Assembly (NCBI GenBank): GCA_030141605.1 | Contig: JAQGDQ010000006.1 | Location: 1,240,001 to 1,304,000 of the forward strand | Length of the DNA stretch: 64,000 bases | From: Tubiluchus corallicola | Taxonomy: Eukaryota > Animalia > Priapulida | Reading direction: 5' to 3' | Shown here: one piece after another, positions 1 to 64,000 of the stretch | How the letters are laid out: the number at the start of each line of letters is the position of its first letter | How positions within the stretch are numbered: the stretch's first letter is position 1 | Notes under the pieces: model-generated | Told to the model about the DNA's origin: nothing | Seen by the model: the letters and a program-made list of their open reading frames with translations, nothing else | Databases searched by the model: none | Made by a program: the position numbers and the translations under genes

Positions 1-3000
1 TGAGCTTGCTGACAGGAGCCGAAAATGGGATTCATTTAGAGCCTGTTGTGACTGACTTGGTAACTGATATATCAATTTTTTTATCTAGGTTGAATATAAG
101 TTAAAAACAATCAGTTTAAACTTTTTGTTGAATGTTTGTGGTTACTTTTTTGGCATTTATCAGTATACATCAAAAGTTTGGGGGTAAATACTGTACTGAG
201 TTAATTTAAGAAGTCATCAGATTAATTCAATTCAGTGAATTAATTTTATTTTTCTCCACAAAATACAACAATTTCTGTAAATTTATAATAAAAAATTATG
301 TAACGGAGAAGGGGTAGCAAAGGGACCATACAGTCATCAGTTCAGCTGCTCCTATGATGATAATAACTTGTTGCAACATATTACTTTATTTAGGGTATTT
401 ACAGTTGATGTTTTGAAAAATAAACCATAAAAATAACAAACAATAAGTCTCTGTATAAAAGTGCAAAACAAAAATGTAGACCTTGGGCAAGAGAAACAAA
501 ATAATAATCGCGATCAAACTGAAATACAACAAAAACTAAAATAATTTGAATTTTTGATCCACTAATGTAAACAAGCCTCAAACAGAATTCAAAGCTATCA
601 GACTCCATTAACGTAAGCTTCCTTGTACTTGCGAATTGTTTTTATGTTATGTTGCCTTTCTAAATTAGAATTGAAGTTTAGATAACTCTTGAGTCATGAA
701 ACTTTGTGTTAAAAATTTCAGTTAGTGTAGTGCCAATTATGCTTTTCCTTGATCATGGTTAGATTTTGATCACTTGTTTTCTAGGTATTAATCCACTAAC
801 AATCACCAAAAAATCTATGCCAAACACTGTTCACTTTGACATATTGTGTAGCTTTTTGTTGACTGGGCTTACTTGTAACATTATGTGCACATGGTGATTA
901 CTATAACCTCTACATTTAACTGGTAAATAATAGTCAGGATCCAGTGGCGTCGTGCCATAGGCCCCCCCCCCAATTTTTTAGAAAATGTCAAAGAGAGAAA
1001 CATGAGAACTCGACGGCAAATTTATTTCCGACTTTTTGACACACAATAACGGGCCAGCGCTCCATAAATGCGAACAGTATGAGCGTTTCGGTACAGTAGC
1101 CCAATAATATTTTTTATCATTAAAGTTTGTCGCTGAGTTAAATTATTCTGACTGTTAATACCTGCCTGACCAGATGTGTTTACCTGAAAGTCAGGATGTA
1201 GTTAATTTGTTTGCATGTAATCTATTCAGGAGGCAGGCAGGAACAGTTAACAAAGCAGCTCGTTGAGATAGTTCTGCGTCGGATTCCTGACACCTAATAC
1301 ATACTTAATTAAATTTTAATTTAATTTTAATTAAGTTTCCGTTGCTATAGCTTTAAGTTAAATGCCAGTTGGGAATAAATAAATCGTTTTTCTTGCATGC
1401 AAAATACTGTGTTTGAATTCAACATTATACATTTTTAAACAGTTAAGTTCCGCCATTATATACAGTCGGGCCCCCCTAATTTTTTTTGGTGCACGATGCC
1501 CCTGTCAGGATCCGGCCCCATTCATCTAAAAATGCTAAATGTCTCACTTCAGCATGTCAGTTAAATTGTGTGGTAAGTGACATTTGCTCTGCTCTAATTA
1601 GCTTTTCCAATTTGTAATCTGTTTTTCCCTATCGAGTTTCAGAGTGCAGTATCATTTCTGGATTCTCTGCTATTTAAGTATAAAGATATAAATAAAGTAT
1701 CTCTCTTTTCAGTTAATATGCACTAGCTAAGCATTTTTTGGGAACTGAATTTTAAATGTAAAATAGATCACCAACTGGTGATTTTGATCTTTTAACCTCA
1801 GGTTGCTGATCACTGAACTCATAAACACCGCGCTTAGATGTGTTTTGTAGTTTGCACACAGGTAAACAAATTTGATTCCTACTAAGCTGAAAATTTGGAG
1901 GCCATTTCTTTAGGCCACAAAATCATTTTATTTTTATAAAATGTTTTGCCAAAAATGCACCAAAATTCTAAACAATAAGCATTCAAATGAAGCCATAATA
2001 TGTTATTTAGCATGCAGATTGATTAAACTAAAAAAAATCTGCTTTAACATTCACATAAAATGTAAATATAAACTGCAGTCTTTTTTTATGTTAAGCTCGA
2101 GGCTATGGAGGCAAATCTGTATGGTCAAATTGATATCTTACTCTTCAATCCCCCTTATGTGGCAACACCCAGTGATGAGGTATGGTTTGAATAGTCTACA
2201 CTATTTATTTAATATTGTAATGTTATCAGTTACAGCTTATTGTTGACTGTGACTGAATAAATATTTAAATGCATTTGAGAGCTATTAAAATCAACCCATT
2301 ATGAAGTACATATGTATATGTATTTGTAACTAGAGGTGTTTTTAATACTTTACTCTAGAGGTTATAAAAGTATTTGGTTGATAAACGGTGGTACAAAGCT
2401 ACAATCACATTTCCCGATTTTAGTCTTCCCAATTGAATGCTTGCTTTTTGAGGGTCACTCGCTATTTTGAATTCAGAAGCACCCTTTATTGCGCCTCTTT
2501 CCCACACTTATCAAAATTGCACTCGGAAAATGCTTAGTTGCTAGTGATTTCGGAGTCGCCCATCAGGCGAGTAACAATTCAGTGTTTGGAAAGCAAACCA
2601 GTGAAATCACTAACTAATAAATGACTTAGTAAATTAACAAAATAACTCTAAAAATACAAATAACCTCCAAGAATAACTCCAAAAGTAATTTTTCTTTCAA
2701 ATTATTGACTTCTTTTTCACATGTTCCTAGTCTCTAACTCCAATATGCTGTTAGTGATGAGACAAATCTACAGCAGAATGAGACGAACTCTGCTAGTGGA
2801 CAATCAGCACCATTCTTAGTCATTCACTGTGCTGCTCATAATACTGATCCCCATGATACCGTTTCAGTTGTACTTGGTCGTGTTGGTTACTGGACTCAAT
2901 ATTTTAAGAAATGGTGTATTACTTTATGGTGTAGAATACACTTTCAGAGGCAAATAGCTTTAATATTCATCAAGTTATGTGCAATTATACCTTATGATAG

Positions 3001-4161
3001 AATAGCTAGATAACAACACTATCAAATTTATATGATGTTTAATACATCAGGTTAAACAAGGCCATCATAGTTATCAAGTGATTCAGTCTACAAAAATGAA
3101 AATTTTTAAAAGCACGCCAACAGCTTTTTTTACTCCCATGCATATTTTAAAAGAAAAGCACTGCCTATTGAAGTGTTTATTAGACTTCTGGTAGGTATAT
3201 TCTTGATTATTGCTTTCGCCAAAAATGAAATGTTTTACAGATACGTGTACACAGTTAAATGAATTATGCAGTGGTCTTAGAAGTTTCTTTCATAATTACA
3301 TTTTTTTTAAAATATTGTTTAAATAATTTTATGGTTTGAATATGTATCTTCGAAGAAACAGTTACATGATGTATGCTTGAAGTACATATTGACAGTAAAG
3401 AGTTATTTAGTTGTTTGAATGTGCAGGTTGGAAGTAAAGACATCTCAGCAGCTTGGGCAGGTGGTGTTAATGGCAGAGAAGTGATTGACAGACTTCTTCC
3501 CAAAGTGGCAAAACTTTTGTCACCATCGGGGATTTTCTACTTGTTGATTAGTAAAGAAAACAACAAACGTATGTGCAAAACTTAAATTTCAGCTTGCATA
3601 ATTTGCTACAGTAGAATGCACTTTTAGAATACTGTCAAGTTGTACTATCCTTCTCCAAAATAATGTTGTGCTTTTTATCTTTCTTTTCCAAGAGAAGAGA
3701 GCTGCGTTTCTATAAATGCTACAAGTGCAGCATTTTGCTGGATTGTAGCATAAAATTTCTGTAAACATTGACCAATGTTTATTTAATAAAGAGTGTCAAA
3801 GACTTTTTATAAGCTTGGTTTCACAATGATTACTCACCCCAAAAAGGTATTTATCAGGGTATTGGCAATGAGAAAGGTTTAGTTTCAAAAAAGAGTGTAC
3901 TAAAAATGGAAAATCCCCAAAAAGGCCCCCCTTATTGCATCATATTTTAAGCAAAGTTTTACAGAAGTGATCAGCCAAAGTTATTGTGTTGCTGAAGAGA
4001 CTTTAAATTATAGCCTGTAAAGTACCTTATTTTGTATTTGTATGCTTTCAGAAGAAATATTTAATATGCTGAAAGAACAAGGATTACAAGTGACAACGTT
4101 CTTGTCGCGGAGGAGTAGTTGTGAACATCTTTCTGTACTGAAAGTCACTCTTTCAAAATGA
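1..4161 (+). CDS. N6AMT1: Methyltransferase N6AMT1/HEMK2 (eRF1 glutamine methyltransferase), 5'-partial, multi-exon
   Basis: Exons <1-59 (SLLTGAENGIHLEPVVTDL), 2096-2179 (IDILLFNPPYVATPSDE, NPPY motif), 3427-3568 (AAWAGGVNGREVIDR...GIFYLL) and 4052-4161 (…EHLSVLKVTLSK*). All introns are GT-AG and phases are consistent. The gene begins upstream of the window. Confidence 0.93.
942..1504. mobile_element. hAT-type MITE in N6AMT1 intron
   Basis: Imperfect 14-bp TIRs (CAGTGGCGTCGTGC / GCACGATGCCCCTG) with a perfect 8-bp TSD, TCAGGATC, at 934-941 and 1505-1512. Confidence 0.85.
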
Positions 4162-6910
4162 CAACAAAACTGAAGTCTTGAAACATGATATAGGCACCAA
4201 TAAACAACAGGCATATTAGTTGCCAAGCTGTTACAATAAGTAGTCTTGAGGAGACGCTCTCACCATATTTCATGAGACTGCAAATAATACTTTCCTTCCC
4301 GTTCAGCACTGATGCTACAGCCTGATGTTGTTTGAAGAATGCTATATTAAGTTATCTGAGAAGACATTTTCCCGTCACATGTGAATGGAACTTGTACGAG
4401 AATGGCATACTTGGTGTGTTATACTCTTTCATTAAAATGCACTGCAGTGCACTAGAAGTATTACAGCATTTGGAGCGATATGTCCTTAGTGGCAAACGTA
4501 ATGAGCAAAATAGAACAAGTTGTAATTAATGCACAAATGTAAAAACGAACTTTGAAATATTGATTGCAAAAAGTATTGGAGCTGGTGAAATTTACTATTG
4601 GAAACAAAAGAAATGTGAAAACTGCCAGTGCTAAAACTTAAGCGTGTGGACCTGAAATCCAACATGAAAAATCTGCAGGCTTTTGCTTTGCATGTTTATA
4701 TGTCTGTTTGATGTTCGTATGTGTAATAAATTCCTTTGTCATTTCAAGTAAGTCTTGCAGCTAGGAGAGAAACCTTGGCCATTTGCCTCAGACAACATAT
4801 ACTCTGTGAGAATCTGTTGTCATTCAGATTAAACCCTACACATGTACATGAAATCTAACTCAATACCAGTAGGGAAAACCTCAATCATTTGCCTCAGACA
4901 ATATGATTGGTTGAGTACATCATTTCAACCAAAGAGAAAGTGTTTCAGCACATAATAATGGTCATGCAGTTGCTCACTACAGTAACACAGAAAAAAAGTT
5001 GAAGATTCTTTCCATATCTGTAGCTACAAAACTGCATTCATGAGAAATTATCTTAAATAAAATCAGTTACATAATGCAGACTTGACAACTCTCTTGCGTT
5101 AGGCAAAAATTGCTTATTTTTATTTTTTTGCCTTTATTTTTTTGATATTTTGTGTTCAATACAATAAAAGGTCCACATTTCTAATGTATCAATTTGCCCC
5201 TTGAAACCTCTGCCAGGGACGATCCAGATAATGCCCGAGCTGTCTACATTTCACTCATTTTTACATCAAATGGTTGGCACTTGGCAGATCTGATGAATGA
5301 CAAACTTTGTAATACATTAACAGTTATGTTTCCAATAAATAAGTATGTTAAAACTTGCTTGATCAAGAATGACATTAATTTACATTGCCCGAAATTTAAT
5401 GAGTAAAAATTTTAGAATCTCGTCATGTATGACAGATCCAGAATTATCTGGAAAATAATTTCTAGATCAATTCAAGGATTTTGAGGTCATGATAAAATAT
5501 TATATTAAGTACAAGGAATATTTGCTGTTGAACACCCTAGTAAGCATTCTTATGATTGTATCACGCTCTGATAACCCACCCAGTATTTGTTTATATGGCT
5601 ACTATAGTGCTATTGGTCAATATGATCTCATTTATTTTGCTTACAAAACGTATTTGAAGACCGAAGCAAATAAAAGTTACTAAGCAATAGCCTATAACTT
5701 GTCATGCGCCTCTGATTATTGGTTTAGTATCAGTTTTGTTAAATTTTCTGTAGAAACCTTTCACATCTGAGAATAATACAAAAAGCTGAGGATGCATGAG
5801 ATTGGAGAATTCTGTGTAACAGTGAGTTAGGTGTCAAATATGCGAGTCCCTTGGAAAAAAACTTGACAAGGAAAGTTTTATGAAAATCTCAGTTGCAAGA
5901 GTACTTAAGAGGCAGGGAATACGTACCTCACACACAAATACTACAAGTAGTGTACATATGATATTTACACAGTCAAAACTCTCAACAATTAAAGTCTGCA
6001 GAAGAAAATATTTTTTACGTATGACAATTAGATTTGTCGCCTTTAATTATTGTAGCCACTTTTGTTATAGTACTATTGTTACATTAGCTAAACCTGTATT
6101 TTGTGAAACATTAAATATTTGACTGTTTATCAGGCAAACGTGAGGTGCGTACAGCTATATGTCAACAAAAAATATAGATTGTTATTAAAGAGACATCCAT
6201 GACGAGTATGAGGCTCTTGAACTGAAATGCTTAAATTCTATTGTTCTGTGTTAACTGCTGAACACATGGATATGTGAGTAATTAAACGTCAATGCAACAA
6301 ATGGCCAACAATTCTTTTTACGTCAATCAAAATCACTATATCTTTTGCACATGCAAGATGTATTATCTTACCTGCATCTACATCTGTGACAGTCACCATT
6401 TACAGAAACTGTTAAAACTATCAAATATTGATGTTCAGTGCATTAGTCGAGTATTTCCGAGAAAACTACAAAGCATTTTTCAACTTGTGTAAGTCGAAAC
6501 TTAATTTGTCTAAATTTCATCGTTCTGTTAAACAGTGATGGAAAATAAGTCTTGTTCACCACAGATTTAAACATCTAACACAGTAAATATTGACTTGTTG
6601 CCAAAAGAGCTGACACTAAATCTATTGGTTATTATAGAATAAATTTGTTAGGTTCACGCGTCTCTACAAAATAAAGTCCCATGAATTTGGCTTAATTTTT
6701 TTACAAAATTAACATATCTTTAAAAGTAAATACGTTGACAGTATTAAACACAACACAAAGTAATCTTAATGTTAAACATTAAACATTAACTATTTTTATC
6801 TTACATCACACACATATACAGAGCAAACAGCATTCGAGCCATAACATTAGAACTGTTACTATAAAAACAAATACTGTATTAGAATATATAAAAAAGATAA
6901 GACTTGTCTG

Positions 6911-9900
6911 TTATGAAAAGGTGATACCGCCTCCTGAATATTCCAGCCTCTGTAAAAAAATAATATTTTTTACTAGTGTGGTTTGCACAAGTAATGCGAC
7001 AAACATACAGACAACTGTTCTGAAATAATAGCCTCCAAGTTAATGAAGTTTGCAATACTTTCCTTGGTGTGCACCAAGATTCCAGTGTATTCACAGATTT
7101 TGGATGCACAATTTCAACAGGTGAGTGGCAATCAGAAGGCTCATAAACAAACATTTTTGAAATTTTAAAACAGAATTATCTGCCCTGGAAATAACCAGCT
7201 TTTTTTCTTGAAAATGTATAATTTATTTCCCCCGACCCCACCTCGTATACTTATCAATATGTGTTACCAGGTAAAATCACAAGGAAATTCACCTTTTATT
7301 GAATGGATATAACTAAAACATGCGCACTAACTATACAACATAGTAATATAAAATGCACCTGCTGTGGTTGAACAAAAGCTAACCAGTCCGATGTATGTGT
7401 AGGTAATAACCCCATAGACTGACATTTATATAAGGCAAGCGCTATTCCTGCTAAATTTCCTATAAGATATACGAATCGTTGAATCGGAGCTTGACTGCCC
7501 TCTATTGTTTGAAAAGCTGAAAAAATTCATGGATATTATGTCCACAGATCAGCCTTCAGTTGATTTGTCGCACAGCTATGCAAAATGTAATATTACACAA
7601 ACATGTCTTTCTGGCACATAAACAGTAAAATTAATTTTGTATAACATGTAATAAACAAAAATTGCATTGTTAATTTTTATTCATCACTATGAAACTCAAG
7701 CGACCTTTTGTTCCATTGTATCATACAATGCACATTATTTGCATATTGGGCAGACACAATTCACAAAATTCAGTCAAATTAAATAAAGGCTGAGAATTTG
7801 TATGTGGAAACCATAGTCAGCTGGGAAGAAGAAACTTTAATGCCATAGTTTCTGTAAGTCTGAAAGATAATATATGACCATTTTTGTTGTAACTACAAAA
7901 TGGTTACCTAATTTGACTAATCTTAGTACAACTGTGCTCAGCTTGTGTGAGTCACACTTTGCTGCAAAACGAAGTTAGTAAGGGGTATGTTTAGTTATAA
8001 ATTTACAGCTGGCCTCTATAATTTATTAATCGTATAGAAGGTTAACAGTAGATCAGAAATTGTATAATGTTGCTGTTCTTTACACAATTTCCTTAAATGT
8101 TGTTCTTTATTGTAATTCTGACTGAAACCAGCTGCCGGCATTTTGGCTATAAATTGTGAATATCTTTACAGCTGGTTCAATTGTATTCGGAGAATTCAAT
8201 TTCTATTTGGCTTAACTGGATTTATTATGTATTGCTATGAGCCTTGCTTAGCTGCTGAGCATACGTCATCTGTTCACATACACTGTATTGTATGCGGTGT
8301 GTACAGTATAATACAGTAATTTCTAGAAAGACATACGTAATACGTAGAATTATCTGTAAGTTGTAGCAGTCTGTCTGCAATTTTCTGGAACCTTCTCTAA
8401 TTATATAAACAAGATCGCCCACAGAGATAATATAACAGTGCAGATTAAAAGAGTTGTACATGTAAAGTGTTTTTATTGGGTGAATTTTGTAAATTTGATT
8501 TTCACGTGCATATGTTTTATAATTGCTACTGATATACTCGTTATACTTTATATTTATTAATACACGTGTTTATTATTTGTGCATTGTGATAATTATATTA
8601 GTTATTGCTAACTTATTTTGTCATTAATGACATTACTGTTCTCCACAGATATTGCTTTCATACAAATATTTAATAATAATTTCAATGACAGTAAAAATAA
8701 ATAAAAACCATCTTGTATATTGGTTTCATTTGCCAAAAGGGATCTATTTTATTCTCTGTCTCTGTGGTTTAACACATAACAGTACATCAGCTATTATATA
8801 ACACTAATTCATAAACACATGTATCTTAAGTGTAAGGTGTAAGCTTTACAGGCTCAATATACAGAAACACTTACTTGATTGTAAAGAGAACAAGGTTTTG
8901 ATTGGTCTAAATAGCATCATTCCTACCATCATAATAGGAAATATTGAAATGGTGTTTCCAGCCATGTACATAATAAACAGATTCATTGGCAACTGTTTCA
9001 ATGGTCCTAGAGCAATATCCCAAGATTTCTGTAACAAAACAACAAAACACTGTATCTTGCACCACTGAAAATATAACATGCTACAGCATTGTTTTGCACT
9101 AAACCAAGTTCTAACGAATTAACTAGGTGAAAGCTTGAAACTGCATTAAATCCTCACTAAATTAAGCACACTGAAACACAAATTACAGTATTACTGTGAC
9201 CACACTTTTGTTTTTGTAAATTTGCATCTTATATCATCAAAATTTAAAGCAGAAAGCTTCAGCAATAAAATTGTGATAAGTGCTCATGTAATTAGTAAAA
9301 TGAAATTAAACTTCCAAACACTTCAAGCTTGGGCGCACTCATTTTGAACAAAAAATGGCAGCATCCAGTGACCGTGCAATATAAACACTTATCCCATCAG
9401 ATGTTTGAGTGAACTTCTTTTGCAGATACAGTCACAACTACGAGAAATCCAAAATATTAAACGAGAGAGTATTAATACTATTTTTTGTTTTTTGATGAAT
9501 TCCGTTGCCACTAGAAAAACCAGTTACCAACGACACTATAATAATCTCTAACTCGGCTAGGTAATACATGGCACCTCAAATCATTTACATTTGAGAGGTT
9601 TTACCTTTACAACAAGATTTGGATCTCTCTGTCCAGTGTGAATGTCACTAGACTGTGCAATGCCTGTAGAACTAAATCCAACTGGCAGATTATCACTCTG
9701 CTGTTGTATAAATTGCCTATCAGCTTTCCTAAAAAAAGAACACAAGAAACAAATTAAACACACATAGCCTAAAAAAAACTTCTATCCATACTTGTGTAGC
9801 CGTAGGCTATAATAATGAGGCTCACAACAATTTTAAGGACCAAAAATTTTTCAAATAATATCAATTATTGTTTCTTAATTACAAGTTAAGCCAAACACAA

Positions 9901-10187
9901 AATACTTCGTGTTTCCAATTTCCGACCAATTGTGTTGTTATATATGCAACTAAAAAATTTATACTATAGTATAGGGTTGAAATCTAAGCCGATTAAATCG
10001 TAATTCCACAGTTCTTGTGACAGTTAACCGAATCGCCCAGAAAAGCAATAATCGGTTGACCAGAGAAAAGCGATAATGTATCTCTATAATTATAAGGTAC
10101 ACAAGTTTTCTGACCGTACCTCAAGTTGAAATCTAGTGCCCATTTGTGCCGTTTTTGACGTAAACCACTTCCGCTACTATTCGCCAT
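6911..10187 (-). CDS. EMC4: ER membrane protein complex subunit 4 (TMEM85), 180 aa
   Basis: Exons 10187-10120, 9728-9605, 9028-8875 ([37 protein letters not shown]), 7516-7359 ([19 protein letters not shown]) and 6949-6911 ([12 protein letters not shown]). Total 543 nt, phases consistent. Confidence 0.95.
9267..9390. repeat. Dispersed ~120-bp repeat, copy 1 (copy 2 at ~40119-40240)
   Basis: Shared blocks AAATTGTGATAAG, GCTTGGGC(G/A)CACTCATTTTG, AAAAATGG and ACCGTGCAATA; boundaries approximate. Confidence 0.7.
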
Positions 10188-10628
10188 TTAAGTTAATGTA
10201 ACTTCATGCAGATCTGTAATTTAACATATTCTCGTAAAATTTTCTTATTTCGCATTTGCTTAAATATTAAGCAAAAAATCAGAGAGTTACTCCGCAAAAA
10301 TTATTTTTGACACACGTAAATTTCGACTAAATTGCAACTATAACGCTGCAGCTTCGCATTACTGCCTGCTGGCGCAAAGCCGGCAAACTTGAAAAACATC
10401 TGTTAAGCTATTTGAAGCAGCTTTTCATTCTAGCCTGCAGAGTGCAGACATGATGATTAATGATAATAATAATAAATAGTAGTAGTAAGAATAAGAGTAA
10501 TAGTAATCGAAATAATAATAATAATAGCAATAACAATTACAGCAACGACTACACAGGTCAAAGATTGCCTAGTTTGAGTACTTCACATTTTGCTTCAGTG
10601 GTAGACTATTATTGCTATTATTATTATT

Positions 10629-10713
10629 CTCTAACGTAACCTAGCCACTGGGGGCGGCAAGCTAGCCCAACTCAGTGCCGGTCCCAAGCCCAGATAAATA
10701 GGGAGGGTTAGGG
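10629..10713 (+). ncRNA. Twister ribozyme (P1-type, with a P3 hairpin) at the 5' end of the RTE element
   Basis: Layout U|AA-CCUA(P2)-GCC-[P3 ACUGGG...CUCAGU]-GCCGGUCCCAAGCCCAGAUAAA-UAGG(P2')-GAGGG matches the twister core as recalled (GCCGGUCCCAAGCCCGGAUAAA...GAGGG), with one P4 mismatch (A10692). No covariance-model search was run. Confidence 0.88.
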
Positions 10714-13700
10714 TCAGGAAGGGCATCCGCCTGTAAAAACTGAGCCAAAACCTTTTTATGAATGAGTCAAAATCGGAGAAGTGAATCTAAGGACGCCACC
10801 TGTAAGTAGCCCACAGATACATCGCCCTAACTCTGTGGACAAGCAAGGGCTACCGTATCAAGAACGGATGCGGCCAAAGAAGTTAGTTCAAAAACTGAGG
10901 ATTGGAACCCTTAATGTGGGAACATTGAATGGAAGAGGTCGAGCTTTGGCACAGCTAATGAAAGAAAGAAAAGTGGATGCGTTATGCGTTCAGGAAACGA
11001 GATGGACAGGAAACAAGGCCAAAGAACTAGGTGATGGTTTTAAGCTGATCTATGGAGGTGCAAACAAGCAAAAGAGAAACGGCATAGGAATTATCCTATC
11101 TCCAACCTTGAAAGACTTGGTTATAGAAGTAAATAGGAAAATGATCGTATATTGTGGATACGTCTGGCCATTGAGGAGTGTGGACTGTGCATATTTAGAG
11201 TGTACGCACCACAAACAGGATGCTCAGAGGAGGAAAAGGAACAATTCTGGTTGGACCTACAGGAAGAATGGGAAAAAGTAGATGTGAGTGATAGGTACAT
11301 AGTTGGAGGTGACATGAACGGACATGTAGGAAGTGGAAATAACGCAATAAGACGGATTCATGGTGGAAATTCATATGGAGATGGAAATGAAGATGGAAAC
11401 AAAATAATCGACGTGGCATTAGCCTTTGACTTGGTGATAGGAAATACCATATTTTGCAAGAAAAATGAACACCTAATAACCTACCGTAGTGGGGATAGGG
11501 AAAGCCAAATAGACTTCCTACTCTACCGACGGAGAGACATCAAAGAGATAAGAAATTGCAAGGTTATATCAGGAGACCACGTAGCAGCACAACACCGCCT
11601 GATGGTTATGGATCTCACCATAGCTGTTACACGTAGGCAGAAAAGGAAAGTCATGACGGAGAAAAGGATTAAATGGTTCAAACTAAAAGAGCAGAGACTT
11701 AAACAGCTCTTTAAAGACAGATTGCTCAGAGAGGTGGACTACGAAATGGAAGAAATAAACGAATGGTAGAACAGGCTGAGTGAAAATATTATAAGGACTG
11801 GAAAAGAAATTCTCGGGGAAAGTAGCTGTGGAATATGAGAGAACAGAGAAACATGGTGGTTTGGAGAAGAGGTGCAGCGGAAAGTAAAAGAGAAGAAAAT
11901 GGCAAAGAAAAGATGGGAAGAAACCAAGTTGGACAGGGACAGAGAGTATTACAAACAGTGTTGCAAGGAGACGAAAAGAACTGTAGCTGTAGCAAAAGCG
12001 GAGGCGTATGACAACCTATATGAAGAGTTGGACACCAAGAAAGGACAGGGGAGAGTTTTCAAGTTGGCGAAGCTGAGAAACAAGAGTACAAAGGACATTA
12101 GGCATATAAGGTAGATCAAAGATGAAAGGGGGCAAGTAATACGAAAAGAAAGCGATGTCCTGAGGAGGTGGAAGGAATACTACGAGAAGCTGCTGAACGA
12201 GGAAAATGAAAGACTGGTTAGGGGACCGAATGAACTGGAGGTAACAGGGGTGACAAGACAGGAGGTGGAATTAGCATTAAAGAAAATGAAAAATGGCAAA
12301 TCTACGGGACCTGACGGAATACCGGTGGAAGTTTGGAAAGCCTTAGGAGAAGAAGGGATTGACATACTGCATCAACTGATGAGAGAAATAGTGGAGAGAG
12401 AGGTAATCCCAGAAAAATGGAGGGAAAGTACTCTGGTACCGATTTTTAAGGAGAAGGGAGACATCCAGGACTGCGGAAATTATCGGGGGATTAAGCTGAT
12501 GTCCCACACCCTGAAACTGTTCGAAAGGATTCTGGATAATAGATTGAGACAGGTGGTACACATAGGACAGCAACAGTTGGGATTCATGACGGGACTTGGA
12601 ACGGTTGACGTTATATTCACACTTCGCCAGAATATAGAGAAACACTAGGAAAAGCAAAGGGCACTACATATAGCTTTCATAGATCTAGAGAAAGCATATG
12701 ATAGGGTACCACGGCAAGAAGTGTGGAGAGGTCTGATGGAGAGAGGAGTGCCAGAAAAATATGTAAGAATAGTCCAAGAATGCTACAAGAACGTGACAAC
12801 TAAAGTCCGGAGTACAGTTGGCATAACAGAAAGTTTCCAAGTAAAAGTCGGCTTACATCAAGGATCGGCACTAAGCCCCCTACTGTTCAACATAGTGTTT
12901 GATGTCATCACAGAGAGTGTAAGGGGAAATCCACCATGGTGTGTTTTGTATGCGGATGACATCGCTATAGTGGCTGAGAGTAGAGAACACTGGAAGGAAA
13001 ATTAGAAGCATGGAGAGCAGAGGAATGAGGATTAGTAGATCCAAAACAGAGAATCTTACGACAGACATGAATGGGGATCAACGAGAAACAATAAGATTGA
13101 ACGAGTTGAAAAGAGTAAAGACCTTTAAGTATCTGGGTTCAATGATAGACGAGACTGCAGGAATGGAAAAGGAGGTGAATTTCAGGATTCAGTGTGGTTG
13201 GAATAGCTGGCGAAAAGTTTCGGTGTGATATGCGATAAGAGGATTCCAGCAAGACTTAAAGGTAGGTAAAATTCACAAAGCAGTGGTCAGACCCGCCCTA
13301 ATATATGGGCTGGAAGCAGCACCTCTAAAGAAGACCGAAGAGAAGAAAATGGATGTGGCGGAGATGAGGATGTTGAGATGGATAGTGGGAGTAACAAGAA
13401 GGGATAAAATCAGGAATAGTAATATTAGAGGAACAGTGAAAGTAGTGGAAGCCTCGAAAAAGATACAAGAGGCAAGATTGCGATGGTATGGGCACCTGAG
13501 AAGGAGAGTCGGGGAAGATCACGTGGGAAGGGAGGCCATGGAGATAAAAGTGCTGGGAAATAGAAAAAGAGGACGACCCAAGCTGAGATGGTTTGAATGC
13601 ATAAACGGAGACCTTAGAGAGAAGAACATAAATGAAGAGATGGTTAACAACAGAAATGCATGGAGAAAACTTATTCACAACGGCGACTCCGCATAGGGAA

Positions 13701-13726
13701 AAGCTGGGAAGAAGAAGAAGAAGAAG
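10638..13726 (+). mobile_element. Full-length (3.09 kb) RTE-clade non-LTR retrotransposon, decayed
   Basis: 15-bp TSD ATTATTCTCTAACGT at 10623-10637 and 13727-13741, (GAA)n 3' tail, very short 3' UTR, and a single APE+RT coding region. Confidence 0.95.
10781..13696 (+). pseudogene. Disrupted APE endonuclease / reverse transcriptase ORF of the RTE element
   Basis: APE motifs GTLNVGTL, CVQETRW, VGGDMNGHVG and SQIDFLL. RT motifs GPDGIP, NYRGIKL, DLEKAYD, GLHQGSALSP, LYADD, KYLGS and RLRWYGH. Broken by frameshifts (~11145, ~13005, ~13270) and in-frame stops (11767, 11836, 12112, 12646, 13226). Confidence 0.93.
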
Positions 13727-14386
13727 ATTATTCTCTAACGTGTACCTATTACCTAATTTTTGCTTTTAAGCTAAGTCATCACCAGTATTGTCATCACTAT
13801 TATGTTTCATAGGATATGAATTAATTCATGTTGACATGCGTCATTAGGAGTGCATGAACATAACTAACCTCAACTAACACAGCATTAATGATAGTGCACT
13901 GATTTTATACACTGAAAGAAGTTACAAAACAGAAATTTAAATTTGTTAAAGTAGTAAAAAATTTAACAAAATTTCATCGAGCTAGGTAACGTGTTTTGAA
14001 TTTCGTGAGTCCAGTTTTCTTCTACATGTAGCAAAGCACACGTAGAAAATGACACAACTGTTGTCCCTATGTGGGAGGCTGCATATGCTACTGACATCAA
14101 TCATGGCCACATCATTATAGCAGGCTGGGGCGGGGGCTTAGTCGGCAAGATCAGTTAGATTTACTTCGGTGCCGATTACCTAAAAATAGGATTTTAGGTA
14201 ATGACCTCTCACCCTTTCCAGTAATAATTAATACACTTAGTACTAATCGGTTTTCTAGAGAAGATACGGTGGTAACTGGATCGAAATCAGTGATCGGAAC
14301 CACACTGCTGTTTGAATTATTTATCTATGACTGTACACTGTAGATGTTTGTAAAAAAAGATTTCCATATAGCTCTGAAGTGGTGCC

Positions 14387-15351
14387 TGTTGGGAGCCGTT
14401 TGGACCACTGCGCCAAGTAGACCAATTGGTCTACTTGGGCTAGCCCAAGTAGACCGCGGTCTACATGGGCTAGCCCAGGTCTACATGGGCTAGCCCAAGT
14501 AGGACACTAGAGACAGGTCGTGAATTCAGTCGTTAAGTGTACTGACACCGTCCGTTGTGCTTCTTTATGTAATAATAATAATTAAAAACGTTAATACACG
14601 TTGAATAATTTATTATACATCTAATAAAATAAAAGAATTTTATTCTGAGCTGGTAGAACGGACAATATTAAATTTGGTTTCGATATTAATGTTGTTGAAG
14701 TGAAAAAACCCCACTTTTTTGCGAATTCAACATTTGTTTAAGGTATATCTTTTTTGATTTTGTCTCACTTCACAAACAGGTGATCCGTTTCACTACCTCT
14801 TGGGCAAATAATTGTTTTCTTATAAGTAAACGTTCTAGCGATCTATGTGTCCTACATGGGCTAGCGAGCCATGTAGGACAGTGCCCTACATGTTACAATA
14901 CTACTGATAATATTAAAACTAATTATCCTTGCTTTTCTTAAATGTTAAAAATTACTTTATGGTGTTGTAAAGGCTTAGCAGCATCTGTCTCATTTTTAAA
15001 TTTGCAATTATTTCTGTAATAACTGTGTGCAGAATTTCTCTCTTTAAAGCATTAGATACTAGGTTTAATGTTATGATATATTAATGGAGTTAATCATAAT
15101 GATGAAATTATTGTAAGAAATGCATTTGTAAATTGCCAAGGAATATCCATTTCTAAAAGAAATTTTGTTTTATGCTTTATTATGTCATAACAATACTTAT
15201 AAACAATGGTAATATAAACTGGAAACAAGTTTTGCCAGAGCAAGTTTCTGGACAAAAATCGCTAGTGTCCTACTTGGGCTGCCCATGTAGGACACTACTT
15301 TTAGCGCATCAAGTGGTCTACTTGGCGCAGTGGTCCAAACGGCTCCCAACA
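14387..15351. mobile_element. Non-autonomous DNA transposon with TGT...ACA ends and a 5-bp TSD (Ginger-like assignment tentative)
   Basis: Perfect 38-bp TIR TGTTGGGAGCCGTTTGGACCACTGCGCCAAGTAGACCA; TSD GTGCC at 14382-14386 and 15352-15356; subterminal palindromic repeats; no ORF. Confidence 0.88.
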
Positions 15352-16523
15352 GTGCCGACTGCTGACGAAGCAACAGGCATAGTATAGGCTAGTTTTTTGC
15401 GGGGTTACTGCTTTTTACCTGTCTTGAGAGGCACATTTCGTTTATTTTACAATGCTATCTGCCCAATGTTTACAGTAGGCGTAACGGGCATATGATGTTA
15501 ATGGCATCTTGTATAGCACACGATTGATGCATGTTATATGATATGAATTATGATTTATAGCAGTTTTGAACGGAAGTGGTGCTGGCATTTAAGCCAATGG
15601 TATAGCAGTGTCTAGCTTTCGGCTGGATTATTGCTGTATCTCTCAGTTAACTCTCTGTTAAAAGCAAACTCTCAGTTAATTTTGATGCTTATATTTAACT
15701 AGTCAATGCGTACCCCATTAATTAATACTAGTCATATTTATACTTTATAGTAATTACTAGTATTTAGCAGTTAATATAAAGCTGCAATCTATAGCGATCA
15801 ATTATAGTGCCTATTTTACTACTAGCAAATATCATTGGGCAGCGAAAATCTCCATCAGTTTGATTATAATTGTACTTGTCGATCTGTATAATTATCATAA
15901 AATTAATAGCTAGTGTAACTAAGTAGCAGTATGTCATTTTTTTTTACATGTATAATAATATCTGTAGTTCTACCTGTATATAATTTTCGTTTCGTACTTG
16001 TCAATATATGTAATGTTAATTGCGTGTTTGCACAATAAATTGAATTAAGTTGAATTGTATTCACCTGCCTTGTGGACAGATTTGTTTTGCTTTAGAATTA
16101 GATTATAGTCCATATTCAATACATATTACCGTACATTTAACATTGATCTCTACAGAATGTTTGAAAATCTTTAGAATTCTGTTTGTCACATGGCTGCAGA
16201 ATATATAATGTAAATCTAATGAGCATAATTGATATGGAGATCTCGCCATTTTTGAGAGATTGGTGGTAAATGCCCATTTCTGGACAGTGTCCATAATAAT
16301 TATTGCATTTTGTGTAATACATTTGCTGCTGCTTTTATTATAATTTTATGTGTAGGTCTGGCAACTTGTGCTTCTGGGAATTGGAAGACTCACAACAAGA
16401 CCAGACAGATTTAAACTTTCACACTAAAAAAAGAATTTTTCTAGTTTAGAGTTATTGTAAATTAGAATTACTGCTTGTGGAGTGGAAATACTGCCACACA
16501 TTTTGTGGAGATCTTTTTGAAGT

Positions 16524-19500
16524 ATGGCTGCAGCTGAGTGGGAAGAAGTAAAGCGTTTAGCAGCTGATTTCCAGAAAGCCCAGTTACAAGGAACTGTACA
16601 ACGGTACTACTTGTTTTAAGTCTAACAATATTTTCTGTTTGAAATAGTTGTTTTGCAGTCATGAATACTAAAATGTATATGCTGCTCCTATTATTGACGC
16701 TTTAAAAAATTTAAAGTTTTATAACATCCATATTTTCTGTAGTACACACACACGCACAACAGGTTAGTGTATTTTTTGCATCTCTTCAATACTTTATCCA
16801 TCGGCATTATTTTTTACTGAGCAAGATAGCTAAATGTATTTTTCAGTCATGGCGCCGGCTAGTAGCTATTGTAAACATCAGGTACAGCTAGATCCATAGG
16901 CTACATGTAGTTAGAATATTATATTCTTTTGGTTATATGTCCCAGGTAGCTAATGTGCCTAAAGTCATAGGGCCTAGTGTATTTTAGGTGCAATTCTGCA
17001 GATTAAAGTATTTAAAGTTGGGAATTCAAGTAAAGATTACGATATAATAATGGTTCGTGTTGCGGAAAGTTCTTTGTTTTTAGTCAAGTATCATAGCACA
17101 TTCAAGAAGAGTATAATTTTTTTAATTTAGGCAGTCAGGGTATGGGTTTAATCCTGCACCGTTGTCTGAATTGTGTAATCTCTCTCATTTCATTCTCTAC
17201 CCCTATAAGCTCTGACTGTGTGATTTAAGGCAAGTTGCATCGTTCCTACTTAATAGGCTTTTATTACAACATTTATTGAAAATGAAGTAACTTAATTGTT
17301 TTGCTGCTGTGTGTTACTTAACTTACGATTTGCGATTATCTTTAAGCTCTTAAAAGTATGCAATTAGTAATAGGTATATAGATAGGCTCTTCTCTTTTCC
17401 GTGAAACTTGATATCTACATTTAATGATTGTACCATAAGGACCGAAAGATCATTTTGTTGTAGTCAGGCAGGACTCACAATAATTTCTGTTATTTACTCT
17501 TCCACTTTAGCATTTTAATTTTAATCATTATTGATTTGCAGCTTATCAGATCGGAACTGTGTAGAGATAGTGAACAAGTTGGTAGAATGGAACTTGCTTG
17601 ATGTCATTTATACCGCAGATGGTAAGGAATATCTGACTCCTGCTGAACTGCTGAGAGAAATTAAAGATGAGCTCATTGTGCATGGTGGTAGAGTGAATCT
17701 TGCCGACTTAACTCAGATTCTCAATGTTGACTATTCACATATTGAAGCTAAAGTTGCTGAACTGCTGAGGATCGATCCTACATTGGAACTTATTCTTGGA
17801 CAGCTGATTAGTAGGTTCGTATAAATGATATTGTATGAAGCAGTGCTTTCTAGATAAAAGAAAGAATTGTTAGTTTACTTCTGAGCAGTTTTACATCAGT
17901 TTTTTACATGTAACAGCACATTCATTGAAAGGTATACTAAAAGTAACTGCCAATTGGTATTGTAAATTGCTAATCAGAACCACTGTGCAGTTCTTTTTTT
18001 TAATGAGGATAGCTTTTGTTTTCACTTAGCACAAATGGTTGTTGGATAAAAGCTAAGTGACTCACGCGAGCTGACGAAGGGTTAATCAAATTTGAAAAAT
18101 TACAAAATTTGTCAGCAATGCAACCACTAAGGTGTACATTTTTTTAGAAATTATGTAGACGGGATTGCTGAAGAGATTGATGATAAACTACAAGACACTG
18201 GTCAAATTTCAATTGCTGACTTAACCAAGCATTATGATCTTCCTGGTGATTTTCTGATGGACAATGTCAACAAACGTTTAGGTGTCAGCATTAAAGGCAA
18301 AGCTGATGAGTTTGATCCACGCGTCATTTACACTGAAGCATTTTTATCACGTCATCGTGTCTGCATTAGAGGTGTGCTCAATGCCTGCACTAGACCAACT
18401 CCTGTGCCAGCCGTGATTAAAGCATATGGTTTCAACGAGAGACTTTTCTTCTCGCTATCAGAAGATATGTGTAAGTCAGGTGAACTTGCAGGTAATTTGA
18501 CTGGTGGACACTCTGAGAGGGCTTTGTACATGCCAGACGTGTATGCTAAAGCTCAAAATCGATACGTAGAACATTTCTATAAGCAAAATGGCTATCTGGA
18601 ATATGACACTTTGATCAGGATTGGAATAACCGAGCCCAAGCTATACATAAAGAAGTGTTTGAAGAATGAATCATTGGTGTTTCTTAGTTCTTGTTGTTGT
18701 GGCACGTCACTTCAAGAACAGTTGGAAGCATCTGTTGAAGAGGCACTGTCCTCACAGGCCTGGATTGATGCGATGCATGTTCTGCCATCAGTCTTTACTG
18801 TACAAGATACAAGACAGCTTTTAGAGAAATGTCTAAAGAAACTGAAAGAACACAATGTGCTAATATGCAGTGACAGCATCGTAGTAAGTGAGAAATTTAT
18901 CCAGACCTGCAGCAAATATTTTGAAGATCTTATAACCAAAAAAGCTGAGAGCGAGGCTAGGAAACTACCTTTAATTCTGTCAGAGGAGGGCATAGCAAAT
19001 ACAGAAACATTTGAAAAGCCAAAGACGATCTCGCTTGATAGCTCACAAGGAGGACGGCAAGCAAAGAAGGAAGAGAGGAGACAAAAAGCAGCAGGAAGTG
19101 CTGCTAAAGGAGGTGGTGCTCAGGGCAGAGAAACAAAGACAAAATCTTTGAAAAAGAAAAGTGCTAGAGGTAGGGGTGATAATAAAGATGACTCTGGTGA
19201 TGAAACAACCATTAAAAAGACAAGTTATAAAGCGAGCGAGTTTATGCCACTTGATGAAATAGAAAATGTCCTTTCTAATCAACTCCAGGAAGAAGACTGT
19301 CCTGATGAAATGATAGCTGCAATAGCTGAACAGCTACATACATCATTAGAGAGTCGTTTTCAAGAGACGTTGAAGTCTGTATTCATGGCTTCTGCTTCCC
19401 AAGTATCACAGTCAAGGAGAAAAACTCGTGAAGAACTTGTTGATAAAATTAATGGGCTAACAAGTAACATTAAATTATTTGAAAAAGGAATTAGCAAGTT

Positions 19501-20879
19501 TGGAGATGATGCTCAGCAACAGCAGCTTACAAAGCATTTGATAAAAACCATCTGTAACGACATAGTTAATCTGTTAGTAATATTTTTATCTCTGGATGCG
19601 GGTAAAATTGTGGAGGCAGACAAACCACTTACTGCTGAAAACCGCACAGCCCTAGTTGCATCATTACCAACTGAGTCAAAAACACTGGCTAAAGAACTCA
19701 TTAATTCTTTGACTGAAAAGACAACAGAGAATTTTCATAAGTGTTTGGATGCCATGTTGGAAGAATGCCAGTTGCCTGCCAGGAAAATGGATAGAAAAAA
19801 AGAAAGGTAGTTGGCTGGTATATTTTTAGCTTTTGCCTATACATGCATTTGATAAATTTTGTTTTAGAATTTAAGTAAGAAGTGGAAGTTATCCATATTT
19901 AATGAATATTAAAAACATTAAGTTTTTGTCCGAAGGTTGTTTTGTCTTAATTGCTTTACTTTATATGCGACACTCTTAAAAATGTTAAAGACTATTGTAG
20001 GCAGCTCTTCAACTCACTGTAAAAAATACATGAATGTTAAAACACTGGTCTATGTCTATAAATCTGTCATCTTGGTGAAAACTGCTTGCTTTAAAATTCA
20101 AAAACACTGCAGTTGCGACTTCATAATAATATTTTCACAAGCATTGAGTGTTGTCAGTAATAGTTGTATTATTATTTTAGAGAGAGAGATTTCTTTTTTA
20201 GTTTATTTATTATATTTAAACCGAGTTTTAAAAATTATGGGAAATGCGTGTTTTGTTAGCTTAAGTGTTTCCCGAATCTTTCCAGAAAAAATCTTAGCGT
20301 GTTACCACATTACACTACATTATTTATGCACTTAGTGCTTTATGTGAAACATGGCAGTACCGAAATGACTGTTTCATAAAAAGAAATGTAATTCATTCCG
20401 ATTGTTGGTTTTAGTTATTGCACATACCTTTACTCGTATTTTGTAGTTTGCAAGAGCTTAAATTATTGTTTTTCTTTCAATGATTTTAATAATTTAAATG
20501 TACATCTGTGTTTTATAGACAGCATGTGTTTTCTCACCGTATGGCGCTGATGGAACAACTTCGTGATGAATCCGATCCAGCCATGGTGCTGCACCTAACT
20601 GTTGTGTTGCTGTTTCTCAATTATACTCAGTGCGTACTGAATGCATCTGGTAAGTTCGTACCAATGGTAATTGCTTATCTGAAGAACTACCTTTCTAAAG
20701 AACAGCACGATGATCTGGTCATGTGTCAGGAATTGGTTGTGAAGCAGCTAAATGTGGAAAGAAATGAAGAAAATGACAATGATGAGGTTTTAGCACAGTT
20801 GAATGTTTTATTGCCAAGGATTAAGGAAATGGCATTAAATGTGAAAAAAGAAAATTCGCAGCGTGAAAGTGAACAGTAA
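16524..20879 (+). CDS. UFL1: E3 UFM1-protein ligase 1, 790 aa
   Basis: Exons 16524-16603 ([21 protein letters not shown]), 17542-17814 ([10 protein letters not shown]...DGKEYLTP), 18148-19806 (includes [12 protein letters not shown]) and 20519-20879. Total 2373 nt, phases consistent. Confidence 0.95.
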
Positions 20880-23800
20880 TATACACAAATGTTGTTTTTC
20901 ATTCCATGTAAAGGGCAAGCATTTATGCACATAAAAGGGGACATGTTTTTGCTAACCCATTTGACGTCTAGCATTAGAACAATTACAGATAGACTGTTAA
21001 GTCTGTGTGTGCCTAATGGCACCTGTCTATAACTGGTGAATAGTTTTATAGTTAATCAGAGATTATCAATGTTCATAATTCATTCAATTACAAACTGATC
21101 AAATGACTATAGTAGGGAAAAATTGTTACAGAATTAGAATTGCCATATGTGGGATATTATTGATAAATAAAGTAGCCAAAATCGCGTTTGTTTGTTATAT
21201 TAATATTTGGTATTGCTGTGTATCCTCCGGGTTTTTCGTTATTAGTACTATACAAGTTTTGTACTGGTACTTTTTTAAATTTTGCGATTACACTTTTACC
21301 AAAATTTCTTATTAACTTTTAATGTAAGATCTTTAACATTCTGTAAAACTTCCTGAGATGCAACAGAAACAGTATTTTCAAAAGTGATACTGTTATTCAT
21401 AAGTTTATTTGGAGAAACAGTACACATCATTAGGCACTGTCTGTACAAAGGATTACTAAATAAGGTGAGAAGCAGTTAAAGCACTATAATGTTTCCTCCT
21501 GTGTGCTAACAAGTGTTTTACATAACTGCTTACCACAAAAAGTGTTTCCAAAACTAGTGCTTACAGCTACAAAAATAAAATCATACAATGTAATCTGTTT
21601 ATAACGAGTTTAAAGGGACCCTGAATCATCGCGTTCGGTTCTATTTGACTGTAAGTTACAGTTATAGCTGCGCAAGTAGCTGTAGACTCACCAGTAGGTC
21701 TGCATGAACTGTACTTGATACACACTATTTTATGCATGATCATTTTGTTCTTGGTGAAAAGATCCTGTGTTGTAACATCCTGCGGTGTATATTATTAAAG
21801 ATTAAAACGAATTGTCAAAAATACGAAATAAATGTTTTCATTTATTTGAGTCAACCACACTATAGCTTATTACATAGTATGGATAAAATAAAAAATGATT
21901 ATAAAGCTTTTAACACCATTTCTTAAGGCAAGGTCTTTTTTGTCATGAATTACATGGGGTTTTACTAGTTTGGTTAAAACTGCGATATAGGCAGTCTGCC
22001 ATTACCTTTGTTTAGCAAATCAAGAGTAGGCAGATGAACAAACATACATAAGTCCTTCTTTTGTAGACATTGCAAATTGTTGAATGACTATATCTATCAT
22101 ATATCTACAGTCACTAAGATATTTCTCCACAAAACCTAAGAGAAATCACCCTAACTTTTATTAATTAAAGAAGAGAAAGGGCTGTTAATCAGAAATGAAT
22201 TCATAAGTGCAGCACCTTTTACCAATGAGCATCACCACATCAAGCGACCATCGGCCCAGTCGTCCAGGGTAAGTGCATAGGGACCAGAACTGCACAGAAA
22301 CCACTTGTAGTGGCTTACATATTGCAAATCTATCCACTCCAGTGGCAGAAACAACAAACCAGAAACTTTAAACACCTCTGTACCTCCATGTCTTCTAGGA
22401 TTCATTAAAATTTCGCAGTAGCAAGAAAATCCTTCGTTTTAACAATATATCAACAACAAATTTAGCATTCTCACCCAGTCAGATTCTGATACATCTGGAT
22501 GCCTGTACTCCAGCAGTTCTGCCAGTAACTGATGTTGTCCAACATCCAAGCAAGATGCCATTGTTGTTGAACTTTTGCAGTTACTTTTAACGTTGCAAAC
22601 GGGCCATCTTAGTCTCCTCTCACGGGAGCAGAAAACCAAAATCACTTTGCTTGAGATTAAATTAACAACAGACTGTTTTGCTGCGCATCTCAGTCCAATA
22701 GACTACAAAATCTCAAGATCTGTTGCAAAATGCCTTCTTTCTATAGCAAGTTAACGCGTACTGTAAACAGCAAAGAAATCATCCGATTCAACTGATCAGA
22801 TTACCTGAACGGACGTGCACAAATTTACGTATGCATAACTTCGAAGTGGTTTAGCTGAAGACTGCTATCAAAAACAGGAAGGGGAGCAGTACAATAGGAT
22901 GGGCAGGAACCCGACCCTATCACATGATAAAAACCGGTATAACATTAGTACGAACGAGGGCTATTGTTAAGTCACAGGTGCCCATTGTTTTAGAATTCAC
23001 ACTCGTTTTATGCATGGGAACTACAATTAAAATTTAATTGCTTTAAAACTAAAATGACTGTTCTTATACAAGACTAAGAATTACTATTCCCATGCCTTAC
23101 AACACCTGCAATAATCAGTAGTTGACTATAGAGCATCGCTAAGTCTTAGCCTATACAGTACTTTCTATAATAAGGCTCCTTTGAGACATTGAACTAATAA
23201 ATACAATGTTACACGCCTAACATCCTATATTGTGGCACAATAGTTTTAAATAAAAAATCAGAAGTCAAACATTCAACATCACAGTACCACTTAAATATTT
23301 AATTCTTAATGATAAGCATTGGAACAATTCATGAAGAGCCCCTTATATCATTTCAGTTTCTTCACATGAGTGATCTCTTTATTAATTATATTTTATGGTC
23401 CCAAAAAGTACGACTTAAGCGAGTTCAGCAATACTTATCTATAAAGGCTAATGTAATACAAGCTTCACGTCCTCTATTTGTCTTTCTTCACTAGTCATGT
23501 ACATAATTAGGTACCTCTGTCTGTACAACAGCAGGTCCTGAAGCAAATATGTAACAAGATGATTATATCATCTTAAGCAACATTTTATAGTACATTCAGA
23601 TCAAGTGGTTTTTCATAAGCAAATTGGTGATTCATAAGAAACTGTACAGTGAAATATACACGAGGGGCTTAAACAAATGGTGTTGACAACTTAACAATTA
23701 AAAAAAATCAACAATAAATTAATTCAAATTGATCAACTTTAAATTATGTAGTAATGAAATTATTTAGATGGCCCCAGTTTCTAACAAGAACAATCATGAA

Positions 23801-23936
23801 GGCTATAACCAGATATGGGAAGAATCTACGATATCACAAGCTTCAATTCAATGGAAATGCAACTTCTGATTATTCACAATTCACTTTTTGATTTCTACTT
23901 CATGGACTTCATTTTATACTAAATTGTAGATGGCCA

Positions 23937-26900
23937 TCACTCTTTCCATGGTATCTCAAATACTTCTGCCATAAAGGCATAAATGTCGGCTAGCTCTTCA
24001 ATCTGTAAATAAGCCAATGATGTTGACATGAATAATAAGCAATTTTATACATTCTACACAACTAGGATCGTTAGAGACCAAAAAATTGGGGGAACTGAAT
24101 GATATTATGAGTTTGCTAGAAAGTCATAGTAAATTTAGATTACAACCTATAGCACTGTCTAACAAAGAAAAAGTAAGTGAGAAAATGTCACGCAGTCAGG
24201 AGAATTTGTGACAGAGGCATACAACATTGCAAAATCAGCTGCCACTTACCACTTTTGTAGTTGGTTTTCCAGCTCCATGCCCTGATTTAGTGTCTATTCT
24301 CATCAGCAAAGGATTTGTCTGTAATAATGAAACATCAACACGTACTCAAACTGAACCTGTTATTAAAAATTTACCAGCAAAGCCATGTGGAAAGCATTAA
24401 TACATACACCTTAATTCATTTTAGCTATTTTAATTGAATGCACTTTCATCAAAATACCAATTTTACAAAAGTTACACTCTGACCACTTGTTTCGTGTTTT
24501 ACTTGTTTTACATTCTACCATGTTGAGTTAGACTATTTAGTATAAATAATTCAAGAATCTACTATTGCTAATATGTGTGCACCCAGATTTAATACTCGTG
24601 CGCGACTTTTCCACATTTTTGTGCATATTTGAATCGTATTTAATATGCTGTAGTCTGCCACTTATCTAGTGGTTTCATTAAATATGTCAATATTCTTTCT
24701 TGAATAATCTTCCTGGGTTTACTACAAAAAAGCTGACCAGTGACATTTAGAAAAAAGTGAAAATAATTACATATAGCAAATGCGCATAGCAACTGTATAT
24801 TCAAATTTGTTATTTCTCTTATTTGTGAGGTGTTGCTTTTAAGAAAAGTGTGGTTAATTTGACTTATGCTGTTCTACTATAAGAGTGCCTAAAATTAATT
24901 GCTTGTTTATCACCCCTTTAAAATTCTCGGAGAGCGAGGGATGGTCTTTGATAATTTCAAATATGCATAATATTCGTCACGAAATCATTTATTTGACTTT
25001 AAAATAGAGATAGCACAAAAGATTCTATGAGGTGTGAACTGTAGATTTTAAAGTAGAAGCTACAGACTTTTGAATATATTTTAACTATTAAAAATTGGGA
25101 TGCACGATGGTAGGCTGTTACTTTTACTGAGTTTACTAAACGTTTACACACTGATGACGTGTGTGACAAGGAAAATTAATATGCACTGGAAATGCTTGCA
25201 AATTTTTACCCAGACAACCTTGATGCAAAAGCTACTAAATACTTTTATTATGCCATATGTTGCCTTTTATCTGTGTGGCCAATCTTGGAATACAGTGTCT
25301 AGATGCCTTAATCACTGCTGTTATGTGATATACTAAACTATTTGTTTTGCTCTTCTGACATTGCATTCAAGCCTAACATTTTGATAGTCTAATATGTAAA
25401 TTTACTTTTAAACAGTGGCAATGTTTTAAATATTATACAGTAAAACTCCACATTATCTGCTTGTTTGGATCCACAAGTCTATGCAAAAATGTCTAGCTAC
25501 TTATTACAACCGGAAAGGGTTAAAAAAGTTCTGTCAAAATTAATTTGTCTACATTACAAAACTAAGAAAGTTAGGTAGATAAGTCACAGCTATGGCATAC
25601 CCTATTCTCACTTGTTCGACAAGTATGCATGTATTATGTAAACTTACGAAACTATTTACGTAAATGTTTCTACCCATAGAGTACTCTTAGATGCCAGAAA
25701 AGAAAGGTGATCAGTGGTCACTAATTATACTGTGATAGCCATGAAAGAACAAAAAAGCAGCCTCTGTTAAGCAGGCTGGCTATGCTGCCACTGCTTATCA
25801 GCAACTTGGAATGTTCAAAGCTATAACTTTATCTACTATGTTAACCCTTCAGTTCCAGGATTAAAAAAATAAATTCACGTGCATCTAATGTAGCTGCTAC
25901 AAGTTACTAGTAGGTAAAAATACACTAGGCATTGCTTAATAGACTCACGTTTAATAGACTCAATCACTTAATTGACTCAAAAACGCCTGGAACGGGCCGC
26001 TTCTATTCAAATATACATAAAAACTATCAGTAAGTGACTCAAATAACTCTACATAATTGACTCAATATTTTTCCTTCACCTACTTAAAATAAGATATTTG
26101 TATGCGCCCAAAGAGCCTTTCCTACTTTGTCATCTTTACTTCCCTTTTGTGCACTATAATATACGTAGAAACAATCATGTTAAGTACCGTTTTGCTTATA
26201 AGCAGGTACGTTTATCGTGCGCTAATACGCTAGCGTAGCAGTTTTGCTTTGAATCTGTTACCCGCTCGCCCATTATTACTCAAAGAATTTCTGGAAGCTA
26301 AACATTTAATCACTTGCCTAGTGGTTTCCTTTTGAAACTCTCATTTCACGCTTTCAGGCTTAATGAGTTAACAGTCAGAAATGCAGGTACAGTAATCAGC
26401 CAGTATTCCTTGTGACTTACAAGAGTAAACGAATAAGAGCAATGTAAAAGAGCAGATGATTCAGGACTGTTTTAGTCATGCACAACAACAGATTTTCAAC
26501 GTTTTTATAATTACGAGAACTTTGTGGGCTAACTTCTTCGCGAGAAAATGAAGCAGGCGACTTTGAAGGAATTTTTGTAATTTTTGCAAATAAACATAGT
26601 TAGAAAAGTCTGTGATTTAGAAAAGTATACATTTTAATTTATTGCTAATTCACTTATATAAATTAATATTTTAAAATATTTTTTCTAATTTTTAACTGCA
26701 CAAAGGAATTTCGGCATTACTTCATTGCTAAAATTCACCAAAAAGCTTTGCAGTGCATAGTAAGCTGATGACTCATACTTCTATACCTGTAATGCTACCC
26801 ATCGGTAAATAGGTTCAGTCGGTTAATTGGGTCAAAACACATCGGTCCCAAAGTGAGTCTATTAAGTGACGCCTACTGTATTGCAAATATGAATATGCAT

Positions 26901-29900
26901 TTTAATGGAAACAAATAAACATAGCAAGGCTATCAGCAGCATACATTCTCGAGATGATTCTCTAAATAAAGTTTATTAGCCACTCTTATGTCATGTCAGA
27001 AGCAAGGTAAAGGGAATTGTTTATCCTTTACAAAAATCAGTAAATGTTTAGAGTGGCCAAACTAAATCATCCTGTTTACACGTGTAAACGTGATAGCCCT
27101 AGACGATAGATGACAAACAAGTTATTAATTTTAAGCAGCCTAGGCAAAGGATGAATGAATTGGCAGCTCTACTGGTCTTAACGACGGAGAACTACAAAAT
27201 GGTGGCACAGTAAGCAAAAGGTGTTTAAAAAGCCTAGTAGATGGTATTTATGCACCTGTTTTTTACTGTCTCTGAGACAATAATGCAACTGAGAAACATA
27301 TTTGAGGGAGTGTAATGGAACAACACGGTCATCGTGATCAGCAGTCAGGAATAACATGGCAGGATACTGTATGCTTTCATCTTTTGGTTCTTTAATATTA
27401 TGCAGGGGTGAATATCTGAAAGAAAATAATGAAACATCTTTGACTACTAAATCCTTTGTTACTGATCCAGACTAATATTTAATATTACTATCAAAGAATT
27501 AACAAACAAATTTTCACCTTTCGAGTCATTTATCTAAATTACATGACACTAGAATAAAATACTACGTCTTTATTCATTCATTCCTTGCAGAGCCAAACAT
27601 AGTTTGATTTGTTTATCCAAACACAACAAAGAAGTGATCACATCATGGATTTCCAACAGAAATCTCAAAAGAGAAATAATCAAATTTAATGCAAACTATA
27701 CATGATATATTTGCATTATCATTTTAGAGCTAAGTAAGACATACTTAATTAACCATTCAAACTGTTCTTTATCTTCTGAACTGCCGTAGTCTGTTACCCA
27801 GGCATGGCCAATCGTGAACTTGTGGTATCTTAACATGTCAAGAACACTAAAAGTCAATAAAAATATACGTTGGTGACAAAAATAATAATACCATACAAAT
27901 TTTACTATAATTCTTAGGAATTTACAATTTGATGCATTAAAATTTATTTCACAGTTCTACTTTGTTCCACATGGCAAGCTACAGTTAAAATCATACCTTT
28001 TGTAAAATATTCATATTACTGTGTAAAAAGGGAAGCAAAGATAGTTAAAAAACAGAAAACATTGTTGCAGATTTTTTTTACCCAACTTGACTTATGACCA
28101 ATCCAAATAAGTCAGGCCTTTGATTAGCACAGGCACATACAAGAAGACCTCCATTTGAGCCCCCCATTATAGCTAATCTGAAAATACAACAATTATTGCT
28201 CACAATTCACAGTTGTCATATATAGTATGAAAAGCATTTTGAGGGTAAAATATTTGCATAAATCAAAACTATGAAATTACTCAGCAGTATTTGCTTGCAC
28301 AACATAATTTTATTTAGGGGCCATCCATATATAGCGATATCAAGCTTTTGGCCGATTTTAAGGACCTACCTACCTTGCATTATAATGGCTTTATCATATG
28401 CCACCTACTTACCCTTATACCGACAATCATATCACACCGATGTAAGCTGTTAGTTAGTGTAATATTTTTAGCTGTGGTGGCAATTGAGGAAGTTTATCAC
28501 AAATAAACACACCAAACCGAGATTTTATGGAGAAATTGACAAAAATGGCAGCTTTCTGGGATCAGCGGAAAATGACTGCACCCTTGTAGCATCATCTACA
28601 GCTGGCACGCATATGTGAAAAAACGTGAAGCCAGATAATGATATCATGACTAAATCACCTACCTACTTTGCGTTATCATGTCTCCTGCCACCTACCTACC
28701 CTAAACTTGATATTGTTATATGTGGGTCCATACACTGTAGGTTCATTCAGATATTCAGAGGTTCATTCAGATATTCAGAGGAAATGCACGGTACGACAAA
28801 TTTACATACATACCTCTTGGCCGATGTGTAATTCTTTTGAATAAGAAACTCAGCTGCTCCCTGGAAATCGTTAAAGGTGTTCTGCTTCTGACCCAAGCTA
28901 CCTTCTTTGTACCATCCTTCTCCGTATTCACTAAGAAAGAGTGCAATAGCGTAATAAGTGTCAATAAGTTTATTAAAAAGCATGTATATGATGAAGACCA
29001 AGCAATGCACAAACTTGATTTGACTGCCCGAAAAAACATGCAATCATGCTTATATGATGTTGAATAATGGTTTCCTAAAACTGCTACACCTAACAAAAAC
29101 GGACGACATGCATGACAAATCAATTGCACGTTCACCTTTATAAAACTATAATTATTGTTACTGAAGTCATTTATTTTCGAACAGACATGTACAGTTACAC
29201 GAGTGATTCAATTAAGAAAAATAAGTAGACTAGTAACAAAACTAAACTAAATTTTAAACACTGACAACAGAAAAACAAGCACAGATATTATTTACATACA
29301 AGAAGACACAGCAGTTAATTTAAAAAAACCCCACACACTAGCATTTTTGACAATTGATACTTTGACAAAAAATCAAAATTCCGGTTATCTATACAACTTA
29401 TAAAGGAGATAAATTGCATCCTTTCACAATCATACGAGATAATATGGAAAAATTTCCATATCTCTCAGAGCTACACTATTTTCTATAAAAATTTCGTACA
29501 AGCTAAAACCCATTACTGAGTTTACATCATATAACATGTGTTTGACTAAAAAAATAATTGTTGAGTTACTACTATTTATACAGCCTACATAGAATTTAAT
29601 AAGCTGTTTGTAAAGTGCTTGATCGGCTGAACAGTACGAGAAATATAGGGTAAAACATAAGTGTGCGTTCTATAAGGTAGTTTCCATAATTTACGAACAG
29701 CTATATTCCATATTGCACCAACAAAATGCATATTCGAATTATTCAATTTCCATGTGTTTACATTTTAAGTCAGAACAAGCAAATGAAAAGTTGGCAGATA
29801 TACTATTGGCATGGTAAATGAAATCACCCTGTTTACTAAGAATACTGGCATCATCTGTTAAATTGTATGTAATTACGTAACTTTATCTGCCACAATGTTC

Positions 29901-32900
29901 ACAATGGTTAAGTTGTGCTGAGGACAAACTACAGGTTAAACTAGTGCAAATAGGATAACAAATTTGAAGCAAATAATCTTGAAAATGACTTAAGATTCTT
30001 GCATTATACAATGTTGTTTAACGCTAATTTTAATATTTCATTCAATGTGCTTACCTTCCACCACGGATATTAGCTACTGCATACACTCCTCCAAAATGTT
30101 GCATGAACACCAGTCGTGATATGCTGAATGTAGGCATCATAGCATGATGAAAGCCTCCATAACCATACAGTAACACTGGGTTATTCCCATCTAGAGCCAA
30201 ATTCTGTAAAGTACAAAGAGAAACATAGAAGTGTGTTAACAGAAGATACGAAATACAGATGGACAAAAAAGTAAAAGACAGTAAGTCAAAATGTCAGTAA
30301 CTAAACTTGACCATTAAAAATGAAAAAAACAATTAGTAGAGTACCAACCTTGTGATGAACAAGAAACATTGGTACACGAATGCCATCTTTACTGAAATAA
30401 AACACTTGTTCCGTTTCATATTTCATTGCATCAAATCCTTTAGGGCAAATTTCCCTAAATACCTAAAAATTTGATACAATTAAAAATAGCGTATGACCAG
30501 CCTGCATAGAAACTATATCTAAAATGACAGTTAGTGGCATGAAGAACCCACAAAATCAAGTCTACACTATCAGCTAAAATACAGTACTCAAAGGCAGGGC
30601 TACTACTAACGTGAAAAACTGTGGTGGGTAGTGATGGGTGATTAATTGATTAATCCAATTAATCCTTATTGCAATCATGTATACATCGATATAACCAGTG
30701 ACTGAACAGTAATTCAATTAATCGAAAACAAAATATACGTAGTACACACTGACTAAAATGAAGTGTTTTAGCACAAGTAAACAGAAGCTGTGCATTTTCT
30801 TCTTCGTTTTTCTCACCTTATACAGTGTGCACAATAGCGAACCACAGTGTTGCAAACTGGACGCTTCAAGTTTTTTTCGATCCTGACATGTGTAGGGACA
30901 TAGTCATAGAGTAGTTAACGAATGTGCATTTATAAAACTAGTACATAAGGCTGAGTATGAAAATGGCAGACAGTGACGAAAGCTGTGAGAAGTTTATAGG
31001 CTATATTTCACTGCAATCATTGAAACATGTAGCTAAAATACTGAAAAATTGCCACAAAAGATTAACCCTGACATCGAATTACAAAATTTCAAATCGCTCA
31101 TCACTAATGGTAAGATAATAACACAGCTAATTACCAGAAATAACCCTCTAAGATTAAATACTAATTTAGCATAAGTGTGTTAACCTAGGGATGTTAAACA
31201 ATACAAATTTGGCGAAATGAAAATAATACGATATGATACATTTCCGAATGATACAATATCGATAATCTATTTTTCAGACGATACAATATGATCCAATAAA
31301 CTATTTCGAATGACAAAAATGATGCTGAACGTGTGGTTAGTTATTACATGCAATTTACGACAAAGTTCTGTTCTTTGTTTAGTCATAAAATAATATTAAT
31401 GTCATCTGCCACAAGTAAGTATATTTATATCAGTCTATTTATGTGCCTGCGCAATACCGGAAAGACGCCTTTGAAGATAGAGCACTTAACATCCGCGCAT
31501 CTCTAAGCCGGTTGAAGACAGTTGCTATTGTAGGAAGTACAAAAAAATTATTTGAACAACTTTATAAATAACTTTTTTTTACCCTTGCACAATTGGAAAT
31601 GGAAAAGCAAAGTGAAACAGTTTTATGAAAGAGAGTGATAAGCAGCAATATTTACCAAATTCGATACGATAACTATATTCCTAGGATAATATCGATATGA
31701 TAACGATAAAAATGATAAATAGGCTTTGGGGACTACATAATAAAGTTTCAGATCAACAAAAAGTACAAAAAAATTCCTGCCCTATAACCTAGATATAGCA
31801 GAAAATTTTCTTCGGTATATTCCATCTTCTAAGTTCTCATAACAGGATTGTTTGAAGTAAATTACAGTAGGTGCCGCTTAATAGACTCACTTTGGGACCA
31901 AAGTATTTTAACCCAATTAACCGACTGAACCTATTAACCAATGGGTGTAGTATTACAGGTATAGAAGTACGAGTCATCAGCTTACTATGCACTGCAAAGG
32001 TTTTTAATGAATTTTAGAAATGAAGTAATGCCTAAATTCCTTTGTGCAGTTAAAAATTAGAAAAAATATTTTAAAATATTAATTTGTATAAGTGAATTAG
32101 CAATAAATTAAAATGTATACTTTTCTAAGTCTGCTTATTTACAAAAATTACAAAAATTCCTTCAAAATTGGCTGCTTCATTTTCTTGCGAAGAAGTTGGC
32201 CCACAAAGATGTTGTAATTATAAAAACGTTGAAATTCTGTTATTGTGTGTGAATGATACAGTTCTGAATCATCTGCTAACTTACATAGCCCTTATTTGAT
32301 GTACGATGTTTACTCTTGTACAAGGAATACAGGCTGATTACTGTTGACTCATTAAGCCTAAAAGCGTGATTTGCAACGAGAGCATCAAAAGGAAACTGCG
32401 CAGCTAGTGATTAAATGTTTAGCTTTCAGAAATTCTTTGGGTAACAGTGGGCGAGCGGATAACAGATTCAAAGCAAAACTGCTACACTAGCGGATTAGCG
32501 CGTAATAAACGTACCTGCTTACAAACAAAACGGTACTTAACATGATAGTTTCTGCATACATAGAGAACAAAACCGATAGTTTTTATGTATATTTGAATAG
32601 AAGCAGCCCGTTCCAGACATTTTTGAGTCAATTAAGCGAATGAGTCTATTAACCGTGAGTTTATTAAGTGGCGCCTACTGTATATGCCTAATTGACTACG
32701 AGAAGCCCATGTCTTATCTGTAAAAATTAGCAAAAAAGAACAATAATGACATTAATACCAAATGTCTGTTTTCTTAGTTATTAATTTACACCATAGCTTA
32801 GAAAAAAAAGCTTTCTTGGTAATAACTTAGCACAAGATAACTCCAGAGCTCTTTTCACTGTTTACCTATAGGCACTTCATCCAGTGCACTACATTATGAT

Positions 32901-35900
32901 TTTAAAGTAATATACTGAATACATTACCTCTGGCTGACAGCTACCTTTGAAATCAAAGTGGTAGATGACTCCAGGAGCTAGAAATGAGGTGAAGTAATAA
33001 AACATCTAAAACAAAACATGTACTCATGTTTACTAACCATAGATAAAAAAATTCAACGTTTTTTCGTTAAAATTGTTCTTAATAAAAAGCAGTTGTCTAC
33101 TTTAATTTATACATGTTATAAACATGCAAAAATCATAGGAAATAACCATATAAGAGAATTATGAAAATATAAATGGTGTCACGAGTCAATAACAGAAACT
33201 ATATTTGGAAATAGTTTGTAATGCCCAATTTTTTGCTTTTACAGTGTAATGTTAATTACCTCTGTGTGAATTTTTCTGCCAGAGAATCCAGTAATCGAGC
33301 CTATATCCAGTGGCAACTTCTGGTAAAGGTTACCAGTACTCAATTCGTGTAGATACAGCAAGTTCTGGCATGGAAAAAAATGAACTTATTTTTCTAACAC
33401 GACTGTTGTAAACTACTTTCCAAAAAAATTATAGTAATAATTGTGAAGACATTAAGACAATAAAAAGTAATTAGATTACTAATTAATGCAGCAGGAAAAT
33501 GACTTTCAAGATTTTCCTGACGAATTTTGTGAGAAGAAAAAACAAAAGTAGAATTATAACATTTAGGAACGCTTCTGAACTGGAAATAAGATTTTGCATG
33601 CATACTAACTTTGACATCATGTATGTAACAAGTCACCAGAACATTACTATTTACACAAGCTGCCCATTCCAAGACATCTGTCTCATGGTGTGGTATCAAG
33701 TCCTTCCAATGTTCCTATAGAATTATTCATAAAATCAAATTATAACATGTACAAAAAATAAAGTTGCAATAGGCTTCCCATGAATTTTTAAAATTGTAAA
33801 TGCACTTCTAGGCAAATTAACGGTGTACAATAGCATTTTTATTAATTAATGACCTTTGATTTGTACTACGAAAATGAAGAAAGCTATACTTACCATTTCT
33901 GGTTTGCTAATGTTGATGTTGATTAGTTTGTGGTTTGGTGAATTCAAGTTTGTTTTAAAGGTAAACACTGTTCCTTCATTAGTAATATACTGTAAAAAAG
34001 ATAAAGCATAGTCGAAAAACATTTCTTAAAATATAAAATTTAGACTAACACGAGTTTGCAAAATACATATAAAATGAGTGTAAAGTTGAATGAATGAAAT
34101 TTTAGCATAATAAAAAATGAAATTTTTTTCATTATTTTCCAAATACATCCTCACGTTTTTGCGCTATGTCTTAAACACTCAGTTATTCAAAAACACAAAC
34201 AATAATAGCTTTGACTGAGCATTTTCGCAACAATTGTAAAACACAAATGACACAGCAGGTTTGCCAGCACAAATGACACAGCAGGTTTGCCAGCATAGAA
34301 ATTACCAGTGCTTTAATGAATCCATGAGCACAGAAACTATTACTACTATTCCCTTGATACGGCTGGTCTATCATTTGCATTAGATTTTCGATCTGCTTTT
34401 TTGCCAAAAATATTGCAAAATAGTTGAGAATAAATAGCACACTGATACACCAAAATTCAAGACGACAAACTTCAATAAATACAGAAACAATAGTATATCA
34501 ATACAATATCATGCCCAAAATTAATTTAGACTAATGTTTTAAACTGCTAATAATCATGATGTTAAATGTTAAAAGGCAATGGAGCAAAACCTAAATTAGA
34601 TATAATCAAAAGCTACAGCATGTTTCGACAAATGAATTTTCAATACTTTATCATACCTTGAATCACTAAACTGCTGATAATCATGATGTTAAATGTTAAA
34701 CGGCAATGCAGCAAAACTTAAATTAGATATAATCAAAAGCTACAGCATGTTTCAACAAATGAATTTTCAATACTTATCATACCTTGAATCACTAATGAAA
34801 GGAACTGATTTTTTGCATTGTATACAAGAATAATAAAGTTGCAGAGCCAACTAACTTTCAAAGGTTACAATGTACTATTTGAGCAAAGTAAGTTACCGTA
34901 ACTTACTAATTTTTTGCCCCAAGGCAGTACGATAACAACAAACACAAGTTTGGACAATTAATTTACAAATAATAAAAAAACAGATGCTTGAAGGTTCTAG
35001 TTCATGAATACTTACCTCATAATGAGCATCAAAATTATCTACCAACTTCACCACTGCCAGTCTATCTGAAAAATAAATAGTAAACAAAGTATATTTTTAA
35101 ATAAGATAATTAAATTAATATAATCATAATTCATTCACAGTAATACAGCCATACAAAATACAGTAAGTCCTCACTTAACGATGCCTGAATTAATGACAAT
35201 TCATTTTAATCACAAAGAAACTTTTCTACCTATTTTCTGACTTAAACGTGTTAAACGTCTTTTAAAACCAGCAAATGAGCTTAATCTGAACCAGGAATTT
35301 AATATCCTTTACACTGCTTACATACATTTATTAAAATATTTTAAATTACCTTCAATTTTATATGCAGCAGCTTTGAGATCAGCATAATACAATTTATTAA
35401 CAGGCTCACATCCTCTGCTGACATCAACTATTACATAGCGACCACAGTCACTCACTTCAGCTCCTCTGCAGAAGAAATGACATAGAATTACACAAATTAC
35501 TTAGATTACATATAGAAATAAATTGGGCTTCCAAAAAATATACTTGCACACACGCACGCATGCACGCACGCACACACACACACAAAACGATTTTAGAATA
35601 AGCATAAAAAGTAAATTGTTCAAACCTTCTCAACTAAGTATTGACAGACTTCTAGGCACCACATCATGTTAGCTTTATGCTGATATAAAAAGTAATAAGT
35701 AAAAATTTACATGTGCCAAGTTGGCTCATCTGGTATCTCCATACAAAGTACATCCTCTTCCTGAGGTGTTCCAAGTTTATGGTAGTACAATTTCTGGTTG
35801 AGATTGCTATCTGTTTCTGTACCATCACCTTGCTTTTCAGGTTTAGGAAATCGCTAAGAGAATTTAGTAACGAATTAGTTTAGACTCCCAATTTGTATAA

Positions 35901-38900
35901 AAAGGAAATTACTAACTGTTCTACTACCACTATAAAATGCTAAAACATTTGGCAAGCTATTACCAGGAAATTACAATCAACCTTTATCACAATTCCTGTA
36001 GTGTGTTTGTAATTTATACTCCTTAGTCTTAATCTAAGAATAAATTACTAGCATATCACCTTTCCTTTCTTTCAACTAGGTTTGGTTTCAAAAGTTCAAT
36101 AACTATTACTAATGTACAGCAATGTTATGAATGTTTAATAACTGTGAGAGAAAGTCCATTAATTCAAAATACAAAATTTACTTGGCACATTCCTCACTCA
36201 GATATAAATGACATGAGACACTCTATATTAATCTAAAATGCAGAATGAAAATAAGTTAGTGGGAACACATAGTCTGTAGATCTCCATTGTTAGTTGATTT
36301 TGTATCAGAAAAGTGTTAGAATAAATGAAATCACAGCAGTGCTTAAGTTTCAGTTAGCAGATTATATACTAATTTCTCGTGTGCTAACAAGGTCTACAGA
36401 GTTTGCTGAACAATTATTATCATATATATTTTTTCTGTTGTATCATTACTATCATATGCATGTATATTTTTTTATGCAAATAAAAACCTTTAAAGACAAT
36501 AAAGGCAAAAATACACAAACTGGTTGACACTTGGCAAGTATTCAGCCAGACAAAAAAAATAAAATGAAATGCAATGAAGATGGGATTTACTGGGTTGAGA
36601 AGCTAAAGAAATAAATTAGGGACGAATTTATTACGAACAAAAGAAAGCATTTTGCTGGAGTGTATCACAGACATTCACAGTTTTTAAAAAGGAAAAAAAT
36701 CACAGTGCCTAGTGCCTAGAATGATTAAATGATAAGGCATCAGCATATAATGACTGTACTGTTTAGATGACATAAATTACATTGAAGTAAAAATATCTAA
36801 ACATTAGTAGGCCAATAAAAAATGCATACTACGTAAGGTTAGTAATATGTAAAGACCAACCTTCACACTAACGTTCACATATGATTTAATTCATTTTAAG
36901 GAATTCAGGGGAGGCCTTAGGAGGTGCAGTGCCTAATTAGGAATAATTTTGGTGGGCCCAGATTCCCGGCCAATTTGCACCAAGGTTTGTAGAATCAAAG
37001 AAATATAAAAAGTCTATTATGGTAGAATGGTATTATGGTATATCTCTATGGTAGAATGAAAAGCAATAAAAATATGCACTTAAAATGCATGCAAGTGAAT
37101 AGACCAAACAGATGTAAGCTACATTTTAATACAAAATTGCATATATGTAAGCCTACCAGTAACAAACAAAATGTGTATATCACCTCTGAAAAGTACACAG
37201 TTACAATACCAGTTGTTTTAGTGACTGTGAAGTGATTTATTAAAAACATTAATTTATTTTTGTTCAGAAAAAACAGAATTTACATGTACTGTTGGAAACA
37301 AATGATCCTTTTTGGACTTCTTAAATCACTTATATTCATAAACTATAAATGCGTAATATTATTATTGCCTTTTATTATGAGATGGAATCAATTGTGAAAA
37401 ATGTACTGCTGCACCATATGATGACAAATGATCTATTATTTAGGTAAACCCCTAGATATACTGTACCTCCACTTTGCAAAAGCATTTGACTCCATCCCAC
37501 GTGAACGCTTGATTACTAAGCTACAGAGTTAGAGAATAGAAGGAAAGCTTTTGACATGGATACGTCAATTCTTAATGGGACAGTTAATGGTCACAAATTT
37601 GATTGGGTCACTAGTAGCATCAGGGATTCCACGGGGGAGTGTACTCGGCCCAGTATTGTTCATAATTTTTGTAAACGGTATGCCAGAGGTTGTAAAGTCT
37701 GACCTGCTCATGTTTGCAGCTGACACCAAGATTCGTTTTATAGTCGAATAACTCGATAAAGCGATAAGTCTACAACAGGATTTGGGCAGTCTAACAGAGT
37801 AGGCAAAAACATGTAGAAATTCAAGTGAGCAAGGCAAACACGATACTTGGATTAATCAGATCATATGAATTTTTAGATGGAATGACATTAAAACTGTTAT
37901 TTGTAGCATTAGTTAGGCCACACCTCGAGTATGGTATAACAGCATGGATGCCCAGGCTTGTCAAGGACCAGAAGTTGATGGAAGGTGTTCTTCACAGAGC
38001 AACTAGGATGGTCCCACAGATCAAGGAGCTGCCTTATGAGGAGTGTCTAAAGGCTTTAGAGTTGTTCAGTATGTGGTACAGACAGGTCCGTGGTGATATG
38101 ATAGAAGTATACAAGTTTACACATGGAATGTAGAGTATGCATGCTGAGATCCTTCAAAGAGATAATCAGACAAGAACTAGGGGACATTCATACAAGTTAA
38201 AGAAAATGTATAGTCGTACTGCTACACGACACAACTTCTTCAGCTAGAGGGTCGTAGATCGCTGAAACAATCTCCCTGAGAATGTAGTCTCTGCAAACTA
38301 TCATAACCTCTTTTAAAAGCAAATTAGATAATATATGGCTAAACTACCGCTATAGCTGAGAGACTGTGCCACCTAGAAATTTATAGTGCTGACAGTTATG
38401 AACGGTCAACAGGTAGAGATGCCTAACAACTAGGACCGAAAGGATATGATATGAGAAAGTTATTTTTCTTGCTTTTTTCTCTGACATTGTTCAGTCACCA
38501 TTTCAAACAAAATGTTTTTTAACAATGTGGAGTAAACTCAAGGAAACTAAGGAAACTAAGGCTCTCATGGTGCATGTATTACCAAATTTTATAGATCTAT
38601 CCCATTTGGGATAATTTATCCTGTCTTCGACCCCTTTTGCAAACTTAAACACTTGGGTATGAATATAGGCCTACTACATATTTTGCAACATATATAGAGA
38701 TGTGCATATGTGCATGTGCATAAAGATGTAATATCGTAATTTAATCACATGATACTATTAAAAGAAAATACTATAAATTTATAGATACTTGAAAGCAGTT
38801 ACACGTTTTTTCACATATTCGTCTTTTTAATTTTTTTCAGAGAAATGAATTTTAGTGCTGTCGATATTACTTAATTCAGGTACAGTGGAAAACTTCAAAA

Positions 38901-41900
38901 CATAAACAGTATAAACAAACACTACTGACTTTGTCAAAATTCATAAAAAATTATAATCACAGTAATCACTGTTCTCTGTAAATCATGAAATGCAGTGTTG
39001 TATGTACTTGACAAGCGAAGAGTAGATTACACTCTAGCACGAGGCCCCTCAGGCACGGGGCCCAGTTAATAGTAATTGGTCCAATTGGCTTAAAGCGGCC
39101 CTGCTAAGGGTTAAGGGCTCACTGCTTGTACGTCAGTCAACTTAATAAGAGCATACATTATAAGCCTACAAGCTAAATTCTGAAAAACATAGATACAGGG
39201 TTGTTTCTCATATTTAAAACTAAAATTTTGTGTAAAACAATATGGAAAACTCACATTGTAAAAAAGACCCTTATGATCGTGTGTCCAAGCCATGCATGAA
39301 AACTTAACAAATTCCAAGATATCGGGTAGCAACATCTTAGTTTCAACATCCATAAACTATGAAAAAGAAATAACTCTGATAAAGTATAGATAAGAAATAA
39401 CATCCATAACAGCTGTATAAGAAATTTCCTGGGTATGCAACAGGCATATACTTTATTTTTACAAAAGAATAGGGTCATTGACGTTTCATTTAACCTACTT
39501 TTTTATGAAACACATAAATGGCATTAAGGAAGAAATTACTGCACCATGTTTATGTGAATCATTAAAGTACGCCAGGCATGTTGCTTGCATAGTTGTTATT
39601 TTATAGTATATTCTTGGTTGAGCATCATCTGCATGGTATATTTTAGTAAGCCTACGAAAAGCATAAAGTATTTGCTTGTGAGTAAGCAGGACAGCCATAT
39701 GACGTCTGTGGCTGATGTGACAAGATGTGGTAGGTCCACGTTGATATTAAGCACTTGTCTTTATGTAATTATCTAGTAATAGGCATCACTAAGGTAGCTG
39801 TTATGCAGAGTATTTTTTCACCTTAATTTTTACCCAGTCTGAACCACACTCACTGAGGCCGTGTGCAAACAATGTGCCATCTTCAGAAAAAGACGTTCCT
39901 CGCAGAGCAATGGTACCATCTTCTGAAAGTTTATTAGGATCCAAAAATACCTCACTCTCTGCTGTAAGTGAGTCCTGAACATACAGTACACTGGAAAACA
40001 CAAGTATTTCTTATTGAGCAGGTATATAGTTTTTAAAGCAAAAGCCAAGTCTCTCAGGAAGTTGAGCTTATTCTAATATTTGAGAAAAATGTTAGAATGT
40101 TTGTGAAGTTTGTGAAATGAAATTGTGATAAGCGCCTCGTGTAACTAATAATTTCAATTTAAAATCACGATCACTTCACGCTTGGGCACACTCATTTTGG
40201 TGAAAAATGGTGTCTTCTGGTTACCGTGCAATAAACAGTTATTCTGCCAAGTGCTTCAGCAATATTTTTTTGACTTATAGAGTGGACTTTATAAACTAAG
40301 TAGCCCGGTTACTCGCAAGTTTACATGTGTATCCGAAAGTCAACAAAAGTCTGTAAATTAATTACATTTACACATACACATTTACGGTATAATCCTGTGC
40401 GTTAAAGCTACGTAACCACTATAATCTTGGTCATGTGATCAAAGGACAAATTTTTACATAAACACAGTTAAATACAACACTAGAATAACTGAACTTCTGA
40501 GAGATCTGTAGAAATTTCTTAATGCGACCTTCATCACAGCTTGCCTTCACAGCATTCACGCTGCCCAGCAATCACCAGTTTAAGTCATTTTTTTCAAATA
40601 TGCCAGTAGCGACGTTCGTTTGGCGGGAGATAAAAAATATTTAATTTTTTTTTACATTTTTAAGCAAAGCATTCTAAGCGCATATGTTGCATGGTGATTT
40701 AAATATTTTTAATTGTATATTAAAATGCAATAAATGTTGTTCGAGGGTTGGTTCTTCAATTAAGCTCGTCGATGTTTTTAGATTTAGCTATAAATACACT
40801 TTGTGTGAAAATTATGAAAACAAGACCTGTAACTATACATCAGTGTAATGATGCACCTTAATATCTTTTATTACGATACACATATTGTCAAAGTGCATTC
40901 GTGTCATGATAATTTGAGTCAATGATATGTTTTAGCATGCTGATAAAAACAATGTGAATAATAAATTAGCTCGTGCTTGCCTATCTACAGATAAAAAACA
41001 ATGTGAAACAGTTCAAGTTGCATGTACAGCATAGTGTACTGTGGGTGTGTTGTGTAACAACCAGTATTGAGTGCAGAAGTAGCTGACTTGATACAGGCAA
41101 ACCTGCTATTAGCAACCACTTGAACAAGTAGTTGAATAACAAGTGTTTATAATAGCCTATAGTAGCCTAATTATATTATTGCATATAAATTTGCGAAATG
41201 GCATACGTGAAGCAGAAAACACAAAAGCATATATTAAATCTGAAAGTACTGAAATGTTTTGCTTTTCTGGTGGCTTATGATGCAAATTTTACACAAGCAA
41301 TAAACAAAAATTAAACAATTTGACAAGTTATTTTAGAATTCTGTTTGACCGATAAATATATTTAGCAGTTATTATCAACAGGTTCAACTTGTTTTTTGCA
41401 GGCTCTTGGTTATGTGAAAATCTAATAAGGTAAGTAGAATATTATATTATTCGGTGTCCTTATTGATGTTTTTATACTACATACTTCATGCAAACATAAT
41501 TTCAAACCAACAAAAGATGACTTCTTACAAAATGTCAATTCTCAATGTTAAAACTCAAGCGTATGAATTTGTCAGGGTTTTTACATTCATTGTAAGAAAT
41601 TACACATGCATGATTATTCACTTCCTGCATGTGAAAGAAACCAATGTCCCCTGCTTACCAGCAGGTCAGCATGCTCTTGTTAGTATTAATGCAAAAACAA
41701 ATGCCCGTCGGCATTATTACAAGTGCCTTTTCAAATGCCCTTGTTAGTATTAATACAAGTATTTGTACAAATCTTGGCTAAAACATAACTGATATAGCAA
41801 CAATAAGAAAGCAATTATCTCGAAAGTGTGATGTTAATTGTCCTCACACTGTTCACAGTCATATCGTGTAGCCTAGTCAATGTTGCTTTGTAAATCTTCA

Positions 41901-42846
41901 AATAGTCATGAAGATGATTAAGCAAAAAATCGCATACCTTTGGTTTTGCAGACCAGTGTTCAGATAGTAGAAATAACGCAGCCCTTTTCGGAATGGACAA
42001 CTGTATTTTGGATAGTCCCATATTTCCGTTAATCTACAATGAAAAAGTTTGCACCGTGGTGAAAGTAAGTAAGCAGAAAACTAGAGCTCTGTAAACCCAA
42101 CAGAAGAACAGATATAAATCAAAAGCATATAATATTAATAAAAAAATGGACAAACAAAAACTTTATAATGCAAATAATAAAAAATGTGATTTATTTAGAT
42201 GCTAAATTTTCTTAAACAAGATTATTTGCTTAAAAACCTAAGTCTTGTACAGCCTTAAAAGCTGCTAAATTACATTAAAAGAACATTTGCTTAAAGGATT
42301 ACCTTGCATTTAGTCTTTCCCGATTTCTACAGTTTTGCAAAAACGGTAAAGTTATTTTGTTATGTGCTTCAACTATTGCTTTCGTTTCTTCTGAATCTGG
42401 ATCCTCTAGCCATCGGTAGGGATCGCATACCTGCAAGCGAAGTAGAATAGTTACTTACATTACATACTACTAATATATCTAAACTGCTGGTATAAAAAAC
42501 TGGACAATTTAAAGTGACAGGACCTATAGACAAGGAAACACAGATAAGACAAAATTAAATAAGATGAGAACGATCTATCTTCTGATATTAAGTCTTCGAC
42601 AAACTTACTTGAAAGTGATAATTATGAGAACAATGTTTTTGAATTTGGATTAAATAGCTTTGACTGTATTTTGCTAAGGTGAGTCTACACTTATTAGTCT
42701 TTTTTTCCACTAGGAAAAGCCATGTCCCTAATCCTGTTGTTTTGAGTTTTCTACTACATTGATACAGTAATATGTTATACCTTCATCCCATGATAATCAT
42801 CTACTACTGCATCATCACGCCTTGGGTTAGGATAATGAAACTTCAT
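23937..42846 (-). CDS. PREP: Prolyl endopeptidase (S9A), 708 aa, 20 coding exons
   Basis: Exons 42846-42781, 42430-42303, 42033-41938, 39990-39822, 39356-39255, 35853-35711, 35465-35350, 35065-35016, 33989-33894, 33714-33610, 33364-33260, 33005-32928, 30462-30349, 30203-30055, 28930-28814, 28177-28082, 27846-27745, 27415-27256, 24318-24250, 24002-23937. Total 2127 nt. Motifs DPYRWLED and YGYGGF, plus catalytic GGSNGG (Ser), ADHDDRVVP (Asp) and SGHGAGK (His). Confidence 0.96.
25923..26878 (+). mobile_element. pogo/Tigger-type (Tc1/mariner) non-autonomous element, copy A, in PREP intron 18
   Basis: TIR ~CAGTAGGCG(T/C)CACTTAATAGACTCAC with TA flanks; homologous to 31865-32680 in the opposite orientation. 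Confidence 0.85.
28317..28730. mobile_element. PIF/Harbinger-like MITE, degenerate
   Basis: Left end GGGGCCATCCATATATAGCGATATCAAG after TTA; inverted match CTTGATATTGTTATATG near the right end; CCTACCTACC subterminal motifs. Confidence 0.55.
30629..31106. mobile_element. hAT-type MITE, old
   Basis: TIRs TAGTGATGGGTGATT / AATCGCTCATCACTA; degenerate 8-bp TSD GTGGTGGG / ATGGTAAG; GATTAAT subterminal repeats. Confidence 0.6.
31865..32680 (-). mobile_element. pogo/Tigger-type non-autonomous element, copy B, in PREP intron 12
   Basis: TA-CAGTAGGTGCCGCTTAATAGACTCAC ... GTGGCGCCTACTG-TA; reverse complement of copy A with internal deletions. Confidence 0.85.
34540..34793. repeat. Tandem duplication, 2 x ~127 bp, in PREP intron 8
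   Basis: AAACTGCT(A/G)ATAATCATGATGTTAAATG...ATACCTTGAATCACT occurs twice with few differences. Confidence 0.9.
37380..38453 (+). mobile_element. 5'-truncated CR1-type LINE remnant, antisense within PREP intron 5
   Basis: Degenerate RT motifs [22 protein letters not shown] and FAADTK; C-terminal [27 protein letters not shown] and RTRGHSYKL; many stops; boundaries approximate. Confidence 0.85.
40119..40240. repeat. Dispersed ~120-bp repeat, copy 2
   Basis: Homologous to 9267-9390, same orientation. Confidence 0.7.
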
Positions 42847-42896
42847 ATTTGTCAGCCGTTATTACCAGTCACAGGCAATTTCTAGAACGAAGACCT

Positions 42897-42923
42897 ACAC
42901 ACACACACACATATATATATATA
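42897..42923. repeat. (AC)n(AT)n microsatellite adjoining the putative PREP 5'-UTR splice acceptor
   Basis: Minus strand reads (TA)n(TG)n-TAG|GTCTTC; predicted exon start at 42894. Confidence 0.8.
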
Positions 42924-43519
42924 TTAGTTGATAACCTAGTCAATGCATAAATGTATATTTATGTTGCTATACAATATTTTGGTAAAATCACTGCTGTTTG
43001 CAGCTACATAGTATTCGTGACTGTGAGGTGGTTAAGAAACTTCAGTTTCCACTGTATCCTTTAGAATTGTTAAAGTAAACATTCTGGTATGTTTTGCAAT
43101 TATGTTTAAATAAATATATGATGAAAATTCCAATTCTGAGTACCAATTCATTTGTGGTAGACTAAGCTGCAATTACAAAATAAACCTGTTAGCCTCCTAG
43201 GGATGTGATGAATTTGAAATTACCAAATCCGAACCTCAATATGAAATAGTTTTAGAAACTGAATTTCGATTTTTTAAGCATTTCTTTAAACCGAATCTTA
43301 TTTGAATGGCTTGTGGATGTTACCTATACTCAGTGTAAAAAATCTAGGTGACGAAAGACCATCAAATTATCATATTGACAAGTTCCATTTACATGATTAG
43401 CGGTAATACCACTTTTAGGTTTCTGAATTTTTATGTCACAAAGTCATTCATACATGATGATGATTTTATTTCAGAATATTGATATGAATAAAAACTAATC
43501 AGTGATATAATGAAAAGAT

Positions 43520-43952
43520 CTTGCAAACTTTATGTGCATTGCATTAAGAATGTTTTTTTCTTTTTGAGCTAAGTAGTTTTTGACAGCTCACCTTGATACA
43601 AGGTTTCAAGCCCGAGACTGAAATGAGCTGAACTAAGTGATAAAAAATTGTCTTGAAATTCTGTGTTATGCTGTCTTGCCTTGCTGCTGACTTGACATGC
43701 TGTCTTAGTGCACACAGAGCTTGTATTTGCAGTGAGGCTATTCTTTTAATCAGCGATATAACAAAAAAACATTGCAAAGTTTATATATGCATTAAGAGAG
43801 CTTTTTTTCAGCCAAGTAACAGTTTTTGACTGCTCACCTTGATACAAAAAGGTTTGAGGCCTGGAACTGAAATGAGCTGAACTAAATGATCAAAAAATTT
43901 TCTTGAAATTCTGTATGATCTACATGCTGTCTTAGTGCACATAGATCTTGTA
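43520..43952. repeat. Diverged tandem duplication (~250-bp period) upstream of the PREP coding exons
   Basis: AGTTTTTGAC.GCTCACCTTGATACAA, CTGAAATGAGCTGAACTAA and CATGCTGTCTTAGTGCACA each occur twice. Confidence 0.85.
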
Positions 43953-44147
43953 GTAGCAGTAACACTGTATAAAACTTGTAAATTGAAACTTCCACACTGA
44001 CAATTAGGAGCAGCCTTATAATGGTCAGTCAATGAGCAAGAAAGTGAAGCAGATTTAGACAACATGGGATAAATTTCCAGAAAATAATGACAGCATCAGT
44101 AACGCACACTTCACTAATTAAGCAAAAGCATAAACTACTGGCTAAAG

Positions 44148-44267
44148 TTTACAATTTACCACACAAGATATTAGTTTGTGAAGTGGTTTAGGGTTGCGGT
44201 TAGGATTAGGTTTAGGGTTGGATTAGAGTTAAGGTTAGGGTATTTCAATTGTGTGGGGAATTGTAAA
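44148..44267. repeat. Short inverted-repeat element enclosing a degenerate TTAGGG-like tract
   Basis: Arms TTTACAATTTACCACACAA and TTGTGTGGGGAATTGTAAA flank GGTTTAGGGTTGCGGTTAGGATTAGGTTTAGGG...GGTTAGGG. Confidence 0.7.
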
Positions 44268-44952
44268 GTCCTTCCAAATTACCTTATTTTGTTAATGAGA
44301 TTAATGATTGTGTTTTTGGTGATACACTGCCGTTGAGCCAGCTGGAGTACCTAAAAATATTTTAAACTACAAAAAATTTTCATTTTCAGTTACACAAGTC
44401 TTTCAAACAGGTAAGTGTGATGTCAAAGGACAAGAAAAGGGGTACCTGAAGTAGGTTTCAGAAAAATTGCCTTAAAGTTATCTTACTTTATAGCAATTTC
44501 ATGCATATATCATGCTTGCATTGAAATGAATTTTTGTTTGTCTTAATTTTAAATCTCCCGCAATACTGTTCCAAAGTCGTAATTACATGAAATGTAAATC
44601 AGGGGAAGAAAGAGCAATGTTAAATTATGTCCCAAAAACTTTCCATACAAATCTATATTACTTAGCTTTTCGCTTACTTGCTGGAAAGACTTGCGTAACT
44701 AGAAATGAGAATATTTAATTATTTAAAATGTTTTCACCAATTGGTAAACTGTCGCTGACTCACCCTCCAGGGTGCACCACTCACTAACCAAAAACGTACT
44801 TTTAATCTTATTGATAAGATATATCAATATAAAATTTCACTCAGTTGGTGACGTGTGCCTTACGAATGCATCCGGTTTGCAAAAAAAAGGAATTTATCAC
44901 ATAAATCACAAAAGACTTTACAGGCAACAAGAATGTTCTTTTAACTTGGGAG

Positions 44953-45295
44953 TAGGGCTGAGCATTCTCTACCAGAAAGCGAATTGGAATCCGAATCGAA
45001 TTGAGATTGAAAGATTTTCGAAAAGTTTTCGAACCACAAGTAAAAAGTTGTCTTACAAAGATCATGCATATTACTTGATTTTGTTCTGCAGTAAAACCAA
45101 GATTAGCTTACTAAAAATTTTGCACAGAAACTGCAGCTAAATTGTACTAATTGCATACTGCTCCAAATATTTTAATGATAAAGAACATATGTGGTTGAAA
45201 TGCTGAATTATTCGAATCTATAATTTTAGGTACAAATCAAAATCGAACTAAAAAACTCGTTCGAATCGAACTCGAACGGTCAATGCTCACCTCTT
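44953..45295. mobile_element. hAT-type MITE (related fragment at ~48841-49140)
   Basis: TIRs TAGGGCTGAGCATT / AATGCTCACCTCTT; near-perfect TSD CTTGGGAG / ATTGGGAG; TCGAA repeats. Confidence 0.7.
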
Positions 45296-45723
45296 ATTGG
45301 GAGGTTATTATTACTAGGCAAAGCTCAGAACAATTTGCTAAATTGTATTTGAATATCTGATTAGTATTTGATATGCTGTGAACGGAGAGTTGCATTAAAG
45401 ATCAACTTTTACATTGATCATTTTTTCATATCCTTTTATAGTATACGCCGAAACTTTTGCAACAACCACAGTACTGTATAGGTAATAGTATAGCCAATTT
45501 CTCCTTTCTAACGCTATTAACTTCATATAACTCTCCAATCCCATTCTTTTTTACTTTGTTGACACGTATCTTTTGAAGTAATTTCACACTAATTTGAAGT
45601 GGTTATTGATGAATGAGCCTTTGAATCGTTCAATGATGAGAACGAGTTGATTTTCATATGCAACTATTTACTACAAGCGGTTCAGAGTGACCAAATTAAG
45701 CTTAAATAACATTCCAAAAAAGT

Positions 45724-47070
45724 TCATCATCATCATCCAATGAATCATATGATCACGGACATGATTAAATTCACCTCCCTATGCCTGCTGCCTGCCAGGA
45801 CTCCAGTGCTGAAGTGTCTAAATCTTTCCGTGCAAAATCTAAACCATGTTAACATTTGACCTCCTGCAGATTTTGTGGCTGGTTTTACGGCTTGTTGAAG
45901 AGCTGTCTTCACTGGATTATCATCAGGTAGTTTAGGCATATGCCCAAACCATCTTAAATGGCATCTTTTTATTTTTCTTGTCCAAGGTTCTTAGAACTTT
46001 ATTTGAGATTTTCTTTGCCCATCTGACACCCAAAATGTTTCAGCTTGATGATTTGCTTTTAATGTCCAGAGCTCAGAGTTGTACAGAAATACAGCTTCAA
46101 CTAAGGCACAGAATATTCTAATTTTTGTTTCCAAAGAAGTCTTTCTATTCTCAAGAATTTTTGTGAGTTTTTGAATAAGATGATAATGCCATTATCTTCC
46201 GTCTTGACATGTCCTCTTCTGTTGCTAGCAGACTACCGATATGCTTGCATTTTTTCCATGATTCATCACCATGGCGTGTTATGTGAAACTCTATTTTTAT
46301 TTTTGTTTACTACGAGATCCATTCTTTTCAGCTTTTCTTTTATTGAGTTTTTCATTTCACCTAATTCTTGTTTGTTTCTTGTAATCCATGCCATCATCAG
46401 CATACCACATAGGTATAGCAATATGACATACTTTGTAGAGAGCTGTAACTTTGTGCTTGTCTTATTTCATTTAGTATTAATTCAGGATCAAGAATTGTGC
46501 AGTTGTGATCTTCTAGATCAGGGGTGTGCAAATTGCGGCCCACTTGCGGCCCGCGAAGAGATTTGTCAACCTAATGAAAGTGCGGCCCGGGCGATTAATT
46601 GAGGGTATCCAGCTGAAGTCCGTGCCACGATCCCAAAGATAGTGCGGGTAGTTTTTTCTACTAGATCGGATGCCATTAACCCTTACAAAACAGTTGTAGC
46701 TTAATAACACTGTACTACACAGACTAATATGCATTGTAATGAAATTACCACTATCTGTCCTGAAAGTAGAAATATATGGTTTGTAATATAAATTTTAATA
46801 ATTTCTAAAATAGTTTGTTGAGTGTAGTAATAATGATGTACGCAGATCTGATGCAAAAAAATCGTTGTTAGGCCTTTCTGTACTTGGCTCCTTGATCAAA
46901 CTGCCTGTGGCCCGCAGGAATTGCTGGAAAGTTTAATGTGGCCCGGCTAGTCAGATAATTTGCACACCCCTGTTCTAGATCTTTCAATTGTATAATTTTG
47001 TCCTTAGTGAGAGCTATGGCAAGATACAAAGTAAAAAGAATAGTCACCCTGAGGTCCAAAAAATTCAAAA
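45724..47070 (-). mobile_element. Old RTE-like LINE remnant interrupted by a hAT MITE
   Basis: Minus-strand fragments PQGD / ILFTLYL (~47030-47057), WYADD (~46393-46407), TKIRIFCALVEAVFLYNSELWT and LRWFGHM, followed by an (ATG)n tail near 45726-45737. Confidence 0.8.
46519..46972. mobile_element. hAT (Charlie-like) MITE
   Basis: Perfect 16-bp TIR CAGGGGTGTGCAAATT; perfect 8-bp TSD TTCTAGAT; G(C/T)GGCCC subterminal motifs. Confidence 0.92.
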
Positions 47071-50000
47071 CCGTTGATAAAGCGAAGCGACAACAGCGTG
47101 TTACAAGACAAGAGATCTTTAAAGCCTTCCCTTGAGTAAAAACTATTCAACCAATTAGATTCAATCTAATTTCTTTTATATATCTTTTCCGTTACAAACC
47201 AATCGTGTGAGAAATTTCAATCTAAAGGCAAATGACCTCAAGACAAAATAATACATATTGGAGATACTCATTGGAAGACATGCGAATATCTGTGTACTTT
47301 ACTAGGTACTGAAGCTGACATACCACTCAAAAAATATTATCCTTGGTTGCATAATTATTCTAAGCTCACAAAATTTAATATCTTTGAAAATCAAAATTTC
47401 GTCGCAGAAAATAAACTACATATTTTGCCTTGTGTAAACACTAGAAAAGTATTTTGTATACCTTGTTCAGAAATAGGCCGGATAAGCACCTGGCTTTGAG
47501 AAATCTAGTCTACAACTATGAGGCCTCAATCGAGGATTTGACGCCTGTCATGTAGTCAAGATTTGGCTAAAAGCTTTTGTTTTGCCATAGCATCCTAATG
47601 TATCCTAAGGTCACGTGTCGTCACTTGTAGAACCTGTATTCTTGTATAATTTTGAATTGTGGACAGTCAAAGTTGCCCAGAAGAATGAAATTGATGCCTT
47701 AATACCAAAGGCACTGGCATAGAAAGGTATGTTGGGTATAAAATGGCCAGAGAAAATCTCAAATCGAGATCTATAAAAAACAAACTAGAATGAGGAATAA
47801 AGTGAGGTTCATACAGAAGCATCCTGTGGTTCCTGTGATTTCACTAGATCCATTTCGTTGATAGATGAGCAAACTCTTCTTAGTTTGCCATATAAAATTT
47901 CACTGTATTTTGGCTTCGTATTTTCCTATTTCTTTCTGTATTGACGACTTCACTTTTAATTCATCTCTTCACAAATTTGTTTGCACTTCGTCACCCATAT
48001 TTCGCCACACTTTGAAGTTTATGCATATCATTGCTAAATATATAACCTGCCGACACTTTAAGCTCATTGGATACTCCTCACTTGTTTTCCTCACATTCAA
48101 ATAAGTGTTCATTTTGTCATTTTTTTTCTTTTACACATTGGACATAATTATATTATCCTTGTAGTTATTCCTTTAACTACATCTGACTTCTATCATGTTC
48201 AATCTGATATACAGTAGATCTGTTAGTTGTTATTTTCTGGTTACCCTGTTGATTATAAGTTTTACATTTCCATTTTGTATTGCACAAAAATCTTAGTTTT
48301 GTACCATCTGTTACCTTAATCTGACATTTTGAGTATTTCATCATACCATATTTAACACTTTTCTTCCGTTCAAATTTTTTCTGAGATGTTATACATTTTC
48401 TATTGACACATCTATTTGGTATTTTCTGGCTGTCAGCTGTAAATCACTAACATTGTCGTTAACATCGTCTTATAAATCTTTAAGTGTCGACTTAGCTGAA
48501 TTGGACATTGTTAGATTACCACAGAATTCTCCATTTACTGCAGCATTATATCCAGCACGAATACCCAGGAAAAACGAAGAGGGTATAGCTGGTCATGTAT
48601 TTGAACGATCTGAAAAAAGACTTAATTATTAAGTATTCCATTTGACATAAACAGCATAGATACTTGGCATACGTAACAAGAGATCGAGGAATATATGGCA
48701 TCAGACTATAAGAAGAGCTATGTTGTATGTATAACAGAAGCACCTAAAATGATATTAACAAAAGTAGAGTAAACCGAGTACACTATAGTTTGACATAGAG
48801 TTCATAGAGACGGGGAAACAAACAAACCAAATATAGTAGTTAAGAGGGTGAAATTCTCTCCCTGAAGTGAGCGAATTGGGTATTTTGTCGAAATTCGAAT
48901 CTAATCGAAATTGTGACTGACGAACTAGAATCAGATCTAACTTGAACTCAATTTTAAAGATTTTCAAACAACTTTTCGAATCACTAATAAAAGCAGTCTC
49001 ACGAAGTTTGTGCATACAACTTCAATTTATTCTGCAGAAAAACTCTAATAATTTGTTTAAAAATTGTGTTGAGACGTAATCGCCGCTAAATTGTTCTAAT
49101 TGTTGTTTCAGCTGTTTTAATGATAAACAATCATAGTTTAATTTATTCTGAAACTATGTGTTTTACATTGGCAGGCTGTAATTACCTTTGATGATTTGGG
49201 TGAAGCTGTAATAGCTCATGATTACTACTTAATAATAGTTTACCATTGACATTGCCTGTTGTTAATACTACGCCATGTACCAAATGAACCCAGTTATGCT
49301 CACATTTGAATATTATTGCTATGACTAATGATGCGTTTTTGTTATTCATCATATTATCTATTAATTTTTGGTGGTGCAAAAACACCTGGTATTAATTTCC
49401 ATTAAAATAGCTTATCTAAAAATATCAATGTAGTTATATTGGTATCATTTTTAAGAGGTTACCACGATTTGTCACATGGCTTTTTGAAAGGGATTAAGCA
49501 GTTTGCTGCATGAAACCATTTTTAACAGTATCAAAAACATAGTTAATAGTTAGATTTATACCTTATGGATTTAACGATGGATTCTCTCCCATCATTGTAT
49601 TGAGAAAAGTTTTGTTTTCTTCATCTGTGATCATACTATGTGGAATGTTTAATTGTGCTACATCTCCATATACACCTCACAATGTATCATAGTGCTCTGT
49701 ACTGCTTCACCATGCACCTTGGTGCCTTGTACTAACTAAGGTGTGTCAGACTTTGCCACATATCGCAACACCATATACCACTTTGCTGTGCACAGTGGTT
49801 TCACAGTACTAGGTACAGGGTTGAGGCAGTATGCGGCGTCACACTTTGTACAGCTGTGTTCTGACCTGAAGTGCCACTATAGGCTATCATTGTTCACAAA
49901 CAAATTATTTATTGCTTGTTAAAGTGATTACTTGTGTTTTTCAAAGTTTTTACGTAACCTTATTCTGCATTATAATTTATGCTATTCGGTATATGAAAAG

Positions 50001-50121
50001 TGTGCATGTTTAAAGCCGAAATTAGATTCACAATTCACAAATTATTTTTCTAATGTTACATTTAATATCAAATTTTTGTGCTGACGCGCGAAGTGTTTAA
50101 GTCTGTTATTATAAATAATCA

Positions 50122-50423
50122 CAGGTAGTCGTCGATCTAGCTATGAGGCTATGACTACAATCGGTTACGGTGGATTGGTCATACGATGAGTTGGAGTTGC
50201 TGAACTGGACCTTGAGACTGTTGGAGTCGGACTCGTATGTCAAGTAGTGCACCACTGCACGTAAGATGTTGTGCATGTAGGTACACTAAGTATGGTGGCA
50301 TCTACAAGTGAATTTATCGACATGAGTTATTACTAATTTTGTATAATTAACTAACTAGGTTGTGGTTGGGTCACAATATGGAACAGTTGTAAATTGCGTA
50401 GGTCGTAAGTCGACGATTACCTG
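50122..50423. mobile_element. Tigger/mariner-type MITE
   Basis: TIRs CAGGTAGTCGTCGA / TCGACGATTACCTG followed by TA; left flank reads CA. Confidence 0.65.
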
Positions 50424-52760
50424 TAACTTATCTAACTTAATGGTAAAATATTTACTTACTTGGATGTATTTTATTCTTTAGCCGTTAGAACATTAATGTT
50501 GAGTAACTCTCAAGACAAGTACAACTAACATGTAGTTTAGTGATACGATGGACTATTGTGTGGTTTTCAGTACCACTTTGATATGAGTGCAAATCTAGGA
50601 AAACTGTGTAAACCCTTGGATATTTCAGGCATGCCATAAAACCAATAAGCATGCAAATGATATAGAGCTGAGTGCCTACTTGTCTGTCCTTTACTTGCAT
50701 GCCAAAATGTGTAGCTTCCATGTTACAACATTTGTAGTTGTAGCTTCCACGCAAATATCCATTGTACTTCCTTTGTGCATCCTCACTTGTTTCTAAGCTT
50801 GGAAACCAATTATTTTACAATGTCAACTATATTACTCAGAAGACGAAAACTATCAGACTGACAGGTTAAATGTTATTTTAATTAACATTAACATAATCAG
50901 ATTAAAATGACACATTCCACTGTGTACTTGACAGACCGACTGCTGACTGTGAGGTGGTTCGGTGACTGTTGTTTTTAGATTATGGCATCCAAGCGCCATC
51001 TGTATTAAACAATGTTAGCTAATAGAACACCAATGACTCGTCACTTTGTACTATCACAGGTTGTCCACACCATCTTGAAGGGAATGCAAAATAAACAGTT
51101 GAGCAGATGTCCTATAAGTACCGATATCAGTGTGCCACATTACCTTTGGGGTAATCTGAATAAGCGAAACAGCTGCATAATGCCCACTCCCAATAACTCT
51201 CCAAACAAATTCATGAGAATGTACTGTTATTCTGAAGTCACAAATTCAATCTTAATAAGTCTGTTGTAAAGCAACAAAGCGACAGCTGACCATCTTCAGC
51301 ATAAGAAAATATCGTTGCAAATTATATTTCAAAACACACTTGATAACATGTTAATTAACTATTGTGTTTTTTGTCTTCTCTAAAATAATGAACTGTGAAA
51401 ATTTCTCTTAAAAATTGGACCAAATCATTCATGATTGATGCATGGTCACATTGGTTATTTTTTGCACTCCATTCAGTTTATATTGACTGCAGATTTGCCA
51501 TTTTCAGGTGAGATGGAGATGGTCTAATTTATAAATTTACTAAAACAAATTTTTAACTTTTTTCCTTGTATGTGAAAATATGAGGCATTAGGTGACCAGT
51601 TGGCAGCAGCAACATACGTTGGTGCCAAAATTAGTCAAATAGTTATGTGACAGGCAACTTTTAACTCATACTATACCTATCTATTCTTTATTCTCTTAAT
51701 CGCGGATTGGTTCTTTCAAAATAGAAGCTTTGGTTTTAGAAAAGCTTCCTTCACAATACAAGAGTCTGAATGAAGGTTTTGCTAAGTTTCCTTTAAAGTT
51801 TTTGAATTTGAATTTTTGATTTAAACTATTGGATTTGTAAAGGAACTTTTACGTTAGTTTGTAACCAAAACCAAATCAAATCATCCCTGAAACTGAGATA
51901 GGACACCGATGGTAACCATTCTAGCTTTTTTTATGGTTAAGATCAGTGTGTCCAACTCATGTTGCCTTTTGATGTTCTAAGTACTTAGTACTGGTATTAG
52001 TACTTAAATTAAAACAAATCTGAAGTATTGTTTGTTTAATTAAACTTCATTAAAATTGTATGCAACTTGTTGTGGCAGTTTGCAGTTGGTTGTGTAACTT
52101 TACGGTTATACATAATAGGATTGCAGCCTTTATGTAAAATAAATATTAATTAATCTAATTTATTGTCTATCATTGTAAAGTAGCTAATGAGGTGTGGCGG
52201 TAAACTGCAGTTTACAAGCATGAAATTATTGTGACAGTGACAGCAGCTTTTTCTGTTTAGGAGTGGCGTGCAGTTCATATATGCAAGGTCCAAATTTTCC
52301 AAAAAAAATTCCGAGCTTTATTTTCCAAACAATAATTATGATGTATAAAGCTGTTTCTAATAATTCAACTGCTGGGGCAAATATCTGCTAACATTTTATG
52401 CTCATATATTGTATTACAAGAGCGGCAGGCCATACATTTCGTGAAATCATCAAATTATTGCTAAACAGTGCAGCTGTACATGTTACTGGTTAAATAATAT
52501 GAGGAATGAAAGTGTAATTTGTTGTATTTAAATAGATCTATAATAACAAAATTAATCCTATTCAATTACACTTTTATGAATGATATGTAATTTGTATATA
52601 TACTTTAACTATCGTAGAAATTTTAAGAAATGTGTACTACTGCCACTTCATATATATTGTCTAAAGATTTTGAAGTGCAGAAAATATCCATTTTGCATCA
52701 TAACAGTTACAACTTCTTGCACTTTCAATTTTTGCAGAGTGAAAGACTTCAACGTTAACT

Positions 52761-54284
52761 ATGTTTACAGTGAAACGACTTGCACACTTTGGAAAGTATT
52801 TGACTGGAGCATCTGTTTTCAGTTATGGTTTATACATTGGACATAAACATGATTGGGATTTTCGTAATGTAGGTTTAATACGATTTGGTCGAACTGTTTT
52901 TGCTGCTGGTGTTATAGTAGCAGATTATAAAATTACATTGTACGGCTTGGATCCCAGTTCTTCGCAATATGCACAAAAGCAGTCACTTGTGCATCGGAGA
53001 TCGGCTGAAAGACTCAGAGCTGTTGCTTGTGTAAACGGAGGTGTGTTTATAAAGGTTGGCCAACACTTGGGAGCACTTGAATATCTTTTACCACCAGAAT
53101 ACTTTCAGACATTTCAAGTTCTTCACAATGAAGCACCTCAGTCATCTTTGCCTGATGTTAAAAGAGTTATAAGAGAGGACTTGGGTAAAAGCTGTGAAGA
53201 AATATTTTCGGATTTTGATTCAGAACCTATTGGCACTGCTTCGCTTGCCCAGGTTCATAAAGCCTTACTTCTTGATGGTAGTATAGTAGCTGTAAAGGTT
53301 CAACATCCAATGGTTAAAGCTCATTCATTTATTGATATGAAAACTATGGAATACTTAGTTGAAATTGTTGCTCGCATTTTTCCAGAATTTAAATTTAAAT
53401 GGTTAGTTGAGGAAACAAAAAGGAACTTGCCAAAAGAGCTTGATTTTTACAATGAGGGTTTAAATGCGGAGAGAATAAGGCGACTCTTGGCGAAGTTTGA
53501 GTTTTTAAAAGTACCTAAAATATTCTGGGATCAAACATCGCCAAGAGTGCTCACCATGGAGTTCTGTGATGGTGGAAAAGTAACTGATAAACACTATATT
53601 AAAATGTACAAAATTAGTGTAGACGAACTTTCAGAAAATCTAGGGAAACTGTACAGTGAGATGATATTTGTAAAGGGGTATGTGCATAGTGATCCCCATC
53701 CTGGAAACATATTAGTGAAGAAAACTCGTACAGGTATGCAACTTGTTTTGCTAGACCATGGACTTTACGCAACGCTCTCAGACGAGTTCAGAATAAACTA
53801 TTCAAAATTGTGGTTAGCATTGATCAATTCAGATTTGGAAGGGATAAAAGCTTTCTCTAGGAGCATTGGAAGTGGTGATTTGTACCCCTTATTTGCCTGT
53901 ATGGTGACTGGACGCACTTGGGAAACAGTAGAATCGGGAATTGACAAAAAGACAATAAATACTGCCGAAACCACAGAAATTAAACAGATGGCTTCTCAGT
54001 ACTTGGTACAAATAATTGATGTTTTGAATCGAGTTTCTAGAGAAATGATACTTATATTTAAAACAAACGATTTGTTGCGAGGTATAGAGTTCTGTCATGG
54101 AACGTATGCTAATGCAAAGACATTCATCACTATGTCACGCTGTTGTGTTCGTGCTGTGTATTTTGAAGAACTGAGGCAGTGTGGTAACTGGAGATGCAAA
54201 GTACTAGTGACGTTCAGAAAGTATCTAACTTTGCTTAAAATCAATGTGTATGGGTTATACTTGCGTTTTCGCAGTTATGTCTAA
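52761..54284 (+). CDS. ADCK1: aarF domain-containing (UbiB/ABC1) kinase 1, 507 aa, intronless CDS
   Basis: Intact ORF with the UbiB motifs FIKVGQH (KxGQ), ASLAQVH, AVKVQHP, HSDPHPGN and LLDHGLY; splice acceptor TTTTTGCAG ends at 52737. Confidence 0.92.
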   Translation: MFTVKRLAHFGKYLTGASVFSYGLYIGHKHDWDFRNVGLIRFGRTVFAAGVIVADYKITLYGLDPSSSQYAQKQSLVHRRSAERLRAVACVNGGVFIKVGQHLGALEYLLPPEYFQTFQVLHNEAPQSSLPDVKRVIREDLGKSCEEIFSDFDSEPIGTASLAQVHKALLLDGSIVAVKVQHPMVKAHSFIDMKTMEYLVEIVARIFPEFKFKWLVEETKRNLPKELDFYNEGLNAERIRRLLAKFEFLKVPKIFWDQTSPRVLTMEFCDGGKVTDKHYIKMYKISVDELSENLGKLYSEMIFVKGYVHSDPHPGNILVKKTRTGMQLVLLDHGLYATLSDEFRINYSKLWLALINSDLEGIKAFSRSIGSGDLYPLFACMVTGRTWETVESGIDKKTINTAETTEIKQMASQYLVQIIDVLNRVSREMILIFKTNDLLRGIEFCHGTYANAKTFITMSRCCVRAVYFEELRQCGNWRCKVLVTFRKYLTLLKINVYGLYLRFRSYV

Positions 54285-55852
54285 GTTTCAAATTTAATTT
54301 AAAGACTCATTTTTAAAGAGCAGTACCTGTATAAAATAAAGTGATATCAAACAGGATAATATCTGCTTTATGCATCTAGTCAGTTGACCATATCAATCAC
54401 TGATTCTGGTGTTATACACTGTCCATACCTGTTATGCATAGTGGAGTTCATACTTTTATATACCAGTGAATGCATTGATAGGTTTATAATTTTTTAATGT
54501 CAATAGGTGGCAACAAATGCCAATCACTCATACATGGCGTCTGGCTCACTTGTCTGAACTTTCTAAAATATTTGTAGATTTTTCTTACCTGACCTGTTCT
54601 GCTTGTTGTTTAATGTTTGAATAATCTGTGCTGTACCAGAGTACCTATTTTTAATAGTGGTGAGAACAGGACATTTCACATTTGATAAGTTTTAAGACTG
54701 AGTATGAATCTACATAAATTAGATATTATTATTATGTAGACTATCTTGTTTCATTTACCCCAAAGCCTTGTTAAACTTAGTTTGTAAATTTCTAAGCCTG
54801 AAAAGTCGAATGCCTCTGTAATGTAATGGGTAGCGCTGCCGCCCAAAGAGTAGAAGGTCTTGGGTTTTTTCACCAAAATTTTTCTGACTTTCTGATCTAG
54901 CATTGCTTTCATTGCTTGCGATTCTTTTGTTCTGTAACAAACCTCGTAATTATACTAGCTCAGGCATGTCACTGATTTGAAACGTTCATTTATTTTAGCA
55001 TGTGACAGTTCGTTATTGTTATATGTTTTGTTACAAGGATATTTTTATTTCCATTACTATTACAATTATAGAAAAGTTGATTTCTAATGTAATGGACTTT
55101 CAGCACAGTAAGAAGTTAGCTGTGATCTGTACATTTAAGGCACAATATAGGAGAAATGGCTAGGTGGGCAAAGCAACAGAGGGCTGTACAGCTGTATAAC
55201 CAACCTTCCAAAGCATAACAAGGTCTAACTGTATTTATTTTCATACTATAGTAACTCGATACTGATAGTGCATGCATTTAGAAAATTAAATTTTTAAGTT
55301 AAAGAAAATTTGCGAGTTTATTGTGTATTACTAGTGTTGCCTAATAATGAAAATTCTGTAAATTAATTTTCACATGAACAGTTCACTTTAAGTTATAATA
55401 TAATATATATATATATATGTGTTTGTGTAGAAATGAAATGAAAGCTGCATATTTTTCTAAATGTATTTATGATACAAAATACATAATCTGCATTTCAAAA
55501 AATTGCATTTTATGTTGTTATTAGTGAATTATGTGTATTAATTTATTCTGGTTAAATAAAACACTGCTGCCTTATAGGCTACTGACACACTTGTAATGGT
55601 CAATTTTTCTGGAGATTTTTTTACTCAAAAAGTTTGGATTTTTAATTCATCTTTGCTTGCTACTATCCAGAATTCACAATTTAATACCAGGGCCTATTCA
55701 ATGACGAGACTGGAGCCTGGCTCATTAATCAAGGATATGCTCAGGATTAGCTATTGAATCTTGTCTAGAAATGTCTTTGCCACAGTCTGATGTATACACA
55801 TCCTCCCTCTGTGAGGTAAACACAATAAGCCACAATCAGTATGCAAAAAAAA

Positions 55853-55934
55853 CTACCTAGGGCGAGTATCGAACCTAGGCAGTAACGTGCCATTCTTGTG
55901 AAGCATGCGAGTGAGACCACATGTCTGTTTCCCC
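55853..55934 (-). other. tRNA-derived SINE head or tRNA pseudogene
   Basis: Minus strand has a B-box-like GGTTCGATAC followed shortly by a T8 run; the A-box and cloverleaf are degenerate. Confidence 0.4.
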
Positions 55935-56255
55935 GCAGACATTACCTTAATTAGCTTAATTTGAATAGGGTAAGTGGATTCTGTTACTTCCAGAAAAAAT
56001 ATAAGCCAAGTAAAGAGCAAGTTCTTTGTTTTCAAATTTTTATGCACAGATTCAAAGCAGGAAACCAGTCAAGTAACTGATGGTGACTTAGTGTAGAAAG
56101 TTTCCCTTTGCCATAACGCCATTTAGTCAGTTTTTTCGTAACATTAGTCATCTGATTGTATTTTGTTGCTTAATTTGTTGCCTGGATCTGAGATCACTAG
56201 CTGCCTTGTAAAATGTCTTGATATCGTTTTCAGAGCACTTTTGCTTGGCAAGAAA

Positions 56256-57833
56256 ATGTCTGCAAAACATTTGATGTTTTGTACGCTACGTGAAGTTGTA
56301 GAACAGCTGCAATCTGGAAGAGTTGGTGCTAAGGAGGTAGTAAAACATTGCATCCAGAGGACAAAGGAAACATGTCACCTTAATGCGTTTGTCACTGAGC
56401 TACATGATGACTCATTAAAGCAAGCTGACAAAACAGATGAGAGGCTAGCATCAGGTGAAGGACTTAAAACACTCGATGGCATACCCATAGCAGTCAAGGA
56501 TAACTTTTGTGTGAAAAACGTTAAAAGTAGTTGTGCATCTTATATGCTGCACAACTTCTATCCTAGTTACAATGCTACTGTTGTGCAACGCTTGCAAGAT
56601 CATGGCGCATATGTTATTGGTAAGACGAATTTAGACGAGTTTGCCATGGGAGCAGGAACAGTGGACAGTCTCTATGGACCCGTTTATAACCCATGGAGTA
56701 AATGTGCAAGAGTTAAACATAAGATGAGCCATTTAGAAACTTACAACGAATCTATGCTTGATACTTCACAAGATCATTTGTGTGATGATAGTGAGTGGTT
56801 AATTGCTGGTGGAAGTTCTGGTGGGAGTGCTGTTGCAGTTGCAACAGGCTCGTGCTATGCTGCTCTTGGATCAGACACCGGGGGTTCAACAAGAAATCCA
56901 GCTGCATATTGTGGAATAGTTGGGTTCAAACCCACCTATGGTCTTCTATCCAGACATGGATTGATACCGTTAGTTAATTCGCTTGATGTACCTTGCATTC
57001 TAACAAAATGTGTAGAAGATGCCGTAAATATTTTTAATGTGATTGTCGGTCATGATGAGCTTGACTCTACAACTGTGACAGATCCTTTTAAAAGCATTGA
57101 TTTGTCGAAAGACATTAATATAAGCGATCTGCATATTGGAATTCCCAGAGAGTACCATGCACCTGGTGTTTCTGAAGATATCCTAGAAACTTGGCAATGG
57201 GCAGCAGACATTTTTACCAATGCAGGAGCTAAAGTTACGGAAGTTTCGCTGCCTCACACACAGTATTCCATTGCTTGTTATTCCATTCTGTGCTGTTGTG
57301 AGGTTGCATCAAATATGGCTCGTTACAGTGGTGTGCAGTATGGACATAGAAGTGAGATGGGACAGTCTACACACGAGTTATATGCACACACTCGACGTGA
57401 GGGCTTCAATGATGTTGTGAGAGGACGAATTCTAGCTGGAAACTATTTCTTGCTGAAAAAACAATATGATTTATATTTCGTTCAAGCACAGAAAGTTAGA
57501 CGGTTAATATCAAATGATTTTAAACAAGTATTTGATAGTGGCATCAACTTTCTACTGACACCAACAACTCTCACAGATGCACCTGTGTATAACGAATTCA
57601 TCAAATTAGATAACCAGACTAAATCAGCTAGAGATGATGTGTTAACTCAGCCAGTAAACTTGGTAGGACTGCCAGCTATAACACTGCCTGCAAAATTATC
57701 ATCACGTGGTCTCCCGACTGGAGTTCAACTCATTGCAAATAATTTTCAAGATGAAGACCTTTTTTGTTGCAGTAAATGGCTTGAAAGTCAAATGAATTTT
57801 CCTTTCTTTAATCCTTTTAATTCAGTTTGGTAG
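56256..57833 (+). CDS. QRSL1: Glutamyl-tRNA(Gln) amidotransferase subunit A, mitochondrial (GatA), 525 aa, intronless CDS
   Basis: Amidase signature IAVKDNF, GKTNLDEFAMG, GGSSGGSA and LGSDTGGSTR; GatA motifs EVASNMARY and RGRILAGNYFL. The first ATG (56256) follows acceptor TTTTCAG ending at 56233; the ORF track starts at an upstream TTG. Confidence 0.93.
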   Translation: MSAKHLMFCTLREVVEQLQSGRVGAKEVVKHCIQRTKETCHLNAFVTELHDDSLKQADKTDERLASGEGLKTLDGIPIAVKDNFCVKNVKSSCASYMLHNFYPSYNATVVQRLQDHGAYVIGKTNLDEFAMGAGTVDSLYGPVYNPWSKCARVKHKMSHLETYNESMLDTSQDHLCDDSEWLIAGGSSGGSAVAVATGSCYAALGSDTGGSTRNPAAYCGIVGFKPTYGLLSRHGLIPLVNSLDVPCILTKCVEDAVNIFNVIVGHDELDSTTVTDPFKSIDLSKDINISDLHIGIPREYHAPGVSEDILETWQWAADIFTNAGAKVTEVSLPHTQYSIACYSILCCCEVASNMARYSGVQYGHRSEMGQSTHELYAHTRREGFNDVVRGRILAGNYFLLKKQYDLYFVQAQKVRRLISNDFKQVFDSGINFLLTPTTLTDAPVYNEFIKLDNQTKSARDDVLTQPVNLVGLPAITLPAKLSSRGLPTGVQLIANNFQDEDLFCCSKWLESQMNFPFFNPFNSVW

Positions 57834-58657
57834 CTTTTTATAACTTTTGCAATTGTGATAGTTCTTTCTGATGAAGTGATAACTGTGCAATTAGCCCAAA
57901 ATTGAAAATGGTACGTGATTATTAATTTGAAAATTGTACACAATTCTTTAAGGCTAAGCTTTTGATATTCAAGTTATGTGAGTGTCAGCGTGTATGTAAC
58001 ATTCTAGCAAAATACGTAGCAGTTTGTATTAAAAGTTATTTTGAGAACTAAGTAGACCAAAAAAGACATATAGTTTTTTACCTATAATAAATTATAATTT
58101 GTATAACTGATGTGTCTTTCTTGTGTAAAACTAGGAAATTTCCCAGGAGAAAATTCGCACTGTTTCTGATTCAAAGTAGTGTCACTAATTTGTTAATCTG
58201 AGACATATAAAAAAGGAAATTCAAGTATATTTCAATTTAACTTTGCAGACCTGTAATTCAAATGAATACATAAAATAATGTAGATAATTACACACATAAC
58301 TCCCATAACTATAATTAATAGTTACTGATTGCACTGAAGTAACACAACGTGAACAACGAAAAACAGAGATAGTTATTGTGAAGGTAGTTTAGTTAGTAGT
58401 AATTACAAATTTCACCATCGATGCCGCCACCATTCACATCAGGGTTCTCAATCTGTCTTCATTAGGTATCCCCTGAGTTATCGGACCATCGACCGTGCTC
58501 CAATACAGAATTAATTCAATACATAGTATAAACTCACTATAAAATAATAATATATTAAGAGTAATTAAATATGCAGTGACACCACAATGGATTTCAAAAG
58601 GTTCAAATTTTAGCAACTTTTCCAATGTAGCTGTGACTAGGCTTATACGAGTATACC

Positions 58658-59040
58658 CTGTAGCGGATAGCCCTATAGGCTGAAGCCTAAGGCCCGGGAT
58701 CAAAAGGGGCCCGGCAAAATAAAACGAAAAAAATTTTTTTTTTGTAAAAAAAATTGACAAAAGAGCAAGGGGCCCGCCAAAATAAAATATAGAAAAAAGA
58801 TTTTTTTTCAAAAGTCAGTCACTATATTTCAAATCGGGTTTACACAAATCAAGTTTACACAATTCACGTTTACACAGTTTAAGTTTAAGTTCAAAATTTC
58901 AGTTTCCGAATTTTTCTGGGGGCACCACAAAGGGCCCGACGAGAGCTCCACAAAAACACGTCAGCTCAGCAGTGTAGCAACATTTAAAAGGCTCGTTCCA
59001 AGCTCTAGCCTAAGGCCCATAAAATCATAATCCGCCGCTG
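58658..59040. mobile_element. hAT-type MITE, degenerate
   Basis: Ends CTGTAGCGGAT / ATCCGCCGCTG; TSD AGTATACC / AGTATCCC (7 of 8 match); GGGCCC subterminal motifs. Confidence 0.7.
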
Positions 59041-62000
59041 AGTATCCCTATCAGCAAATGTAAGCTAGCTGACTGCAATCATTAATTATCGAGACACAGA
59101 GTTTTAGCTATAATGAAGAATGTTTTCCATAATTTGATTTACTTTATTGTATTAACAGTCATTAGGAAAGTACATTACAACACATACAACAATTAAATTA
59201 TAACGTAGCAAACATAATAATGATCAGATGTATGATATAATGAAACAGATGCAGAGGGAATAAATCGTGCTATGTACACAAATTGATCAATAGTCCTATA
59301 TACACAGACACAAACAATCACTGTTGCTGACCATTTAAACTTGCTTTTTGTATGTGAAGTAATGAACCAAACTGACACAGAGAACACATCTATAACAGCT
59401 AGTCATTTTGTTTTTCTGCAGTACTTTTTTGCTAGTCATCTCTTGTAAACATTTTGAGTACTAAATTACTCTCCACCTTGAGTACTAAAAGTCCATTTAC
59501 AAAATACAATACTTGCATTACAACAATAAATAAACCAATAAAACCAACTGATAAACAAAAATAAATAAAACAAACAGCAACGATTTCTGTCACAGATTGT
59601 TCTATAAAAAAAATTTGCTCAGAGACGTATGTTTAGTAATAATTTCTCTGTAACTCTTTCGAATCCCCTCTGTGCAGTTTGTAAAATTAAGATACATGTA
59701 TAGTGATTTTTAACTTTTATAGTCCTTTAAAAGCACTGGCGTTGCCACACTTAGTAATTCAGTATACACGTGGGCCTATGTATTTACTATTTTAGTACCT
59801 TATAAAAAGCATTTTTTGCACTACAGGTGCCTGCTCAGCATTAAGCGGCTGTAATATAACCAGACACTATAAAGAAAAAGTTCTCAATGGTTCAATCACA
59901 AATTTTAAACAATAGGGACGAAAAAACGTCACGTATTAAGTATGATACTGAATATCACAGGACTAGTATGACCGGAAATCGTTGACGTTCCCTGACGCTG
60001 GTTTGTCTTGACGCTCAAGCAAAATGTAAATGTCGCGAAATGTTTTCGTAAGCTTGCGCAGAAAGAAAGCCAAAGACTAGCACTACATGGCTACGCATGC
60101 AATATTTAGTGGCGTAGCTATCATTATGAAACAGAAACTTCAACGCTCTAGCATCAGTACCCGTTTTAATTGACAACTACGAGCATTAATTATTCTCACA
60201 GACTGACTTTTTTATAAACAGTCATTTTTCTACATATCACGGCAATTATTAAGTTTATTTGGATACATTTTTCAACATTATTTCTGTAACATGAGCGTGT
60301 GTTTAGTATTGCCAAACTTGGGTATCATTTTCGTAAGTTTTTGTGTTGTCTAACTGTATTACAAGAACTGGATGATTACAATGACGACGATTATGCTGAT
60401 GGTGATAATGACAATGCTGAACACGAAGATGATGATGCTATAGAGAAATGATGTTGTTGTTGAGGATCACGATATATTTTTATTTAAAAAACAAATTTGC
60501 CAGTACAATAGTAAGATATTTTTGTCCAGAAATGGAAAAAATGCATTATTCCAGAGAACCAAATTAATTTTCTCGACAGCTTATTATAGGTGTAATTGCC
60601 GGTACAGGCGTTACATGTTTGTATAATGTGCCGGTATATGCTAATATCAAGTTATAACATAAGAAATTGGCAAAACTTTCACGCATTTGTTGAATTTCTG
60701 GGCTACCAAGTCTGGTATCCAGTTCATTAAGTGTAGTACAGTTGAAAACTTTTCGCGTGGTTATCATTGTCCTGATTATCACATATCCGATCTAGAAAGC
60801 TATACAGAGTACATTGACTGCAAATGAAATAGATCTAGATGATGTTACCAAGTGTCTGGTTAATGTTGAAGTGGCTAGTTATCAAATGGCTGGAGCTGGG
60901 GCCCTTGGTTGTTAAGTGTCCAATTAACAATATCTGAGTTTCCAACATTGTCCACACGTGTAACTTTTCCAGTTAACGCGTATCGTTCAAGTTAGCAAGC
61001 GACCTGCTAACAAAGTGCCCGGTTTGACCAGTTGTCAAATATCTTACCTGAGTTTAGAACTGATTGCAAGTTTTTGGAACTTTCTCTTTTGTTATTCTAG
61101 ATGGATATTTGCGCGTAATTATTGATTTTTGCAACATAGAATTGCCCGAATAAAAATTGCATGTGTTACGAGGACAATTTAAGCGGAGAACCTAAATTAT
61201 TGGTCTACAGGTAACACCCGTAAAAACTATGAAGGAAGTCTTTTATAACTTTTAACTCATAAGGTTCTGAAGTTTTACGGCTATTTTAAGAGAAAGAATG
61301 CATAATTCTAGGCGTTGTTTAGTCATATCTATGCCATTGCTATGCAGGTATTGAATAAAAATGATTTCATATAGTACACACCTCGATAACAGATGCCTGC
61401 GCACCGTTAACGAGTTCCTTTGAAAAGTGCCGGCAGCTACGCGCGAGTACACTGACGTATCTTTCAATGGTATTATCACGTGAGTCACGCGCACCTAGAA
61501 TGTTTTCCTTGAAATAAGCACACAAACCTGAACAAAATCAGATTACTGCAATTCAATATACCTTGTAAGAAAAAGATATCATCCATTTTTTATCGTAATA
61601 AGATTTAAAAATTATCGTTGAAGTAACTGAAATAAATGAAATTTTCCAGTAGCACCCTATAATTTGCCATGATGTGCAATGATCTGTTAAATTCTGCTGC
61701 GAAATGTGGGCCTCTGTCCGAGAGAGCTGTAGTCAGTGGAGTCACCGAGATTTGTTTTAAACAGTGTAGAAGGACTGCTCTTTTTTATAATGAACTGCTA
61801 ATATATGTGGAAAAATGAAGTAGGGAAATTGTGACCGCATAACACATTTTTATTTTGTAACGCAGATGGAAAAAAGTTGTGGTAAAACGTGACAATAAAT
61901 TTGAATTGGATTTACAAATTGGTGAGACTTGAAGGTGTTTTTTAACACAAAAGTGGCTGCTCTGATCAAAACAGACAATTTATTAATTTGAACACACGTG

Positions 62001-63354
62001 TCATCTACACAGCATTATTCGGTAAGCAATGTTTAGTCCTATAAATACGTTTGGTGTGGCTGAGGCAAACGCCAATAAACATTTTTTAAATTAACACAGT
62101 CGTTGGTGTTGCCGGAAGCAGCCCAGGAAGTCATAATGTCTCTGTGCGAAATTTTAGTTGTAGTATTATAACGATAAAATTCTGTAAAAAGACGTACTAA
62201 AACGTATGGATAGAATATTGTTACCGTTTGCCTTTGTTTATTATTAAGTTGTCTCTAACACGGCCATGTTAACATATTTATTCAAATTGCCATGAGACTT
62301 TAGACTACGATAACTGGCAAATAAATAATAAGCTTAAAAATGTGTTAAATTAGTCTAGAACATCAATTCTGTTTGTGTTTATATGTAATATAAATCATAA
62401 AACTGTAAACATCACTGATAACGATGATGTCGATGATGGGCGATAATGATGATGAGGATGTCAATAACCGATGCGGCTTTACTGTTTAAAATGGAATCCA
62501 TGTGACTTTTCTATAAAACTTCTGTGGCATCTTAAAGATGTCAGTAATGTCATTAGTGGGCTAAACGACGATAAAAACGGTACGCGTCTGTTTCTTTTCA
62601 AATTCACCATGGATTTGTCATTTGATATTAAATCCGTAACTCTGTGCTTTAACCAAGAGGCGAATACAGGTAGACTGCTGGTAGAGACATAGGTAAAACA
62701 CGTAAACAGTCAGTAGATACACAAAATAACAAATTAATAAATTCATTAAAGATCTAGACTAACGTAATCGTTAGCCAGTATCGCACAGCAAACAAGATAT
62801 TAAATATGTTATAACAAGAGGCAGCGCAGAAGAGAAAGACGTAAAAAATTCTAGCTAAATTTAATTTTTCTGGTAGATAGACAGAGAGTAAGCAAAACCG
62901 GACCCATCTTAAAGTGTAGGTCAAAAGAATCTACTCTGAAAATATTGAAAGGAAACATATTACTTTTTCCAAAAATTTTACGTGAAAGAATTATAAGAGC
63001 ACAGCGGTAAATTTGAAATGTGAATTTTTATCTTAAAACTTGCCTAGTTTTAGTACAACACACTGGATATGTTGCACTAGCACTGTACCTCAATTTTGGC
63101 TTTCGCAAGCACGTGCAACCTGCTCGTAGAATATTTTTGCTCCTGAAAATTATGTTAGTTCGTGATATCATCAATAGTTGGGCTCGCTCGCCGTTAATTA
63201 AGTTTTAAGTTTTTAATCTATTATTTAATTATCAGAAACGTTTTGTAGTATTAACTGTGTTAAAATGTATACTTATCATCGGATTTGAAAATAGGGTAGT
63301 ATGTGAAAAATCATCCTGCTGTCCTTTAAGATTGAAAGATTGACGGGTAAATGA

Positions 63355-63475
<121 letters not shown>

Positions 63476-64000
63476 ACATAGGTAATTATTTCACTTTTAT
63501 TTTTCCTCATTCTTATATTTTAAGTAACCACTTCACAGAGCATTCCAGACATCCAGTTCTTACTGCTTATAGGTCTACAGTACAGCGCATGGAAATTCTC
63601 ATCCTGTCACCTGCCGTCTGACTTATTTTCAAAGCTAGCAGCTGGCGGGCGTGGTGTCAATTTAATATGTGTTCATACAATAACAACTTTGTCTCTTCAA
63701 CGTTAGTTCAAATCGCCCACGAGTTGGCATAACAAGCTATTATATAAACATTTTCAATTTCAGCCCAAACTCTCTAGTTGGTGAAATGAAATTCAAAAAA
63801 AGGAAACTGAAACGCGACAGTGTCCGCATTTATATTGCCGCATATGATATTCATGGCACATGATACAATTTTTGCTCATGAGAATGACGTAAAGTAAACA
63901 AAATTGCAGTAGCCAAAAACTTTAGACACGTTTACTCGCACGATTTCTAACCGCAAAAACATGTATATCTTAGCTCGTCAATGTTTTTATAAATGAATCG

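What the first reader, a model, noticed from the sequence alone, without database searches (positions are those of the whole stretch)
10629..10713. Twister ribozyme defines the exact 5' end of a full-length RTE retrotransposon
Seen: the RTE leader reads U|AA CCUA GCC [ACUGGG-hairpin-CUCAGU] GCCGGUCCCAAGCCCAGAUAAA UAGG GAGGG. It has P2 (CCUA/UAGG), a P3 hairpin, and both pseudoknot pairings (GC/GC and CCC/GGG). The predicted U|A scissile bond (10637/10638) is exactly where the 15-bp TSD ends. Established: twister ribozymes cleave at this U|A, and twisters have been linked to an RTE element in Schistosoma (Perere-3). Inference: this family has no promoter of its own, is cut out of host read-through transcripts by the ribozyme, and this copy is a complete reverse transcript of the cleaved RNA.
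Basis: partly seen in the sequence, partly recalled or inferred. Interest (0 to 1): 0.88.

Follow-up and report, generated by a model that had tools for sequence, protein, structure and literature searches.

The report
Twister-headed RTE and its miniature parasite
A dead 3.1-kb jumping gene in an invertebrate begins exactly where a twister-type RNA is predicted to cut itself, an arrangement already published for a blood-fluke element, and public sequencing data show the same front end joined straight to the back end in a 0.6-kb protein-less version that is likely far more abundant.

Summary
Observation confirmed. Rfam twister-P1 matches 10633-10711 (48.9 bits, E 8e-8, below the curated cut-off). 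The 15-bp target-site duplication (TSD) ends at T10637, the predicted scissile position. The element (10638-13726) is a complete but dead RTE-clade LINE. In public contigs other copies also leave their flanks at 10636-10638, in proportions expected if all start at A10638. This architecture is published for Schistosoma Perere-3 (PMC8501958) and noted for RTEs generally (PMC7761336), so it is a new member, not a new principle. Cleavage and lack of a promoter are untested. Contigs from two studies join the head (to ~10768) directly to the tail (from ~13248): a ~0.6-kb non-autonomous, twister-headed derivative. Most 5' junctions seen probably belong to it. I found no paper on twister-headed short RTE derivatives, but this scan reported them before in other DNA.

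The parts
10623..10637 (+). 5' target-site duplication (15 bp); supplies the U before the scissile bond and any P1 5' strand
10638..13726 (+). Complete, inactivated RTE-clade non-LTR retrotransposon (3089 bp)
10633..10711 (+). Twister ribozyme, type P1, Rfam RF03160 match; predicted cut between 10637 and 10638
   Evidence: cut site by Rfam alignment and PMC8501958
10640..10702 (+). P2 (10640-43 with 10699-702) enclosing P3 (10646-52 with 10671-77) and P4 (10678-80 with 10691-93; middle pair C-A mismatch)
10644..10707 (+). Two pseudoknots: 10644-45 with 10688-89, and 10683-85 with 10705-07; invariant in 4 of 4 aligned heads
10629..10713 (+). Possible 6-bp P1 (10629-34 with 10708-13) made with the target site in a 2-nt-shifted register; may be chance
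10708..10761 (+). Rest of the 124-nt 5' UTR, with a block conserved behind twisters of related elements
10762..13696 (+). Single ORF (AP endonuclease + reverse transcriptase + C-terminal domain), broken by 4 in-frame stops and about 5 frameshifts; 75-77% identical to intact 987-aa P0123
10638..10768 (+). Head segment kept in the short non-autonomous derivative (seen in contigs, not in this window)
13248..13726 (+). Tail segment kept in the short non-autonomous derivative (start approximate)
13697..13726 (+). 30-nt 3' UTR ending in six GAA repeats plus G (13708-13726)
13727..13741 (+). 3' target-site duplication

Best explanation
The stretch is the twister-ribozyme head of a complete but dead RTE-clade retrotransposon whose first base is the predicted cleavage product's first base; the family is likely transcribed by read-through from host promoters, likely cut free by the ribozyme, and then copied to that exact end. 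Shown: structure match, TSD abutting A10638, whole ORF, other copies leaving their flanks at the same base, and contigs joining the head directly to the tail. Inferred: (1) a host transcript runs into the element; (2) the twister folds on its own P2-P4 and pseudoknots, needing little or no P1, and cleaves 5' of A10638 whatever base the target supplies; (3) the 5'-OH RNA is translated and copied by target-primed reverse transcription from the GAA tail to A10638; (4) because head and tail are the only cis parts needed, an internal deletion (~10768 to ~13248) produced a ~0.6-kb protein-less derivative that borrows the RTE protein and now greatly outnumbers the two or so full-length copies.
For: Rfam hit. 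TSD ends at 10637. Loose 5' ends of other copies at 10638/10637/10636: 17/9/2 contigs in run X1 against 18.9/7.5/1.6 expected for a fixed start at 10638 with random flanks; 17/11/4 in X2 (same sample); 5/6/not listed in X3 (second study); flank consensus agreement only 0.47-0.55 at 10638 and different between runs. 6 of 19 pairs show two-sided changes over 4 heads, 90.8% of cells paired, 0 of 500 shuffles as high, slid controls 22-55%. Relative L004 has the same head (61.3 bits), GAA tail and APE-RT ORF, with the tail followed by a 21-nt spacer ending at T|AAC. U-shaped depth and joints 10754->13264 (X1) and 10751->13264 (X3), plus 22, 18 and 10 loose-ended contigs behind 10754 agreeing at 0.98, 0.97 and 0.81 and reading into letters that match 13252-13262. 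P1 and P4 flaws are tolerated and any base may precede the cut (PMC11662667, PMC5113685, PMC8501958). A host gene start (EMC4-like, minus strand) lies 451 bp upstream, a possible source of divergent read-through.
Against: No cleavage, transcript or RNA 5' end was observed. The score is below Rfam's gathering cut-off and this copy has a P4 mismatch; A-C mismatches in P4 lowered mean cleavage by 0.14 in PMC11662667. Only 24 of 102 loose-end rows were shown, so starts at other positions are not excluded; 22 contigs in X1 end loosely at 10650 (probably a variable G-run in P3). Contig depth is not copy number. Of 6 metagenome loci (5 distinct), only L004 has the full U|AA and P2; L003, L005 and L006 are altered at the cut site or in P2, L001/L002 miss Rfam at E 0.01, and no TSD of 8 bp or more ending at the cut site was found in any. 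X1 may be the sample the window came from.
Confidence: 0.85

Rival explanations
1. An internal polymerase II promoter sets the start at A10638; the twister is kept mainly to protect the RNA or recruit ribosomes.
For: Promoter activity was not tested. Cleaved twisters supported downstream translation in yeast reporters (PMC8501958), so a non-trimming role exists.
Against: The start coincides to the base with the cleavage site here and in Perere-3. Catalytic core and pseudoknots are invariant. The last consensus letter before 10638 differs between runs (G, C, A), with no consistent extra G of the kind capped templates can leave (that signature is recalled). Crude A-box, B-box and TATA patterns found nothing in 10638-10900 (weak).
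Confidence: 0.07
2. The excess depth on the head comes from many sister RTE families with bodies under 80% alike, or from a tandem array of heads, not from one short internally deleted element.
For: The laying threshold was 80%; minor contigs continue past 10790 and 10849 into other sequence; a second twister-headed family diverges behind 10709. A tandem array of such heads was reported by this scan in another genome (e1-9139648, unchecked).
Against: Depth falls from 3.4e5 to 7.7e3 to 6.7e2 across 10735-10791 and rises stepwise at ~13264; loose ends on both sides agree with each other and spell the same head-tail joint in two studies; no joint from head back to head is listed.
Confidence: 0.06
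3. Target choice is guided by P1: the cleaved ribozyme re-pairs its free P1 3' strand with the target's single-stranded overhang and so fixes the 5' junction.
For: This TSD forms 6 consecutive pairs with 10708-13; L004 has a 4-pair P1 in the model's register.
Against: 2.9% of flank positions do as well, and the register was chosen after the fact. Flank consensus of other copies shows no such motif; T at -1 is 17 of 39 in X1+X3 against 32.5% background, p=0.10. Perere-3 TSDs are heterogeneous (PMC8501958).
Confidence: 0.02

Closest known systems
T-variant twister ribozymes at the 5' end of Perere-3, Schistosoma mansoni (Liu et al. 2021, PMC8501958; read abstract, Results, Discussion)
   Same: Type-P1 twister at the extreme 5' end; TSD directly against the cleavage-site AA; target supplies P1 5' strand; single APE-RT ORF; short-repeat tail; short leader (124 nt here, ~112-147 nt there).
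   Different: Other host (unplaced invertebrate); GAA instead of GTAA tail; about 2 full-length copies here against 113; a dominant short derivative is not described there; no activity data here. Relationship of the two ORFs was not tested.
Truncated twisters at 5' ends of RTE-superfamily elements (remark in PMC7761336, 'in preparation'; read passage)
   Same: Same general claim, made for the whole superfamily.
   Different: No data or short derivatives given in that passage.
R2 SIDEs of Drosophila (PMC3414825; passages) and NARTc/RIME (via PMC5786205)
   Same: Short internally deleted, ORF-less partners that keep the ribozyme head and the 3' end.
   Different: HDV-like ribozymes; R2 SIDEs are site-specific and about as abundant as R2; here a twister, random targets, and a likely excess of tens to thousands of fold.
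Bipartite non-autonomous RTEs (RTE-N, RTESINE, Bov-A; Kojima 2018, PMC5786205; text parts 1-3 of 5)
   Same: 5' end plus 3' end of an RTE; the paper suggests 5' ribozymes may explain why such elements keep the extreme 5' end.
   Different: The word twister does not occur in that paper; the tail here keeps ~450 nt of coding sequence.
OlRTE-a03 (medaka), Plant/Animal RTE subgroup (PMC2887409; passages and supplementary file 2)
   Same: Holds all three RT motifs looked up from this element; ~990-aa single ORF; ORF ends close to the 3' end.
   Different: Catfish homologues of this type are only 44-59% identical by segment; no tree with named references could be built.

Membership tests
Twister ribozyme, type P1 (RF03160) | Covariance-model match over the whole model | tested here: met
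   48.9 bits, E 1.1e-9, model 1-68/68
Twister ribozyme, type P1 (RF03160) | Score at or above Rfam gathering threshold (67.2) | tested here: not met
   48.9 bits; loss lies in target-supplied P1 and one P4 pair, both dispensable per PMC11662667; best relative L004 reaches 61.3
Twister ribozyme, type P1 (RF03160) | P2, P4, two pseudoknots and conserved L1/L4 bases | tested here: met
   All present, one C-A mismatch in P4
Twister ribozyme, type P1 (RF03160) | Covariation in helices | tested here: met
   6 of 19 pairs with two-sided change over 4 heads; small sample; L003 P2 is off by one column in the alignment
Twister ribozyme, type P1 (RF03160) | Self-cleavage at N|AA | not testable with these tools
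   needs in vitro assay
RTE clade non-LTR retrotransposon | Single ~990-aa ORF with AP endonuclease then RT (PMC2887409) | tested here: met
   Pfam PF03372/PF14529 then PF00078; colinear with residues 7-986 of 987-aa P0123
RTE clade non-LTR retrotransposon | Very short 3' UTR of simple repeats, flanking TSD | tested here: met
   30-nt UTR with GAA repeats; 15-bp TSD
RTE clade non-LTR retrotransposon | RT phylogeny within the RTE clade | tested here: inconclusive
   No tree with named references; motif look-up in a published RTE set points to OlRTE-a03 and plant RTEs
Rex3 subgroup of RTE | Rex3-type RT motifs and GATG/GATC tail (PMC6274825) | tested here: not met
   Two of three motifs were not seen in the Rex3 passages shown; tail is GAA only
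SIDE / bipartite non-autonomous LINE | 5' and 3' ends of the partner LINE joined, ORF lost | tested here: met
   Joints and matching loose ends in two studies
SIDE / bipartite non-autonomous LINE | Amplified as a unit: many dispersed copies with own TSDs | tested here: inconclusive
   Depth excess and many different 5' flanks, but no single contig spans a whole short copy and no assembly is held
SIDE / bipartite non-autonomous LINE | Mobilised in trans by the partner's protein | not testable with these tools
   needs a retrotransposition assay

The most novel reading that the evidence does not exclude
Twister-headed, promoterless 'mini-RTEs' are a recurring class of short retroelement: the ribozyme replaces the tRNA-type head of a SINE, lets a ~0.6-kb derivative outnumber its parent by hundreds to thousands, and seeds this animal's genome with that many working self-cleaving sites that cut host read-through and intronic RNA; the parent lineage moves horizontally between aquatic animals and regenerates such derivatives in each host.
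Probability: 0.4. Interest if true: 0.6.

Novelty: new member of a known kind. Interest (0 to 1): 0.38.

Why it matters
It extends the one published case of a twister ribozyme with a biological job (Perere-3) to another animal and another RTE family, with a clean TSD-defined 5' end. The short derivative offers a natural minimal construct (131-nt head plus ~480-nt tail) for testing which cis parts an RTE needs and whether cleavage is required for complete 5' ends. It would also help explain why animal genomes hold so many twisters with no ORF behind them. It is not a new principle.

Tried and rejected
No genome is held, so copies could not be counted or aligned one by one. No second copy of any part of the element in the window. 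No RNA holder listed; this says nothing on expression. Runs X5 and X6 share only a species label and carry a different twister head; not used. MFE z-scores were uninformative. My first recalled label, Rex3/Expander, was rejected after the motif look-up. TSD search in L001-L006 found none ending at the cut site. Host placement by an ADCK1 tree (65 rows: the window plus 64 of 120 listed hits; quick method, no bootstrap) stayed open beyond 'outside the arthropod rows'. Ruminski et al. 2011 is not held and is cited only through PMC5786205. Literature searches for a twister-headed non-autonomous RTE found none; most subscription papers and Repbase entries are not searched, and the supplements of PMC8501958, which I did not open, may list such copies among its 18.6% of twisters with no downstream domain. 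Look-ups of earlier findings by sequence and by place were empty.

Full report
1. Observation. It is under the curated 67.2 bits. P2 (4 pairs), P3 (7 pairs) and both pseudoknots are complete; P4 has C10679 opposite A10692; P1 has one pair in the model's register. The longest exact repeat between the element's ends is 15 bp, 10623-10637 and 13727-13741. The 5' copy ends on the U of the predicted U|A bond, so the inserted DNA begins at A10638.

2. The element. 10638-13726 is 43.5% G+C against 33-37% in the flanks. It has a 124-nt leader, a start codon at 10762, endonuclease then reverse-transcriptase Pfam hits, a stop at 13694-96 and a 30-nt 3' UTR ending in GAA repeats. It is colinear with residues 7-986 of an intact 987-aa protein, P0123, at 75-77% identity, so nothing large is missing. 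It is dead: four in-frame stops and about five frameshifts. It differs from the long contigs of sister copies at 31 of 2056 letters in X1 and 27 of 1479 in X3 (from the pieces listed). The anatomy meets the RTE-clade description in PMC2887409 (passages). Three RT motifs looked up in that paper's supplementary file 2 all occur in medaka OlRTE-a03 and partly in plant RTEs; two were not seen in the Rex3 passages shown. I place it tentatively in the Plant/Animal subgroup, without a tree. The host is an invertebrate animal that I could not place.

3. Do other copies start at the same base? No assembly is held, so I laid contigs of public runs. X1, X2 and X4 are one sample, perhaps the window's own (an X1 contig matches 10548-10667 without a difference); X3 is a second study. 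Contigs that leave the window upstream of the head do so at 10638/10637/10636 in 17/9/2 cases (X1), 17/11/4 (X2) and 5/6/not listed (X3); X4 lists 4 at 10637 only. A fixed start at 10638 with random flanks predicts 18.9/7.5/1.6 for X1. The flanks at 10638 agree at only 0.47-0.55 and differ between runs, so no shared sequence extends upstream. The excess of T at -1 is not significant (17 of 39 in X1+X3, p=0.10). Limits: 24 of 102 loose-end rows were shown, and 22 contigs in X1 end at 10650, next to a variable G-run. At 10692, 97-98% of depth reads G in 4 of 4 runs, so the family majority has a perfect P4.

4. Depth along the element is U-shaped: in X1 5.5e5 on the head bin, 345-950 over 10887-12412, 1.3-6.4e5 over 13285-13720; in X3 4.4e4, 54-540 and 0.7-3.8e5. 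The single-locus flank contig in X1 has depth 187, so near-identical full-length bodies number about two. Ordinary 5' truncation cannot raise the head. Joints link 10754 to 13264 (X1) and 10751 to 13264 (X3); loose ends behind 10754 (22, 18, 10 contigs in X1, X2, X4) and before 13264 (11 in X1) give the same letters, which follow the window to 10768 and resume at about 13248. The implied element is about 610 nt, keeps the start codon and meets a stop three codons later. Summed contig depth is not copy number: the raw head-to-ORF-start ratio is about 2,560 (X1) and 730 (X3); dividing by 31 for overlapping words leaves about 80 and 23. No contig spans a whole short copy. Most 5' junctions in section 3 probably belong to this derivative.

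5. Relatives. A pattern scan of metagenome contigs gave 6 loci, 5 distinct. Four match twister-P1 at 40-61 bits. L004 and L005 are followed by a whole endonuclease-RT ORF; L003 and L006 jump from the head into the middle or end of it; L001/L002 show only a weak endonuclease trace. L004 has the full U|AA, a GAA tail, and 21 letters between a tail and the head's AAC, as a TSD or tandem joint would give. Over window, L004, L003 and L005, 6 of 19 pairs change on both sides and 90.8% of cells pair; 0 of 500 shuffles reach this, slid controls give 22-55% (four sequences, structure taken from the window, relatedness not controlled). Against: L003, L005 and L006 are damaged at the cut site or P2, and none shows a TSD there.

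6. Mechanism. Shown: structure, junction, ORF, shared start, head-tail joint. Inferred: host read-through, cleavage, translation of the uncapped RNA, target-primed copying to A10638, and mobilisation of the short form in trans. Published support: any base may precede the cut and cleaved twisters allow translation (PMC8501958, Results); P1, P2 and P4 flaws are mostly tolerated, A-C in P4 costing 0.14 in mean fraction cleaved (PMC11662667, section 32 part 1; PMC5113685, part 1 of 2). This copy would therefore probably still cleave. It lies 451 bp from the start codon of an oppositely oriented EMC4-like gene, a possible source of read-through. The 6-bp shifted P1 with the TSD is matched by 2.9% of flank positions and I treat it as likely chance.

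7. Comparison and novelty. Liu et al. 2021 describe this architecture and mechanism for Perere-3, with 113 of 113 full-length copies carrying the ribozyme. PMC7761336 states in one passage that truncated twisters are conserved at RTE 5' ends. Short internally deleted partners with HDV-like heads are known for R2 (PMC3414825, passages), and bipartite RTE derivatives are common, with ribozyme heads suggested (PMC5786205, parts 1-3 of 5). PMC6765202 and PMC6274825 were seen as passages only. Seven searches found no paper on a twister-headed short RTE derivative; earlier unchecked notes of this scan report them in other DNA. What this window adds is the full-length parent beside evidence for its derivative.

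8. Verdict. Observation confirmed; interpretation largely right but published and untested at the bench; new member of a known kind; interest 0.38. Most novel open reading: twister-headed promoterless mini-RTEs as a recurring, high-copy class that cuts host RNA (probability 0.4, interest 0.6).

Noticed in passing
window 10762-13696 vs proteins P0123, P0243, P0244: The nearest intact relative (75-77% amino-acid identity) clusters with two mud-crab (Scylla paramamosain) proteins, while the host's ADCK1 is only 51-55% identical to decapod orthologues and falls outside the arthropod rows in a quick tree: a hint of horizontal transfer, or of contamination in one data set.
   Followed up: partly
window 10187 (minus) and 16524 (plus): The element sits between head-to-head host genes, EMC4-like and UFL1-like, 451 bp from the EMC4-like start codon and pointing away from it. 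Later exons have Pfam hits; the first exons were assigned by eye from recalled N-termini.
   Followed up: partly
window 13383-13556: A second joint in both studies (depth 1729 and 1321) suggests a still shorter derivative of about 0.43 kb; further joints at 13336-13665 and 13382-13607.
   Followed up: no
window 10649-10660: The G-run in P3 varies in length among copies (1-7 extra letters), a mutational hot spot in the ribozyme's dispensable arm.
   Followed up: no
window 10675-10709 in runs X1, X5, X6: A second twister-headed family shares the core but continues differently behind 10708-10709.
   Followed up: no
L006:825-1332 and L003 (minus strand): Internally deleted twister-headed RTEs in other organisms: L006's head runs into residue ~750 of the reference ORF, L003's into ~340; single contigs, copy number unknown.
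   Followed up: partly
L005:177-3233 (minus): An open 1019-codon frame of the same RTE type (42.6% to P0123) behind a twister with a damaged cut site and P2.
   Followed up: partly
window 14373-15365: A ~1-kb element with 56-nt inverted arms (88%) and internal palindromic 25-mers, MITE-like.
   Followed up: no
window 18131-19810, 52743-54284, 56148-57833: Host genes UFL1, ADCK1 and a GatA/QRSL1-like amidase (last label recalled) have coding frames of over 500 codons without an intron.
   Followed up: no
window 10638-10646 and 10706-10712: After cleavage the new 5' end can pair with 10706-10712 in the predicted minimum-energy fold, a possible switch out of the ribozyme fold that would tuck the 5' end away.
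   Followed up: no
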